In this document: piece by piece, positions 1 through 5,578 of the stretch | How the letters are laid out: the number at the start of each line of letters is the position of its first letter | How positions within the stretch are numbered: the stretch's first letter is position 1 | NCBI RefSeq assembly: GCF_003334335.1 | Contig: NZ_QOWQ01000076.1 | Origin: Escherichia coli | GTDB lineage: Bacteria > Pseudomonadota > Gammaproteobacteria > Enterobacterales > Enterobacteriaceae | DNA length: 5,578 nt | Strand: one strand, 5' to 3' | Notes under the pieces: model-generated | Told to the model about the DNA's origin: nothing | The model's database searches: none | What the model saw: the letters and a program-made list of their open reading frames with translations, nothing else | Program-made: the position numbers and the translations under genes

Positions 1-82
1 CTTTATTATCGAGTTCGGTGACCGCCTGGACGGCCACTTCTGAGAAAAGGTATTTACACAGAATCCTGAACAGGCTCCCGTA

Positions 83-118
83 AAGCGGCAACTTTATTGA
101 GTTGCCGCTTTTTTATTC
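83..118 (+). terminator. Rho-independent terminator-like hairpin in the intergenic region downstream of ycaK
   Basis: Inverted repeat AAGCGGCAACT (83-93) / AGTTGCCGCTT (100-110) with 6-nt loop TTATTG, followed on the + strand by a run of seven T then ATT (109-118). On the - strand the stem is followed by only TTTA, so it looks mainly like a terminator for a + strand gene entering from the left (pflA expected by synteny), possibly shared with ycaK. Confidence 0.6.
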
Positions 119-153
119 CGCGCTTCATTCTGCTACAGCGTTTTTAACACATC

Positions 154-744
154 TTATAGTGCATCTACCATATCCCGTACCTGAGATAATAACGACTGAT
201 AATAGCTCGCGTGAAGTTCTTCCCCATCGAATACCACTGTATTACACAAGAAAGTGACATCGGCATCTTCAATACCAAGATAACTGCACATATTTTTTAA
301 ATAATCGCTTATATTTTTTTCCCAGCCCATCTGGACAAATGATTCTTTGTCTCCTCCAACCAGCGCCACCCAACGAACTTTATTGAATGGTAATTTGTGC
401 CCATCTCCATAAGCCAGCCCATTATTCCATACTCTGTCAATATATCCTTTTAGCATTGCCGGGAAGCTGTACCACCAGAGAGGAAAAACCACCACTAACG
501 TGTCATGTTCAAGCAGCTCTGAATAAAGCTGATGAACCTCTGGAGAATAACGTTTATCCATATTCTTCCAGTCTGGTTCATCTTCCGGCGTCATCACTGG
601 GTTGAAATTACGCCGATATAAATCGAGTTCCGTCACCTGTATTTTCCGCTCCATTGCCCGCTGATGGATCGCATCAGCAATATGTGCGGTCAATGAATCA
701 TGACGAGGATGGGCCCATACCAAATAAATACGTTCAGACTGCAT
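154..744 (-). CDS. ycaK: Flavodoxin-fold NAD(P)H dehydrogenase (quinone)-like oxidoreductase, 196 aa
   Basis: ORF of 196 codons, ATG at 744-742, TAA at 156-154. GGAGG Shine-Dalgarno (complement of 752-756) sits 8 nt upstream of the ATG. N-terminal RIYLVWAHPRHDS resembles the AHP motif of the KefF/KefG/MdaB flavodoxin-like quinone reductase family. Length and sequence agree with my recollection of E. coli YcaK; neighbours match the expected order. Confidence 0.88.
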   Translation of the reverse strand: MQSERIYLVWAHPRHDSLTAHIADAIHQRAMERKIQVTELDLYRRNFNPVMTPEDEPDWKNMDKRYSPEVHQLYSELLEHDTLVVVFPLWWYSFPAMLKGYIDRVWNNGLAYGDGHKLPFNKVRWVALVGGDKESFVQMGWEKNISDYLKNMCSYLGIEDADVTFLCNTVVFDGEELHASYYQSLLSQVRDMVDAL

Positions 745-843
745 AATTTTACCTCCACGTTAAGTTCTGGAGCGCACTTTACGCAGGCGGCATAATCCTG
801 TAAACGTGATGATTCAGGATGAGTTAATGAAGGATTTTCACTA
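745..843. promoter_or_regulatory. Divergent ycaK/ycaN promoter region with candidate LysR-type operator dyad
   Basis: 99-bp spacer between divergent start codons. Candidate ycaK promoter on - strand: -35 TTTACA (complement of 799-804), 17-bp spacer, -10 TAAAGT (complement of 776-781). Candidate ycaN -10 CATAAT at 791-796 on + strand, and AAGGA RBS at 830-834 nine nt before ATG 844. Dyad ATCCTG (795-800) N14 CAGGAT (815-820) overlaps the ycaK -35. All hexamers were found by eye and are not experimentally supported. Confidence 0.35.
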
Positions 844-1752
844 ATGCGGATGAATATGTCTGACTTTGCCACTTTCTTTGCCGTGGCCCGTAATCAAAGC
901 TTTCGTGCAGCGGGCGATGAGTTAGGCTTATCCTCGTCCGCCATTAGCCATAGTATTAAAACACTGGAACAACGTCTTAAAATTCGCTTATTCAATCGGA
1001 CAACCCGAAGCGTATCGTTAACGGAAGCGGGTTCTAATCTCTATGAACGATTGCGCCCAGCTTTCGACGAAATTCAGATCATGTTAGATGAGATGAATGA
1101 TTTTCGTCTGACACCGACAGGAACGCTCAAAATCAATGCCGCCCGGGTAGCTGCACGTATATTTTAAATGTCTTTACTGGTTGGTTTCACACGTGAATAT
1201 CCTGATATTAAAGTCGAGCTCACAACTGACGACTCTCTTGTCGATATCGTCCAACAGGGCTTTGACGCTGGCGTTCGACTTAGTTGCATCGTCGAAAAAG
1301 ATATGATCAGCGTGGCGATCGGCCCGCCAGTGAAATTATGTGTAGCAGCAACGCCAGAGTACTTTGCAAGATATGGCAAACCCCGCCATCCTCATGATCT
1401 GCTTAATCATCAATGTGTTGTTTTTCGTTATCCCAGCGGCAAACCTTTCCACTGGCAATTTGCAAAGGAGCTGGAAATTGCTGTCGCAGGAAATATCATT
1501 CTGGATGATGTTGATGCTGAACTGGAGGCCGTTTTGATGGGTGCTGGTATCGGGTATCTGCTCTATGAACAGATCAAGGAGTACCTTGATACTGGTCGTT
1601 TAGAATGTGTACTGGAAGACTGGAGCACAGAGCGTCCAGGCTTCCAGATCTATTATCCAAACCGCCAGTATATGTCCTGCGGCTTGCGCGCATTTCTCGA
1701 TTATGTAAAAACGGGTCAGATCTGCCAGAGTCAGCGTCACCGACCACAATAA
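844..1752 (+). pseudogene. ycaN: LysR-family transcriptional regulator interrupted by in-frame TAA at 1165-1167 (N-terminal HTH fragment 844-1167, effector-domain fragment 1168-1752)
   Basis: One reading frame from ATG 844 to TAA 1750-1752 spans 303 codons; codon 108 is TAA (1165-1167) and is followed immediately by ATG 1168 in the same frame. The 107-aa fragment carries a typical LysR winged-helix HTH (FRAAGDELGLSSSAISHSIKTLEQRLKIRLFNRTTR). The 194-aa fragment begins in the LysR linker/substrate-binding region (LLVGFTREYPDIKVEL). 107+1+194 = 302 codons, the size I recall for intact E. coli YcaN, so this is a point nonsense change rather than a frameshift. Confidence 0.75.
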
Positions 1753-3183
1753 TTATTTACTATTCGCTTTACGCGCCAGCAGCGGGAATATCAGTCCTAA
1801 TCCTACCAGCACAAACGGCGTTGCAACATTCAGCGCCAACTGGAAGGTCCACTCTGCAGTGAAGGCTTCCATTTTCGGGAAGATCCCCGTCAAACAGGCA
1901 AAGGCGGTAAAGGCAAAACACCAAATCCCGACGGTCATTGCCAGAGGCTTATTACGAATAAAGACATATTCTGGTTTATATTTCTGCGCCAAGCGAACGA
2001 CTGCAATAAATGCAACAAATACCCATAAATAACGCAGCGGCATCACTACCGAATTAAGGTTCAACAGCCATTTATAGAGATTGTTCATATCACCAATGCC
2101 GAGAGTCGGCAGCATAATCAGAATCGCCACCAGTACCAGGGTCAGAAAATAGCCATTAACGGGCGTACCAGAAGCGTTGGTACGACATAAACTGGCTGGA
2201 ATATATTTGCTGTCAGCATCACCTAATAGCACTTTAAGCGGGGCATCAATCGAGAATACCAGCGCCGCTACTTGTCCCAGGGTATTCGCAATGGCGTAAA
2301 TCACCATTAAAGTATTACCCATGTTGTAATACTCGCCCAGCTTCTGAAAGGCGTAATACTGACCGTTGGTCATTAAGTCATCCGGGATATTACGCGAATC
2401 AAACATCATCCCCATCGCCAGCGAGCCCAGAATGGCACAAACCGCAACCATCACCGCCAGGCATAACATCCCTTTTGGAAATTCTTTTCCTGGGTTGCGC
2501 GTTTGATTAACGTAAGGAGAAATCTTCTCTGCTCCGCCAACCGCGAAAACCAGCATTGAAATAGTGGTAATGTAGGTAAAGTCGATATGAGGAATGAACG
2601 TTTCCCAGGTAATGTTTGTGGTCGCAATATGCACTTCAGTAATTGCAGGCGCGGTTACCGCCATCGCCACATACAGGAGCGACATAACAAACATAGCAAT
2701 CCCTGCCACAGAACCGACGATTTTCAGCGATTTCATACCGCGTGAAGCAACCCACATAAAGAAGATAAACAGCACCAGCGTTAACCCCTGTAACGCTACG
2801 ACTGAATATTCTTTGATTAGCGAACCGTCGCCTTTCATCGCCCAACCGAGCGCAATCAGAATTGCCTGGGGTTTTTGTGCCAGATAGGGAATATGCACCA
2901 CCCAGTAGGTCCACGCGGCGAGATAAGCCAGTCCGGGTCCCATCGTGTGTTTAATCCAGGTACTGACCCCGCCCTTCCCATCTTTGAAGGTCGAGCCTAA
3001 CTGACCAACAATTAGCGCATAAGGTGTGAAATAGAGTGCAAAGATAAACACCCATGAAAAAACAACCACCAGCCCCTGGTTGGCATAGTTATTAACAACG
3101 TTGCCAAAACCCCAGACAGTGATAAAAGACATCAGCGCAATGTTGTACCATCGCAACTGTTTTTCCTGAACATTCCCAGCCAT
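1753..3183 (-). CDS. ycaM: Putative APC-superfamily permease (amino acid/organocation transporter-like), 476 aa
   Basis: The long - strand ORF ends with TAA at 1755-1753. The biological start is taken as ATG 3183-3181 (MAGNVQEKQLRWYNIAL...), which has AAGGA 9 nt upstream and gives 476 aa, the length I recall for YcaM. The protein is highly hydrophobic with multiple predicted TM segments. The ORF-track start at 3375 is a GTG inside the ycaD terminator stem and is rejected. Confidence 0.85.
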   Translation of the reverse strand: MAGNVQEKQLRWYNIALMSFITVWGFGNVVNNYANQGLVVVFSWVFIFALYFTPYALIVGQLGSTFKDGKGGVSTWIKHTMGPGLAYLAAWTYWVVHIPYLAQKPQAILIALGWAMKGDGSLIKEYSVVALQGLTLVLFIFFMWVASRGMKSLKIVGSVAGIAMFVMSLLYVAMAVTAPAITEVHIATTNITWETFIPHIDFTYITTISMLVFAVGGAEKISPYVNQTRNPGKEFPKGMLCLAVMVAVCAILGSLAMGMMFDSRNIPDDLMTNGQYYAFQKLGEYYNMGNTLMVIYAIANTLGQVAALVFSIDAPLKVLLGDADSKYIPASLCRTNASGTPVNGYFLTLVLVAILIMLPTLGIGDMNNLYKWLLNLNSVVMPLRYLWVFVAFIAVVRLAQKYKPEYVFIRNKPLAMTVGIWCFAFTAFACLTGIFPKMEAFTAEWTFQLALNVATPFVLVGLGLIFPLLARKANSK

Positions 3184-3267
3184 AGACAAATCCTTCGCCA
3201 AAATTAAAGGGGCATCTGTAAAACGAGGGATTATGCGCGGCAAATAAGAAGTGCGGAAATAGCGAAA

Positions 3268-3305
3268 TGCAAAATTATAACCTGCTGCACATTTTATTTT
3301 TAAAC
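3268..3305 (-). promoter_or_regulatory. Candidate sigma70 promoter for ycaM
   Basis: Perfect TATAAT on the - strand (complement of 3274-3279) about 90 nt upstream of ycaM ATG, with an AT-rich upstream region (3291-3305) but no good -35 hexamer. Located downstream of the ycaD terminator, so ycaM is probably transcribed independently. Confidence 0.3.
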
Positions 3306-3340
3306 GAATAAAATTTGGAATAAAGCAAGTCAGATAGAAG

Positions 3341-3384
3341 AAACAAAAAAGCAGAGTGTGAAACAGTAAGTTCACACTCTGCTT
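3341..3384 (-). terminator. Rho-independent terminator of ycaD
   Basis: Perfect 14-bp inverted repeat AAGCAGAGTGTGAA (3349-3362) / TTCACACTCTGCTT (3371-3384) with 8-nt loop. On the - strand the stem is followed by TTTTTTGTTT (complement of 3341-3350). It starts 9 nt after the ycaD stop codon (3393-3395). Confidence 0.8.
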
Positions 3385-3392
3385 GAATTCAT

Positions 3393-4541
3393 TTACACGT
3401 GAGCAACGGGTTTCGGCGTATGACCGGCGTTGCGCAGCAGCATCAGCAAATAGATAAACGATACGCTGGCGATCATGATAAACAATAAATTATCGGAGAA
3501 ATTCTGCATTAGCATAGCGGTAAATGACGGGCCAAGCAGACTTCCCACAGTATAGCTCAACAGTAAGGCCTGGTTCATCGCCACCAGTTGATGATGTTCA
3601 ACTTTCTCGCAAGCCCATGCCATCGCCACCGGATATAGCGTAAAGCCAGCGGCACCGAGGATGAATAACGCTGGGGCCATCGCCGCCTGGCTAAGCATCG
3701 CGATACTGCCGAGAATGACGACAAAGACCTGAACACGCAACACCAGCAGTCGACCAAACTTATCCGCCAGACGTCCAATCGGCCATTGTCCAAGGATACC
3801 CGCACTGACCAGTACCGCCATCCAGAAACCAATGCTGGCATTGCTCACCCCTTTGTGATTGAGGTACAGCGGCATCAGGCCATATAGAGATCCCAGAACG
3901 ATTCCTGAGATAATGCAGCCATTCACGCCAAGCCGCGCCTGACGGAGTTTTAGCATTGACGTAATTGACGTCGAATCATGGTTTTCAGCCTGCTGATTCA
4001 GCACACGCGTAAACAACAGCGGTAAGATCCCTGCCAACGTCAAACCTGTAACCCACGGCAATACGGACATCAGCTCGGTTGAAACTTTGCTGACCAGTAA
4101 CTGGCCTAAAAACGTTCCCACGTAATAAACCATCATATACGCAGCAAGCAAACGCCCACGGTTACGTGACGTCCCACTGCACATCAGCGCGCTCTCAACA
4201 ACCACCCAAATCATGGCACAGCCGACGCCCGCGACAAAACGCCAAGCCAACCAGCTCCAGAATCCAATCATCAGGCCAAGGCCGGCACAGCCAGCGGCAA
4301 AAATGAAGGAGGCCAGATAATAGCTGCGGTTAAAGCCAATGCGCTTAATGACATACCCTGTCAGCAATGTACCGACAAGGTTGCCGGTAAAATAGGATGA
4401 GCTGACAACGCCTACCTGCCATGTGGACATGTGTTCCTGGGCGAGCCAAAGCGGCACGAGTGTATTTAACACCGCAATCGCCAGAGTCAACAAAAGCAGG
4501 CCAGACAGCAAAAGCATGACAGGCTGGGTATACGTGGACAT
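3393..4541 (-). CDS. ycaD: Major facilitator superfamily transporter, 382 aa
   Basis: ORF of 382 codons, ATG 4541-4539, TAA 3395-3393. Contains the MFS signature motif A between predicted TM2 and TM3 ([13 protein letters not shown]) and about 12 hydrophobic segments. Length and sequence match my recollection of E. coli YcaD. The Shine-Dalgarno is weak: no GGAGG-like element in the 15 nt before the ATG. Confidence 0.9.
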
Positions 4542-4854
4542 GAATTAAAACCGTGAGGAAGTTCAAATTTCATGCGCATCATGCCACCGCCAAAAACATT
4601 GTCAATGGGTGAAAATACGCGATATCCCAGCGGCGGTATTATCGATTAATATTACTCATTCATAACGCTAATGCTGAAGAGATGATTAGTCTCATCTGAT
4701 TGTTTTTATTGAACTAACACAAATTTCATACGCTTCGTTCAGTCGAAAAATTTCATGGTCACAGCAAACTCATATTTCCCGTCTATGCTTTCAGAGCAAT
4801 GCATCGCGTCTGATCGATTTCAGACGTACCACTGACTCTCGAAAGGAGAAGAGG
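4542..4854. promoter_or_regulatory. 313-bp divergent ycaD/ycaC control region
   Basis: AT-rich non-coding spacer between divergent start codons. TTGTCAA at 4599-4605 gives a perfect -35 TTGACA on the - strand (complement of 4600-4605) for ycaD, with a weak -10 CATGAT 16 nt downstream. AAATTTCAT occurs three times (4565-4573, 4721-4729, 4748-4756). Strong AGGAG RBS 5-9 nt before ycaC ATG 4855. No convincing ycaC -10/-35 pair was found by eye. Confidence 0.35.
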
Positions 4855-5481
4855 ATGACCAAACCGTATGTTCGTCTTGATAAAAATGATGCTGCCGTTT
4901 TGCTTGTTGATCACCAGGCTGGTTTACTTTCCCTTGTACGGGATATCGAACCCGATAAGTTTAAAAATAACGTGCTGGCGCTGGGTGACCTGGCTAAGTA
5001 TTTCAACTTACCAACTATTCTTACCACCAGTTTTGAAACCGGTCCTAACGGCCCATTAGTTCCAGAACTGAAAGCACAATTCCCCGATACACCTTACATT
5101 GCTCGCCCGGGAAATATTAACGCCTGGGATAACGAAGATTTTGTAAAAGCTGTCAAAGCGACAGGTAAAAAACAGTTAATTATTGCCGGTGTGGTAACCG
5201 AAGTTTGCGTGGCATTCCCGGCGCTTTCAGCCATTGAAGAAGGGTTTGACGTCTTTGTCGTGACTGACGCGTCAGGGACCTTTAATGAAATTACCCGGCA
5301 TTCGGCATGGGATCGCTTGTCGCAAGCTGGTGCGCAATTGATGACATGGTTCGGCGTGGCGTGCGAGCTGCATCGCGACTGGCGTAATGATATTGAAGGA
5401 CTGGCGACGTTGTTCTCTAACCACATTCCTGATTATCGTAATTTGATGACCAGTTATGACACGTTAACGAAGCAGAAATAA
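4855..5481 (+). CDS. ycaC: Isochorismatase-family (cysteine hydrolase) protein, 208 aa
   Basis: ORF of 208 codons with AGGAG Shine-Dalgarno, ATG 4855, TAA 5479-5481. Carries the isochorismatase-family signature: LLVDHQ with the catalytic Asp at residue 19, and a Cys in VVTEVCVAFPA consistent with the catalytic Cys of the Asp-Lys-Cys triad. Length and sequence match my recollection of E. coli YcaC. Confidence 0.9.
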   Translation: MTKPYVRLDKNDAAVLLVDHQAGLLSLVRDIEPDKFKNNVLALGDLAKYFNLPTILTTSFETGPNGPLVPELKAQFPDTPYIARPGNINAWDNEDFVKAVKATGKKQLIIAGVVTEVCVAFPALSAIEEGFDVFVVTDASGTFNEITRHSAWDRLSQAGAQLMTWFGVACELHRDWRNDIEGLATLFSNHIPDYRNLMTSYDTLTKQK

Positions 5482-5515
5482 AAGAGAACCGGGGCCGAAA
5501 CCCATAAGCGCTAAC

Positions 5516-5578
5516 TTAAGGGTTGAACCATCTGAAGAATGCGACGCCTCGGTGCCTCGTTAAGACGATGCCTCGCGT
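5516..5578 (-). CDS. Possible 3' end of a convergent gene, truncated by the window edge (dmsC expected by synteny)
   Basis: The last 60 nt are GC-rich and open on the - strand up to the window edge in two frames: one ends ...TRGIVLTRHRGVAFFRWFNP with stop at 5518-5516, the other ends with stop at 5513-5511. I cannot tell from sequence which frame, if either, is real, and I could not match it to a remembered protein C-terminus. Confidence 0.25.
   Translation of the reverse strand, partial: TRGIVLTRHRGVAFFRWFNP

Follow-up and report, generated by a model that had tools for sequence, protein, structure and literature searches.

The window (the whole 5,578-nucleotide stretch analysed here) corresponds to a long-annotated, already known part of the Escherichia coli chromosome, ycaK-ycaN-ycaM-ycaD-ycaC. 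We identified the following features:

1-78, plus strand: right end of IS1414 (IS256-family), comprising a transposase C-terminus ending in FIIEFGDRLDGHF and a stop, and the terminal repeat
82-111, unstranded: pflA terminator hairpin, GC-rich with a T-run on the plus strand (terminator scan)
154-744, minus strand: ycaK, NAD(P)H quinone-oxidoreductase-like flavoprotein (Flavodoxin_2 / NQO family), 196 aa, with the lowest G+C content of the five genes (42.8%)
745-843, unstranded: ycaK/ycaN divergent control region, 99 bp
844-1752, plus strand: ycaN, LysR-type regulator gene, a pseudogene here
1753-3183, minus strand: ycaM, APC-superfamily permease, YjeM/GadC-like, glutamate:GABA antiporter family, 476 aa
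3349-3384, minus strand: ycaD intrinsic terminator, a 14-bp stem followed by UUUUUUGUUU (terminator scan)
3393-4541, minus strand: ycaD, MFS transporter, 382 aa
4542-4854, unstranded: ycaD/ycaC divergent control region, 313 bp
4855-5481, plus strand: ycaC, isochorismatase-family cysteine hydrolase of known crystal structure, 208 aa
5503-5578, minus strand: terminal 76 bases of IS186/IS421, 21 bp past the ycaC stop, within GGGGCCGAAACCC

Genes, order and orientation were identical to MG1655 b0897-b0901, between dmsC and pflA (99.93% DNA identity, 5427 bases). Four of the five proteins were identical, and the products matched K-12 MG1655 b0901-b0897 (YcaK, YcaN, YcaM, YcaD, YcaC) at 100%, the interrupted ycaN excepted. 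Unlike MG1655, the window carries a Leu108-to-stop change in ycaN, IS1414 after pflA and IS186 after ycaC. The five open reading frames (ORFs) lie where the original prediction placed them, and its gene identities were correct. Its family assignments hold against NCBIfam: YcaK scored 354 bits with NF007280 (NAD(P)H oxidoreductase; cutoff 162), YcaD 728 bits with NF002962 (MFS) and YcaC 403 bits with NF041461 (cutoff 310). PF02525/PF03358 were present on YcaK homologues. YcaC matched PDB 1YAC over its full length (E = 2e-138) and carries Asp19, Gln21, Ala83 and Cys118. A 540-aa GTG-extended ycaM ORF was rejected as an artefact. None of the five genes has an established physiological substrate, as had been stated: all are labelled 'putative' in the MG1655 annotation, and a 2025 paper calls YcaC 'uncharacterized'. 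For YcaK, which nitro- and quinone-reductase candidate libraries routinely contain, we found no demonstrated physiological substrate in the literature. The only YcaM phenotype found was altered colistin sensitivity (bioRxiv 10.1101/2025.07.07.662571).

We observed an in-frame TAA at 1165-1167 of ycaN (TTA to TAA, base 1166, codon 108 of 302), and ycaN is therefore a pseudogene here. In intact K-12 YcaN, Pfam places HTH_1 at 6-62 and LysR_substrate at 90-289; the stop almost wholly removes the effector-binding domain and leaves a 107-aa fragment (wHTH and linker). A 194-aa ORF begins one codon past the stop (ATG 1168). The identical allele in strain CP8-3_Sichuan is annotated by PGAP as an 'internal stop' pseudogene, and this exact nonsense allele was found in 33 of 3325 ycaN-carrying genomes, with ycaC intact. 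The original prediction missed the interruption.

The genes had been assigned to four separate transcription units with terminators between them. The separation stands; however, strong hairpins were found at two boundaries only, 82-111 (pflA/ycaK side) and 3349-3384 (ycaD/ycaM), and the arrangement is most readily interpreted as five monocistronic units rather than four. The first hairpin folds at -20.3 kcal/mol on the plus strand (z = -5.3), and on the minus strand just three U follow its stem; it may be a weak bidirectional terminator for ycaK too. The second (-21.9 kcal/mol, z = -6.2) sets ycaD apart from ycaM. The convergent ycaN and ycaM have abutting stop codons and no terminator between them; this arrangement is given as an 'excludon' in PMC12288877. 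Promoter-like sites point toward ycaK (TTTACA-17-TAAAGT, 804-776), ycaM (3303-3274) and ycaD (TTGACA-16-CATGAT, 4605-4578). For ycaC, the listed unit is monocistronic, with BaeR(+), Fnr(-), Crl/RpoS and the YdeO>GadE cascade as regulators.

To the original prediction the block was conserved core chromosome rather than accessory DNA. In a set of 5,426 complete E. coli genomes this was true of ycaD (5425) and ycaC (5422; both >99.9%), but ycaK (3323) and ycaN (3324; both 61%) and ycaM (4358; 80%) were variably present. Losses come as blocks, ycaK-ycaN or ycaK-ycaN-ycaM, with ycaD-ycaC kept, giving three haplotypes with clean junctions. O157-type strains lack window ~129-1639 and retain a 113-nt ycaN remnant. 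ST131-type genomes lack window 115-3342, a 3.2-kb ycaK-ycaN-ycaM segment whose right-hand junction coincides with the ycaD terminator. Beyond E. coli, Salmonella carries ycaM, ycaD and ycaC and lacks ycaK and ycaN (its YcaM orthologue is 93% identical), Citrobacter carries ycaM, ycaD and ycaC only, and Pseudocitrobacter carries ycaD, ycaN and ycaK and lacks ycaM and ycaC.

We then surveyed 80 species-representative YcaC loci, a Pseudomonas-heavy set in which YcaC was 85-99% identical (85-91% across proteobacterial classes). At a threshold of at least 40% identity, neither YcaK (0/80) nor YcaN (0/80) was found within 10 kb of YcaC, and YcaM and YcaD were nearby in 3 of the 80 species, Escherichia and Citrobacter only. 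A LysR regulator of the NF011573 type (25-27% identity to YcaN) was near YcaC in 52 loci, pirin in 48 and a YcaC paralogue in 20; an FMN reductase was nearby in 2-3 species. E. coli YcaC is without its customary LysR and pirin neighbours.

The ycaK/ycaN pair showed a different pattern. In all six distant taxa sampled beside E. coli, a small set (Pseudocitrobacter, Hafnia, Salmonella Panama, Gilliamella, Burkholderia gladioli and Chelativorans), a YcaN orthologue (44-79% identity) was divergently adjacent to a YcaK homologue (45-67% identity). This supports the regulator-plus-reductase part of the idea. The surroundings of these pairs were otherwise unrelated, some of them transposase-rich. ycaN and ycaK form a portable pair, with the LysR and flavin-reductase genes in divergent orientation. 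Its control region is strongly conserved in the intergenic regions of Pseudocitrobacter, Hafnia and Gilliamella. It contains a perfect dyad, ATCCTG-N14-CAGGAT (795-820), and TTCA-N11-TGAA (813-831), candidate YcaN operator sites that are single occurrences and statistically not distinctive; no copy lies within the ycaD/ycaC control region (4542-4854). We found no experimental demonstration in the literature that YcaN controls ycaK.

These data make it probable that the window represents the region between pflA and dmsC on a K-12-like (phylogroup-A-type) E. coli chromosome, and that its y-genes are separately transcribed, evolutionarily independent and not one functional module. On this reading the five genes lie together for historical reasons and do not work as a single unit. 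The first evolutionary unit would be a portable two-gene cassette in which YcaN is divergent from its probable target, ycaK. From this architecture, the most likely role of YcaN is to bind the shared 99-bp control region and turn ycaK on, with a small redox-active or electrophilic ligand as the putative trigger; the cassette would be disabled on the regulator side here by the Leu108-to-stop change. The enterobacterial transporters ycaM (APC) and ycaD (MFS), with promoters of their own, would form the second and third units. The fourth would be the extremely conserved cysteine hydrolase gene ycaC. In most other bacteria it appears to be part of another operon, which carries a LysR gene of its own, a pirin gene, in many cases a YcaC paralogue and in some an FMN reductase, and in E. 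coli it would stand alone under the stress regulators BaeR, Fnr, RpoS/Crl and the GadE cascade.

Regulatory cross-talk within the neighbourhood may be real, because ycaN deletion in BW25113 shifted ycaC (down), ycaD and focA (both up) in RNA-seq, the one positive line of evidence (Rodionova et al. 2022, Sci Rep 12:7274, PMC9068703). In that paper both ycaC and ycaD are named as YcaN targets. Indirect or polar effects are possible, because the mutant carried a kanamycin cassette and 702 genes were differentially expressed in its late-exponential cells.

One alternative is non-orthologous replacement, in which an acquired YcaN/YcaK stands in for the YcaC-linked LysR and FMN reductase in K-12-type E. 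coli. A three-part regulator-reductase-hydrolase defence against electrophiles or quinones would have been rebuilt around YcaC, and the transporters would have no part in it. Genuine YcaC operons do hold functional analogues of both partners, E. coli YcaC is without its usual neighbours, and the drop in ycaC expression upon ycaN deletion fits. We nonetheless consider replacement unlikely: ycaC is kept in >99.9% of E. coli genomes whether ycaK/ycaN are present or absent, and it stays intact in the 33 genomes where the ycaN nonsense allele persists. An FMN reductase is near YcaC in just the 2-3 species noted above, and the sequence upstream of ycaC has no YcaN-type dyad.

The original prediction had proposed that the five genes act together as a single module that takes up and detoxifies or catabolises a compound such as an amide, ester or quinone. 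In such a module YcaN would be the sensor, YcaD/YcaM would transport the compound, YcaC would hydrolyse it and YcaK would reduce it. Its caution that co-function was merely a hypothesis was appropriate, and we now regard the module as quite improbable. The gene composition is plausible, and the ycaN-deletion response of ycaC and ycaD is in its favour, as is the predicted regulation of ycaK, ycaC and ycaD by Nac (EcoCyc, per PMC9068703). YcaC orthologues elsewhere are co-transcribed with a flavin reductase under a LysR regulator, as in Marinobacter and in P. aeruginosa, where PA1202 is co-expressed with PA1203-PA1205 under BexR (PMC2796861). However, the transcription units are separate, ycaC has documented regulators of its own and the candidate YcaN dyads are absent from the ycaD/ycaC control region. 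In the window the proposed sensor is a pseudogene alongside four intact genes. ycaC and ycaD occur without ycaK and ycaN in 39% of complete E. coli genomes, 20% also lacking ycaM. Together with the subsets in Salmonella, Citrobacter and Pseudocitrobacter and the YcaC survey, this is the unlinked phylogenetic distribution that had been named beforehand as refuting, because the genes split into independent units across species.

The window ends are insertion-sequence (IS) junctions. Bases 1-78 match one end of an annotated IS1414 copy exactly; the insertion separates the stop codon of pflA from its terminator hairpin. Homology to the ML35 and K-12 chromosomes begins only at base 77. The IS186 terminal repeat CATAAGCGCTAACTTAAGGGTTG starts at 5503, where the ML35 annotation has an IS421 transposase. 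That the block is a mobile, composite-transposon-like island is highly improbable and was rejected: although IS ends lie at both edges and 5-7 matches to the region are on plasmid-labelled records, a composite transposon is impossible because IS1414 (IS256-type) and IS186/IS421 (IS4-type) belong to different families, the genes occupy their normal pflA-dmsC position, the IS186 junction is common to 32 of 5426 genomes only and the IS1414 end is joined to the block in no complete genome. That the two elements border the block in this strain is a coincidence.

Among known systems, the families nearest to YcaM are the glutamate:GABA-antiporter-family APC permeases YjeM (161 bits) and GadC (102 bits). 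Every score is far below the curated cutoffs (400-650 bits), and YcaM is therefore a paralogue. YcaK resembles the NQO1/NQO2/KefF/MdaB-type quinone reductases (Pfam Flavodoxin_2) through its NF007280 and PF02525 matches, and it aligns with solved NQO1, NQO2 and KefF chains, with the similarity N-terminal. It differs from them in having no Kef channel link and in having a LysR regulator as its conserved partner.

The P. aeruginosa PA1202-PA1205/BexR system (Turner et al. 2009, PMC2796861) combines the YcaC orthologue PA1202 (structures 4WGF, 4WH0) with a redox protein, an FMN reductase and pirin under a LysR-type regulator, similar in functional flavour to the module originally proposed. Its reductase, PA1204, is an FMN_red protein, whereas YcaK is of the Flavodoxin_2/NQO type, and the operon includes pirin and involves no MFS or APC transporter. 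Rodionova et al. (PMC9068703; ChIP-exo screen PMC8464067) grouped ycaN-ycaK-ycaM and the neighbouring ycaC and ycaD into one gene cluster and stated that YcaN 'regulates adjacent y-genes', leaving its role 'unknown'; they used intact K-12 ycaN, whereas the window ycaN is interrupted. Our analysis adds to that work that ycaK, ycaN and ycaM are variably present in E. coli, and it adds the different conserved partner set that YcaC keeps in other bacteria.

The original prediction tentatively grouped five genes of the window into one co-functional module for uptake and detoxification or catabolism. Our analysis does not bear this out: the genes lie in separate transcription units, are unequally present in E. 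coli, and form a neighbourhood that is not conserved across genera. The five genes themselves, with their coordinates, were confirmed by the ORF list and an NCBIfam scan:

ycaK, 154-744, minus strand, NAD(P)H oxidoreductase (NF007280, 354 bits against a cutoff of 162)
ycaN, 844-1752, plus strand, LysR family
ycaM, 1753-3183, minus strand, APC permease (closest to the YjeM/GadC family, with scores falling well short of curated cutoffs)
ycaD, 3393-4541, minus strand, MFS (NF002962, 728 bits)
ycaC, 4855-5481, plus strand, 'isochorismate family cysteine hydrolase YcaC' (NF041461, 403 bits against a cutoff of 310)

From base 77 to base 5503, the window was 99.93% identical at the DNA level to K-12 MG1655, where the region is the pflA-dmsC interval and all five genes are annotated as 'putative'. 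YcaK, YcaM, YcaD and YcaC were 100% identical to MG1655 b0901, b0899, b0898 and b0897, respectively. At 52.0% G+C, ycaD exceeded ycaK (42.8%), ycaN (46.6%) and ycaM (47.2%). On the ycaM strand, the longest ORF (1753-3375) opens with a GTG 64 codons upstream of the ATG at 3183 and crosses the ycaD terminator. We rejected the corresponding 540-amino-acid protein because the annotated 476-amino-acid protein begins at ATG 3183 with an AAGGA ribosome-binding site upstream; the extended frame is a mechanical ORF-calling artefact and does not represent a longer protein. Searching the entire window against Rfam for riboswitches and small RNAs gave nothing above threshold and only two sub-threshold chance matches. 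In a literature search, altered colistin sensitivity was the sole phenotype found for YcaM (bioRxiv 10.1101/2025.07.07.662571), and the ycaD literature found was incidental only (a neutral integration site and a weak internal FliA site).

We observed that ycaN is a pseudogene in the window, which the original prediction overlooked. The ORF list splits the gene into 844-1167 and 1168-1752, both in one frame, and an in-frame TAA at 1165-1167 ends YcaN after residue 107 of 302. Alignment to strain ML35 revealed a single difference, a T to A change at base 1166 that converts TTA (Leu108) to TAA. The codon after the stop is ATG and opens a 194-amino-acid ORF spanning the effector-binding domain. 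In the intact K-12 protein, Pfam places HTH_1 (PF00126) at residues 6-62 and LysR_substrate (PF03466) at residues 90-289; this wHTH plus LysR_substrate architecture is present in the K-12 allele but not in the window allele. Because the stop follows residue 107, within the LysR_substrate span, the window encodes only the DNA-binding head and linker of YcaN. The effector-sensing half is absent, and any ligand-dependent control of ycaK is therefore lost in this strain. Using an 81-base probe across the stop site, we found the exact nonsense allele in 33 of the 3325 ycaN-bearing complete E. coli genomes. One of these, strain CP8-3_Sichuan, matched window 77-5500 at a bit score in keeping with full identity, and PGAP annotates its ycaN as a pseudogene ('internal stop'). 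Such natural nonsense alleles could provide ready-made tests of the targets of YcaN.

The five genes are most plausibly transcribed as five monocistronic units. Gene orientations alternate (-,+,-,-,+), and the sole co-directional pair, ycaD and ycaM, is parted by a strong intrinsic terminator on the minus strand (hairpin 3349-3384, -21.9 kcal/mol, z = -6.2) followed by UUUUUUGUUU. Another strong intrinsic terminator was found at 82-111 (-20.3 kcal/mol, z = -5.3). ycaN and ycaM are convergent with zero intergenic bases. Since their stop codons abut (TAA-TTA, 1750-1755) without a terminator, their transcripts must overlap, and the pair appears as a convergent 'excludon' in a K-12 RNA-seq listing (PMC12288877). 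On this reading, the predicted arrangement of four units with terminators between them was only roughly right. Members of a module would be expected to be co-transcribed or to be free of internal terminators, and the five genes do not show this pattern.

We counted each gene as present in a genome when at least 80% of the query was matched, using 5426 complete E. coli genomes. ycaD was found in 5425 genomes (99.98%) and ycaC in 5422 (99.9%), followed by ycaM in 4358 (80.3%), ycaN in 3324 (61.3%) and ycaK in 3323 (61.2%). These unequal counts are due to three structural haplotypes. The first carries all five genes and accounts for 61% of genomes. The second, O157-type, is without window ~129-1639, with ycaK and most of ycaN gone, and keeps a 113-nt 3' remnant of ycaN. 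The third, ST131-type, is without window 115-3342 (ycaK, ycaN and ycaM), and its two terminator hairpins are nearly adjacent. Both deletion haplotypes had clean junctions in the E. coli loci compared (L002, L003 and L004). Joint gain or loss within the species, another expectation for a module, was not seen for the five genes. The description of the region as conserved core chromosome holds for ycaD and ycaC but not for ycaK, ycaN and ycaM, which are accessory genes missing from major pathogenic lineages of the O157 and ST131 types. Each of the five genes also had 5-7 matches on records labelled 'plasmid' in complete E. coli assemblies, which are either real or mis-assigned replicons.

Both ends of the window carry insertion sequences. 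Bases 1-78 exactly matched the right terminus of an annotated IS1414 copy (IS256 family), and this insertion sits between the pflA stop codon and the pflA terminator hairpin (82-111). At the other end, an IS186/IS421 (IS4 family) terminal repeat begins at 5503 (5503-5578), 21 bp past the ycaC stop, inside GGGGCCGAAACCC. Of the 5426 complete E. coli genomes, 32, from varied hosts, had the IS186 junction; an insertion hot spot or common descent could account for this. The IS1414 junction next to the pflA stop was found in no complete RefSeq E. coli genome, and neither was the combination of this junction with the ycaN stop and the IS186 junction. A composite transposon or IS-bounded island requires two copies of the same element and was rejected because the two ends belong to different ones (IS256 versus IS4 family).

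YcaK homologues drop fast to 45-67% identity. In all six contexts sampled (Pseudocitrobacter, Hafnia, Salmonella Panama, Gilliamella, Burkholderia gladioli and Chelativorans), they divergently adjoined a YcaN orthologue (44-79% identity). The surroundings of the six pairs were otherwise unrelated, and some were transposase-rich. The control region shared by ycaK and ycaN is 99 bp in the window (745-843) and 98-146 bp in the six other taxa; it was almost unchanged in Pseudocitrobacter, and conservation was also good in Hafnia and Gilliamella. The ycaN-ycaK cassette shows both the divergent orientation and the cross-taxon pairing expected of a LysR regulator and its divergent target. In Pseudocitrobacter, dmsC-ycaD-ycaN-ycaK was found at the same chromosomal site, with no ycaM and no ycaC. 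The dmsC-pflA slot appears to be a site of variable insertion among Enterobacteriaceae. The slot in Pseudocitrobacter corydidari (L017, 3851-8685) holds ycaD, ycaN, ycaK, a choloylglycine-hydrolase-family gene and a second LysR gene.

LysR regulators usually bind two sites, one for recognition further upstream and one for activation at the -35 element. Judged from its sequence, the ycaK/ycaN control region would fit this layout. A promoter-like TTTACA-17-TAAAGT points toward ycaK (804-776) and is overlapped by a perfect dyad, ATCCTG-N14-CAGGAT (795-820); a T-N11-A-like motif, TTCA-N11-TGAA (813-831), adjoins or overlaps the region of the -35-like TTTACA. Both candidate YcaN dyads are conserved in the orthologous regions of enterobacteria; such patterns are no rarer than chance in the window and are not statistically distinctive. 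YcaN would act as a dedicated regulator of ycaK. YcaK passes the curated Flavodoxin_2/NQO family threshold (PF02525 and PF03358 on cluster members), matches solved NQO1, NQO2 and KefF chains, and has been used in nitro- and quinone-reductase candidate screening libraries. Based on this fold family and library use, the predicted function of the pair is most likely that of a quinone- or electrophile-responsive reductase cassette.

Published ycaN-deletion data point to possible regulatory cross-talk within the neighbourhood. Upon deletion of ycaN, ycaC was downregulated and ycaD and focA were upregulated, and ycaC and ycaD are listed as YcaN targets with the role 'unknown' (Rodionova 2022, PMC9068703). 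In late-exponential cultures of a cassette mutant, the RNA-seq analysis called 702 genes differentially expressed (PMC9068703), so these effects may be indirect or polar. A ChIP-exo study reports six YcaN binding sites (PMC8464067).

Across Gamma-, Beta- and Alphaproteobacteria (Pseudomonas, Marinobacter, Acinetobacter, Burkholderiales, Brucella and Sphingopyxis), and even in a Geobacter MAG, YcaC kept 85-91% identity. The other four proteins are much less conserved (down to 45-67% for YcaK), and the exceptional conservation of YcaC was remarked on earlier (Groftehauge et al. 2015, PMC4519933). We surveyed 80 species-representative YcaC loci with 10-kb flanks by tblastn with the E. coli proteins. 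Orthologues of YcaK and of YcaN were found near YcaC at 0/80 loci each, every LysR match being at most 32% identical to YcaN, and YcaM and YcaD were found at 3/80 loci (E. coli and two Citrobacter species). The Salmonella locus reads pflA-ycaM-ycaD-ycaC-dmsC with no ycaK or ycaN, while Pseudocitrobacter has ycaD-ycaN-ycaK. Conservation of the gene neighbourhood across species, the check suggested with the original prediction, thus went against it. From the YcaC- and YcaK-anchored neighbourhoods, we conclude that the evolutionary units are {ycaN, ycaK}, {ycaM}, {ycaD} and {ycaC}, and therefore that the genes have the unlinked phylogenetic distribution named beforehand among the observations that would refute a module. 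In Klebsiella oxytoca (CP046115.1, 1-8624), a YcaC orthologue (89%) stands alone beside phage-type integrase, AlpA, RadC and DUF2787 genes, a context that suggests that ycaC was carried there horizontally by an integrative element.

A common substrate should not be assumed, by guilt by association, from this neighbourhood. The pairings that carry information are YcaN with YcaK, and YcaC with another LysR, a pirin and a paralogue of its own. The module as originally stated adds little, as the clustering of these y-genes and their possible control by YcaN are already published. Databases and papers already cover the five genes and their family assignments, the YcaC structure and how unusually conserved that protein is, and the idea of YcaN control over neighbouring y-genes; our additions are the ycaN pseudogene, the IS flanks, the accessory status of three genes, and the informative partner associations of YcaN-YcaK and YcaC.

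A distinct LysR gene lay near YcaC at 52/80 loci, usually directly upstream and divergent, with a pirin at 48/80 and a second YcaC-like isochorismatase at 20/80. The YcaC-linked LysR is of the NF011573 type, and its Marinobacter, Pseudomonas and Brucella copies are 52-57% identical to one another. We rejected these copies as YcaN orthologues because they are only 25-27% identical to YcaN. E. coli yhaJ/yhaK were likewise rejected as the YcaC-linked LysR/pirin pair (YhaJ is only 23-25% identical to these regulators; YhaK gave no match to the pirin at E < 1e-5). The usual partners of YcaC (its own LysR, the pirin, and the paralogue or FMN reductase) were absent at the E. coli, Citrobacter and Salmonella loci. 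One alternative is that, in K-12-type E. coli, the horizontally acquired YcaN and YcaK were recruited to replace, as non-orthologues, the LysR and flavin reductase found with YcaC in Pseudomonas and Marinobacter, so that YcaN, YcaK and YcaC would provide a joint defence against a single class of compounds, quinone-like or electrophilic. We consider this improbable and keep it in view because true YcaC operons in other bacteria include a flavin reductase under LysR control. However, no copy of the ycaK/ycaN-region dyads was found in the ycaD/ycaC control region (4542-4854). If this alternative were true, natural ycaN-null alleles such as that in the window would be informative loss-of-function variants. 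Our preferred reading remains that of independent evolutionary units, with ycaC apart from the cassette.

YcaC matched PDB 1YAC over its full length, and structures of the P. aeruginosa protein are available (4WGF and 4WH0). The window translation has the unusual active site Asp19, Ala83 (replacing the usual Lys) and Cys118, following the residues described in PMC12553813, and both the sequence score and these active-site residues place it in the YcaC-type isochorismatase family. The active-site cysteine is alkylatable by acrylamide (PMC4519933), and YcaC showed no gamma-lactamase activity (PMC12553813). E. coli ycaC is documented as a single-gene unit under BaeR (activation), Fnr (repression), Crl/RpoS and the YdeO>GadE cascade. 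The usual neighbours of YcaC are a more promising guide to what it does than its surroundings in E. coli. In P. aeruginosa, the YcaC orthologue PA1202 is co-expressed with PA1203-PA1205, which encode a redox protein, an NADPH-FMN reductase and a pirin, under the LysR regulator BexR (PMC2796861, PMC4051601).

Follow-up and report, generated by a model that had tools for sequence, protein, structure and literature searches.

A conserved LysR-type box next to the ycaN start codon is a likelier YcaN binding site than the inverted repeat in the ycaK-ycaN divergent promoter region of Escherichia coli

Which DNA in the spacer between ycaK and ycaN would be read by the LysR family regulator YcaN, and is ycaK its target? 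A first-pass annotation had proposed an inverted repeat at 795-820 as the YcaN operator and ycaK as the regulated gene. The window, which is the whole stretch of 5,578 nucleotides that was analyzed, matches the segment of the E. coli chromosome that is flanked by pflA and dmsC and contains ycaK, ycaN, ycaM, ycaD, and ycaC; the names ycaK and ycaN given in that annotation are those of the RefSeq annotation. The ycaK gene (154-744, minus strand), assigned from its open reading frame and the RefSeq annotation, encodes an NAD(P)H oxidoreductase of 196 residues that matches the NCBIfam equivalog NF007280 with 354 bits (cutoff 162). Its Shine-Dalgarno sequence, GGAGGT at 751-756 on the minus strand, was identified by inspection and precedes the ATG by 6 nt. 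The ycaN gene occupies 844-1752 on the plus strand. At its other end, ycaN converges with ycaM at 1752/1753 with zero bases between the two stop codons, and the pair appears in a published list of convergent excludons (PMC12288877).

In the window, ycaN is a pseudogene whose reading frame is broken into 844-1167 and 1168-1752. From 600 to 1300 the window is 100% identical to strain ECCTRSRTH03 and differs from K-12 by one base, which changes Leu108 of ycaN from TTA to TAA. This premature stop codon (1165-1167, plus strand) is directly followed by an ATG (TAAATG, 1165-1170) and leaves one open reading frame of 107 residues, which takes in the DNA-binding domain and some of the linker, and another of 194 residues for the effector domain. 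RefSeq labels ycaN in the identical record NZ_CP041110 as a pseudogene with an "internal stop," while YcaN of K-12 is intact with 302 residues. An exact 61-mer match finds the stop allele in 33 complete E. coli genomes out of the 3307 that have this locus. Judging by the reading frames, at most a DNA-binding fragment could be produced from the ycaN of the window, and since the protein ends after 107 residues, regulation by a full-length YcaN tetramer is impossible in this strain.

Of 5426 complete E. coli genomes, about 3330 (~61%) contain the ycaK-ycaN region. Outside Escherichia, the closest ycaN orthologues have 85%, 79%, and then at most 76% identity, and they are scattered over the Enterobacterales with one in Caballeronia. 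The partial presence together with the scattered orthologues suggests patchy inheritance or transfer of the pair. A search of a plasmid collection returned E. coli copies only, followed by homologues below 50% identity.

The published YcaN regulon comes from Gao et al. 2021 (PMC8464067) and Rodionova et al. 2022 (PMC9068703), where it was concluded that the adjacent y-genes are regulated. ChIP-exo with YcaN-8myc in MG1655 grown in glucose M9 gave six peaks (cspE, ynjB, yobF, ung, rho, and yihQ) with signal-to-noise ratios of 1.06 to 4.45, and none of the six in the published list lies at ycaK/ycaN. With signals this weak, the experiment may have been insensitive, and at least two of the peaks (ynjB and yihQ) also occur in the list of another regulator in the same file and are thus perhaps unspecific. 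One ChIP-exo row naming "ycaN" at 939919 was rejected as a YcaN peak, as it stands outside the YcaN table. By RNA-seq, deletion of ycaN lowered ycaC and raised ycaD and focA, and ycaK is absent from the changed genes named (PMC9068703); that paper mentions ycaK only as a predicted Nac target, citing EcoCyc. In a review, the targets listed for YcaN are PycaC and PycaD. No operator sequence for YcaN is described in the literature searched.

We compared 17 aligned ycaK-ycaN intergenic regions, namely that of the window and those of 16 orthologous loci. Scanning a single genome from each species gave eleven ycaN orthologues of 59 to 74% identity (Limnobaculum, Caballeronia, Rahnella, two Cedecea, two Serratia, two "Enterobacter," and two Symbiopectobacterium), and a protein search added five more (one relative of 85% identity, two Pseudocitrobacter, Hafnia, and Shimwellia). 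All 16 loci, which lie in several chromosomal contexts, have a Flavodoxin_2/ycaK gene divergent to ycaN and about 100 bp away, which makes ycaK the partner that is conserved beside ycaN. The mean pairwise identity of the 17 sequences is 0.43 at 745-774, similar to the 0.45-0.47 seen at the third codon positions of both genes; it is 0.74 at 775-804, 0.68 at 805-826, and 0.85 at 827-843. Hence the segment 775-846 is under constraint (0.68-0.85 versus 0.43-0.47 for the neutral proxies), and it closes with the invariant block AATG at 843-846, which includes the ycaN start codon.

Promoter elements for ycaK lie within this constrained DNA. A promoter scan returned a single promoter-like site for ycaK, with a predicted −35 TTTACA at 799-804 (TGTAAA on the plus strand) and, after a spacer of 17 bp, a predicted −10 TAAAGT at 776-781 (ACTTTA on the plus strand), both read on the minus strand. 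The hexamers and their distance are those of a predicted sigma-70 promoter (9 of 12 matches; spacing within 16-18 bp). The −10 is invariant in the 17 regions and the −35, which had been proposed earlier at the same place, is identical in 16 with one TGTGAA, so that the proposal is borne out. From the invariant −10, the ycaK transcript is predicted to start ~7 nt downstream, near 769. We also observed an inverted repeat formed by TTTAC (778-782) and GTAAA (800-804), with 17 nt between the arms and its center at 791. Its five column pairs each keep their complementarity in 88% or more of the 17 orthologous regions, three of them in all 17; the repeat arises because the −10 (TAAAGT) and −35 (TTTACA) regions of ycaK are partly complementary.

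For ycaN, a promoter survey gives no predicted promoter on its own strand. The candidate −10 CATAAT at 791-796 (plus strand) suggested by the first-pass annotation is kept among the orthologues as nATAnT, with T793 invariant and A792, A794, and T796 nearly so; no conserved −35 partner for it is found in the orthologue alignment. An alternative candidate −10 is GATGAT at 808-813 (plus strand; orthologue consensus TAGTAT, T813 invariant), suggested by the distant homologues described below, in which a TAnAAT hexamer precedes the box by 12-13 nt and falls within 1 nt of the place of GATGAT. Within E. coli, 3161 of 3328 genomes have the same sequence at 785-846 and the other 167 differ somewhere in it, and this near uniformity makes population variation uninformative about the inverted repeat at 795-820. 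The commonest variant in the spacer, A794C, falls just outside that repeat and was found in both of the two single-mismatch variant genomes examined; it changes CATAAT to CATCAT and weakens this candidate ycaN −10.

The inverted repeat itself is present as claimed. Positions 795-820 read ATCCTGTAAACGTGATGATTCAGGAT, with perfect 6-bp arms ATCCTG (795-800) and CAGGAT (815-820) separated by 14 nt, and the center of this dyad, 807.5, lies at about −38 from the predicted ycaK start. The left arm does overlap the predicted ycaK −35 and CATAAT. However, a repeat of this kind is expected by chance. We made 5000 dinucleotide-preserving shuffles of the 99-bp intergenic region and counted those with at least one perfect 6-bp inverted repeat; such repeats occurred in 21%, 26%, and 34% of the shuffles when the spacer was allowed to reach 14, 20, and 30 nt, respectively, and the symmetry of the dyad thus does not exceed chance. 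Four other 6-bp inverted repeats occur between 700 and 900 of the window.

The geometry of the dyad also departs from the family pattern. A LysR recognition site has a T-N11-A core of 13-15 bp, read by one dimer, with half-sites about one helical turn apart (PMC11495319), whereas the arms of the dyad are 20 bp apart from center to center, with T796-N22-A819 in place of such a core. The third line of evidence is conservation. All six arm pairs form in E. coli and P. corydidari, five of six in the 85% relative and P. cyperus, and 0 to 3 of six in the other 13 of the 17 regions, whose consensus at the arms is ATTCTG...TGAGAT, although the DNA flanking the arms is conserved; the first-pass annotation had itself named this combination as one that would count against its operator. 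The four taxa form one clade in the YcaN tree, and the dyad therefore reflects a single evolutionary event. Several arm positions are already fixed by other elements (T799 and G800 by the −35, A795 and T796 by nATAnT) or belong to the invariant A819 and T820. In an unbiased scan of the 17 regions for conserved complementary column pairs, only two pairs around the center 807.5 are complementary in at least 80% of the sequences. With a geometry that is wrong for LysR, symmetry at the level of chance, and loss in 13 of 17 regions, the reading of the dyad as the YcaN operator is not supported, and the dyad is probably nonfunctional in the role proposed for it.

The same scan ranked another center, 834, first. 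It belongs to an imperfect palindrome, ATGAA-GGATT-TTCAC at 827-841, which we call box 1 and which, on the strength of its conservation, is the best candidate for a YcaN site in the spacer. Box 1 lies 30 bp to the right of the dyad and ends 2 nt before the ycaN ATG. It contains the T-N11-A core of a LysR-type site (T828...A840), and its extended arms, TTAATGAA and TTCACTAA, span 824-844. In E. coli, ATGAA and TTCAC pair at four of five positions and the extended arms at seven of eight; complementarity of the extended arms is 5 to 7 of eight in all 17 taxa, and TGA (828-830) and TTCA (837-840) are invariant throughout. The identity of 0.85 in this segment stands well above the 0.45-0.47 of the third codon positions. 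The center of box 1 falls at about −65 from the ycaK start predicted from the invariant hexamers, and about −65 of the target is the usual place of a LysR recognition site. In a single sequence, box 1 is only marginally unusual, as 4% of shuffles match it with the exact geometry and 18% with spacers of 3 to 9 nt.

Part of the conservation of box 1 has a second cause, because its central GGA is also the ribosome-binding site of ycaN: the Shine-Dalgarno sequence AAGGA, read from the sequence at 830-834 on the plus strand, sits inside the box spacer, and a GGA-type purine run is found at the same place in the orthologues and in the distant homologues. The GGAT at 832-835, which had been taken as a recurring half-site of the dyad, does recur; as a half-site, however, it fails, being part of the spacer and Shine-Dalgarno sequence of box 1.

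Copies and disruptions of box 1 were noted elsewhere. The window has five matches to box 1 versus 1.7 expected. Two near-copies with one mismatch each are ATGAATGATTTTCGT at 1093-1107, inside ycaN (codons for MNDFR), and ATGAGTAATATTAAT at 4645-4659 on the minus strand, in the ycaD-ycaC spacer; the latter adjoins genes reported as changed in the ycaN deletion. In E. coli ET650, an IS1 element is inserted inside box 1 at the equivalent of 838/839 in the window, between GGATTTT and CACTAATG; the ycaK promoter is thereby cut off from the right half-site and from ycaN.

As a further test of box 1, we asked whether it tracks the DNA-reading residues of the regulator, and it does so in both the orthologues and more distant homologues. 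Sixteen homologues at 40-45% identity, from alpha-, beta-, and gamma-proteobacteria and beyond (Paraburkholderia, Pseudomonas, Azospirillum, Kaistia, a cyanobacterial MAG, and others), carry ATGAG-N5-TTCAT, and here, as in E. coli, 2 nt lie between the end of the box and the ATG. Their recognition helix, SQSALSH, is nearly alike to SSSAISH of YcaN, and the wing RTTRSV is identical. Of the 23 distant homologues whose recognition helix has His, 16 carry TGA-N7-TCA before the ATG, compared with none of the 37 that have Gln or Tyr there (Fisher p = 1.6e-9, a statistic that ignores shared ancestry). The 37 Gln/Tyr homologues have TAAG/CTTA-like boxes at the same place, and among the 16 orthologues His and the box are both always present. 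The residue concerned follows S-A-L-S in the helix, and with respect to the half-sites at this fixed position before the start codon, Gln goes with TAAG/CTTA-like sequences and His with TGA/TCA. We regard this covariation of His and box as the strongest argument that YcaN would read box 1.

When the distant homologues are aligned on the box, the divergent gene has a −10-like hexamer, AATTTA, within 1 bp of the ACTTTA of E. coli. They also carry a second palindrome, GATTAG..AATC, 27 bp from their own box, with a center that corresponds to about 807 of the window. The divergent genes encode aldo-keto reductases, cupins, and carboxymuconolactone-decarboxylase-like proteins; as the ORF finder gave inconsistent gaps for these neighbors, only the clear cases were named by profile.

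Taken together, these results favor, at a probability of roughly 60%, the reading that the 99-bp spacer consists of a compact pair of divergent promoters that overlap one another and a LysR-type control region of the canonical kind, in which the dyad is incidental and restricted to one lineage rather than a recognition element. On sequence grounds, box 1 appears the likelier YcaN binding site of the two. The general idea that YcaN acts on a region shared with its partner ycaK is supported by the alignments; of the claim that ycaK is the target of YcaN, the gene is retained, being the divergent partner in all 16 loci across a shared region with a conserved LysR-type box, whereas the operator proposed for it is not.

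We propose that a YcaN dimer would recognize box 1 as a high-affinity anchoring site, while the second dimer of the tetramer would touch the less symmetric DNA at about 795-820, at −35 to −45 of ycaK; this second contact would also lie over the −10 and the start of ycaN itself. Binding of YcaN could then set ycaK expression in response to a ligand, and the same complex, covering the start and leader of the ycaN transcript, could lead to negative autoregulation. A near-consensus −35 is unusual for an activator-dependent promoter. Because the −35 of ycaK is a good match (5/6), YcaN may repress ycaK instead of activating it.

One alternative gives the dyad, or part of it, a genuine function: a secondary, activation-type YcaN contact that evolved in the Escherichia/Pseudocitrobacter lineage and is used by a tetramer whose other dimer is anchored at box 1. 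LysR activation sites have low symmetry, lie over or beside the −35 of the target at two to three helical turns from the recognition site, and are often unrecognizable from sequence (PMC11495319), and the dyad, at about −38 of the predicted ycaK promoter, has the position of one. Its center coincides with that of GATTAG..AATC in the distant homologues, its DNA is under constraint, and the four differences from the consensus of the other orthologues (at 797, 815, 816, and 817) all create complementarity. A weak T-N11-A in E. coli, T807...A819, which pairs at 4 of 7 positions and is centered 21 bp from box 1, overlaps its right arm, but this element is absent from the orthologue consensus as an activation site. 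The dyad itself is centered 26.5 bp from box 1, is not box-like, and is not conserved among the orthologues. Moreover, half-sites 20 bp apart misfit one LysR dimer, the arm ATCCTG is unlike the box 1 half-site ATGAA, and the dyad is missing in 13 of 17 orthologous regions whose regulators have the same recognition helix. Its single origin, its chance-level symmetry, and the arm positions already set by the promoter elements (T799, G800, A795, and T796) or invariant throughout (A819 and T820) weigh against it as well, and we consider such a contact unlikely.

A bolder proposal joins this contact to the helix data. Box 1 and the switch from His to Gln/Tyr in the helix would then form a simple, readable recognition code for a large, almost unstudied LysR subfamily found beside redox or detoxification enzymes, and the dyad of the Escherichia lineage would be a recent second contact of the activation type, having taken the place of the ancestral GATTAG..AATC when a strong ycaK −35 arose there. 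We put this forward as speculation, with the odds running clearly against the combined picture.

Could the dyad instead be the site of another regulator, such as Nac or some other dimer with widely spaced half-sites? Nac is predicted to regulate ycaK (PMC9068703, citing EcoCyc), and the spacing of about two helical turns would place both arms on one face of the DNA. Even with one mismatch allowed, however, the spacer contains no ATA-N9-TAT motif of the Nac type, our analysis found no regulator whose half-site is ATCCTG, and the dyad is unconserved and at chance level, which leaves this explanation very improbable. By eye, we also compared the surroundings of GCAC at 773-776 with a marbox (MarA/SoxS/Rob), and this candidate was rejected because it fails at most of the defined positions. 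A role of the arms as an RNA hairpin in the leader of a transcript is scarcely credible: a 6-bp stem of −6.3 kcal/mol can be drawn, but 25 of 200 shuffles fold as well (z = −1.14), no Rfam family matches the dyad, the arms lack covariation, either candidate ycaN −10 would start transcription downstream of the left arm, and the ycaK transcript runs the opposite way from ~769.

With the dyad set aside in favor of box 1, the locus becomes an ordinary textbook LysR arrangement with a new, testable box for an uncharacterized regulator. The autoregulatory site would be one that the published ChIP-exo missed, and the conserved box together with the invariant ycaK promoter offers a concrete fragment and concrete mutations for testing. 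Both also speak for ycaK, more than for ycaC or ycaD, as the partner that has stayed with YcaN in evolution. The published regulon concerns the same regulator and names ycaC and ycaD from RNA-seq, without an operator sequence or control of ycaK.

By profile, the nearest named relatives of YcaN in E. coli are YafC and AaeR; YcaN reaches no NCBIfam equivalog cutoff (YafC, 156 bits versus 470). The LysR homologues beside redox and detoxification genes have in common with YcaN the helix S-x-S-A-(L/I)-S-H, the wing RTTRSV, a box 2 nt before the ATG (theirs is ATGAG-N5-TTCAT), and a divergent neighbor of the oxidoreductase type. They differ in that they are only 40-45% identical to YcaN and have other target genes, and they show the clear palindrome GATTAG..AATC where the E. 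coli clade has the ycaK −35 TGTAAA.

A further comparison is with the divergent promoters of LysR-type regulators such as BenM, CbnR, DntR, and OccR. The ycaK-ycaN region differs from these in several features: box 1 stands 2 nt from the start codon of the regulator, which is unusually close, and includes the ribosome-binding site of that gene, the −35 of ycaK is near consensus, and the 26-bp dyad misfits the geometry of the family. As in those systems, ycaN is divergent from its putative target across ~100 bp, the spacer carries a T-N11-A site of 13-15 bp with imperfect dyad symmetry at about −65 of the predicted target promoter, DNA of lower symmetry lies over the ycaK −35, and box 1 overlaps the leader of ycaN itself, which fits autorepression. 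The LysR family has been described as using a high-symmetry T-N11-A regulatory site together with low-symmetry activation sites over the −35 (PMC11495319), and the geometry of the ycaN spacer matches this description.

Follow-up and report, generated by a model that had tools for sequence, protein, structure and literature searches.

The LysR-family gene ycaN of this Escherichia coli strain is very probably a simple loss-of-function nonsense pseudogene, in which a T>A transversion at position 1166 has turned the leucine codon TTA into the stop codon TAA (L108*), and we infer that the strain is functionally ycaN-null. The window, by which we mean the whole 5578-bp stretch of DNA analysed, is the E. 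coli ycaK-ycaN-ycaM-ycaD-ycaC segment. On its plus strand, the ycaN frame opens at ATG 844 and runs for 107 codons (844–1164) to the TAA at 1165–1167; directly abutting this stop (TAAATG), and in frame with 844, ATG 1168 opens a further 194 codons that end at TAA 1750–1752. Counting its terminal stop, the frame from 844 to 1752 thus comprises 303 codons, of which codon 108 is the single internal stop. At the matching coordinates K-12 MG1655 has a single 909-bp CDS, ycaN (b0900), which encodes a LysR-family regulator of 302 aa, the length obtained from the parts present in the window (107 + 1 + 194). A previous sequence-only reading had described ycaN as split by a single in-frame TAA within a frame equal in length to the intact protein; the ORF listing and translation bear out its coordinates, frames and arithmetic, and the length of 302 aa that it assumed holds for K-12 YcaN.

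The nature of the lesion was established from a four-way alignment of 66 nt around the stop, comprising the window, strain ECCTRSRTH03, K-12 and ML35. Codon 108 reads TTA (Leu) in K-12 and ML35 and TAA in the window and ECCTRSRTH03, and the T>A transversion at window position 1166 is the sole difference in this neighbourhood. The earlier proposal of a one-base nonsense substitution is upheld by this alignment, the ancestral TTA being among the seven codons it had put forward. Intact orthologues have a sense codon at this position and continue in the same frame, as expected of a nonsense pseudogene. The stop aside, both pieces are 100% identical to the matching parts of K-12 YcaN, and over 5427 bp the window differs from K-12 by four SNPs, one of which lies within ycaN. 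A chance pair of open reading frames was considered and is ruled out by the identity of both pieces to the K-12 protein. ATG 1168 is the native internal Met109 codon and no evolved start, so the TAA-ATG junction is a coincidence of wild-type sequence. The substituted base ends a run of five T (ATA TTT TTA ATG). On the minus strand the same substitution changes AAAAAT to TAAAAT, creating a new sigma-70 promoter-like match (1190 to 1161, GTGAAA-18-TAAAAT, 9/12) directed antisense into the 5' half of ycaN; by consensus matching this candidate was called in the window and not in K-12.

In intact YcaN, Pfam places HTH_1 (PF00126) at residues 7–63 (E 2.2e-20) and LysR_substrate (PF03466) at residues 91–290, and effector-domain-only constructs of relatives in the PDB align to YcaN from residue 91–93. 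The structural frame was taken from an AlphaFold model based on 127 aligned homologues (mean pLDDT 95.2); a single-sequence AlphaFold run reached a pLDDT of 34 and was set aside as evidence. The model shows the winged HTH, a linker helix (61–89), strand beta1 (93–99), a helix (101–118) and a further strand (122–128). Codon 108 falls in the middle of helix 101–118, the first helix of the effector domain, past beta1 and 17 residues into the domain as delimited by Pfam. The sequence-only reading had placed the stop between the DNA-binding and effector domains, which is incorrect: a stop at the domain boundary is ruled out by the Pfam coordinates, the starts of the PDB constructs and the pLDDT-95 model. 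The TAA at codon 108 cuts PF03466, which is no longer on one polypeptide with the HTH as it is in LysR-type regulators. Its 107-aa product (844–1164, plus strand) consists of the DNA-binding domain, the linker helix and an 18-residue orphan tail (90–107) made up of the hinge, beta1 and half a helix (7 residues of helix 101–118). The piece from 109 to 302 (1168–1752 with the native stop, plus strand), most of the effector-binding domain but without beta1 and half of its first helix, would not be expected to fold on this model. Because the break lies inside the first effector-domain helix, after beta1, a functional effector-only fragment is unlikely; such a fragment, without DNA binding, had been entertained in the earlier reading, and by Pfam and AlphaFold neither piece corresponds to a clean domain.

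Among 3307 complete RefSeq E. coli genomes holding the segment, 33 contain an exact copy of the 61-mer centred on the stop and the remaining 3274 differ from it by at least one base; about 1% of sequenced strains have L108*. Each fragment is present on at least 1000 public contigs and has GenBank accessions (e.g. fragment protein BDY40882.1), and 3128 index blocks contain the 194-aa product, compared with 43325 containing the exact K-12 protein. Nine loci were fetched from public NCBI assemblies, and in each of them the 107-aa and 194-aa products are called as neighbouring genes; public copies of the 107-aa product contain PF00126. RefSeq (PGAP) calls ycaN of ECCTRSRTH03 (CI675_RS25255) a pseudogene with the note "internal stop"; the 194-aa piece goes under the name "LysR substrate-binding domain-containing protein" in a few records. 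Since the allele recurs in independent closed genomes and in public contigs, a base-calling artefact in the window is very unlikely, and the lesion stands as real on the strength of the 33 complete genomes, the contigs and the index blocks. The allele is, moreover, already catalogued and flagged in public annotation, and a nonsense pseudogene of an accessory regulator is routine.

Ten carrier loci were compared base by base with the window over 5427 bp. Each differs from it by 2–3 SNPs, with a single-base indel in addition in two, and apart from a few private changes the carriers have a K-12-like haplotype. They form two nested groups, one with G at position 2965, as in the window, and one with the derived A (6 of 10). 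One origin with subsequent clonal spread would account for this pattern. Among the eleven carrier loci there was no hint of more than one origin, at low power given that the region is near-invariant in phylogroup-A-like strains. Later divergence among carriers is also evident: two have a P2-like prophage beside pflA, and a third has an IS186-type insertion. The 585-bp frame downstream of the stop is intact in every carrier examined; about 10 private SNPs per 5.4 kb correspond to about 1.7 expected in ycaN against 0 observed, a level of diversity too low for inference, at which a test for purifying selection on the 3' piece has no power.

The ycaK-ycaN pair is accessory in the species. At least 80% of the ycaK-ycaN query is held by 3308 of 5426 complete genomes, and about 39% of complete E. 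coli genomes are without most of ycaK-ycaN (window 154–1640). In O157:H7 and further lineages ycaK is gone along with most of ycaN, and what persists is a 111-bp remnant of the 3' end of ycaN beside ycaM, annotated as a partial hypothetical protein. Protein clusters reveal three further independent truncations: one with a 98-aa product, one with a 117-aa product ending in ...RIFFNAFTGWFHT, and a 214-aa C-terminal YcaN remnant that is common in Shigella flexneri. The tail of the 117-aa product is as would be expected from a +1 T frameshift in the T-run at 1161–1166 on an S110P haplotype. In K-12 this run reads ATATTTTTAATG, and it is the site of both L108* and the frameshift allele; short as it is, it may be a minor mutational weak point. 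In view of these deletions and several independent truncations ycaN has been lost repeatedly in E. coli, and because the gene is so often lost, neutral or near-neutral decay is the best reading of L108*.

The surroundings of ycaN are orthologous to those in K-12 and ML35, with the same gene order. The gene is divergent from ycaK, which encodes an NAD(P)H oxidoreductase (154–744, minus strand; ORF listing and K-12 annotation), and convergent with ycaM, which encodes an APC permease (1753–3183, minus strand). Beyond ycaM lie ycaD, an MFS transporter gene (3393–4541, minus strand), and ycaC, a gene for an isochorismatase-family hydrolase (4855–5481, plus strand). On the pflA side an IS end takes the place of pflA in the window (K-12 order: pflA ... 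ycaD). Positions 1–77 are the right end of IS1414 (IS256 family), inserted 5 bp past the pflA stop, between pflA and the shared terminator hairpin. As far as ...GAACAGGCTCC the window start is identical to an IS1414 copy in strain AF58, and it covers the last 13 codons of the transposase (...FIIEFGDRLDGHF*). An insertion at this site is absent from complete RefSeq E. coli genomes, in which matches to the whole window start at base 77. At the opposite end, positions 5504–5578 are an IS186/IS421 terminus (CATAAGCGCTAACTTAAGGGTTG...) that follows GAAACCC downstream of ycaC. The same site is occupied in ML35 in the same orientation and in one TAA carrier locus (L007) in the opposite orientation, which marks the GC-rich site after GAAACCC as a hot spot of recurrent insertion. 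The two IS stubs measure about 76 nt each, the length left by de Bruijn assembly at k near 77 where a contig breaks at repeats, and the 5578-bp window is therefore probably a complete short-read contig.

The intergenic region between ycaK and ycaN (745–843) contains, by pattern matching, an inverted repeat and a promoter-like site. The repeat, ATCCTG-N14-CAGGAT at 795–820, is the sole one in this region and coincides in part with the -35 of a promoter-like site called by consensus alone on the strand of ycaK (804 to 776, minus). The earlier reading had suggested that the lesion may alter ycaK expression; the support found for this goes no further than the repeat at 795–820, and the published neighbouring responders are ycaC, ycaD and focA, not ycaK (PMC9068703). 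Rodionova et al. reported six YcaN ChIP-exo sites and named ycaC and ycaD (PMC9068703). In the part of the ChIP-exo supplement covered here a YfeD site is assigned to ycaN, rather than sites of YcaN itself, and neither this nor PMC9068703 supports ycaK as a target. On the other side of the gene, the ycaN stop (1750–1752) and the convergent ycaM stop (1753–1755, minus strand) adjoin with zero spacing, and no terminator-like hairpin was found at this junction. The convergent excludons of K-12 include ycaM-ycaN (PMC12288877). With translation of ycaN ending early, its transcript could become exposed to Rho, and antisense transcription into ycaM could fall as a result.

A further observation concerns the divergent ycaD-ycaC intergenic region, where the window has a private T>A change at position 4648 that was found in none of the 5232 complete genomes holding the 61-mer around it. 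A ycaD promoter-like site (4605 to 4578) has its -35 about 43 bp downstream of this change, and the derived A creates the palindrome TAATATTA. With ycaC and ycaD being reported YcaN responders, it is conceivable that this change is linked to the ycaN lesion; it could also be an assembly error.

For the loss-of-function reading, the expected course of events is simple. Ribosomes would terminate at UAA 1165–1167 and no full-length YcaN would be made. LysR-type transcriptional regulators (LTTRs) depend for tetramer assembly on two interfaces, that of the linker helix and that of the effector domain (see also PMC6698644), so an effector-responsive YcaN tetramer could not form. The 107-aa product would retain the whole HTH and linker helix, and its residual activity should amount at most to effector-blind occupancy of operators. 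The role of YcaN is still listed as unknown (PMC9068703). In BW25113 a ycaN deletion reduced ycaC and increased ycaD and focA; about 700 genes responded in medium supplemented with threonine, and the mutant had a negative phenotype on formate (PMC9068703). Extrapolating from the K-12 deletion, an L108* strain is predicted to express less ycaC and more ycaD and focA, and to use formate less well. The strains carrying L108*, about 1% of those sequenced, would be without functional YcaN and could offer ready-made, natural null strains to set beside the K-12 deletion. Along with the common loss of ycaK-ycaN and the other truncations, L108* supports the view of ycaN as an accessory, frequently lost gene. 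The "LysR family" proteins of 107 aa and 194 aa in GenBank are best regarded as halves of one pseudogene.

The adjacency of stop and start raises the alternative of a two-piece regulator, in which ribosomes terminate at UAA 1165–1167 and start again at AUG 1168, and an active YcaN is rebuilt from the two pieces. The TAA directly precedes the ATG, termination-reinitiation at abutting or very short stop-start distances is documented in E. coli (PMC6728339), and the 194-aa piece appears as a separate protein in some GenBank and RefSeq records. [quoted passage not shown] Removal of the SD abolished reinitiation in one of five E. coli pairs and lowered it by 60–90% in three others (PMC6728339), so that an SD was needed in four of the five. 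A restart at this abutting AUG, merely the native Met109 codon, would be possible in principle but inefficient without an SD. The pieces are, furthermore, no autonomous folding units: the cut falls mid-helix and takes beta1 off its sheet, all solved effector-domain constructs begin near residue 91, and a 194-aa restart product without this core strand should not fold. Nor is the split conserved, being restricted to one near-clonal haplotype in about 1% of genomes. Restart at AUG 1168 should be weak and its product defective, and we regard an active two-piece YcaN as highly improbable.

Somewhat less improbable, though still unlikely, is that a dimer of the 107-aa HTH and linker-helix fragment sits on YcaN sites as an effector-blind repressor or anti-activator, in which case the regulon would be rewired and not simply lost. 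The fragment has a complete HTH_1 and the whole predicted linker helix 61–89, the ycaN start has a usable SD (dG -5.5), and the DNA-binding domain of another E. coli LTTR, YhaJ-DBD 1–93, is stable and dimeric both in solution and in the crystal (PMC11739112). Set against this, the 18 extra residues at 90–107, torn from the effector core, would be exposed and are probably a target of proteolysis, and LTTR regulation normally requires a tetramer contacting two sites. There is also no sign of selection for L108*, which has a frequency of about 1% and a single haplotype, and outright deletion of ycaN is far commoner. The stronger version, in which a stable, effector-blind mini-regulator of 107 aa occupies YcaN operators and fixes the state of ycaC, ycaD and focA (perhaps also of ycaK), is more doubtful again; if it were true, 4648 T>A could be a compensatory operator or promoter mutation. 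Two remaining explanations, both barely credible, would restore the full-length protein. One is a sequencing or assembly artefact with T as the true base at 1166, for which it can be said that the window resembles a short-read contig, with an IS stub of about 76 nt at each end, and that 1166 is at the end of the T5 run; the change is, however, a substitution and no homopolymer-length error, and the identical allele was obtained by different laboratories and platforms in the 33 complete genomes and recurs on the public contigs. The other is that carriers read through the stop codon or possess an ochre suppressor tRNA. Nothing in the window speaks for this explanation, and against it stands that in E. 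coli termination is more efficient at UAA than at either other stop codon; no tRNA or recoding signal was seen in the window, and an Rfam scan of it found no RNA family.

The allele was also compared with known systems. K-12 YcaN (b0900), an uncharacterised LysR-type protein, shares gene, position and sequence with the window; it differs in having TTA at codon 108 and a length of 302 aa, a protein that cannot be made from the TAA allele of the window. ECCTRSRTH03 and the other L108* carriers are identical to the window in nucleotide change and haplotype, beyond which the window strain has the IS1414 end left of ycaK, the IS186/IS421 end right of ycaC and the SNP at 4648. The other ycaN loss alleles (the deletion, the frameshift, the 98-aa truncation and the Shigella 214-aa remnant) share the outcome, in that intact YcaN is gone, but their molecular lesions differ and their origins are independent, with the frameshift lying in the shared T-run. 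An early nonsense codon in a regulator gene followed by an in-frame start is likewise found in the restarts of lacI. In classical E. coli genetics the restart polypeptides of lacI nonsense mutants have a foldable core without the DNA-binding headpiece; the would-be restart product of ycaN is unlike these, since in the AlphaFold model it begins mid-helix within the effector domain and is without beta1. The lacI restarts and engineered LTTR dimers of DNA-binding domain and linker helix are the closest mechanistic parallels, and no more than resemblances. Finally, YhaJ-DBD 1–93 and BenM-DBD (PDB 4IHS) are dimers of a winged HTH and linker helix, and the 107-aa YcaN piece spans the equivalent region. 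The BenM-DBD dimer was solved with DNA, and the DNA complex of YhaJ was modelled on that of BenM (PMC11739112). Both are engineered constructs cut at the hinge, whereas the natural YcaN fragment is 18 residues longer and extends into the effector domain.

Follow-up and report, generated by a model that had tools for sequence, protein, structure and literature searches.

The window analysed here, a stretch of 5,578 nt, is part of the E. coli chromosome and harbors the genes ycaK, ycaN, ycaM, ycaD and ycaC in this order. Between positions 77 and 5578 it differs from the sequence of strain ML35 at two positions only, 1166 and 4648. The oxidoreductase gene ycaK and the LysR-type regulator gene ycaN diverge from a spacer of 99 nt (745-843), while ycaN and the permease gene ycaM converge. 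Homologues of YcaN contain the Pfam domains HTH_1 and LysR_substrate, and the end of YcaM is conserved at 476 aa across Escherichia. The coordinates of all features discussed are collected in Table 1.

Table 1. Genes and sequence features in and around the ycaN/ycaM junction. Positions are those of the window; a dot marks a feature assigned to neither strand in particular.
Feature	Position	Strand	Basis
ycaK, NAD(P)H oxidoreductase, divergent from ycaN	154-744	-	ORFs, annotation, synteny
ycaN, LysR-type regulator gene, 302 codons, pseudogene in the window	844-1752	+	ORFs, internal stop
Premature TAA, codon 108 of ycaN (TTA Leu108 to TAA, T-to-A at 1166)	1165-1167	+	Comparison with ML35
C-rich, G-poor stretch within ycaN past the premature stop, C/G 2.27	1376-1453	+	Composition
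C-rich, G-poor (rut-like) stretch in ycaM read-through RNA	1467-1648	-	Base composition
36-nt imperfect palindrome in ycaN, dG about −20 kcal/mol on either strand	1612-1647	.	Folding
Weak terminator-like element, ycaM-sense, inside the last 13 ycaN codons	1707-1745	-	Lenient scan, folding
TAA closing the ycaN reading frame	1750-1752	+	Sequence, ORF list, K-12 annotation
ycaM stop TAA (TTA on the + strand)	1753-1755	-	Sequence, ORFs, ML35 and K-12 annotation
Start of the ycaN read-through RNA (78 nt, antisense to ycaM), C/G 1.57, moderately Rho-favourable	1753-1830	+	
ycaM, APC-family permease, 476 aa	1753-3183	-	ORFs, annotation, orthologues
ycaD intrinsic terminator, 14-bp perfect hairpin and T-tract	3349-3384	-	Scan, published Term-seq
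ycaD	3393-4541	-	ORFs, annotation
ycaC	4855-5481	+	ORFs, annotation

The difference from ML35 at position 1166 falls into ycaN. The codon of Leu108, which is TTA in ML35 as well as in K-12, is TAA in the window, and in the list of open reading frames the ycaN frame is accordingly split into 844-1167 and 1168-1752. A search of 5426 complete E. coli genomes with a 41-mer centred on the change detected the same allele in 34 of them, and RefSeq labels ycaN carrying it as a pseudogene with the remark 'internal stop'. Since the in-frame stop interrupts an otherwise conserved full-length ORF, the ycaN of this strain is a nonsense pseudogene, which corrects the sequence-only reading of the locus. The premature stop is situated 585 nt short of the junction with ycaM. 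It is directly followed by an ATG (1168-1170, Met109), upstream of which no Shine-Dalgarno sequence is seen; re-initiation at Met109 is conceivable and would yield a 194-aa fragment comprising the effector domain.

At the junction itself, the hexamer TAATTA (1750-1755), read directly from the sequence, accommodates the stop codons of both frames without any spacer. The abutment of the two stops had been claimed from the sequence and agrees with the annotation of ML35, where the junction is identical to the K-12 arrangement, and with RefSeq K-12, in which ycaM occupies 947229-948659 (+) and ycaN 948660-949568 (-), likewise with a spacer of zero; in the present strain, however, position 1752 is not the end of a full-length translated ycaN. 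The two coding sequences share no base, one frame ending at 1752 and the other at 1753, and are thus touching rather than overlapping genes. Being adjacent, on opposite strands and tail to tail, they show the geometry of a convergent excludon. As TAATTA is palindromic across both stops, each stop codon is immediately followed by T (U in the RNA). In E. coli, UAAU is an efficient stop context.

Of the 5426 complete genomes, 4023 contain the exact core of the junction and 4355 its surrounding region of 126 nt. Among the 1071 genomes without the junction, alleles of the L005 and L021 types explain almost none; in one example ycaM is frameshifted and unrelated DNA follows it. The zero spacer is not new, as it forms part of the standard K-12 annotation. 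Given that Huvet and Stumpf (PMC4161906) counted 75 convergent pairs with overlapping coding sequences in the reference genome of E. coli, abutting stops are not beyond chance and represent an ordinary arrangement.

A strict scan found no intrinsic terminator near the junction, in agreement with the earlier statement that no obvious terminator hairpin is located just inside either 3' end. This statement needs a qualification on the ycaM-sense strand, where a weak hairpin plus U5 is located at 1745-1707 past the ycaM stop. The + strand RNA across the junction folds no better than shuffled sequences (z = −0.34), while the - strand (ycaM-sense) RNA forms two hairpins (z = −2.3 over 201 nt). A bidirectional intrinsic terminator, which would consist of a G+C-rich stem-loop with an A-tract on one side and a U-tract on the other, is thus absent between the stops, as judged from the 0-nt spacer, the empty strict scan and the z-score of the + strand.

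The hairpin 1745-1714 is branched, with a 6-bp outer stem, a large interior and a dG of about −10 to −11 kcal/mol, and is followed by CG and then by U5 at 1711-1707, so that hairpin and U-tract together are positioned 8-46 nt past the ycaM stop. Its stability does not exceed that of shuffled sequence (z = −0.7), and the lenient scan returns comparable chance matches all along ycaM. Comparison of five Escherichia alleles revealed no covariation, as double-sided changes are absent and the percentage of paired positions is not above that of shuffles. The U-tract and the outer stem are retained in four of these five alleles. In Escherichia sp. E1V33, which is devoid of ycaN, the U-tract is preceded by a stronger hairpin with an 11-bp stem (−14.9 kcal/mol); a convincing hairpin at this place is absent from E. 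albertii. Hairpin 1745-1714 with U5 may be regarded as a weak and unproven terminator candidate, and termination of ycaM transcripts by this element would be leaky at best.

Deeper in ycaN, 106-141 nt past the ycaM stop, lies the palindrome 1612-1647; in the ycaM-sense RNA no U-tract follows it. From the junction up to ycaD, the sole strong hairpin is the ycaD terminator itself, for which Adams et al. report a Term-seq 3' end at K-12 position 947069 (PMC7815308), corresponding to position 3343 of the window and thus just past the hairpin 3384-3349. An Rfam scan of the window (E <= 1) detected nothing at the junction and two sub-threshold chance matches elsewhere. A promoter-like site at 1728-1700 (-) was rejected, as its score of 9/12 is level with many chance matches.

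Untranslated read-through and antisense RNA in E. coli is subject to Rho-dependent termination, nonsense polarity included. The potential for such termination was assessed by a composition heuristic, namely an untranslated stretch of ~80 nt that precedes the release sites and is rich in C and poor in G, and stretches of this kind are found downstream of both genes. In the ycaM read-through RNA the C-rich stretch 1648-1467 (-) extends from 105 to 286 nt past the ycaM stop, and its segment 1544-1467 (-) reaches a C/G ratio of 2.45, which places it in the top 1% of all 78-nt windows on both strands of the 5.6-kb region. In the ycaN read-through RNA the segment directly past the junction (Table 1) is followed by a stronger stretch at 2351-2480 (+) with C/G ratios of 2.0-2.3, the segment 2403-2480 having a ratio of 2.31. 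In addition, the stretch 1376-1453 within ycaN is a candidate Rho polarity site for the codon-108 allele. With Rho-dependent termination the locus shares untranslated RNA past each stop as well as C-rich, G-poor stretches, and the premature ycaN stop provides a classic setting for nonsense polarity, the Rho dependence being deduced here from composition. On the basis of base composition, Rho-dependent 3' ends within the partner gene appear to be the most plausible mechanism. As ycaN translation ends 585 nt before the junction, Rho polarity should cut the ycaN-derived read-through in this strain.

In the absence of a spacer and of a strong terminator, complete mRNAs of both genes must reach into the partner gene. 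The mutual antisense run-on proposed earlier on these grounds is corroborated by published data, since Table 1 of the ExcludonFinder paper (NAR 2025, PMC12288877) contains ycaM-ycaN among 165 convergent excludons of MG1655, based on 58 strand-specific MG1655 RNA-seq samples and detection in at least 50% of them. For K-12, the overlap of the two transcripts has thus been published before. The table entry documents overlap and is silent on its extent and mechanism, and the authors of the map state that read-through overlap may be noise. In the accessible Term-seq tables of Adams et al. (PMC7815308) no 3' end is given between K-12 positions 948,500 and 949,099, which comprise the 3' part of ycaM and ycaN; the missing discrete end is compatible with low expression or with diffuse ends of the Rho type. 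The SMRT-Cappable-seq supplements contain no entry for the locus. In RNA-seq of a ycaN mutant, ycaC, ycaD and focA are the neighbours named as affected, and ycaM is not named (PMC9068703).

In order to place the junction in its evolutionary context, YcaM was scanned in one genome per species, resulting in 41 loci. In several Citrobacter, Kluyvera and Yokenella genomes ycaN is missing, and ycaM and pflA face each other tail to tail across a short spacer that contains a single G+C-rich hairpin. Other YcaM loci, including that of Salmonella arizonae, have a wider gap between ycaM and pflA. Conversely, in Pseudocitrobacter and Shimwellia ycaM is absent and ycaK-ycaN is located between pflA and ycaD; here, ycaN overlaps ycaD by 28 nt in Pseudocitrobacter and is separated from its convergent neighbour by a gap of 39 nt in Shimwellia. 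In Hafnia the ycaK-ycaN pair is located elsewhere in the genome. Adjacency of ycaM and ycaN was met only in E. coli, and the distance of ycaN to its convergent neighbour thus runs from −28 nt (Pseudocitrobacter) via 0 (E. coli) to +39 nt (Shimwellia). What is conserved in E. coli, Pseudocitrobacter, Shimwellia and Hafnia is the head-to-head neighbourhood of ycaK and ycaN. The ycaK-ycaN pair, with the layout typical of a LysR regulator and its divergently transcribed target, is thus the conserved unit, and ycaM is outside this unit.

YcaN orthologues match each other up to the motif '...RAFLDYVK' and then vary in length and sequence of the tail. Within Escherichia, conservation of the locus is lowest in the last 41 nt of ycaN, which adjoin the ycaM stop and show 59-68% identity as compared to 82-96% elsewhere. 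The 62 nt at 1650-1711 were initially regarded as specially conserved, being 93% identical in ycaN-deleted E. albertii as compared to 45% at the four-fold sites of ycaM; this was dropped, as other intergenic regions of the locus are equally 82-96% identical.

The regulator gene has also been lost in nature. In O157:H7, ycaK and most of ycaN are deleted, and a 111-nt remnant annotated in RefSeq as 'missing N-terminus' abuts ycaM. A similar ycaK-ycaN deletion is found in E. albertii and in three other Escherichia lineages, including cryptic clades, and many E. coli are without ycaN yet possess ycaM. At least two deletion breakpoints can be distinguished, 158|1596 and 169|1650, the joints of O157 and E. 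albertii being nearby. One side of the breakpoints adjoins the ycaK stop and the other is located around the palindrome 1612-1647, with short repeats (ATCTA...TATCC) at the joints. In every natural ycaK-ycaN deletion seen, the 3' end of ycaN beside ycaM survives over at least 100 nt, a retention that could be due to selection for ycaM 3'-end signals or to a mutational hotspot. With an adjacency of ycaM and ycaN that is recent, variable and dispensable, a designed coupling of regulator and permease is disfavoured.

Taken together, the junction is probably an ordinary case of compact tail-to-tail packing, neutral and with an incidental overlap of the 3' ends, rather than a dedicated regulatory device. 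The tail of YcaN past '...RAFLDYVK' would be unconstrained, and its stop codon would have drifted up against that of ycaM. Lacking a spacer and a good intrinsic terminator, both mRNAs would have their 3' ends inside the partner gene and overlap, as published for K-12. Transcripts of ycaM would pass the leaky hairpin with U5 and may then be stopped by Rho 105-290 nt into antisense ycaN. Those of ycaN, for which no hairpin with a U-tract is available, may be ended by Rho on RNA antisense to ycaM with an excess of C over G, and collisions of RNA polymerases may contribute to these ends. In the strain of the window ycaN mRNA would be mostly untranslated and open to Rho before the junction is reached; the overlap left would therefore consist chiefly of ycaM read-through into a dead gene. 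Against neutrality count the retention of at least 100 nt in all deletions, which could make the overlap functional, and the better 11-bp stem of Escherichia sp. E1V33, a strain that has lost ycaN.

The presence of the pair in the MG1655 excludome, with detection in at least 50% of the 58 samples (PMC12288877, Table 1), and the lack of both spacer and strong terminator are also what would be expected of a functional excludon, in which convergent transcription would render YcaN and YcaM mutually exclusive, either via transcriptional interference or because RNase III cleaves the duplex of the two 3' ends. Such a device appears improbable, as the genes are neighbours in E. coli only, ycaN keeps ycaK rather than ycaM across genera, and ycaM stays intact where ycaN is deleted (O157:H7, other Escherichia) or carries a nonsense codon, as here. 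Furthermore, ycaM is unreported as affected in the ycaN-mutant RNA-seq (PMC9068703), and noise is conceded by the authors of the map as a possible source of read-through overlap (PMC12288877). For the same reasons, namely the partnership of ycaN with ycaK, the restriction of the adjacency to E. coli, the loss of ycaN with ycaM kept and the RNA-seq of the mutant, the regulator-permease coupling considered in the sequence-only reading is unsupported. That the abutment is only apparent, one of the stops not being the real end of a translated gene, could be argued from the internal stop, owing to which ycaN is not translated to 1752 as one protein in the window. Such an annotation artefact is nevertheless very hard to reconcile with a 302-codon ycaN frame that is open in most E. 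coli and matches LysR orthologues over its whole length, as far as '...FLDYVK' with a short tail added, and with the constant end of ycaM at 476 aa across Escherichia.

It is unlikely, if worth considering, that the last ~100 nt of ycaN are kept in the deletions as a 3'-end signal of ycaM, which would act as a weak terminator or, as a 3' UTR, stabilise the mRNA. In its more specific form, in which the last ~45-100 nt of ycaN would be under selection because they serve ycaM as 3' UTR and intrinsic terminator (1745-1714 plus U5), this would explain why the stretch survives whenever ycaN is deleted, at least two distinct breakpoints, 158|1596 and 169|1650, sparing it. The position of hairpin and U-tract 8-46 nt past the ycaM stop, the retention of U-tract and outer stem in all but one of the five Escherichia alleles and the 11-bp stem of E1V33 (−14.9 kcal/mol) point in the same direction. 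However, covariation is absent and pairing is not above shuffles, the E. coli hairpin has a z-score of only −0.7 with comparable chance matches throughout ycaM, and no part of the locus evolves faster than the hairpin region, E. albertii being without a convincing hairpin. The clustering of the breakpoints at the palindrome 1612-1647 and at short repeats suggests a mutational hotspot over selection, and the accessible Term-seq tables report no 3' end there (PMC7815308). An embedded terminator of this kind is accordingly doubtful. If it existed, the tail of a dead gene would persist as the terminator of its neighbour, and in intact strains the ycaM terminator would double as YcaN codons on the other strand, a neat but small case of dual-use sequence.

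Under the preferred reading of neutral packing the significance of the junction is small, as the abutting stops are annotated and the transcript overlap is listed (PMC12288877, Table 1); what is added here is a modest hypothesis on where ycaM transcripts end. Similarities to known systems are partial. With the convergent excludons, in whose list ycaM-ycaN itself appears (PMC12288877), the pair shares convergence and the missing terminator in between. The functional hallmark of excludons, however, is mutually exclusive expression or processing by RNase III, whereas ycaM-ycaN is known by its listed overlap, and one partner, ycaN, is a pseudogene in the window. With overlapping convergent coding sequences (PMC4161906) it shares tail-to-tail packing, probably by drift of stop codons; ycaN of Pseudocitrobacter with its 28-nt overlap fits this class, whereas the E. 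coli pair touches with an overlap of 0 nt. Convergent transcription into a common 3' region is also the setting of bidirectional intrinsic terminators with programmed RNA polymerase collisions (bioRxiv 10.1101/2022.10.23.513370). In contrast to the ycaN/ycaM junction, which has none, that mechanism requires a stem-loop between the gene boundaries. Collisions could nevertheless add to termination at the junction. An arrangement of the bidirectional-terminator type is found instead in Citrobacter, Kluyvera and Yokenella, where a single hairpin is positioned between ycaM and pflA.

The regulator gene ycaN of the window is a pseudogene, because a T-to-A exchange at position 1166 creates an in-frame TAA at 1165–1167. 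The same internal-stop allele is found in 34 of the 5426 complete E. coli genomes surveyed, which originate from pigs, cattle, humans and birds. Since an ATG follows the premature stop codon directly, a 194-residue effector-domain fragment of YcaN might still be produced.

In O157:H7, E. albertii and cryptic Escherichia lineages the locus has been reduced by natural deletions, which have removed ycaK together with most of ycaN, so that the last 103–157 nt of ycaN remain, directly adjoining ycaM. The deletion breakpoints cluster at the ycaK stop codon (window 158–169) and around a 36-nt imperfect palindrome (window 1596–1650), for which a fold of about −20 kcal/mol is predicted on either strand. 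The palindrome may be a deletion hotspot. Alternatively, it may mark the limit of 3′ exonuclease trimming of read-through RNA from ycaM.

Coordinates of the features described (homologous loci in their own numbering)
Feature	Position	Remark
ycaK-ycaN deletion, O157:H7 (L046)	2355-2563	
ycaK-ycaN deletion, loci L004-L007	about 4430-4650	
36-nt imperfect palindrome LEDWSTERPGFQ	window 1612-1647	within ycaN coding sequence
Perfect 14-bp hairpin	window 3349-3384	between ycaD and ycaM
Promoter-like site for ycaM	window 3303-3274	
pflA/ycaK terminator hairpin	window 82-111	

The ycaM/ycaN junction region is unmatched in about one fifth of the complete E. coli genomes (approximately 1070, plus L049, the locus of strain SCU-172), and the stretch that lies downstream of ycaM seems to vary between E. 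coli genomes. In SCU-172, one example lacking the junction, ycaM is frameshifted, and unrelated DNA and a gene for an EAL-domain protein come after it.

At the opposite end of ycaM, a published Term-seq 3′ end (K-12 position 947069, corresponding to window 3343; PMC7815308) lies inside the T-tract of the 14-bp hairpin. It is thus likely that ycaD and ycaM are transcribed as separate units, and at 3303–3274 there is a promoter-like site from which ycaM could be expressed.

Both edges of the window point to mobile elements. Residues 1–76 differ from the pflA side of other E. coli and match the end of an IS1414 (IS256-family) element, with identity as high as 100% across 80 nt; this exact junction beside the pflA/ycaK terminator hairpin is absent from complete RefSeq genomes. 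Residues 5504–5578 diverge from strain ECCTRSRTH03, where ycaC is followed by dmsC, and agree with strain ML35, which carries an IS421 (IS4-family) element between these two genes. On this basis, IS elements flank the ycaK-ycaC block on either side in the genome of the window.

At position 4648, between ycaD and ycaC, the window has A where both ML35 and ECCTRSRTH03 have T; this single-base difference lies upstream of a promoter-like site at 4605–4578. A YcaM fragment 99% identical to that of E. coli, found on a low-coverage 396-nt contig of Corallococcus aberystwythensis (L044), almost certainly represents E. coli contamination of this myxobacterial assembly.

Follow-up and report, generated by a model that had tools for sequence, protein, structure and literature searches.

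The genes ycaD and ycaM of Escherichia coli both encode transporters, lie on the same strand, and are separated by only 209 bp. This arrangement raises the question of whether the two genes are transcribed together or whether each forms a transcription unit of its own. We examined this question in a stretch of E. coli DNA of 5,578 nucleotides, here called the window, in which the gene order is ycaK-ycaN-ycaM-ycaD-ycaC. Positions 77-5578 show only two mismatches to E. coli chromosomes such as that of strain ML35, and genes were called from the list of open reading frames together with a RefSeq annotation taken from a near-identical genome that has 2 mismatches in this range. The genes and the ycaM ribosome-binding site are as follows.

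154-744, minus strand: ycaK.
844-1752, plus strand: ycaN.
1753-3183, minus strand: coding sequence of ycaM, an APC-family permease of 476 amino acids (open reading frame list, annotation).
3191-3196, minus strand: Shine-Dalgarno sequence GAAGGA, 7 nt 5' of the ycaM ATG (read from the sequence; AAGGA is conserved in the alignment described below).
3393-4541, minus strand: coding sequence of ycaD, an MFS transporter of 382 amino acids, with its stop codon TAA at 3395-3393 (open reading frame list, RefSeq annotation).
4855-5481, plus strand: ycaC.

The gene names and shared strand given to ycaD and ycaM in the initial annotation are borne out, both genes being on the minus strand in the open reading frame list and the annotation, and the ends of the reading frames at 3393 and 3183 leave the 209-bp spacer (3184-3392) that it described. 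Between 3150 and 3430, K-12 differs from the window at a single base (3217). Because this base lies outside every feature discussed here, published data from K-12 can be transferred to the window.

At its other end, ycaM is convergent with ycaN: the end of ycaN (plus strand, 1752) abuts the ycaM stop codon (minus strand, 1753-1755), with zero spacer and no terminator, and ExcludonFinder lists ycaM-ycaN as a convergent excludon (PMC12288877). In this strain, base 1166 is an A, as opposed to a T in ML35 and other near-identical genomes, which changes codon 108 of ycaN (1165-1167) from TTA (Leu) to TAA and breaks this LysR-type regulator into open reading frames of 107 and 194 amino acids; judged from the sequence, ycaN is probably a pseudogene here. 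The second difference from the near-identical genomes is a T-to-A change at 4648, in the spacer between ycaC and ycaD.

Immediately after ycaD, the minus strand carries the two parts of a putative intrinsic terminator.

3349-3384, minus strand: ycaD terminator hairpin, a 14-bp perfect stem with an 8-nt loop (scan, folding, copy number).
3341-3348, minus strand: U-run TTTTGTTT, which runs on from the two T's closing the stem and contains the published RNA 3' end at 3343 (sequence, Term-seq).

The hairpin begins 8 nt past the ycaD stop codon and consists, on the minus strand, of AAGCAGAGTGTGAA (3384-3371), the loop CTTACTGT (3370-3363) and TTCACACTCTGCTT (3362-3349), with G-C pairs at six of the 14 positions of the stem. 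A Rho-independent terminator is expected to have a stable hairpin containing G+C and a U-run directly 3' of the stem. The RNA of the hairpin folds at -23.2 kcal/mol (z = -5.25), an energy equalled by none of 200 dinucleotide shuffles, and it stays intact and unchanged within a 146-nt context reaching back into ycaD, where we detected neither a competing fold nor any sign of an antiterminator. Directly 3' of the closing G-C pair stands UUUUUUGUUU, so that the run consists of six U, a G and three U. The earlier description of a perfect 14-bp stem and U-run at 3341-3384 right after ycaD was therefore exact in its coordinates, and the fold is far beyond chance. A 281-nt query around the hairpin matched E. 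coli genomes at a median of one place each, and at two at most; because it is single copy in nearly every E. coli genome, the hairpin is not a dispersed repeat.

Published transcript ends place RNA termini within this element. Term-seq in MG1655 (Adams et al. 2021, PMC7815308, supplementary files 1 and 3) reports a ycaD 3' end at NC_000913.3 947069(+), classed as 'primary' for ycaD and located 160 nt upstream of ycaM. The 61-nt sequence quoted for this entry is identical to the window, and the entry has a score of 886, against tens of thousands for neighbouring entries, in one of three growth conditions (PMC7815308). The mapped end corresponds to window position 3343, which is the U that follows UUUUUUG, 8 nt beyond the closing G-C pair, so that an in vivo 3' end lies within the U-run, with a weak signal in one of the three conditions. 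Intrinsic terminators usually release RNA in the U-run about 8 nt past the stem. From its place in the file we infer that the entry belongs to the minimal-medium data, and its low score fits a weakly expressed gene.

The same division appears in published lists of transcription units. In a compilation that merges RegulonDB, Palsson data and DOOR (Mao et al. 2015, PMC4634151, additional file 1), b0898 (ycaD) and b0899 (ycaM) form two single-gene unit clusters within one directon, and TransTermHP terminators are assigned once to b0898 and not at all to b0899 (PMC4634151). The upstream end of the ycaD unit is as follows.

4571-4605, minus strand: ycaD promoter, comprising a -35 TTGACA, a 16-nt spacer and a TG-extended -10 CATGAT (4605-4578), with the start at 4571 (scan and published start).

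This TTGACA/TG-CATGAT combination is the best promoter-like site in our scan of the window. Kim et al. 2012 (PMC3415461) mapped a ycaD start with 78 reads to NC_000913.2 945064, 30 nt upstream of ycaD; this is window position 4571, exactly 7 nt 3' of the CATGAT of the best promoter match. The same data set contains no transcription start in the ycaD-ycaM spacer, and assigns to ycaM two weak starts inside ycaD, at window positions 3786 and 3542 with 7 and 15 reads, respectively (PMC3415461). Both lie upstream of the ycaD terminator. The supplementary data of SMRT-Cappable-seq and of ROSE contain no entries for ycaD or ycaM, and in a Salmonella regulator paper ycaM appears only in a list of functional categories. 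The proposal that the two genes are independent units thus agrees with their separate listing (RegulonDB/Palsson/DOOR) and with the mapped 3' end, whereas a start of ycaM within the spacer finds no counterpart in Kim et al. 2012.

A weak FliA (sigma-28) ChIP site of the lowest score class, TATGCTAATGCAGAATTTCTCCGATAAT, has been published at 3487-3514 on the minus strand, and no FliA-dependent RNA change is found there in the published data. Like the start at about 3542, it points toward the ycaD terminator, and from the sequence RNAs of 140-200 nt could arise from the 3' end of ycaD by way of either; more speculatively, the FliA site together with the terminator might yield a short RNA of about 140 nt. 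The -10 of the 3542 start, TATACT, is TATACC in another E. coli. The FliA site and the internal starts both vary at synonymous positions in relatives and are therefore probably incidental.

To place the terminator in a wider context, one genome per species was searched with YcaD, which gave 80 loci; with three earlier E. coli loci, 82 were scorable. ycaM is the next gene after ycaD in Escherichia, several Citrobacter, Salmonella arizonae and diarizonae, Kluyvera, Yokenella and a Pluralibacter genome; most other genera have ycaD directly convergent on pflA. Nearly all 82 loci have a compact hairpin whose start is no more than about 25 nt from the ycaD stop codon, but its sequence is lineage-specific, with separate Escherichia, Salmonella, Citrobacter freundii group, C. 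sedlakii, Kluyvera and Enterobacter types. Folding energy alone was uninformative, with a median of -17.3 kcal/mol after ycaD and -17.7 kcal/mol in windows of ycaD coding sequence. Because this control did not discriminate, we adopted a strict definition of a terminator: a contiguous stem of at least 6 bp, a loop of 3-8 nt and at least 5 T in 8 nt. A terminator of this kind lies no more than about 40 nt from the ycaD stop in 47/82 loci, as opposed to 48/1066 control windows inside ycaD (4.5%); with at least 6 T, the counts were 40/82 and 8/1066. The terminator structure is thus kept in relatives, near-universally as a hairpin and in strict form in 47 loci. Where ycaM follows ycaD, nine of 25 loci passed, all of them Escherichia or Salmonella. 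After ycaD, the hairpins of the Citrobacter freundii group are long and imperfect, with T-rich tails, and those of the Kluyvera group and Yokenella are G-C-rich and lack a U-run.

Pairing is kept in 94% of stem cells across Escherichia. Three stem pairs vary on one side only (G-C to G-U, U-A to U-G and A-U to G-U), an A-C mismatch occurs in O157:H7 and Escherichia sp. MOD1, and there are no compensatory stem changes, because divergence within the genus is too low for covariation. Support for the terminator from relatives consequently comes from replacement of the hairpin between genera rather than from covariation, as the sequences differ by genus without paired changes. ISVsa5, an IS10-type element, interrupts the terminator stem (window about 3372-3386) in strain Res13-Lact-EB12-05. 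Insertions of IS10R or Tn10 between ycaD and ycaM are described in two independent papers (PMC10044804, PMC4735756), which suggests that the terminator region is an IS10 hot spot.

The terminator also marks the edge of a variable block of genes. Of 5425 matched E. coli genomes, 4365 contained the whole junction, and about 1060 matched only from 3343 or 3348 onward. In these partial matches ycaK, ycaN and ycaM are all absent, and ycaD faces pflA. Such ycaM-less E. coli (about 20%) have the same ycaD hairpin, placed 10 nt from the pflA terminator (corresponding to window 82-111), and homology with them breaks at the terminator U-run, at about 3343-3348. At least 80% of the window was covered in only 3320 genomes (those with all three of ycaK, ycaN and ycaM). 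Genomes that have ycaM but lack ycaN-ycaK probably account for some of the resulting gap of about 1045, and part of it may be matches split by IS elements. The form with ycaM and without ycaN-ycaK is found in reference E. coli and in E. albertii, where about 100 nt of the 3' end of ycaN are left. The ycaD-side edge of the variable block (112-3348) coincides with the end of the ycaD transcript, which fits the view of ycaD and its terminator as a self-contained unit.

On the pflA side of this block, approximately positions 1-80 of the window are the end of an IS1414 element (IS256 family; annotated copies are as much as 100% identical over 1-80), where other E. coli carry the 3' end of pflA. The IS1414 end lies 4-5 nt past the expected position of the pflA stop and directly before the pflA terminator hairpin at 82-111 (AAAGCGGCAAC / TTTATTGA / GTTGCCGCTTT, then TTTTATT). 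ycaK, on the opposite strand to this hairpin, ends 43 nt from it, and the hairpin may also serve ycaK.

We then aligned the region upstream of ycaM from 23 spacers, representing six named genera and one further Enterobacteriaceae genome. Amid otherwise diverged sequence, the 23 sequences share two invariant blocks, A and B, which together with two -35-like hexamers define two candidate promoters, P1 and P2.

3298-3303, minus strand: candidate P1 -35-like hexamer TTAAAA (scan; not conserved outside Escherichia and variable within E. coli).
3268-3291, minus strand: block A, TGTGC (3291-3287) N6 TT NN A N TTT, then GCA, including TATAAT (3279-3274), the candidate -10 of P1 (invariant positions in 23 sequences).
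3254-3259, minus strand: candidate P2 -35-like hexamer TTTCCG, 18 nt 5' of CATAAT (position-weight-matrix scan, weak match).
3230-3236, minus strand: block B, GCATAAT, including CATAAT (3235-3230), candidate -10 of P2, from which a start at about 3223 is predicted (invariant in 23/23, flanks diverge).

Block B lies 44 bp downstream of block A, a spacing that is constant save for single-base gaps in two sequences. The initial annotation had proposed an internal promoter on the basis of the perfect TATAAT (complement of 3274-3279), which is the sole copy in the window on either strand. Shuffled windows contained 3.7 +/- 2.1 copies, with at least one in 196/200 shuffles; because shuffles usually contain copies, TATAAT by itself is not beyond chance and is notable only by its position and strand. 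With TTAAAA 18 nt upstream, it forms a site with 10/12 matches to sigma-70 hexamers at a spacing within the usual 16-18 nt. Promoter-like sites as a class were not enriched in the window (12, against 8.8 +/- 2.8 expected). By a simple sigma-70 weight matrix with hexamer frequencies from classic compilations, the hexamer position is the top match in 13/15 spacers of Escherichia, Citrobacter and Salmonella. It reads TATAAT, TATAGT, TAGAGT, TAAAGT or TAAACT, and becomes TGGAAT, TGGAGT or TGTAAT in Kluyvera and one related Enterobacteriaceae genome. A2 is thus lost in 5/6 sequences of the Kluyvera group (K. sichuanensis keeps TAGAGT) and kept in Escherichia, Citrobacter, Salmonella, Pluralibacter and Yokenella; T1, A4 and T6 are invariant. 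CATAAT, by comparison, keeps its key -10 bases in all 23 sequences, and a TTnnCn-type hexamer stands 17-18 nt 5' of it in most, though not, for example, in C. sedlakii or Salmonella. The claim of an internal promoter therefore survives in part: TATAAT is where it was said to be and belongs to a conserved promoter-like module, but the spacer has no start in Kim et al. 2012 and CATAAT is the better conserved hexamer.

Several assignments of sites in this region, most of them compared by eye with consensus sequences, were set aside. As a sigma-54 site (GG-N10-GC), block A fits in E. coli only. As a CRP site, its right half lacks CAC and has an invariant C where CRP prefers A; as a CRP-S site, its spacing is wrong; and for TyrR, NtrC, the mar box or the CytR octamer there is no convincing fit. 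A plus-strand antisense promoter (TGCACA, 17 nt, TAAAAT) has a -10 that is not conserved. The Pluralibacter copy of block A forms a perfect 9-6-9 palindrome, GTGCGAAAC CTTAAA GTTTCGCAC.

Two readings assign the hairpin a role other than that of a terminator separating ycaD from ycaM. In one, the genes form a two-gene operon whose leaky hairpin serves mainly to stabilise or partly attenuate the message, with ycaM expressed mostly by read-through from promoters upstream. This reading is favoured by the position of the sole published ycaM starts (3542 and 3786) inside ycaD and upstream of the hairpin, by a spacer without a mapped start (Kim et al. 2012), by the hairpins without U-runs in the Kluyvera group and Yokenella, and by the A-C stem mismatch in O157:H7 and Escherichia sp. 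MOD1. An operon would, however, have neither terminator nor promoter between its genes. Here the RNA 3' end maps in a canonical run of six U, G and three U after a G-C-closed stem with no rival fold, the genes are listed as separate units, the -10-like GCATAAT upstream of ycaM is invariant in all genera, and the 3542 start is not conserved, given the change of TATACT to TATACC in another E. coli; we regard an operon as quite improbable. The hairpin could instead act mainly as part of a convergent or bidirectional terminator, or as a barrier to antisense transcription from the pflA/ycaN side, its place before ycaM being a by-product of gene insertion or loss. ycaD does converge on pflA in ycaM-less E. 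coli and in most other genera, where the hairpin and the pflA terminator are 10 nt apart, or one element of A-run, hairpin and T-run serves both genes; the plus-strand copy folds equally well (-22.4 kcal/mol); and ycaN-ycaM, convergent without spacer or terminator, is a listed excludon. Yet the plus-strand tail, GAATTCATTT, makes a poor U-run, in contrast to the canonical minus-strand tail, and the mapped 3' end is on the ycaD strand. As the main function of the hairpin this role is unlikely, although it does not conflict with termination of ycaD ahead of a separate ycaM unit.

The remaining alternatives concern what the conserved spacer does. That it encodes an RNA element (a riboswitch, an attenuator or an anti-Shine-Dalgarno leader) or a tiny leader peptide controlling ycaM is already essentially refuted. 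In Escherichia and Citrobacter, pairing is possible between AAUCC(C/U)UCG, which follows block B, and the ribosome-binding region CGAAGGAUU, and ATG TGC AGC AGG TTA TAA (MCSRL) overlaps block A, but neither this anti-Shine-Dalgarno pairing nor the mini-ORF is conserved. The MCSRL frame lacks a ribosome-binding site, and in C. sedlakii and Kluyvera it is either lost or shifted; G-to-A changes in the right half of block A in Citrobacter are uncompensated; RNAalifold found no conserved fold among 19 ycaM leaders (no consensus pairs, energy 0); and Rfam gave no match above noise (best P31, 22.7 bits against a threshold of 40, E = 0.63). Because there is no conserved RNA structure, the blocks are best read as DNA signals, that is, a promoter and a protein-binding site. 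Which hexamer serves as the -10 of ycaM is a closer question. In the reading to which we give nearly an even chance, CATAAT (3235-3230) would be the -10 and TATAAT would lie inside an operator, with block A a regulator site near about -45 to -68. CATAAT is invariant in 23/23 and has its TTnnCn-type hexamer 17-18 nt upstream in most sequences, whereas the TATAAT position, which loses the key A2 in the Kluyvera group, lacks a conserved -35. TGTGC would moreover fall near -66 of P2, a usual position for an activator, whereas in P1 it would sit in the promoter spacer, where sigma-70 reads nothing. An invariant CATAAT with a weak hexamer 17-18 nt upstream is the pattern usual for activator-dependent promoters. 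Against CATAAT as the -10 stand the rank of TTAAAA-18 nt-TATAAT as the highest-scoring site in 13/15 Escherichia, Citrobacter and Salmonella spacers and the invariance of T1, A4 and T6 of its hexamer; against block A as an operator stands its failure to fit, by eye, the consensus of CRP, CRP-S, sigma-54, TyrR, NtrC or the mar box. TATAAT itself may be the -10, with a probability of roughly a third, and both hexamers or neither share what is left. More speculatively, and in our estimate rather improbably, the whole module of about 60 bp might be an operator/promoter through which a putative regulator controls this orphan amino-acid-type permease across Enterobacteriaceae, with TATAAT a part of the operator and not a -10.

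Taken together, these observations very probably reflect two independent units: ycaD with its start at 4571 and its intrinsic end at 3343, and ycaM with a regulated promoter within 3223-3303. A monocistronic ycaD mRNA would start at 4571 from the TTGACA/CATGAT promoter, and RNA polymerase, having transcribed the 14-bp hairpin, would free the RNA in the U-run to leave the 3' end at 3343. The 160 bp from 3343 to the ycaM ATG would then hold a promoter and operator belonging to ycaM and common to enterobacterial genera, with transcription of ycaM presumably starting in the spacer, and the two genes would share a strand by happenstance. Given the weak starts inside ycaD, some read-through into ycaM is possible. 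The terminator and the unit structure are already known, having been predicted, mapped by Term-seq and entered in published compilations, so that this is a routine gene boundary with little significance beyond correct annotation: regulon and operon models should treat ycaD and ycaM as separate units, and polar effects on ycaM from insertions in ycaD should be small. The conserved promoter module offers a handle for finding the regulator of the uncharacterised permease YcaM, and the variable ycaK-ycaN-ycaM block with its edge at the terminator and the IS10-type insertions in the terminator stem are useful side results.

Compared with known systems, the locus is ordinary. Bidirectional terminators between convergent genes have reportedly been described from full-length RNA profiling in E. 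coli, and the loci where ycaD faces pflA resemble them in having either a pair of hairpins back to back or a single hairpin between an A-run and a T-run. The window differs in that ycaM is co-directional and the tail on the opposite strand is a poor U-run, which makes the element one-directional. ycaD and ycaM resemble separate units within one directon in lying on the same strand, 209 bp apart, with a terminator followed by a promoter-like module, and published lists likewise keep them apart; the weak starts inside ycaD are a difference, through which some read-through may occur. The ycaD element is most like the canonical intrinsic terminators of E. coli. It shares their G-C-closed perfect stem, short loop and immediate U-run, stands 8 nt after a stop codon and yields an RNA 3' end 8 nt past the stem. 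With a loop of 8 nt and a stem of 14 bp containing six G-C pairs, it falls at the long, A-U-rich end of the usual range, and nothing essential sets it apart from that class.

Follow-up and report, generated by a model that had tools for sequence, protein, structure and literature searches.

The window, that is, the whole stretch of 5,578 bp of Escherichia coli DNA that was analysed, covers the ycaK–ycaN–ycaM–ycaD / ycaC region. According to a K-12-derived record, ycaD encodes an MFS transporter on the minus strand and ycaC an isochorismatase-family hydrolase on the plus strand. The two genes diverge from a spacer of 313 bp at 4542-4854, as the preliminary description of this DNA had given it, with the start of ycaD at 4541 (-) and that of ycaC at 4855 (+). 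The GC content of the spacer is 40% vs. 47% for the window, and the 601 bases around the spacer are found with at least 97.5% identity in 5425 of 5426 complete E. coli genomes. The gene of this orphan MFS transporter is conserved beside the anaerobic dms/pfl genes.

A total of 80 orthologous ycaD loci, one per GTDB species, were compared, and a conservation profile was computed from 61 non-redundant Enterobacteriaceae ycaD loci (<90% identity). ycaC is the divergent neighbour of ycaD in only 18 of the 80 loci; the ycaC-bearing loci belong to Escherichia, some Citrobacter, Salmonella arizonae and diarizonae, Intestinirhabdus, and Entomohabitans. The commonest gene order is dmsB-dmsC > ycaD > pflA(-), which is evidently the ancestral one. 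Comparison of gene order also marks ycaC, ycaM, ycaN, and ycaK as lineage-specific.

Attention had been drawn to the spacer by a repeated 9-mer. AAATTTCAT is present as exact copies at 4565-4573, 4721-4729, and 4748-4756, all on the plus strand; the rest of the window has none. The distance of 27 bp between copies 2 and 3 (about 2.6 helical turns) was confirmed. The word CATATTTCC, previously listed as a relative, does lie at 4771-4779 on the plus strand; the relationship itself was not upheld, only ATTTC being common to it and the 9-mer. A fourth ATTTCA, related to the 9-mer, is located at 4817-4822. Copies 1 and 3 have the 10-mer AAATTTCATG in common. When the 313 bp were shuffled with dinucleotides preserved, any 9-mer appeared at least three times on one strand in 20 of 20,000 shuffles (P about 0.001). 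Nominally, the triple 9-mer is therefore unusual for one region, and a few such cases are expected among the thousands of intergenic regions genome-wide. In 468 kb of enterobacterial DNA, AAATTTCAT occurs 79 times, with 76 occurrences at orthologous positions and 3 elsewhere; the latter number, against 2.2 expected from composition, implies that the 9-mer is not a common word. The 30-mers around copies 1, 2, and 3 are exact in 5415, 5290, and 5346 of 5426 E. coli genomes, respectively. Such near-fixation of all copies within the species is expected at 1-2% divergence and thus says little about selection.

Published maps of 5' ends place the transcription start site (TSS) of ycaD at 4571 and that of ycaC at 4796. 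In Table S1 of Kim 2012 (PMC3415461), the ycaD TSS is given as 945064(+) with a 30-nt UTR, and the upstream 51-mer ...TTGACAATGTTTTTGGCGGTGGCATGATGCGCATG sets +1 at 4571 (-). From this table, an NC_000913.2 coordinate equals 949635 minus the window position. The ycaC TSS is given as 944839(-) with a 59-nt UTR and 89 reads, and the upstream 51-mer AAAAATTTCATGG...GCTTTCAGAG sets +1 at G4796. The positions of both start sites are identical in Cho 2014 (PMC3923258), with 94 reads for ycaD and 3923 reads for ycaC. The same work reports sigma70 and sigmaS ChIP signal at both promoters and assigns ycaD as 'DS'. The features on the ycaD side are:

4542..4571, minus strand: ycaD 5' leader, 30 nt, from the mapped TSS; conserved in 80/80 loci
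4548-4561, minus strand: F1, the near-invariant CTTCCTCACGGTT in the ycaD leader, +11..+24
4565..4573, plus strand: 9-mer copy 1, at -2..+7 of the ycaD promoter; the ycaD strand reads ATGAAATTT, with transcription starting from the G at 4571
4578..4605, minus strand: ycaD core promoter found by consensus scan, with -35 TTGACA at 4605-4600, a 16-bp spacer, TG at 4586-4585, and -10 CATGAT at 4583-4578

The ycaD promoter is a strong sigma70 extended -10 promoter, conserved family-wide. The -35 hexamer, the TGn, the -10 hexamer, and the mapped TSS of this class are all present, and the core promoter is near-invariant in the 61 non-redundant loci, in agreement with the mapped TSS. Promoter and leader together are almost invariant in 80/80 loci and follow the pattern GATTGACwwTG...GTGGCATGATGCGC..GAAATyTGAACTTCCTCACGGTT. 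A canonical Shine-Dalgarno sequence is absent from the 30-nt leader. A sigma54 reading of TGGCATGATGCGC in this promoter was also considered and rejected by eye, the GG-to-GC spacing being wrong.

Copy 1 of the 9-mer lies on the transcription start of this promoter. Its position reads ATGAAATTT in 20 of the 80 loci and mostly ACGAAATCT or TCGAAATCT in the others; outside the E. coli/Citrobacter/Salmonella clade, ACGAAATCT or TCGAATTCT is found. The same place had been proposed as the beginning of a leader peptide. The minus-strand open reading frame from the ATG at 4573-4571 does exist, with 28 codons by hand translation, and ORF calling begins the frame at an upstream in-frame ATG at 4582, which makes it 31 aa long (4487..4582, minus strand). 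Transcription of ycaD, however, begins at the mapped TSS with the G of this ATG, so that the first two bases of the codon are not transcribed and the codon is missing from the ycaD mRNA. Moreover, the triplet is ATG in 20 of the 80 loci. The leader peptide was accordingly abandoned.

The features on the ycaC side are:

4771..4779, plus strand: CATATTTCC, in the ycaC promoter spacer at -25..-17; no 9-mer copy
4782..4796, plus strand: ycaC core promoter, with TCTATGCTT at 4782-4790, TATGCT at 4784-4789, C at -13 (4783), and the TSS at G4796
4806..4827, plus strand: ycaC leader stem-loop at +11..+32, GCGUCUGA-UCGAUU-UCAGACGU, with an 8-bp stem
4843-4848 and 4855-4857, plus strand: ycaC Shine-Dalgarno AAGGAG and start ATG

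The ycaC promoter is of the sigmaS type, as indicated by its C(-13), its mapped TSS, its sigmaS ChIP signal, and its RpoS dependence, which is 653-fold in EDL933. The -35 region ACAGCA (4761-4766) is poor, and the -10 is conserved among ycaC-bearing genomes. Curated regulators of ycaC are RpoS/Crl, BaeR(+), and Fnr(-); Nac and YcaN are predicted regulators at these promoters. The TTTCC of CATATTTCC is kept among ycaC-bearing genomes, and a low-information Nac-like ATA-N9-TAT at 4772-4786 overlaps this word. The stem-loop of the leader has an MFE of -12.2 kcal/mol (z = -3.9). Across 12 ycaC-bearing genomes, 89.6% of cells are paired and 4 of the 8 pairs have compensatory changes on both sides; slid versions of the stem collapse, and 0-12 of 500 shuffles reach the observed values. 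The fourth ATTTCA lies in this stem-loop and is thus accounted for by the hairpin.

A small RNA had likewise been suggested for the spacer; it is not supported. Two published data sets covering four growth conditions contain no TSS between the two promoters (4572-4795). An Rfam scan of the whole window gave no match at E <= 1 in the spacer, and RNAalifold on 61 sequences gave -1.06 kcal/mol, with neither a consensus structure nor covariation. A conserved terminator is absent as well.

Upstream of the ycaD core promoter, the conservation profile of the 61 loci contains further blocks. Five were recognized in all, F1 to F5, F2 being the core promoter (4565-4607). The remaining features are:

4642..4662, unstranded: F3, tCGATT...T.AT (ycaD-sense GrATnAg...AATCG), about -72 to -91 from the ycaD TSS; from conservation profile and alignment
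4694..4710, unstranded: F4, AT....TTGTTTTTATT, about -123 to -139 from the ycaD TSS; from conservation profile and alignment
4721..4729, plus strand: 9-mer copy 2; relative to the promoters, -75..-67 for ycaC and about -150..-158 for ycaD
4739..4757, unstranded: F5, TCAGTyGAAAAATTTCATG, with the palindromic core yGAAAWWTTTCA at 4744-4755; it contains 9-mer copy 3 (4748-4756)

F3 is found with or without ycaC in the locus. Next to the T-run of F4 lies an inverted repeat, AGATGA-N6-TCATCT (4680-4697 in E. coli), which is lineage-specific; as a plus-strand terminator together with the T-run it was rejected as a general feature, the mean z among 61 orthologs being -0.07, with only 23% below -1. 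Downstream of F4, the ycaC-less genera Klebsiella and Enterobacter carry a -10-like hexamer, CATAAT/GATAAT.

Copy 2 lies outside these blocks. Its conservation per column, 0.2-0.7 in the 61 loci, does not rise above background. Already in E. albertii and in cryptic clades of Escherichia the site reads CAAACTTCAT, TAACGTTCAT, TAATCTTCTC, or CAATCTTCAT, with F4 and F5 intact alongside, and the copy is missing from other genera too; it is near-fixed only within E. coli. The allele CAAACTTCAT, seen in one GTDB representative, occurs in 0 of 5426 complete E. coli genomes. Copy 2 is best explained as a recent E. coli-specific sequence without detectable constraint, whose identity to the other copies would be due to chance. 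The context of copy 2 is identical to that of copy 1 at 15 of 17 positions. This match and the shuffling result of P about 0.001 count against a chance origin of copy 2; the match is nevertheless attributed to chance, with a small probability kept on a functional link.

Copy 3, on the other hand, belongs to the most distal block. Counted from the TSS, the centre of F5 lies at about -178.5 for ycaD and -46.5 for ycaC. On the ycaC side the block spans -57..-39 and copy 3 lies at -48..-40. In about 55 of 79 loci, genomes without ycaC included, the exact 9-mer is present at an offset of 205-210 nt from the ATG of ycaD, and where ycaC is lacking F5 directly adjoins the dmsC terminator hairpin. Among the 61 sequences, 15 of the 19 columns of F5 are at 0.8 or more, vs. 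0.2-0.5 in the neighbouring columns, and copy 3 itself is at 0.8-0.9+. This profile reflects stronger purifying selection on F5 than on its flanks. The dyad yGAAAWWTTTCA is palindromic at 10 of 12 positions in E. coli, and the palindrome is perfect over 12 bp in the variant TGAAATATTTCA. Only the central W positions carry substitutions, dyad symmetry is preserved across taxa, and the variants GAAATATTTC, GAAAAAATTC, and GAAATAATTC all keep GAA-N4-TTC. Most likely, F5 is bound by a dimeric regulator, or else by an architectural protein, that acts on ycaD, a role that is putative and judged here from conservation and symmetry. Given its position at -57..-39, it may serve ycaC as a putative UP element or activator site. 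For a simple activator or repressor of a sigma70 promoter, about 180 bp upstream is an unusually distant position.

The preliminary description had read the three copies as a repeated motif for a regulator or nucleoid protein. One copy, the third, does stand in a conserved block; the three-copy motif does not hold, copy 2 being background and copy 1 the ycaD start. Conservation in orthologous loci was found family-wide for copy 3, only in Escherichia/Citrobacter/Salmonella for the 9-mer at copy 1, and not at all for copy 2 in sister Escherichia. Phylogeny thus shows separate histories for the three copies, and three different origins are proposed for them.

Candidate binders were sought with a consensus scan of 20 IUPAC motifs. 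The motifs were those of BaeR, FNR, CRP, Fis, IHF, Nac, H-NS, ArcA, PhoP, CpxR, RcsB, GadE, GadX, NarL, Lrp, Fur, OmpR, and MarA, together with the sigmaS -10 and the UP element. The comparison with E. coli transcription factors that had been recommended yielded, against these IUPAC consensuses, two marginal matches only. Fis over copy 1 matches at 11 of 13 positions, with 14 of 300 shuffles as good, and H-NS over F5 (TCGAAAAATT) at 9 of 10, with 10 of 300 shuffles as good; a second H-NS match of 8/10 lies in F3. Lrp over F5 reaches 12/15, and this match, like those of H-NS and the UP element to F5, is weak or non-significant. The A/T consensus of the UP element (-59..-38) is matched at F5 at 10/14, which is attained by 267 of 300 shuffles, and an A5T3 tract lies at -50..-43 of ycaC. 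In the literature searched, no ChIP or SELEX peak in the spacer was found, and a search on the sequence of the F5 palindrome returned nothing relevant. Deletion of ycaN lowers the expression of ycaC and raises that of ycaD. As a binder of the spacer, YcaN was nevertheless rejected: ChIP-exo gives six weak sites, none in the spacer, and several of them are hot spots common to other factors. A ChIP-exo peak that has been assigned to ycaC is in fact that of YcjW and lies outside the spacer.

Taken together, these observations are read as two mapped back-to-back promoters, in which the three 9-mers represent the ycaD start, a chance copy, and an ancient palindromic block; a probability of about 0.72 is given to this reading. 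The spacer had been called much longer than needed for two promoters. Its 313 bp are, on the contrary, filled by mapped and conserved parts of the control regions of both genes: the 30-nt ycaD leader, about 190 bp of ancient, footprinted ycaD promoter and upstream sequence, the ycaC core promoter, and the 59-nt ycaC leader. The spacer is an ancient ycaD region of about 215 bp (leader, promoter, F3, F4, and F5) joined to a ycaC cassette of about 98 bp, which consists of the core promoter from about -38 and the 59-nt leader, and this junction explains its length.

The proposed mechanism is as follows. Copy 1 covers the start site of the ycaD promoter TTGACA-16-TGgCATGAT and the bases transcribed first (-2..+7), with +1 at 4571. 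Copy 3 is the core of F5, which all over the Enterobacteriaceae has kept its place about 180 bp upstream of where ycaD transcription starts, with F3 and F4 at conserved spacing. A putative dimeric or architectural protein on F5 would act on ycaD from about -179. In the Escherichia/Citrobacter/Salmonella lineage, ycaC with its RpoS-type promoter lies directly beside F5, and the block consequently occupies -57..-39 of the ycaC promoter. There, with the -35 being poor, an activator or the alpha C-terminal domain may contact the F5 zone. Copy 2 would be a recent, E. coli-specific, chance identity.

The alternative that survives best, although it is considered unlikely, regards F5 as an A/T-tract architectural element, either an UP element of ycaC or a nucleation or bending site for H-NS, Fis, or Lrp, with F4 and F3 as phased A/T tracts that curve the DNA. 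The A5T3 tract at -50..-43 of the ycaC promoter, the H-NS matches in F5 and F3, and the low GC content of the spacer relative to the window are consistent with it, and successive A/T tracts are separated by about 43 bp (F5 to F4) and 53 bp (F4 to F3), which corresponds to roughly 4 and 5 turns of the helix. However, bases other than A/T are conserved in F5 (TCAGT, the G and C of GAA..TTC, and the final ATG) and W-to-W swaps occur only centrally, which implies a sequence-specific dyad pattern rather than a generic A-tract. The UP consensus match is equalled by most shuffles, and F5 is kept even where no ycaC promoter adjoins it.

Considerably less probable is a single regulator that recognizes the decamer AAATTTCATG at copies 1 and 3, as well as at copy 2 in the case of E. 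coli. It would couple the two divergent genes, as a repressor of ycaD at its start site and, from about -45, an activator of ycaC, with looping as a possible means and YcaN as a candidate. The attraction of this reading lies in the opposite changes of ycaC and ycaD in the ycaN deletion, in the conservation of copies 1 and 3, both with AAATTTCATG, within Escherichia, Citrobacter, and Salmonella, and in their placement, +1 of ycaD being suited to repression and about -45 of ycaC to activation. The copies are nevertheless inconsistently placed relative to the promoters (-2..+7 of ycaD; -75..-67 and -48..-40 of ycaC), and copies 1 and 3 are 183 bp apart centre-to-centre, about 17.4 helical turns and hence off phase. 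Across loci the two positions vary independently: that of copy 1 changes among ATG/ACG/TCG and AAATTT/AAATCT/AATTCT, and outside the clade to the words given above, while F5 stays ATGAAATTTTTC. Copy 1 and F5 thus do not co-vary. As for YcaN, its ChIP-exo sites avoid the spacer, its gene was inserted only in certain lineages, in contrast to the family-wide F5, and the window's own strain has a nonsense codon in ycaN and has nonetheless kept all three copies.

A similarly low probability is given to the possibility that F5, F3, and F4 form a distal operator array for ycaD, acting from about 180 bp upstream, for example by looping to the start-site region, which the later sigmaS promoter of ycaC would have co-opted, with copy 2 under selection and the 9-mers functionally linked. 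A small RNA encoded in the spacer is very improbable, and so is a leader peptide or other small peptide: the 28-codon frame from 4573 and a mini-ORF in F5 (ATG AAA TTT TTC GAC TGA; in ycaD sense ATGAAATTTTTCnACTGA, five codons, with ATG and TGA conserved in most genera) both exist, but neither ATG has a Shine-Dalgarno upstream, the length of the mini-ORF differs in several genera where TGT, CGA, or ATC replaces the stop frame, and the start-site, Rfam, covariation, and terminator results for the spacer and the cut ATG of the longer frame stand as described.

The region is an ordinary and largely characterised divergent promoter region. Both promoters, their start sites, and the main regulators have been published before, and the three repeats do not form a functional unit. 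The one lead is F5, conserved and operator-like. The upstream architecture of ycaD is unusually extended, with three blocks and a near-invariant leader at fixed spacing, and the block farthest upstream is a palindrome resembling an operator. Naming the factor of F5 would give a first handle on the timing of expression of ycaD and, in E. coli, of the strongly RpoS-dependent ycaC. The ycaC/ycaD spacer is in use as a 'neutral' chromosomal integration site, and conserved elements are present inside it.

Both promoters and the ycaC leader can be compared with known systems. The extended -10 of RpoS-dependent promoters is reportedly of the KCTAYRCTT type (Weber et al. 2005). The ycaC promoter resembles this class in TCTATGCTT with its C(-13), the poor -35, the TSS 7 nt downstream, the sigmaS ChIP signal, and the RpoS dependence. 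Nothing about it is unusual among RpoS-dependent promoters, save the older element from upstream of ycaD that it has inherited at -57..-39. Stabilising or regulatory stem-loops of the ompA type are found in the 5' UTRs of enterobacterial mRNAs. The ycaC leader is alike in its 8-bp stem at +11..+32 with compensatory changes, but the stem begins 10 nt from the 5' end, whereas those of the ompA type are at the end, and it has no Rfam match.

Palindromic operators include the IclR/AllR-type sites, TGGAAA..TTTCCA, and those of the CRP/FNR family, which have the layout TTGA-N6-TCAA. F5 is similar to them in having a dyad, yGAAA-WW-TTTCA. It differs from the consensuses compared in half-site sequence and spacing, with an FNR match of 6-7/10 by eye, and, unlike those operators, it sits about 180 bp from the ycaD start. 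Finally, the ycaD promoter is like other sigma70 extended -10 (TGn) promoters in its perfect TTGACA, 16-bp spacer, TGg, CATGAT, and TSS at the expected distance. In contrast to them, it conserves more than the core needs, namely the first 25 transcribed bases and three blocks that extend to about -186.

In the four orthologous loci of the Citrobacter freundii complex (L010, L014, L022 and L024), the palindromic spacer block F5 is kept adjoining ycaC, and the promoter-proximal sequence of ycaC differs. The ycaC leader of these loci carries about 70 additional bases, and the spacer measures 382-385 bp. In C. youngae (L018), the promoter-like sequence of the complex has been kept, but without a match to ycaC, which suggests that the gene was lost there. 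Among loci L002-L079, the YcaC proteins present share 93-99% identity with YcaC of E. coli, also in genera in which YcaD reaches only 81-92%. The corresponding values for Entomohabitans are 93% for YcaC versus 81% for YcaD. The comparison points to ycaC being under very strong constraint or having spread horizontally.

The leaders of the two divergent genes contain the following elements:

4548-4561, minus strand: pyrimidine-rich stretch of the ycaD leader, CUUCCUCACGGUU, at +11 to +24 of the ycaD mRNA
4806-4827: stem-loop in the 5' leader of ycaC, supported by compensatory substitutions among sequences from Escherichia, Citrobacter and Intestinirhabdus

The CUUCCUCACGGUU stretch is almost invariant among the 80 Enterobacteriaceae compared, unlike the bases adjoining the ycaD ATG, which vary. 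No recognisable Shine-Dalgarno sequence is present in the ycaD leader, and no stable fold was predicted for it (-2.1 kcal/mol, z = +1.05). The conserved stretch might be a translational element, an element bound by an sRNA or a protein, or a DNA operator. The ycaC stem-loop matches no Rfam entry.

Control of both ycaC and ycaD by the LysR-type regulator YcaN has been proposed in the literature. The gene for this regulator is also found in the window:

844-1752, plus strand: ycaN, LysR-type regulator, with a premature stop at 1165-1167

Codon 108 of ycaN is TAA in the window versus Leu in the K-12-derived record, and the gene is thereby split into ORFs of 107 and 194 amino acids. A 30-mer spanning the stop has matches in only 34 of the 5426 complete E. 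coli genomes.

Both ends of the window depart from the K-12 sequence:

1-76: left end, with no match to the 3' end of K-12 pflA, matching instead the terminus of IS1414, an IS256-like element
5504-5578: right end, departing from K-12 at a breakpoint within the ycaC terminator hairpin, directly after GGGGCCGAAACCC

The sequence beyond the terminator breakpoint is the end of an IS4-like IS421 (IS186-type) element, which is multi-copy and is inserted here between ycaC and dmsC. This junction is common to 634 complete genomes; the junction of IS1414 adjoining ycaK was found in none of the complete E. coli genomes in the collection searched.

The spacer is itself interrupted in other strains. One natural isolate (record NZ_CP144926.1, H1) carries IS1A between ycaD and ycaC. 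In Hwa-lab strains, a Ptet-tetR cassette stands in place of -221 to -114 relative to the ycaD ATG (window 4655-4762), eliminating copies 2 and 3 of the repeated 9-mer together with the conserved blocks F4 and F5. The spacer is handled as disposable in practice.

Two further sites of the spacer differ among relatives:

4680-4697: perfect inverted repeat of E. coli, AGATGA-N6-TCATCT, directly beside the conserved TTGTTTTTATT block
4709-4722: variable site, reading TTGAACTAACACAA in the window, at about -80 from the ycaC transcription start

The inverted repeat is not family-wide, and the Klebsiella/Raoultella/Yokenella group has a different one, GGAATnATT...AATTATTCC, in the same place. The exact 30-mer at 4711-4740, covering the variable site, occurs in 2279 of the 5426 E. 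coli genomes; when the 30-mer is moved off this site, the count is 5290. The remaining Escherichia representatives read TTGATC there (TTGATCTAAC...), which creates a GATC and is closer to an FNR half-site than the sequence of the window.

Follow-up and report, generated by a model that had tools for sequence, protein, structure and literature searches.

The TTGTCAA heptamer between ycaD and ycaC of Escherichia coli and the conserved, previously mapped extended -10 sigma-70 promoter of ycaD

The ycaD and ycaC genes of Escherichia coli are divergently oriented, and the region that separates them raises the question of whether a short heptamer, TTGTCAA, provides a -35 element for one of the two genes, for both of them, or for neither. 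The original prediction described it as a pair of overlapping divergent -35-like hexamers, reading TTGTCA on the plus strand and the perfect consensus TTGACA on the minus strand, and proposed that it probably marks the ycaD promoter. Both readings are indeed present in the sequence: the heptamer, which is the plus-strand image of the ycaD -35 hexamer plus one base, occurs only once, on the plus strand at 4599-4605, in the window (i.e., the whole stretch of DNA analyzed, 5,578 nucleotides in length), and over positions 77-5503 four mismatches separate this window from E. coli K-12 MG1655. The coordinates of the features discussed below are reported in Table 1.

Table 1. Genes and promoter features of the window (positions refer to the whole window; promoter positions are counted from the transcription start of the gene concerned)
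Feature	Position	Strand	Remarks
ycaK	154-744	minus	
ycaN	844-1752	plus	
ycaM	ORF up to 3375; annotated start ~3183	minus	
ycaD CDS	3393-4541	minus	MFS transporter, 382 aa; expressed from the promoter
ycaD-ycaC divergent intergenic region	4542-4854		313 bp; contains the TTGTCAA heptamer
ycaD 5' UTR remainder	4542..4570	minus	30-nt leader in total, including the start
ycaD transcription start G	4571	minus	U00096.2 position 945064
Discriminator GCGCAT	4572..4577	minus	-6..-1; G+C-rich GCGC adjoins the -10
-10 hexamer CATGAT	4583..4578	minus	-12..-7; 4/6 match to TATAAT; A-11 and T-7 kept
Extended -10 TG	4586..4585	minus	-15/-14; separated from the -10 hexamer by one base
Spacer ATGTTTTTGGCGGTGG	4584..4599	minus	16 nt; includes the extended -10 TG
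-35 hexamer TTGACA	4605..4600	minus	6/6 consensus; -34..-29 from the mapped start
Conserved upstream block G[A/G]ATnA[A/G]-W-rich-AATCG	4643..4661	minus	-72..-90; mean identity 0.73
ycaC promoter	4784..4796	plus	-10 TATGCT at 4784-4789, C at -13 (TCTATGCTT), without -35; sigma-S type
ycaC transcription start	4796	plus	U00096.2 944839; 59-nt leader
ycaC	4855-5481	plus	

Read on the minus strand, the region runs ...CACCCA TTGACA ATGTTTTTGGCGG TG G CATGAT GCGCAT G AAATTTGAACTTCCTCACGGTTTTAATTC ATG. The distances given in the original prediction, which placed a plausible -10 CATGAT 16 nt downstream of the hexamer and about 40 nt before the ATG, are correct, 36 nt separating the end of CATGAT from the ycaD initiation codon. 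The sequence elements and the start expected of a sigma-70 promoter are found together, that is, a TTGACA -35, a spacer falling within 17 +/- 1 bp, a -10 with A at its second and T at its sixth position, and a start lying 5-9 nt downstream, and the TG dinucleotide adds the signature of an extended -10. A consensus scan of the window returned 12 promoter-like matches, the best of which is the ycaD promoter (10/12 plus TG). A sigma-54 reading of TGGCAT (4586..4581) was also considered and rejected, the GC lying 6 or 8 nt past the GG whereas the GG-N10-GC arrangement (-24/-12) needs 10; no sigma-54 binding at the ycaD start is listed in Cho 2014 (PMC3923258).

Both the heptamer (1 found versus 1.17 expected) and TTGACA (3 found versus 3.77 expected) occur in the window at the frequency expected by chance. 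The composite is uncommon: when the 313-bp intergenic region was shuffled 5000 times with its dinucleotides preserved, a match of at least 10/12 on the ycaD strand appeared in 307 shuffles (6%), falling to 36 (0.7%) when the TG was also required. The idea of a chance motif devoid of function, which might draw on the first two figures, has nonetheless a practically negligible probability and is already refuted by the mapped start and by the near-invariance of the promoter over 80 species. The reality of the ycaD promoter rests on this conservation and on the published start-site data, and not on motif statistics.

As for the start site, Kim 2012 (PMC3415461), using a modified 5'-RACE-seq on triphosphorylated RNA, placed the ycaD start at NC_000913.2 945064 (+), supported by 78 reads and giving a 5' UTR of 30 nt. 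The upstream 51-mer given there, CGCGTATTTTCACCCATTGACAATGTTTTTGGCGGTGGCATGATGCGCATG, is identical to positions 4621..4571 of the window (minus strand), so that the ycaD start corresponds to the G at 4571, 7 nt past CATGAT. The same position was recovered with 94 reads in Cho 2014 (PMC3923258), which extends Kim 2012 and covers exponential, stationary, and glutamine conditions, and again by Cappable-seq (Ettwiller 2016, PMC4782308), carried out in a separate laboratory and with a separate chemistry (945064 (+), score 66.7). The neighbouring Cappable-seq starts, 945089 and 945141, have scores of 4.2 and 3.4, respectively, the main ycaD start being about 15 times stronger; the minor start at 945089 corresponds to position 4546 (minus strand) of the window, 5 nt before the ycaD ATG. 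The 7-nt distance between CATGAT and the start is what a promoter with TTGACA for its -35 should show, and the hexamer does mark the ycaD promoter, as had been proposed; a start lying elsewhere, for example much further upstream, would have spoken against that proposal, and the published maps that we checked place it at 4571. The start-site evidence is all high-throughput and all from K-12, and a literature search on this promoter yielded no primer extension, in vitro transcription or hexamer mutagenesis. A separate observation concerns the gene downstream: Cho 2014 (PMC3923258) lists five starts assigned to ycaM (U00096.2 945849, 945931, 946005, 946093, and 946161) that fall in the 3' part of the ycaD coding sequence (window ~3474-3786, minus strand), and ycaM would accordingly have internal promoters within ycaD.

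The conservation of the promoter was analyzed in a one-genome-per-species scan in which ycaD was found in 218 stretches; the best 80 loci (L003-L082), ranging from Escherichia through Buttiauxella, Franconibacter and Cedecea, were kept, and the counts out of 81 given here include the window. TTGAC is present in all 81 sequences, the sixth base being A in 51 and T in 30, and the 16-nt length of the spacer and the TG at -15/-14 are likewise invariant (81/81). CATGAT is kept in 77 sequences and the GCGC that follows the -10 in 80, and the base equivalent to the ycaD start is a purine in 80. The mean identity to the window is 0.94 for the -35 hexamer and 0.93 for TG, -10 and discriminator taken together, which makes the promoter core about as conserved as the first ycaD codons (0.88), and it drops to 0.34 over the -36..-70 stretch. 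On this comparison, the architecture TTGAC[A/T]-16 nt-TGnCATGAT-GCGC is almost invariant across the 80 Enterobacteriaceae species and the window. Within E. coli itself, at least 5103 of the 5426 complete genomes carry exactly the same 45-bp promoter core. This conservation does not depend on the gene lying upstream. Indeed, among the loci analyzed ycaC is carried only by Escherichia, some Citrobacter, Salmonella arizonae and diarizonae, Intestinirhabdus, and Entomohabitans, being absent from 63 of the 81 sequences; in most genera the co-directional dmsC lies about 280 nt upstream of ycaD, and the promoter is kept with either neighbour, divergent ycaC or co-directional dmsC.

It might be argued that the extended -10 (TGnCATGAT) is sufficient on its own and that TTGAC is conserved as part of a regulator binding site rather than as a contact for sigma region 4. 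Extended -10 promoters tolerate the loss of the -35 and can work without it, and the contribution of the hexamer itself is therefore inferred from its conservation; moreover, the TG is invariant, the Escherichia hexamer is embedded in an 11-bp palindrome, CATTGACAATG, and negative effects of both Nac and YcaN on ycaD have been reported, without a binding site mapped at the ycaD promoter. On the other hand, the palindrome is missing in 30 of the 81 species (TTGACTTTG), and for this lack of conservation it was discarded as a binding site, while TTGAC and its exact 16-nt spacing do not change, a behaviour which fits a spacing-dependent contact with RNA polymerase; in addition, no ATA-N9-TAT Nac-type site is found at the ycaD promoter. 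We thus regard the sufficiency of the extended -10 alone as quite unlikely, and the minus-strand TTGACA as very probably serving as the -35 of the one major sigma-70 promoter from which ycaD is transcribed.

A further question concerns the plus strand, where TTGTCA, matching the consensus in five of six positions, might act as a bidirectional -35 and drive a transcript also toward ycaC. The rrnB P1 promoter uses TTGTCA, and TTGACAA/TTGTCAA is present in all 18 ycaC-bearing sequences. However, the hexamers that follow it at spacers of 16, 17, and 18 nt are GATATC, ATATCC, and TATCCC, none of which combines A at the second with T at the sixth position and all of which are devoid of the final T, and the consensus scan gave no plus-strand promoter match at TTGTCA; that no good -10 follows on this strand had been correctly anticipated, as had the distance of 250 bp between the heptamer and ycaC. 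In addition, Cho 2014 (PMC3923258) lists no start between 944839 and 945064, and ycaC has its own start, preceded by its own -10 and followed by its own leader. Nor does the comparative analysis support a shared element: the ycaC-lacking sequences split into 32 with TTGACAA, 30 with TTGACTT and one with TTGACAT, so that the plus-strand TTGTCA is not conserved (30 species read AAGTCAA at this site on the plus strand), and the persistence of TTGACAA in 32 species without ycaC implies that its association with ycaC follows phylogeny and not function. A bidirectional -35 is thus highly improbable and largely refuted; TTGTCA on the plus strand simply results from the TTG-N-CAA symmetry and goes unused. 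The description as overlapping divergent hexamers, although right in that both readings exist, was overstated, since function and conservation are confined to the hexamer on the minus strand.

Indeed, the two genes are served by back-to-back promoters whose starts lie 225 bp apart, without overlap, and the ycaC promoter makes no use of the TTGTCA hexamer; an overlapping divergent promoter pair would have an opposite-strand start served by the same or by overlapping -35 and -10 elements, and no such start is listed. The ycaC start is supported by 89 reads in Kim 2012 (PMC3415461) and by 3923 in Cho 2014 (PMC3923258), and its promoter is conserved in the ycaC-bearing genera. The two promoters share the intergenic region and the datasets in which they were mapped, and differ in that the ycaC one is without a -35, has TCTATGCTT with C at -13, and is strongly RpoS-dependent: in Cho 2014 (PMC3923258), deletion of rpoS lowers the ycaC signal (log2) to about 6.3, from about 9.1 in the wild type, which matches a promoter of the sigma-S type.

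This proximity bears on the possibility that the ycaD promoter itself is recognized by sigma-S (RpoS) instead of sigma-70. Both sigma-70 and sigma-38 binding were assigned to the ycaD start by ChIP-chip in Cho 2014 (PMC3923258), at a resolution that cannot separate the ycaC promoter 225 bp off, and the ycaD start is detected in stationary phase. Nevertheless, the ycaD promoter has a G at -13, where C is typical of sigma-S, and a consensus -35, and the level of ycaD mRNA stays the same when rpoS is deleted (7.1/7.2/7.0, versus 7.5/7.3/7.2 in the wild type, on the arrays of Cho 2014, PMC3923258), i.e., its expression is independent of RpoS. Sigma-S recognition of the ycaD promoter is therefore very unlikely, and the sigma-38 signal is most simply due to the adjacent, strongly RpoS-dependent ycaC promoter.

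From what is established on sigma-70, region 4 of the factor would contact TTGACA, region 3 the TG at -15/-14 and region 2 CATGAT, on the other side of the 16-bp spacer; the holoenzyme would then melt the DNA through the GCGC-rich discriminator and initiate at the G, giving an mRNA whose leader has no Shine-Dalgarno sequence. Compared with canonical extended -10 (TGn) sigma-70 promoters possessing a -35, that of ycaD shares TTGACA, the TG at -15/-14, A-11 and T-7, and a start 7 nt past the -10; its 16-nt spacer differs from the optimum of 17 nt, and its -10 (CATGAT) begins with C and has G at -9, but nothing departs from the class. At promoters of the rrn P1 type, open complexes are short-lived and ppGpp/DksA acts as an inhibitor. 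With those of the rrnB P1 type (sensitive to growth rate and to ppGpp/DksA), the ycaD promoter shares the near-consensus -35, the sub-optimal 16-bp spacer (in all sequences) and the G+C-rich GCGC discriminator (80/81), and it differs from them in its non-consensus -10, in having no evident UP element or Fis sites, and in its modest expression. The short spacer and the G+C-rich discriminator might thus permit kinetic tuning or stringent control, although this resemblance is only a lead. The number of reads assigned to ycaD (78-94 in Kim 2012 and Cho 2014, against 3923 for ycaC in Cho 2014, PMC3923258) is modest despite the consensus -35, which suggests that the -10 is weak, that open complexes do not last long or that the promoter is repressed.

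With regard to regulators, tables derived from EcoCyc/RegulonDB list Nac against ycaD, Nac and FNR as repressors of ycaC, and phosphorylated BaeR as its activator, and a ycaN deletion strain has been reported in which ycaD is up and ycaC down. A search for the Nac-type pattern ATA-N9-TAT gave a sole intergenic match, ATATTTCCCGTCTAT, at 4772-4786 (plus strand), which overlaps the ycaC -10 and would be consistent with the reported Nac repression of ycaC. Other features of the ycaC side are worth reporting. At 4700-4722 (plus strand), the sequence TTGTTTTTATTGA[A/T]CTAA[C/A]ACAA is conserved in the ycaC-bearing genera, its centre lying at about -80.5 from the ycaC start; its Citrobacter version, TTGAT-CTAA-AACAA, is close to the FNR consensus TTGAT-N4-ATCAA, FNR being listed among the ycaC regulators. 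In the ycaC 5' UTR, a hairpin CGTCTGA-TCGATT-TCAGACG (4807-4826, plus strand) shows a compensatory change, CGCCTGA...TCAGGCG, in Escherichia sp. E1V33 (L007). Lastly, CAAATTTCAT(G/A) occurs in three plus-strand copies (4564-4580, 4720-4736, and 4747-4763), one of which spans the ycaD start and another of which occupies about -49..-33 relative to the start of ycaC. Copies one and three are conserved in the ycaC-bearing genera and the middle one is conserved in E. coli only; the ycaD-proximal copy drifts to CGAAATCTGAAC in the genera without ycaC. The triple repeat, considered as a shared operator, is probably not a site of one regulon.

On the ycaD side, the spacing between the upstream block and the -35 is constant over 80 species, irrespective of the gene found upstream, and the block may be a regulator site; a comparison by eye with the consensus sequences of CRP, FNR, Fur, ArgR, Cra, Fis, IHF, marbox, and RcsB gave no convincing match. 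Downstream of the start, CCTCACGG (4558..4551, +14..+21) is exact in 69 of the 81 sequences, the other 12 having one of four single-base variants. The leader (window 4542-4571, minus strand) also carries a conserved anti-Shine-Dalgarno-like CUUCCUCACGG at +11..+21, and in 74 of the 81 sequences its best 5-mer match to a Shine-Dalgarno sequence does not exceed 3/5. Folding of the leader with the early coding sequence gave no significant structure (z = 0.13) and no riboswitch-like or attenuator structure, and an Rfam scan of the whole window matched no family. The -90..-72 block, the leader CCTCACGG and the GCGC discriminator are three conserved features that go beyond a standard promoter. We can tentatively speculate, without considering it the likelier outcome, that the invariant 14-nt GTGGCATGATGCGC, the fixed-distance block and the leader CCTCACGG, kept over 80 species, form an undescribed regulatory module for an orphan MFS transporter; such a module could combine a conserved regulator site upstream with kinetic control of the stringent type and with a signal in the leader.

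Some features of the window set it apart from K-12. Its two ends (1-76 and 5504-5578) differ from the K-12 flanks: the former is the end of an IS1414 element (IS256 family) inserted 4 nt past the pflA stop, and the latter the end of an IS186/IS421 element lying between ycaC and dmsC. The right-hand junction is common to strains ML35, PF9285, EC31, and B-1109, and the left-hand one was absent from all 5426 complete genomes searched. Insertions may also affect the intergenic region itself, since two E. coli strains (NZ_CP144926.1 and NZ_CP025903.1) harbor an IS1A within or beside it. In ycaN, a T to A change at 1166 converts the TTA of K-12 and ML35 (Leu108; 1165-1167, plus strand) into TAA, a nonsense codon by which the 302-aa LysR regulator is broken into two ORFs, one of 107 aa and the other of 194 aa; given the effects reported for the ycaN deletion, the expression of both ycaD and ycaC may be altered in this strain. 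Finally, position 4648 (plus strand), corresponding to -77 of the ycaD promoter and lying within the conserved upstream block, is A in the window and T in K-12 and ML35; the column varies between species, and the best identity of at most 99.8% obtained in a 601-nt search of complete E. coli genomes indicates that this A is apparently present in none of them.

Taken as a promoter, then, the element found here is an ordinary extended -10 sigma-70 promoter, already mapped, and there is nothing new in it: the ycaD start and its upstream sequence have been public in genome-wide maps since 2012, and the hexamers are of the textbook kind. Its core is nevertheless a highly conserved landmark of the Enterobacteriaceae, and the existence of separate, back-to-back promoters is relevant to the use of the ycaC-ycaD intergenic region as a neutral integration site. 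The conserved features that flank this core may hint at an undescribed regulation of the orphan transporter YcaD, and these motifs could help to assign a regulator, and hence a function, to this uncharacterised protein.

Follow-up and report, generated by a model that had tools for sequence, protein, structure and literature searches.

Identity of the sequence downstream of ycaC

The last part of the window (the whole stretch of 5,578 nucleotides of Escherichia coli DNA that was analysed) raises the question of what follows the ycaC gene at this locus. The initial annotation, which was made from the letters alone, regarded the tail at 5482-5578 as a spacer without a canonical terminator that may run straight into the coding sequence of a convergent gene. 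The current work leads to a different answer: the region after ycaC is almost certainly a junction between the chromosome and the insertion sequence IS186 (IS421, IS4 family), the insertion of which split a hairpin located between ycaC and dmsC.

Gene order in the window, taken from the list of open reading frames and from the RefSeq annotation of near-identical loci, is ycaK (-), ycaN (+), ycaM (-), ycaD (-) and ycaC (+). The ycaC stop codon had been placed at 5479-5481, which agrees with the open reading frame found at 4855-5481. Coordinates of the features on this side of the window are collected in Table 1. The sequence of strain 720632 is identical to the window over 5200-5578 and has 4 mismatches to it over 77-5578. 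Besides a nonsense change in ycaN, only three differences are found in the longer stretch, at positions 115, 4648 and 4780. The first of these, CGCTTTTTTATTCC in the window against CGCTTTTTTTTTCC in 720632, is a change within the T-run after the pflA/ycaK hairpin.

Table 1. Features at the ycaC end of the window (positions in window numbering; strand given where one applies)
Feature	Position	Strand	Remarks
ycaC coding sequence, isochorismatase-family cysteine hydrolase	4855-5481	+	Stop codon 5479-5481; seen in the list of open reading frames and annotated by RefSeq at loci without differences in the compared stretches
Surviving 5' arm AACCGGGG of the ancestral hairpin	5487-5494		Partner CCCCGGTT lies beyond the IS, outside the window
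Target-site duplication GGCCGAAACC, 10 bp, ycaC-side copy	5493-5502		Same 10 bp at both element ends in four complete genomes
IS186/IS421 right end, first 76 nt	5503-5578	-	Non-coding, downstream of insL; 100% identity to the element; cut by the window end
IS186 terminal inverted repeat CATAAGCGCTAACTTAAGGGTTG, 23 bp	5503-5525		End distal to the transposase start; holds AGCGCT and GGGTT
GCCTCG, three copies	5546-5575		Starts at 5546, 5554 and 5570, spaced 8 and 16 nt; subterminal non-coding IS186

Absence of a terminator and the small symmetries of the tail

A GC-rich stem-loop followed by a T-run, the criterion for a rho-independent terminator, is absent from 5300-5578 and occurs only in the uninserted allele. 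The terminator scan of both strands of 5300-5578 returned 0 terminator-like sites, with 0.3 expected, and a promoter and terminator scan of the window tail returned no sites. When folded as RNA, the tail does not exceed its dinucleotide shuffles in stability, either on the plus strand of 5470-5578 (z -0.73) or on the minus strand of 5482-5578 (z -1.01), and a scan of 4500-5578 against Rfam gave zero matches at E<=1. Thus, the scan and the folds bear out the claim that no canonical terminator follows ycaC. The terminator is missing because the IS186 insertion split the hairpin.

The small sequence features that had been noticed in the tail are explained by the junction between target DNA and IS186. 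AACCC at 5499-5503 and GGGTT at 5520-5524 were located exactly, and both pair in the minimum-energy fold. AACCC is target DNA that abuts IS186, and GGGTT is found, together with AGCGCT, inside the inverted repeat of the element. Because the tail folds no better than its shuffles, the pairing of the two is incidental, one of target DNA against an IS repeat. The palindrome AGCGCT does exist, at 5507-5512 instead of the 5506-5511 first assigned to it. Three copies of GCCTCG likewise exist; the middle one had been placed correctly at 5554-5559, and the outer ones belong at 5546-5551 and 5570-5575 rather than at 5545-5550 and 5571-5576. The tail had also been described as GC-rich from about 5516, a description with little to recommend it: GC content is 54% at 5516-5578 and 56% at 5482-5515, against 47% for the whole window.

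No further copies of GCCTCG were found elsewhere in IS186 or in the window. When 5482-5578 was shuffled with dinucleotide composition kept, any 6-mer occurring at least three times appeared in 70 of the 5000 shuffles (1.4%), and the repeat is therefore mildly unusual. As a sign of coding sequence or as a functional array it was rejected, given this frequency and its location in a non-coding IS186 end. The copies of IS186 are essentially identical.

The tail of the window as the right end of IS186

A similarity search with 5200-5578 gave a match in every E. coli genome and up to 23 places per genome, plasmids included; therefore, part of this query is repeated. The end of IS186 at 5504-5578 was found at 8422 places in 2144 of the 5426 complete E. 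coli genomes, with 740 of the places on plasmids and nearly all at an identity of at least 99%. The number of places per genome has a median of 3 and reaches 22. IS186 is thus multi-copy and differs in location between strains, on chromosomes and on plasmids, as is characteristic of a mobile element.

At the 720632 locus, the RefSeq annotation has, in this order, ycaC, a minus-strand 'IS4-like element IS421 family transposase', dmsC, dmsB and dmsA. The element, 1339 bp long and flanked by a direct duplication of GGCCGAAACC, has perfect 23-bp inverted repeats and shows 100% identity to MG1655 IS186A. Its 370-aa transposase scores 133 bits against the NCBIfam model NF033592 (IS4 family), for which the cut-off is 115. 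The repeat CATAAGCGCTAACTTAAGGGTTG is perfect at both ends of the full element and identical to that of IS186A in MG1655; past it, the window contains 53 more bases of non-coding IS186 end.

Four complete genomes with IS186 at this site were examined, three with the junction of the window and one with the opposite orientation. In all four, a complete element of 1339 bp lies between matching duplications and dmsC comes next; the second inverted repeat is located about 1.34 kb away in them, which is beyond the window edge. The window itself holds only 76 nt of IS186, and the far end of the element, the second copy of the duplication and dmsC are deduced from other genomes. The locus is a member of IS186/IS421 and carries every defining feature of the element that is visible in the window. 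The features that would fall outside it (second repeat, transposase and second duplication copy) appear in the genomes that have IS186 here.

Compared with IS186A, IS186B and IS186C (insL1-3) of MG1655, the 76 nt and the 23-bp inverted repeat of the window match exactly. The genomes bearing the junction also share with these copies the 370-aa IS4-family transposase and the geometry of the 10-bp duplication, which consists of GG, a 6-nt core and CC. The only difference is chromosomal location, as the ycaC/dmsC site of MG1655 is empty.

As had been supposed, ycaC is followed by a convergent gene, which is insL. Its coding sequence occupies the window-equivalent positions 5674-6786 on the minus strand, and its stop codon (5674-5676) comes 192 nt after that of ycaC and lies 96 nt outside the window. 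An unannotated open reading frame of 46 codons, MVIWSLQ...MVQPLS, also appears on the minus strand at window-equivalent 5511-5651 (ATG 5651-5649, stop 5513-5511). It spans the IS186 right end, stops inside the terminal inverted repeat, and has no support as a gene.

The empty site and its ancestral hairpin

In MG1655, a spacer of 34 bp separates ycaC from the convergent dmsC and reads TAA-AAGAGAACCGGGGCCGAAACCCCGGTTGTTATGA-TTA. The spacer contains the hairpin AACCGGGG-CCGAAA-CCCCGGTT, which the scan of MG1655 reported as terminator-like on both strands. The hairpin is followed by the T-rich tail CTCTTTTATT on the dmsC strand and by the weaker GTTATGATTA on the ycaC strand. Folds of the empty site are dominated by this hairpin, with energies of -18.9 and -17.2 kcal/mol and z values of -4.5 and -3.5. 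The ancestral hairpin therefore looks like a bidirectional intrinsic terminator common to ycaC and dmsC. With the poor T-tract GTTATGATTA on the ycaC strand, the hairpin may always have terminated ycaC transcripts inefficiently. A search of the literature found no paper on a ycaC/dmsC terminator.

Several properties of bidirectional intrinsic terminators can be recognized in the ancestral 34-bp spacer, such as one GC-rich stem of 8-9 bp and the T-rich flank on the dmsC strand. Unlike in such terminators, the structure has been destroyed in the window, where the 5' arm and the loop are left together with two bases of the 3' arm (5487-5502).

The target-site duplication is represented in the window by one copy of GGCCGAAACC (5493-5502), and the second copy was seen in other genomes only. 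When IS186 and one copy of the duplication are removed from the occupied allele, the MG1655 sequence is obtained exactly. Two parses of the site are equivalent: an IS of 1339 bp with a 10-bp duplication, or an IS with CC/GG at its ends and a duplicated 6-bp core, CCGAAA (5495-5500). The latter corresponds to the description of Lee et al. (2016, PMC5009759), and the three IS186 copies of MG1655 (A, B and C) show the same ambiguity. These authors reconstructed 59 insertion sites and derived from them the IS186 target motif 5'-GGGG(N6/N7)CCCC-3'; they counted no more than 19 N6 sites in K-12 and described insertion of IS186 in either orientation. The core of the empty site, GGGG-CCGAAA-CCCC, both as reconstructed and as observed, fits the N6 form of this motif.

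Distribution of the insertion and recurrence at one site

The ycaC/dmsC site is empty in 5340 of the 5426 complete E. coli genomes, MG1655 included. The exact junction of ycaC with IS186 in the orientation of the window was found in 32 complete genomes, and a search with a synthetic junction detected the opposite orientation at the same base in 31. The one genome of opposite orientation that was examined has the same 10-bp duplication. Two orientations in such numbers (32 and 31 genomes) at exactly the same position mean that the ycaC/dmsC hairpin is a recurrent hot spot of IS186, occupied in 63 genomes (about 1.2%).

Hot spots of IS186 have been described before, such as the lon promoter in E. 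coli B (SaiSree et al. 2001, cited in PMC3045373). The present site agrees with the published ones in its N6 motif target and in recurrent insertion in both orientations. It differs from them in context, for the published hot spots are located in a promoter (lon) or in coding sequence (fimA, menC), whereas this one is located in the spacer of two convergent genes, in a hairpin that would serve both as terminator. The literature search found no paper naming both IS186 and ycaC. Little of the biology is new; public annotated genomes already contain IS186, its target motif and the same insertion.

In the window, the ycaN gene (844-1752, plus strand), which encodes a LysR-family regulator, has an in-frame stop at 1165-1167, where TTA is changed to TAA (T1166A) at codon 108 of 302. 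This nonsense allele occurs in 34 of the 5426 complete genomes, and RefSeq treats the gene as a pseudogene with an 'internal stop'. The complete genomes closest to the window share this allele. Two of the 34 were examined, one of which differs from the window by only 2 mismatches; in both, the site is empty and the match to the window breaks off exactly at 5503. Because these near-identical relatives have the empty site, the insertion in the source strain is probably an independent and recent event.

Two further variants of the neighbourhood were encountered. In OkiPb01695 (NZ_AP042570.1), the ycaC-side match is annotated beside dmsB, suggesting loss of dmsC. In ECCTRSRTH03, dmsC is interrupted by an insertion of ISEc52, an IS3-family element (11663-12831 of the locus examined).

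Window ends and alternative explanations

The other end of the window is also formed by an insertion sequence. Positions 1-76 are the end of IS1414 (IS256 family) and have no match to the pflA-ycaK region of any complete genome. At the junction (76/77), IS1414 is joined to the pflA-ycaK spacer, 4 nt beyond the place of the pflA stop codon and on the upstream side of the hairpin AAAGCGGCAACT...AGTTGCCGCTTTTTT. None of the complete E. coli genomes contains this junction, with 0 records covering 80% or more of window 1-200. The overlap with a repeated element is thus exactly 76 nt at either end of the window (IS1414 at 1-76, IS186 at 5503-5578). The window looks like a whole short-read contig of the form expected from de Bruijn-graph assembly at k=77, with IS1414 at its left and IS186 at its right. 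Its end at 5578 would accordingly be an assembly break and not a biological boundary. Since the contig is bounded by IS copies, its ends are uninformative on neighbouring gene order.

A contig of this kind invites the explanation that the IS186 end arose in assembly, as the chimeric end of a contig, and that the strain has no IS186 beside ycaC. Ends that run 76 nt into repeats are typical of de Bruijn-graph contigs, and both examined complete relatives with the ycaN allele have the empty site. The junction, however, is at the exact base where IS186 is inserted in 63 independent complete genomes, in a canonical GGGG(N6)CCCC target, and a random chimera would not recreate a biological junction to the base. 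A contig, moreover, extends k-1 bases into a repeat only where reads span the junction. Such an artefact is therefore highly improbable. It is also very unlikely, if a little less so, that the IS186 end is real and belongs to an element that was truncated, or recombined with another copy, leaving ycaC no longer beside dmsC at the endpoint of an inversion or deletion. No more than 76 nt of the element are visible in the window, IS186 is multi-copy (median 3, up to 22 places per genome), and the match beside dmsB in OkiPb01695 suggests rearrangement or deletion at this locus; against this, all four examined genomes, three with the same junction and one with the opposite, have the full 1339-bp element and then dmsC.

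The original reading of 5516-5578 as the last part of a convergent gene, here taken as a protein-coding gene of the host that ends 30-35 bp from ycaC, has next to no probability left. The minus strand had been described as open to the window edge, which is correct for two of its three frames (open from 5514 and 5519, with stops at 5511-5513 and 5516-5518) and incorrect for the third, which has a stop at 5560-5562. Twenty open codons on this strand are no evidence of coding. When the window is extended with the 720632 sequence, all three minus-strand frames close, at 5582-5584, 5674-5676 and 5730-5732, and a repeat element stands where the coding sequence was expected; the annotated transposase itself ends at 5674. 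The initial annotation had itself named such an outcome in advance as one that would refute its reading. RefSeq has no annotated CDS over the IS186 end in the four occupied genomes examined. The distance of 30-35 bp coincides with the uninserted locus, where dmsC does end 34 bp from ycaC, but the sequence in the window is not dmsC: from 5503 it is the non-coding terminus of IS186, to which the tail is 100% identical.

Predicted consequences of the insertion and a wider hypothesis

With the junction of the chromosome and IS186 as the preferred reading, IS186 inserted into the GGGG-CCGAAA-CCCC hairpin, duplicated GGCCGAAACC, and cut the shared terminator in half. Transcripts of ycaC would then read into IS186 in the direction antisense to insL, perhaps only as far as a terminator-like site some 575 nt beyond the ycaC stop. 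The first such site on the ycaC strand of IS186 is GCCGGAAAGGGAGCTCCGGC-TTTTTT, at window-equivalent 6056-6075, a match to the consensus only. From the other side, dmsABC transcripts that have lost the hairpin would enter insL in the sense direction. Loss of the shared terminator could alter antisense transcription and the 3' ends of ycaC and dmsABC transcripts, and insL could come under read-through from dmsABC. In practice, the region is better annotated as an IS186 end with a target duplication than as a gene tail or a spacer without a terminator, and the ycaC/dmsC hairpin can be used as a natural marker of IS186 activity.

The relation between the target motif and terminators may not be limited to this locus. 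The empty sites of the three IS186 copies in MG1655 were reconstructed and are located at dnaJ/hokC, hokE/entD and nupC/pdeA. All three are hairpins just downstream of genes, with stems longer than GGGG/CCCC (about 8 to 15 pairs in predicted folds), and the nupC/pdeA site, AAAAAAGCCGGGG-ATAATT-CCCCGGTTTTTTT, is a perfect textbook bidirectional terminator. A hairpin at a gene 3' end, with a stem that goes well past the 4-bp motif, is thus found at 4 of 4 reconstructed IS186 sites (ycaC/dmsC and three in K-12), a sample too small to generalise. We suggest only tentatively, and with rather more doubt than confidence, that the IS186 motif GGGG(N6/7)CCCC is in practice the apex of intrinsic-terminator hairpins at the 3' ends of genes.

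Why the few target sites of IS186 persist is a question left open by Lee et al. (2016, PMC5009759). If the suggestion is true in general, the target sites would persist as functional terminators. Each insertion of IS186 would then remove a terminator of the host and expose the transposase gene to host read-through. At the locus described here, this read-through would come from the dmsABC operon, which is anaerobically induced.
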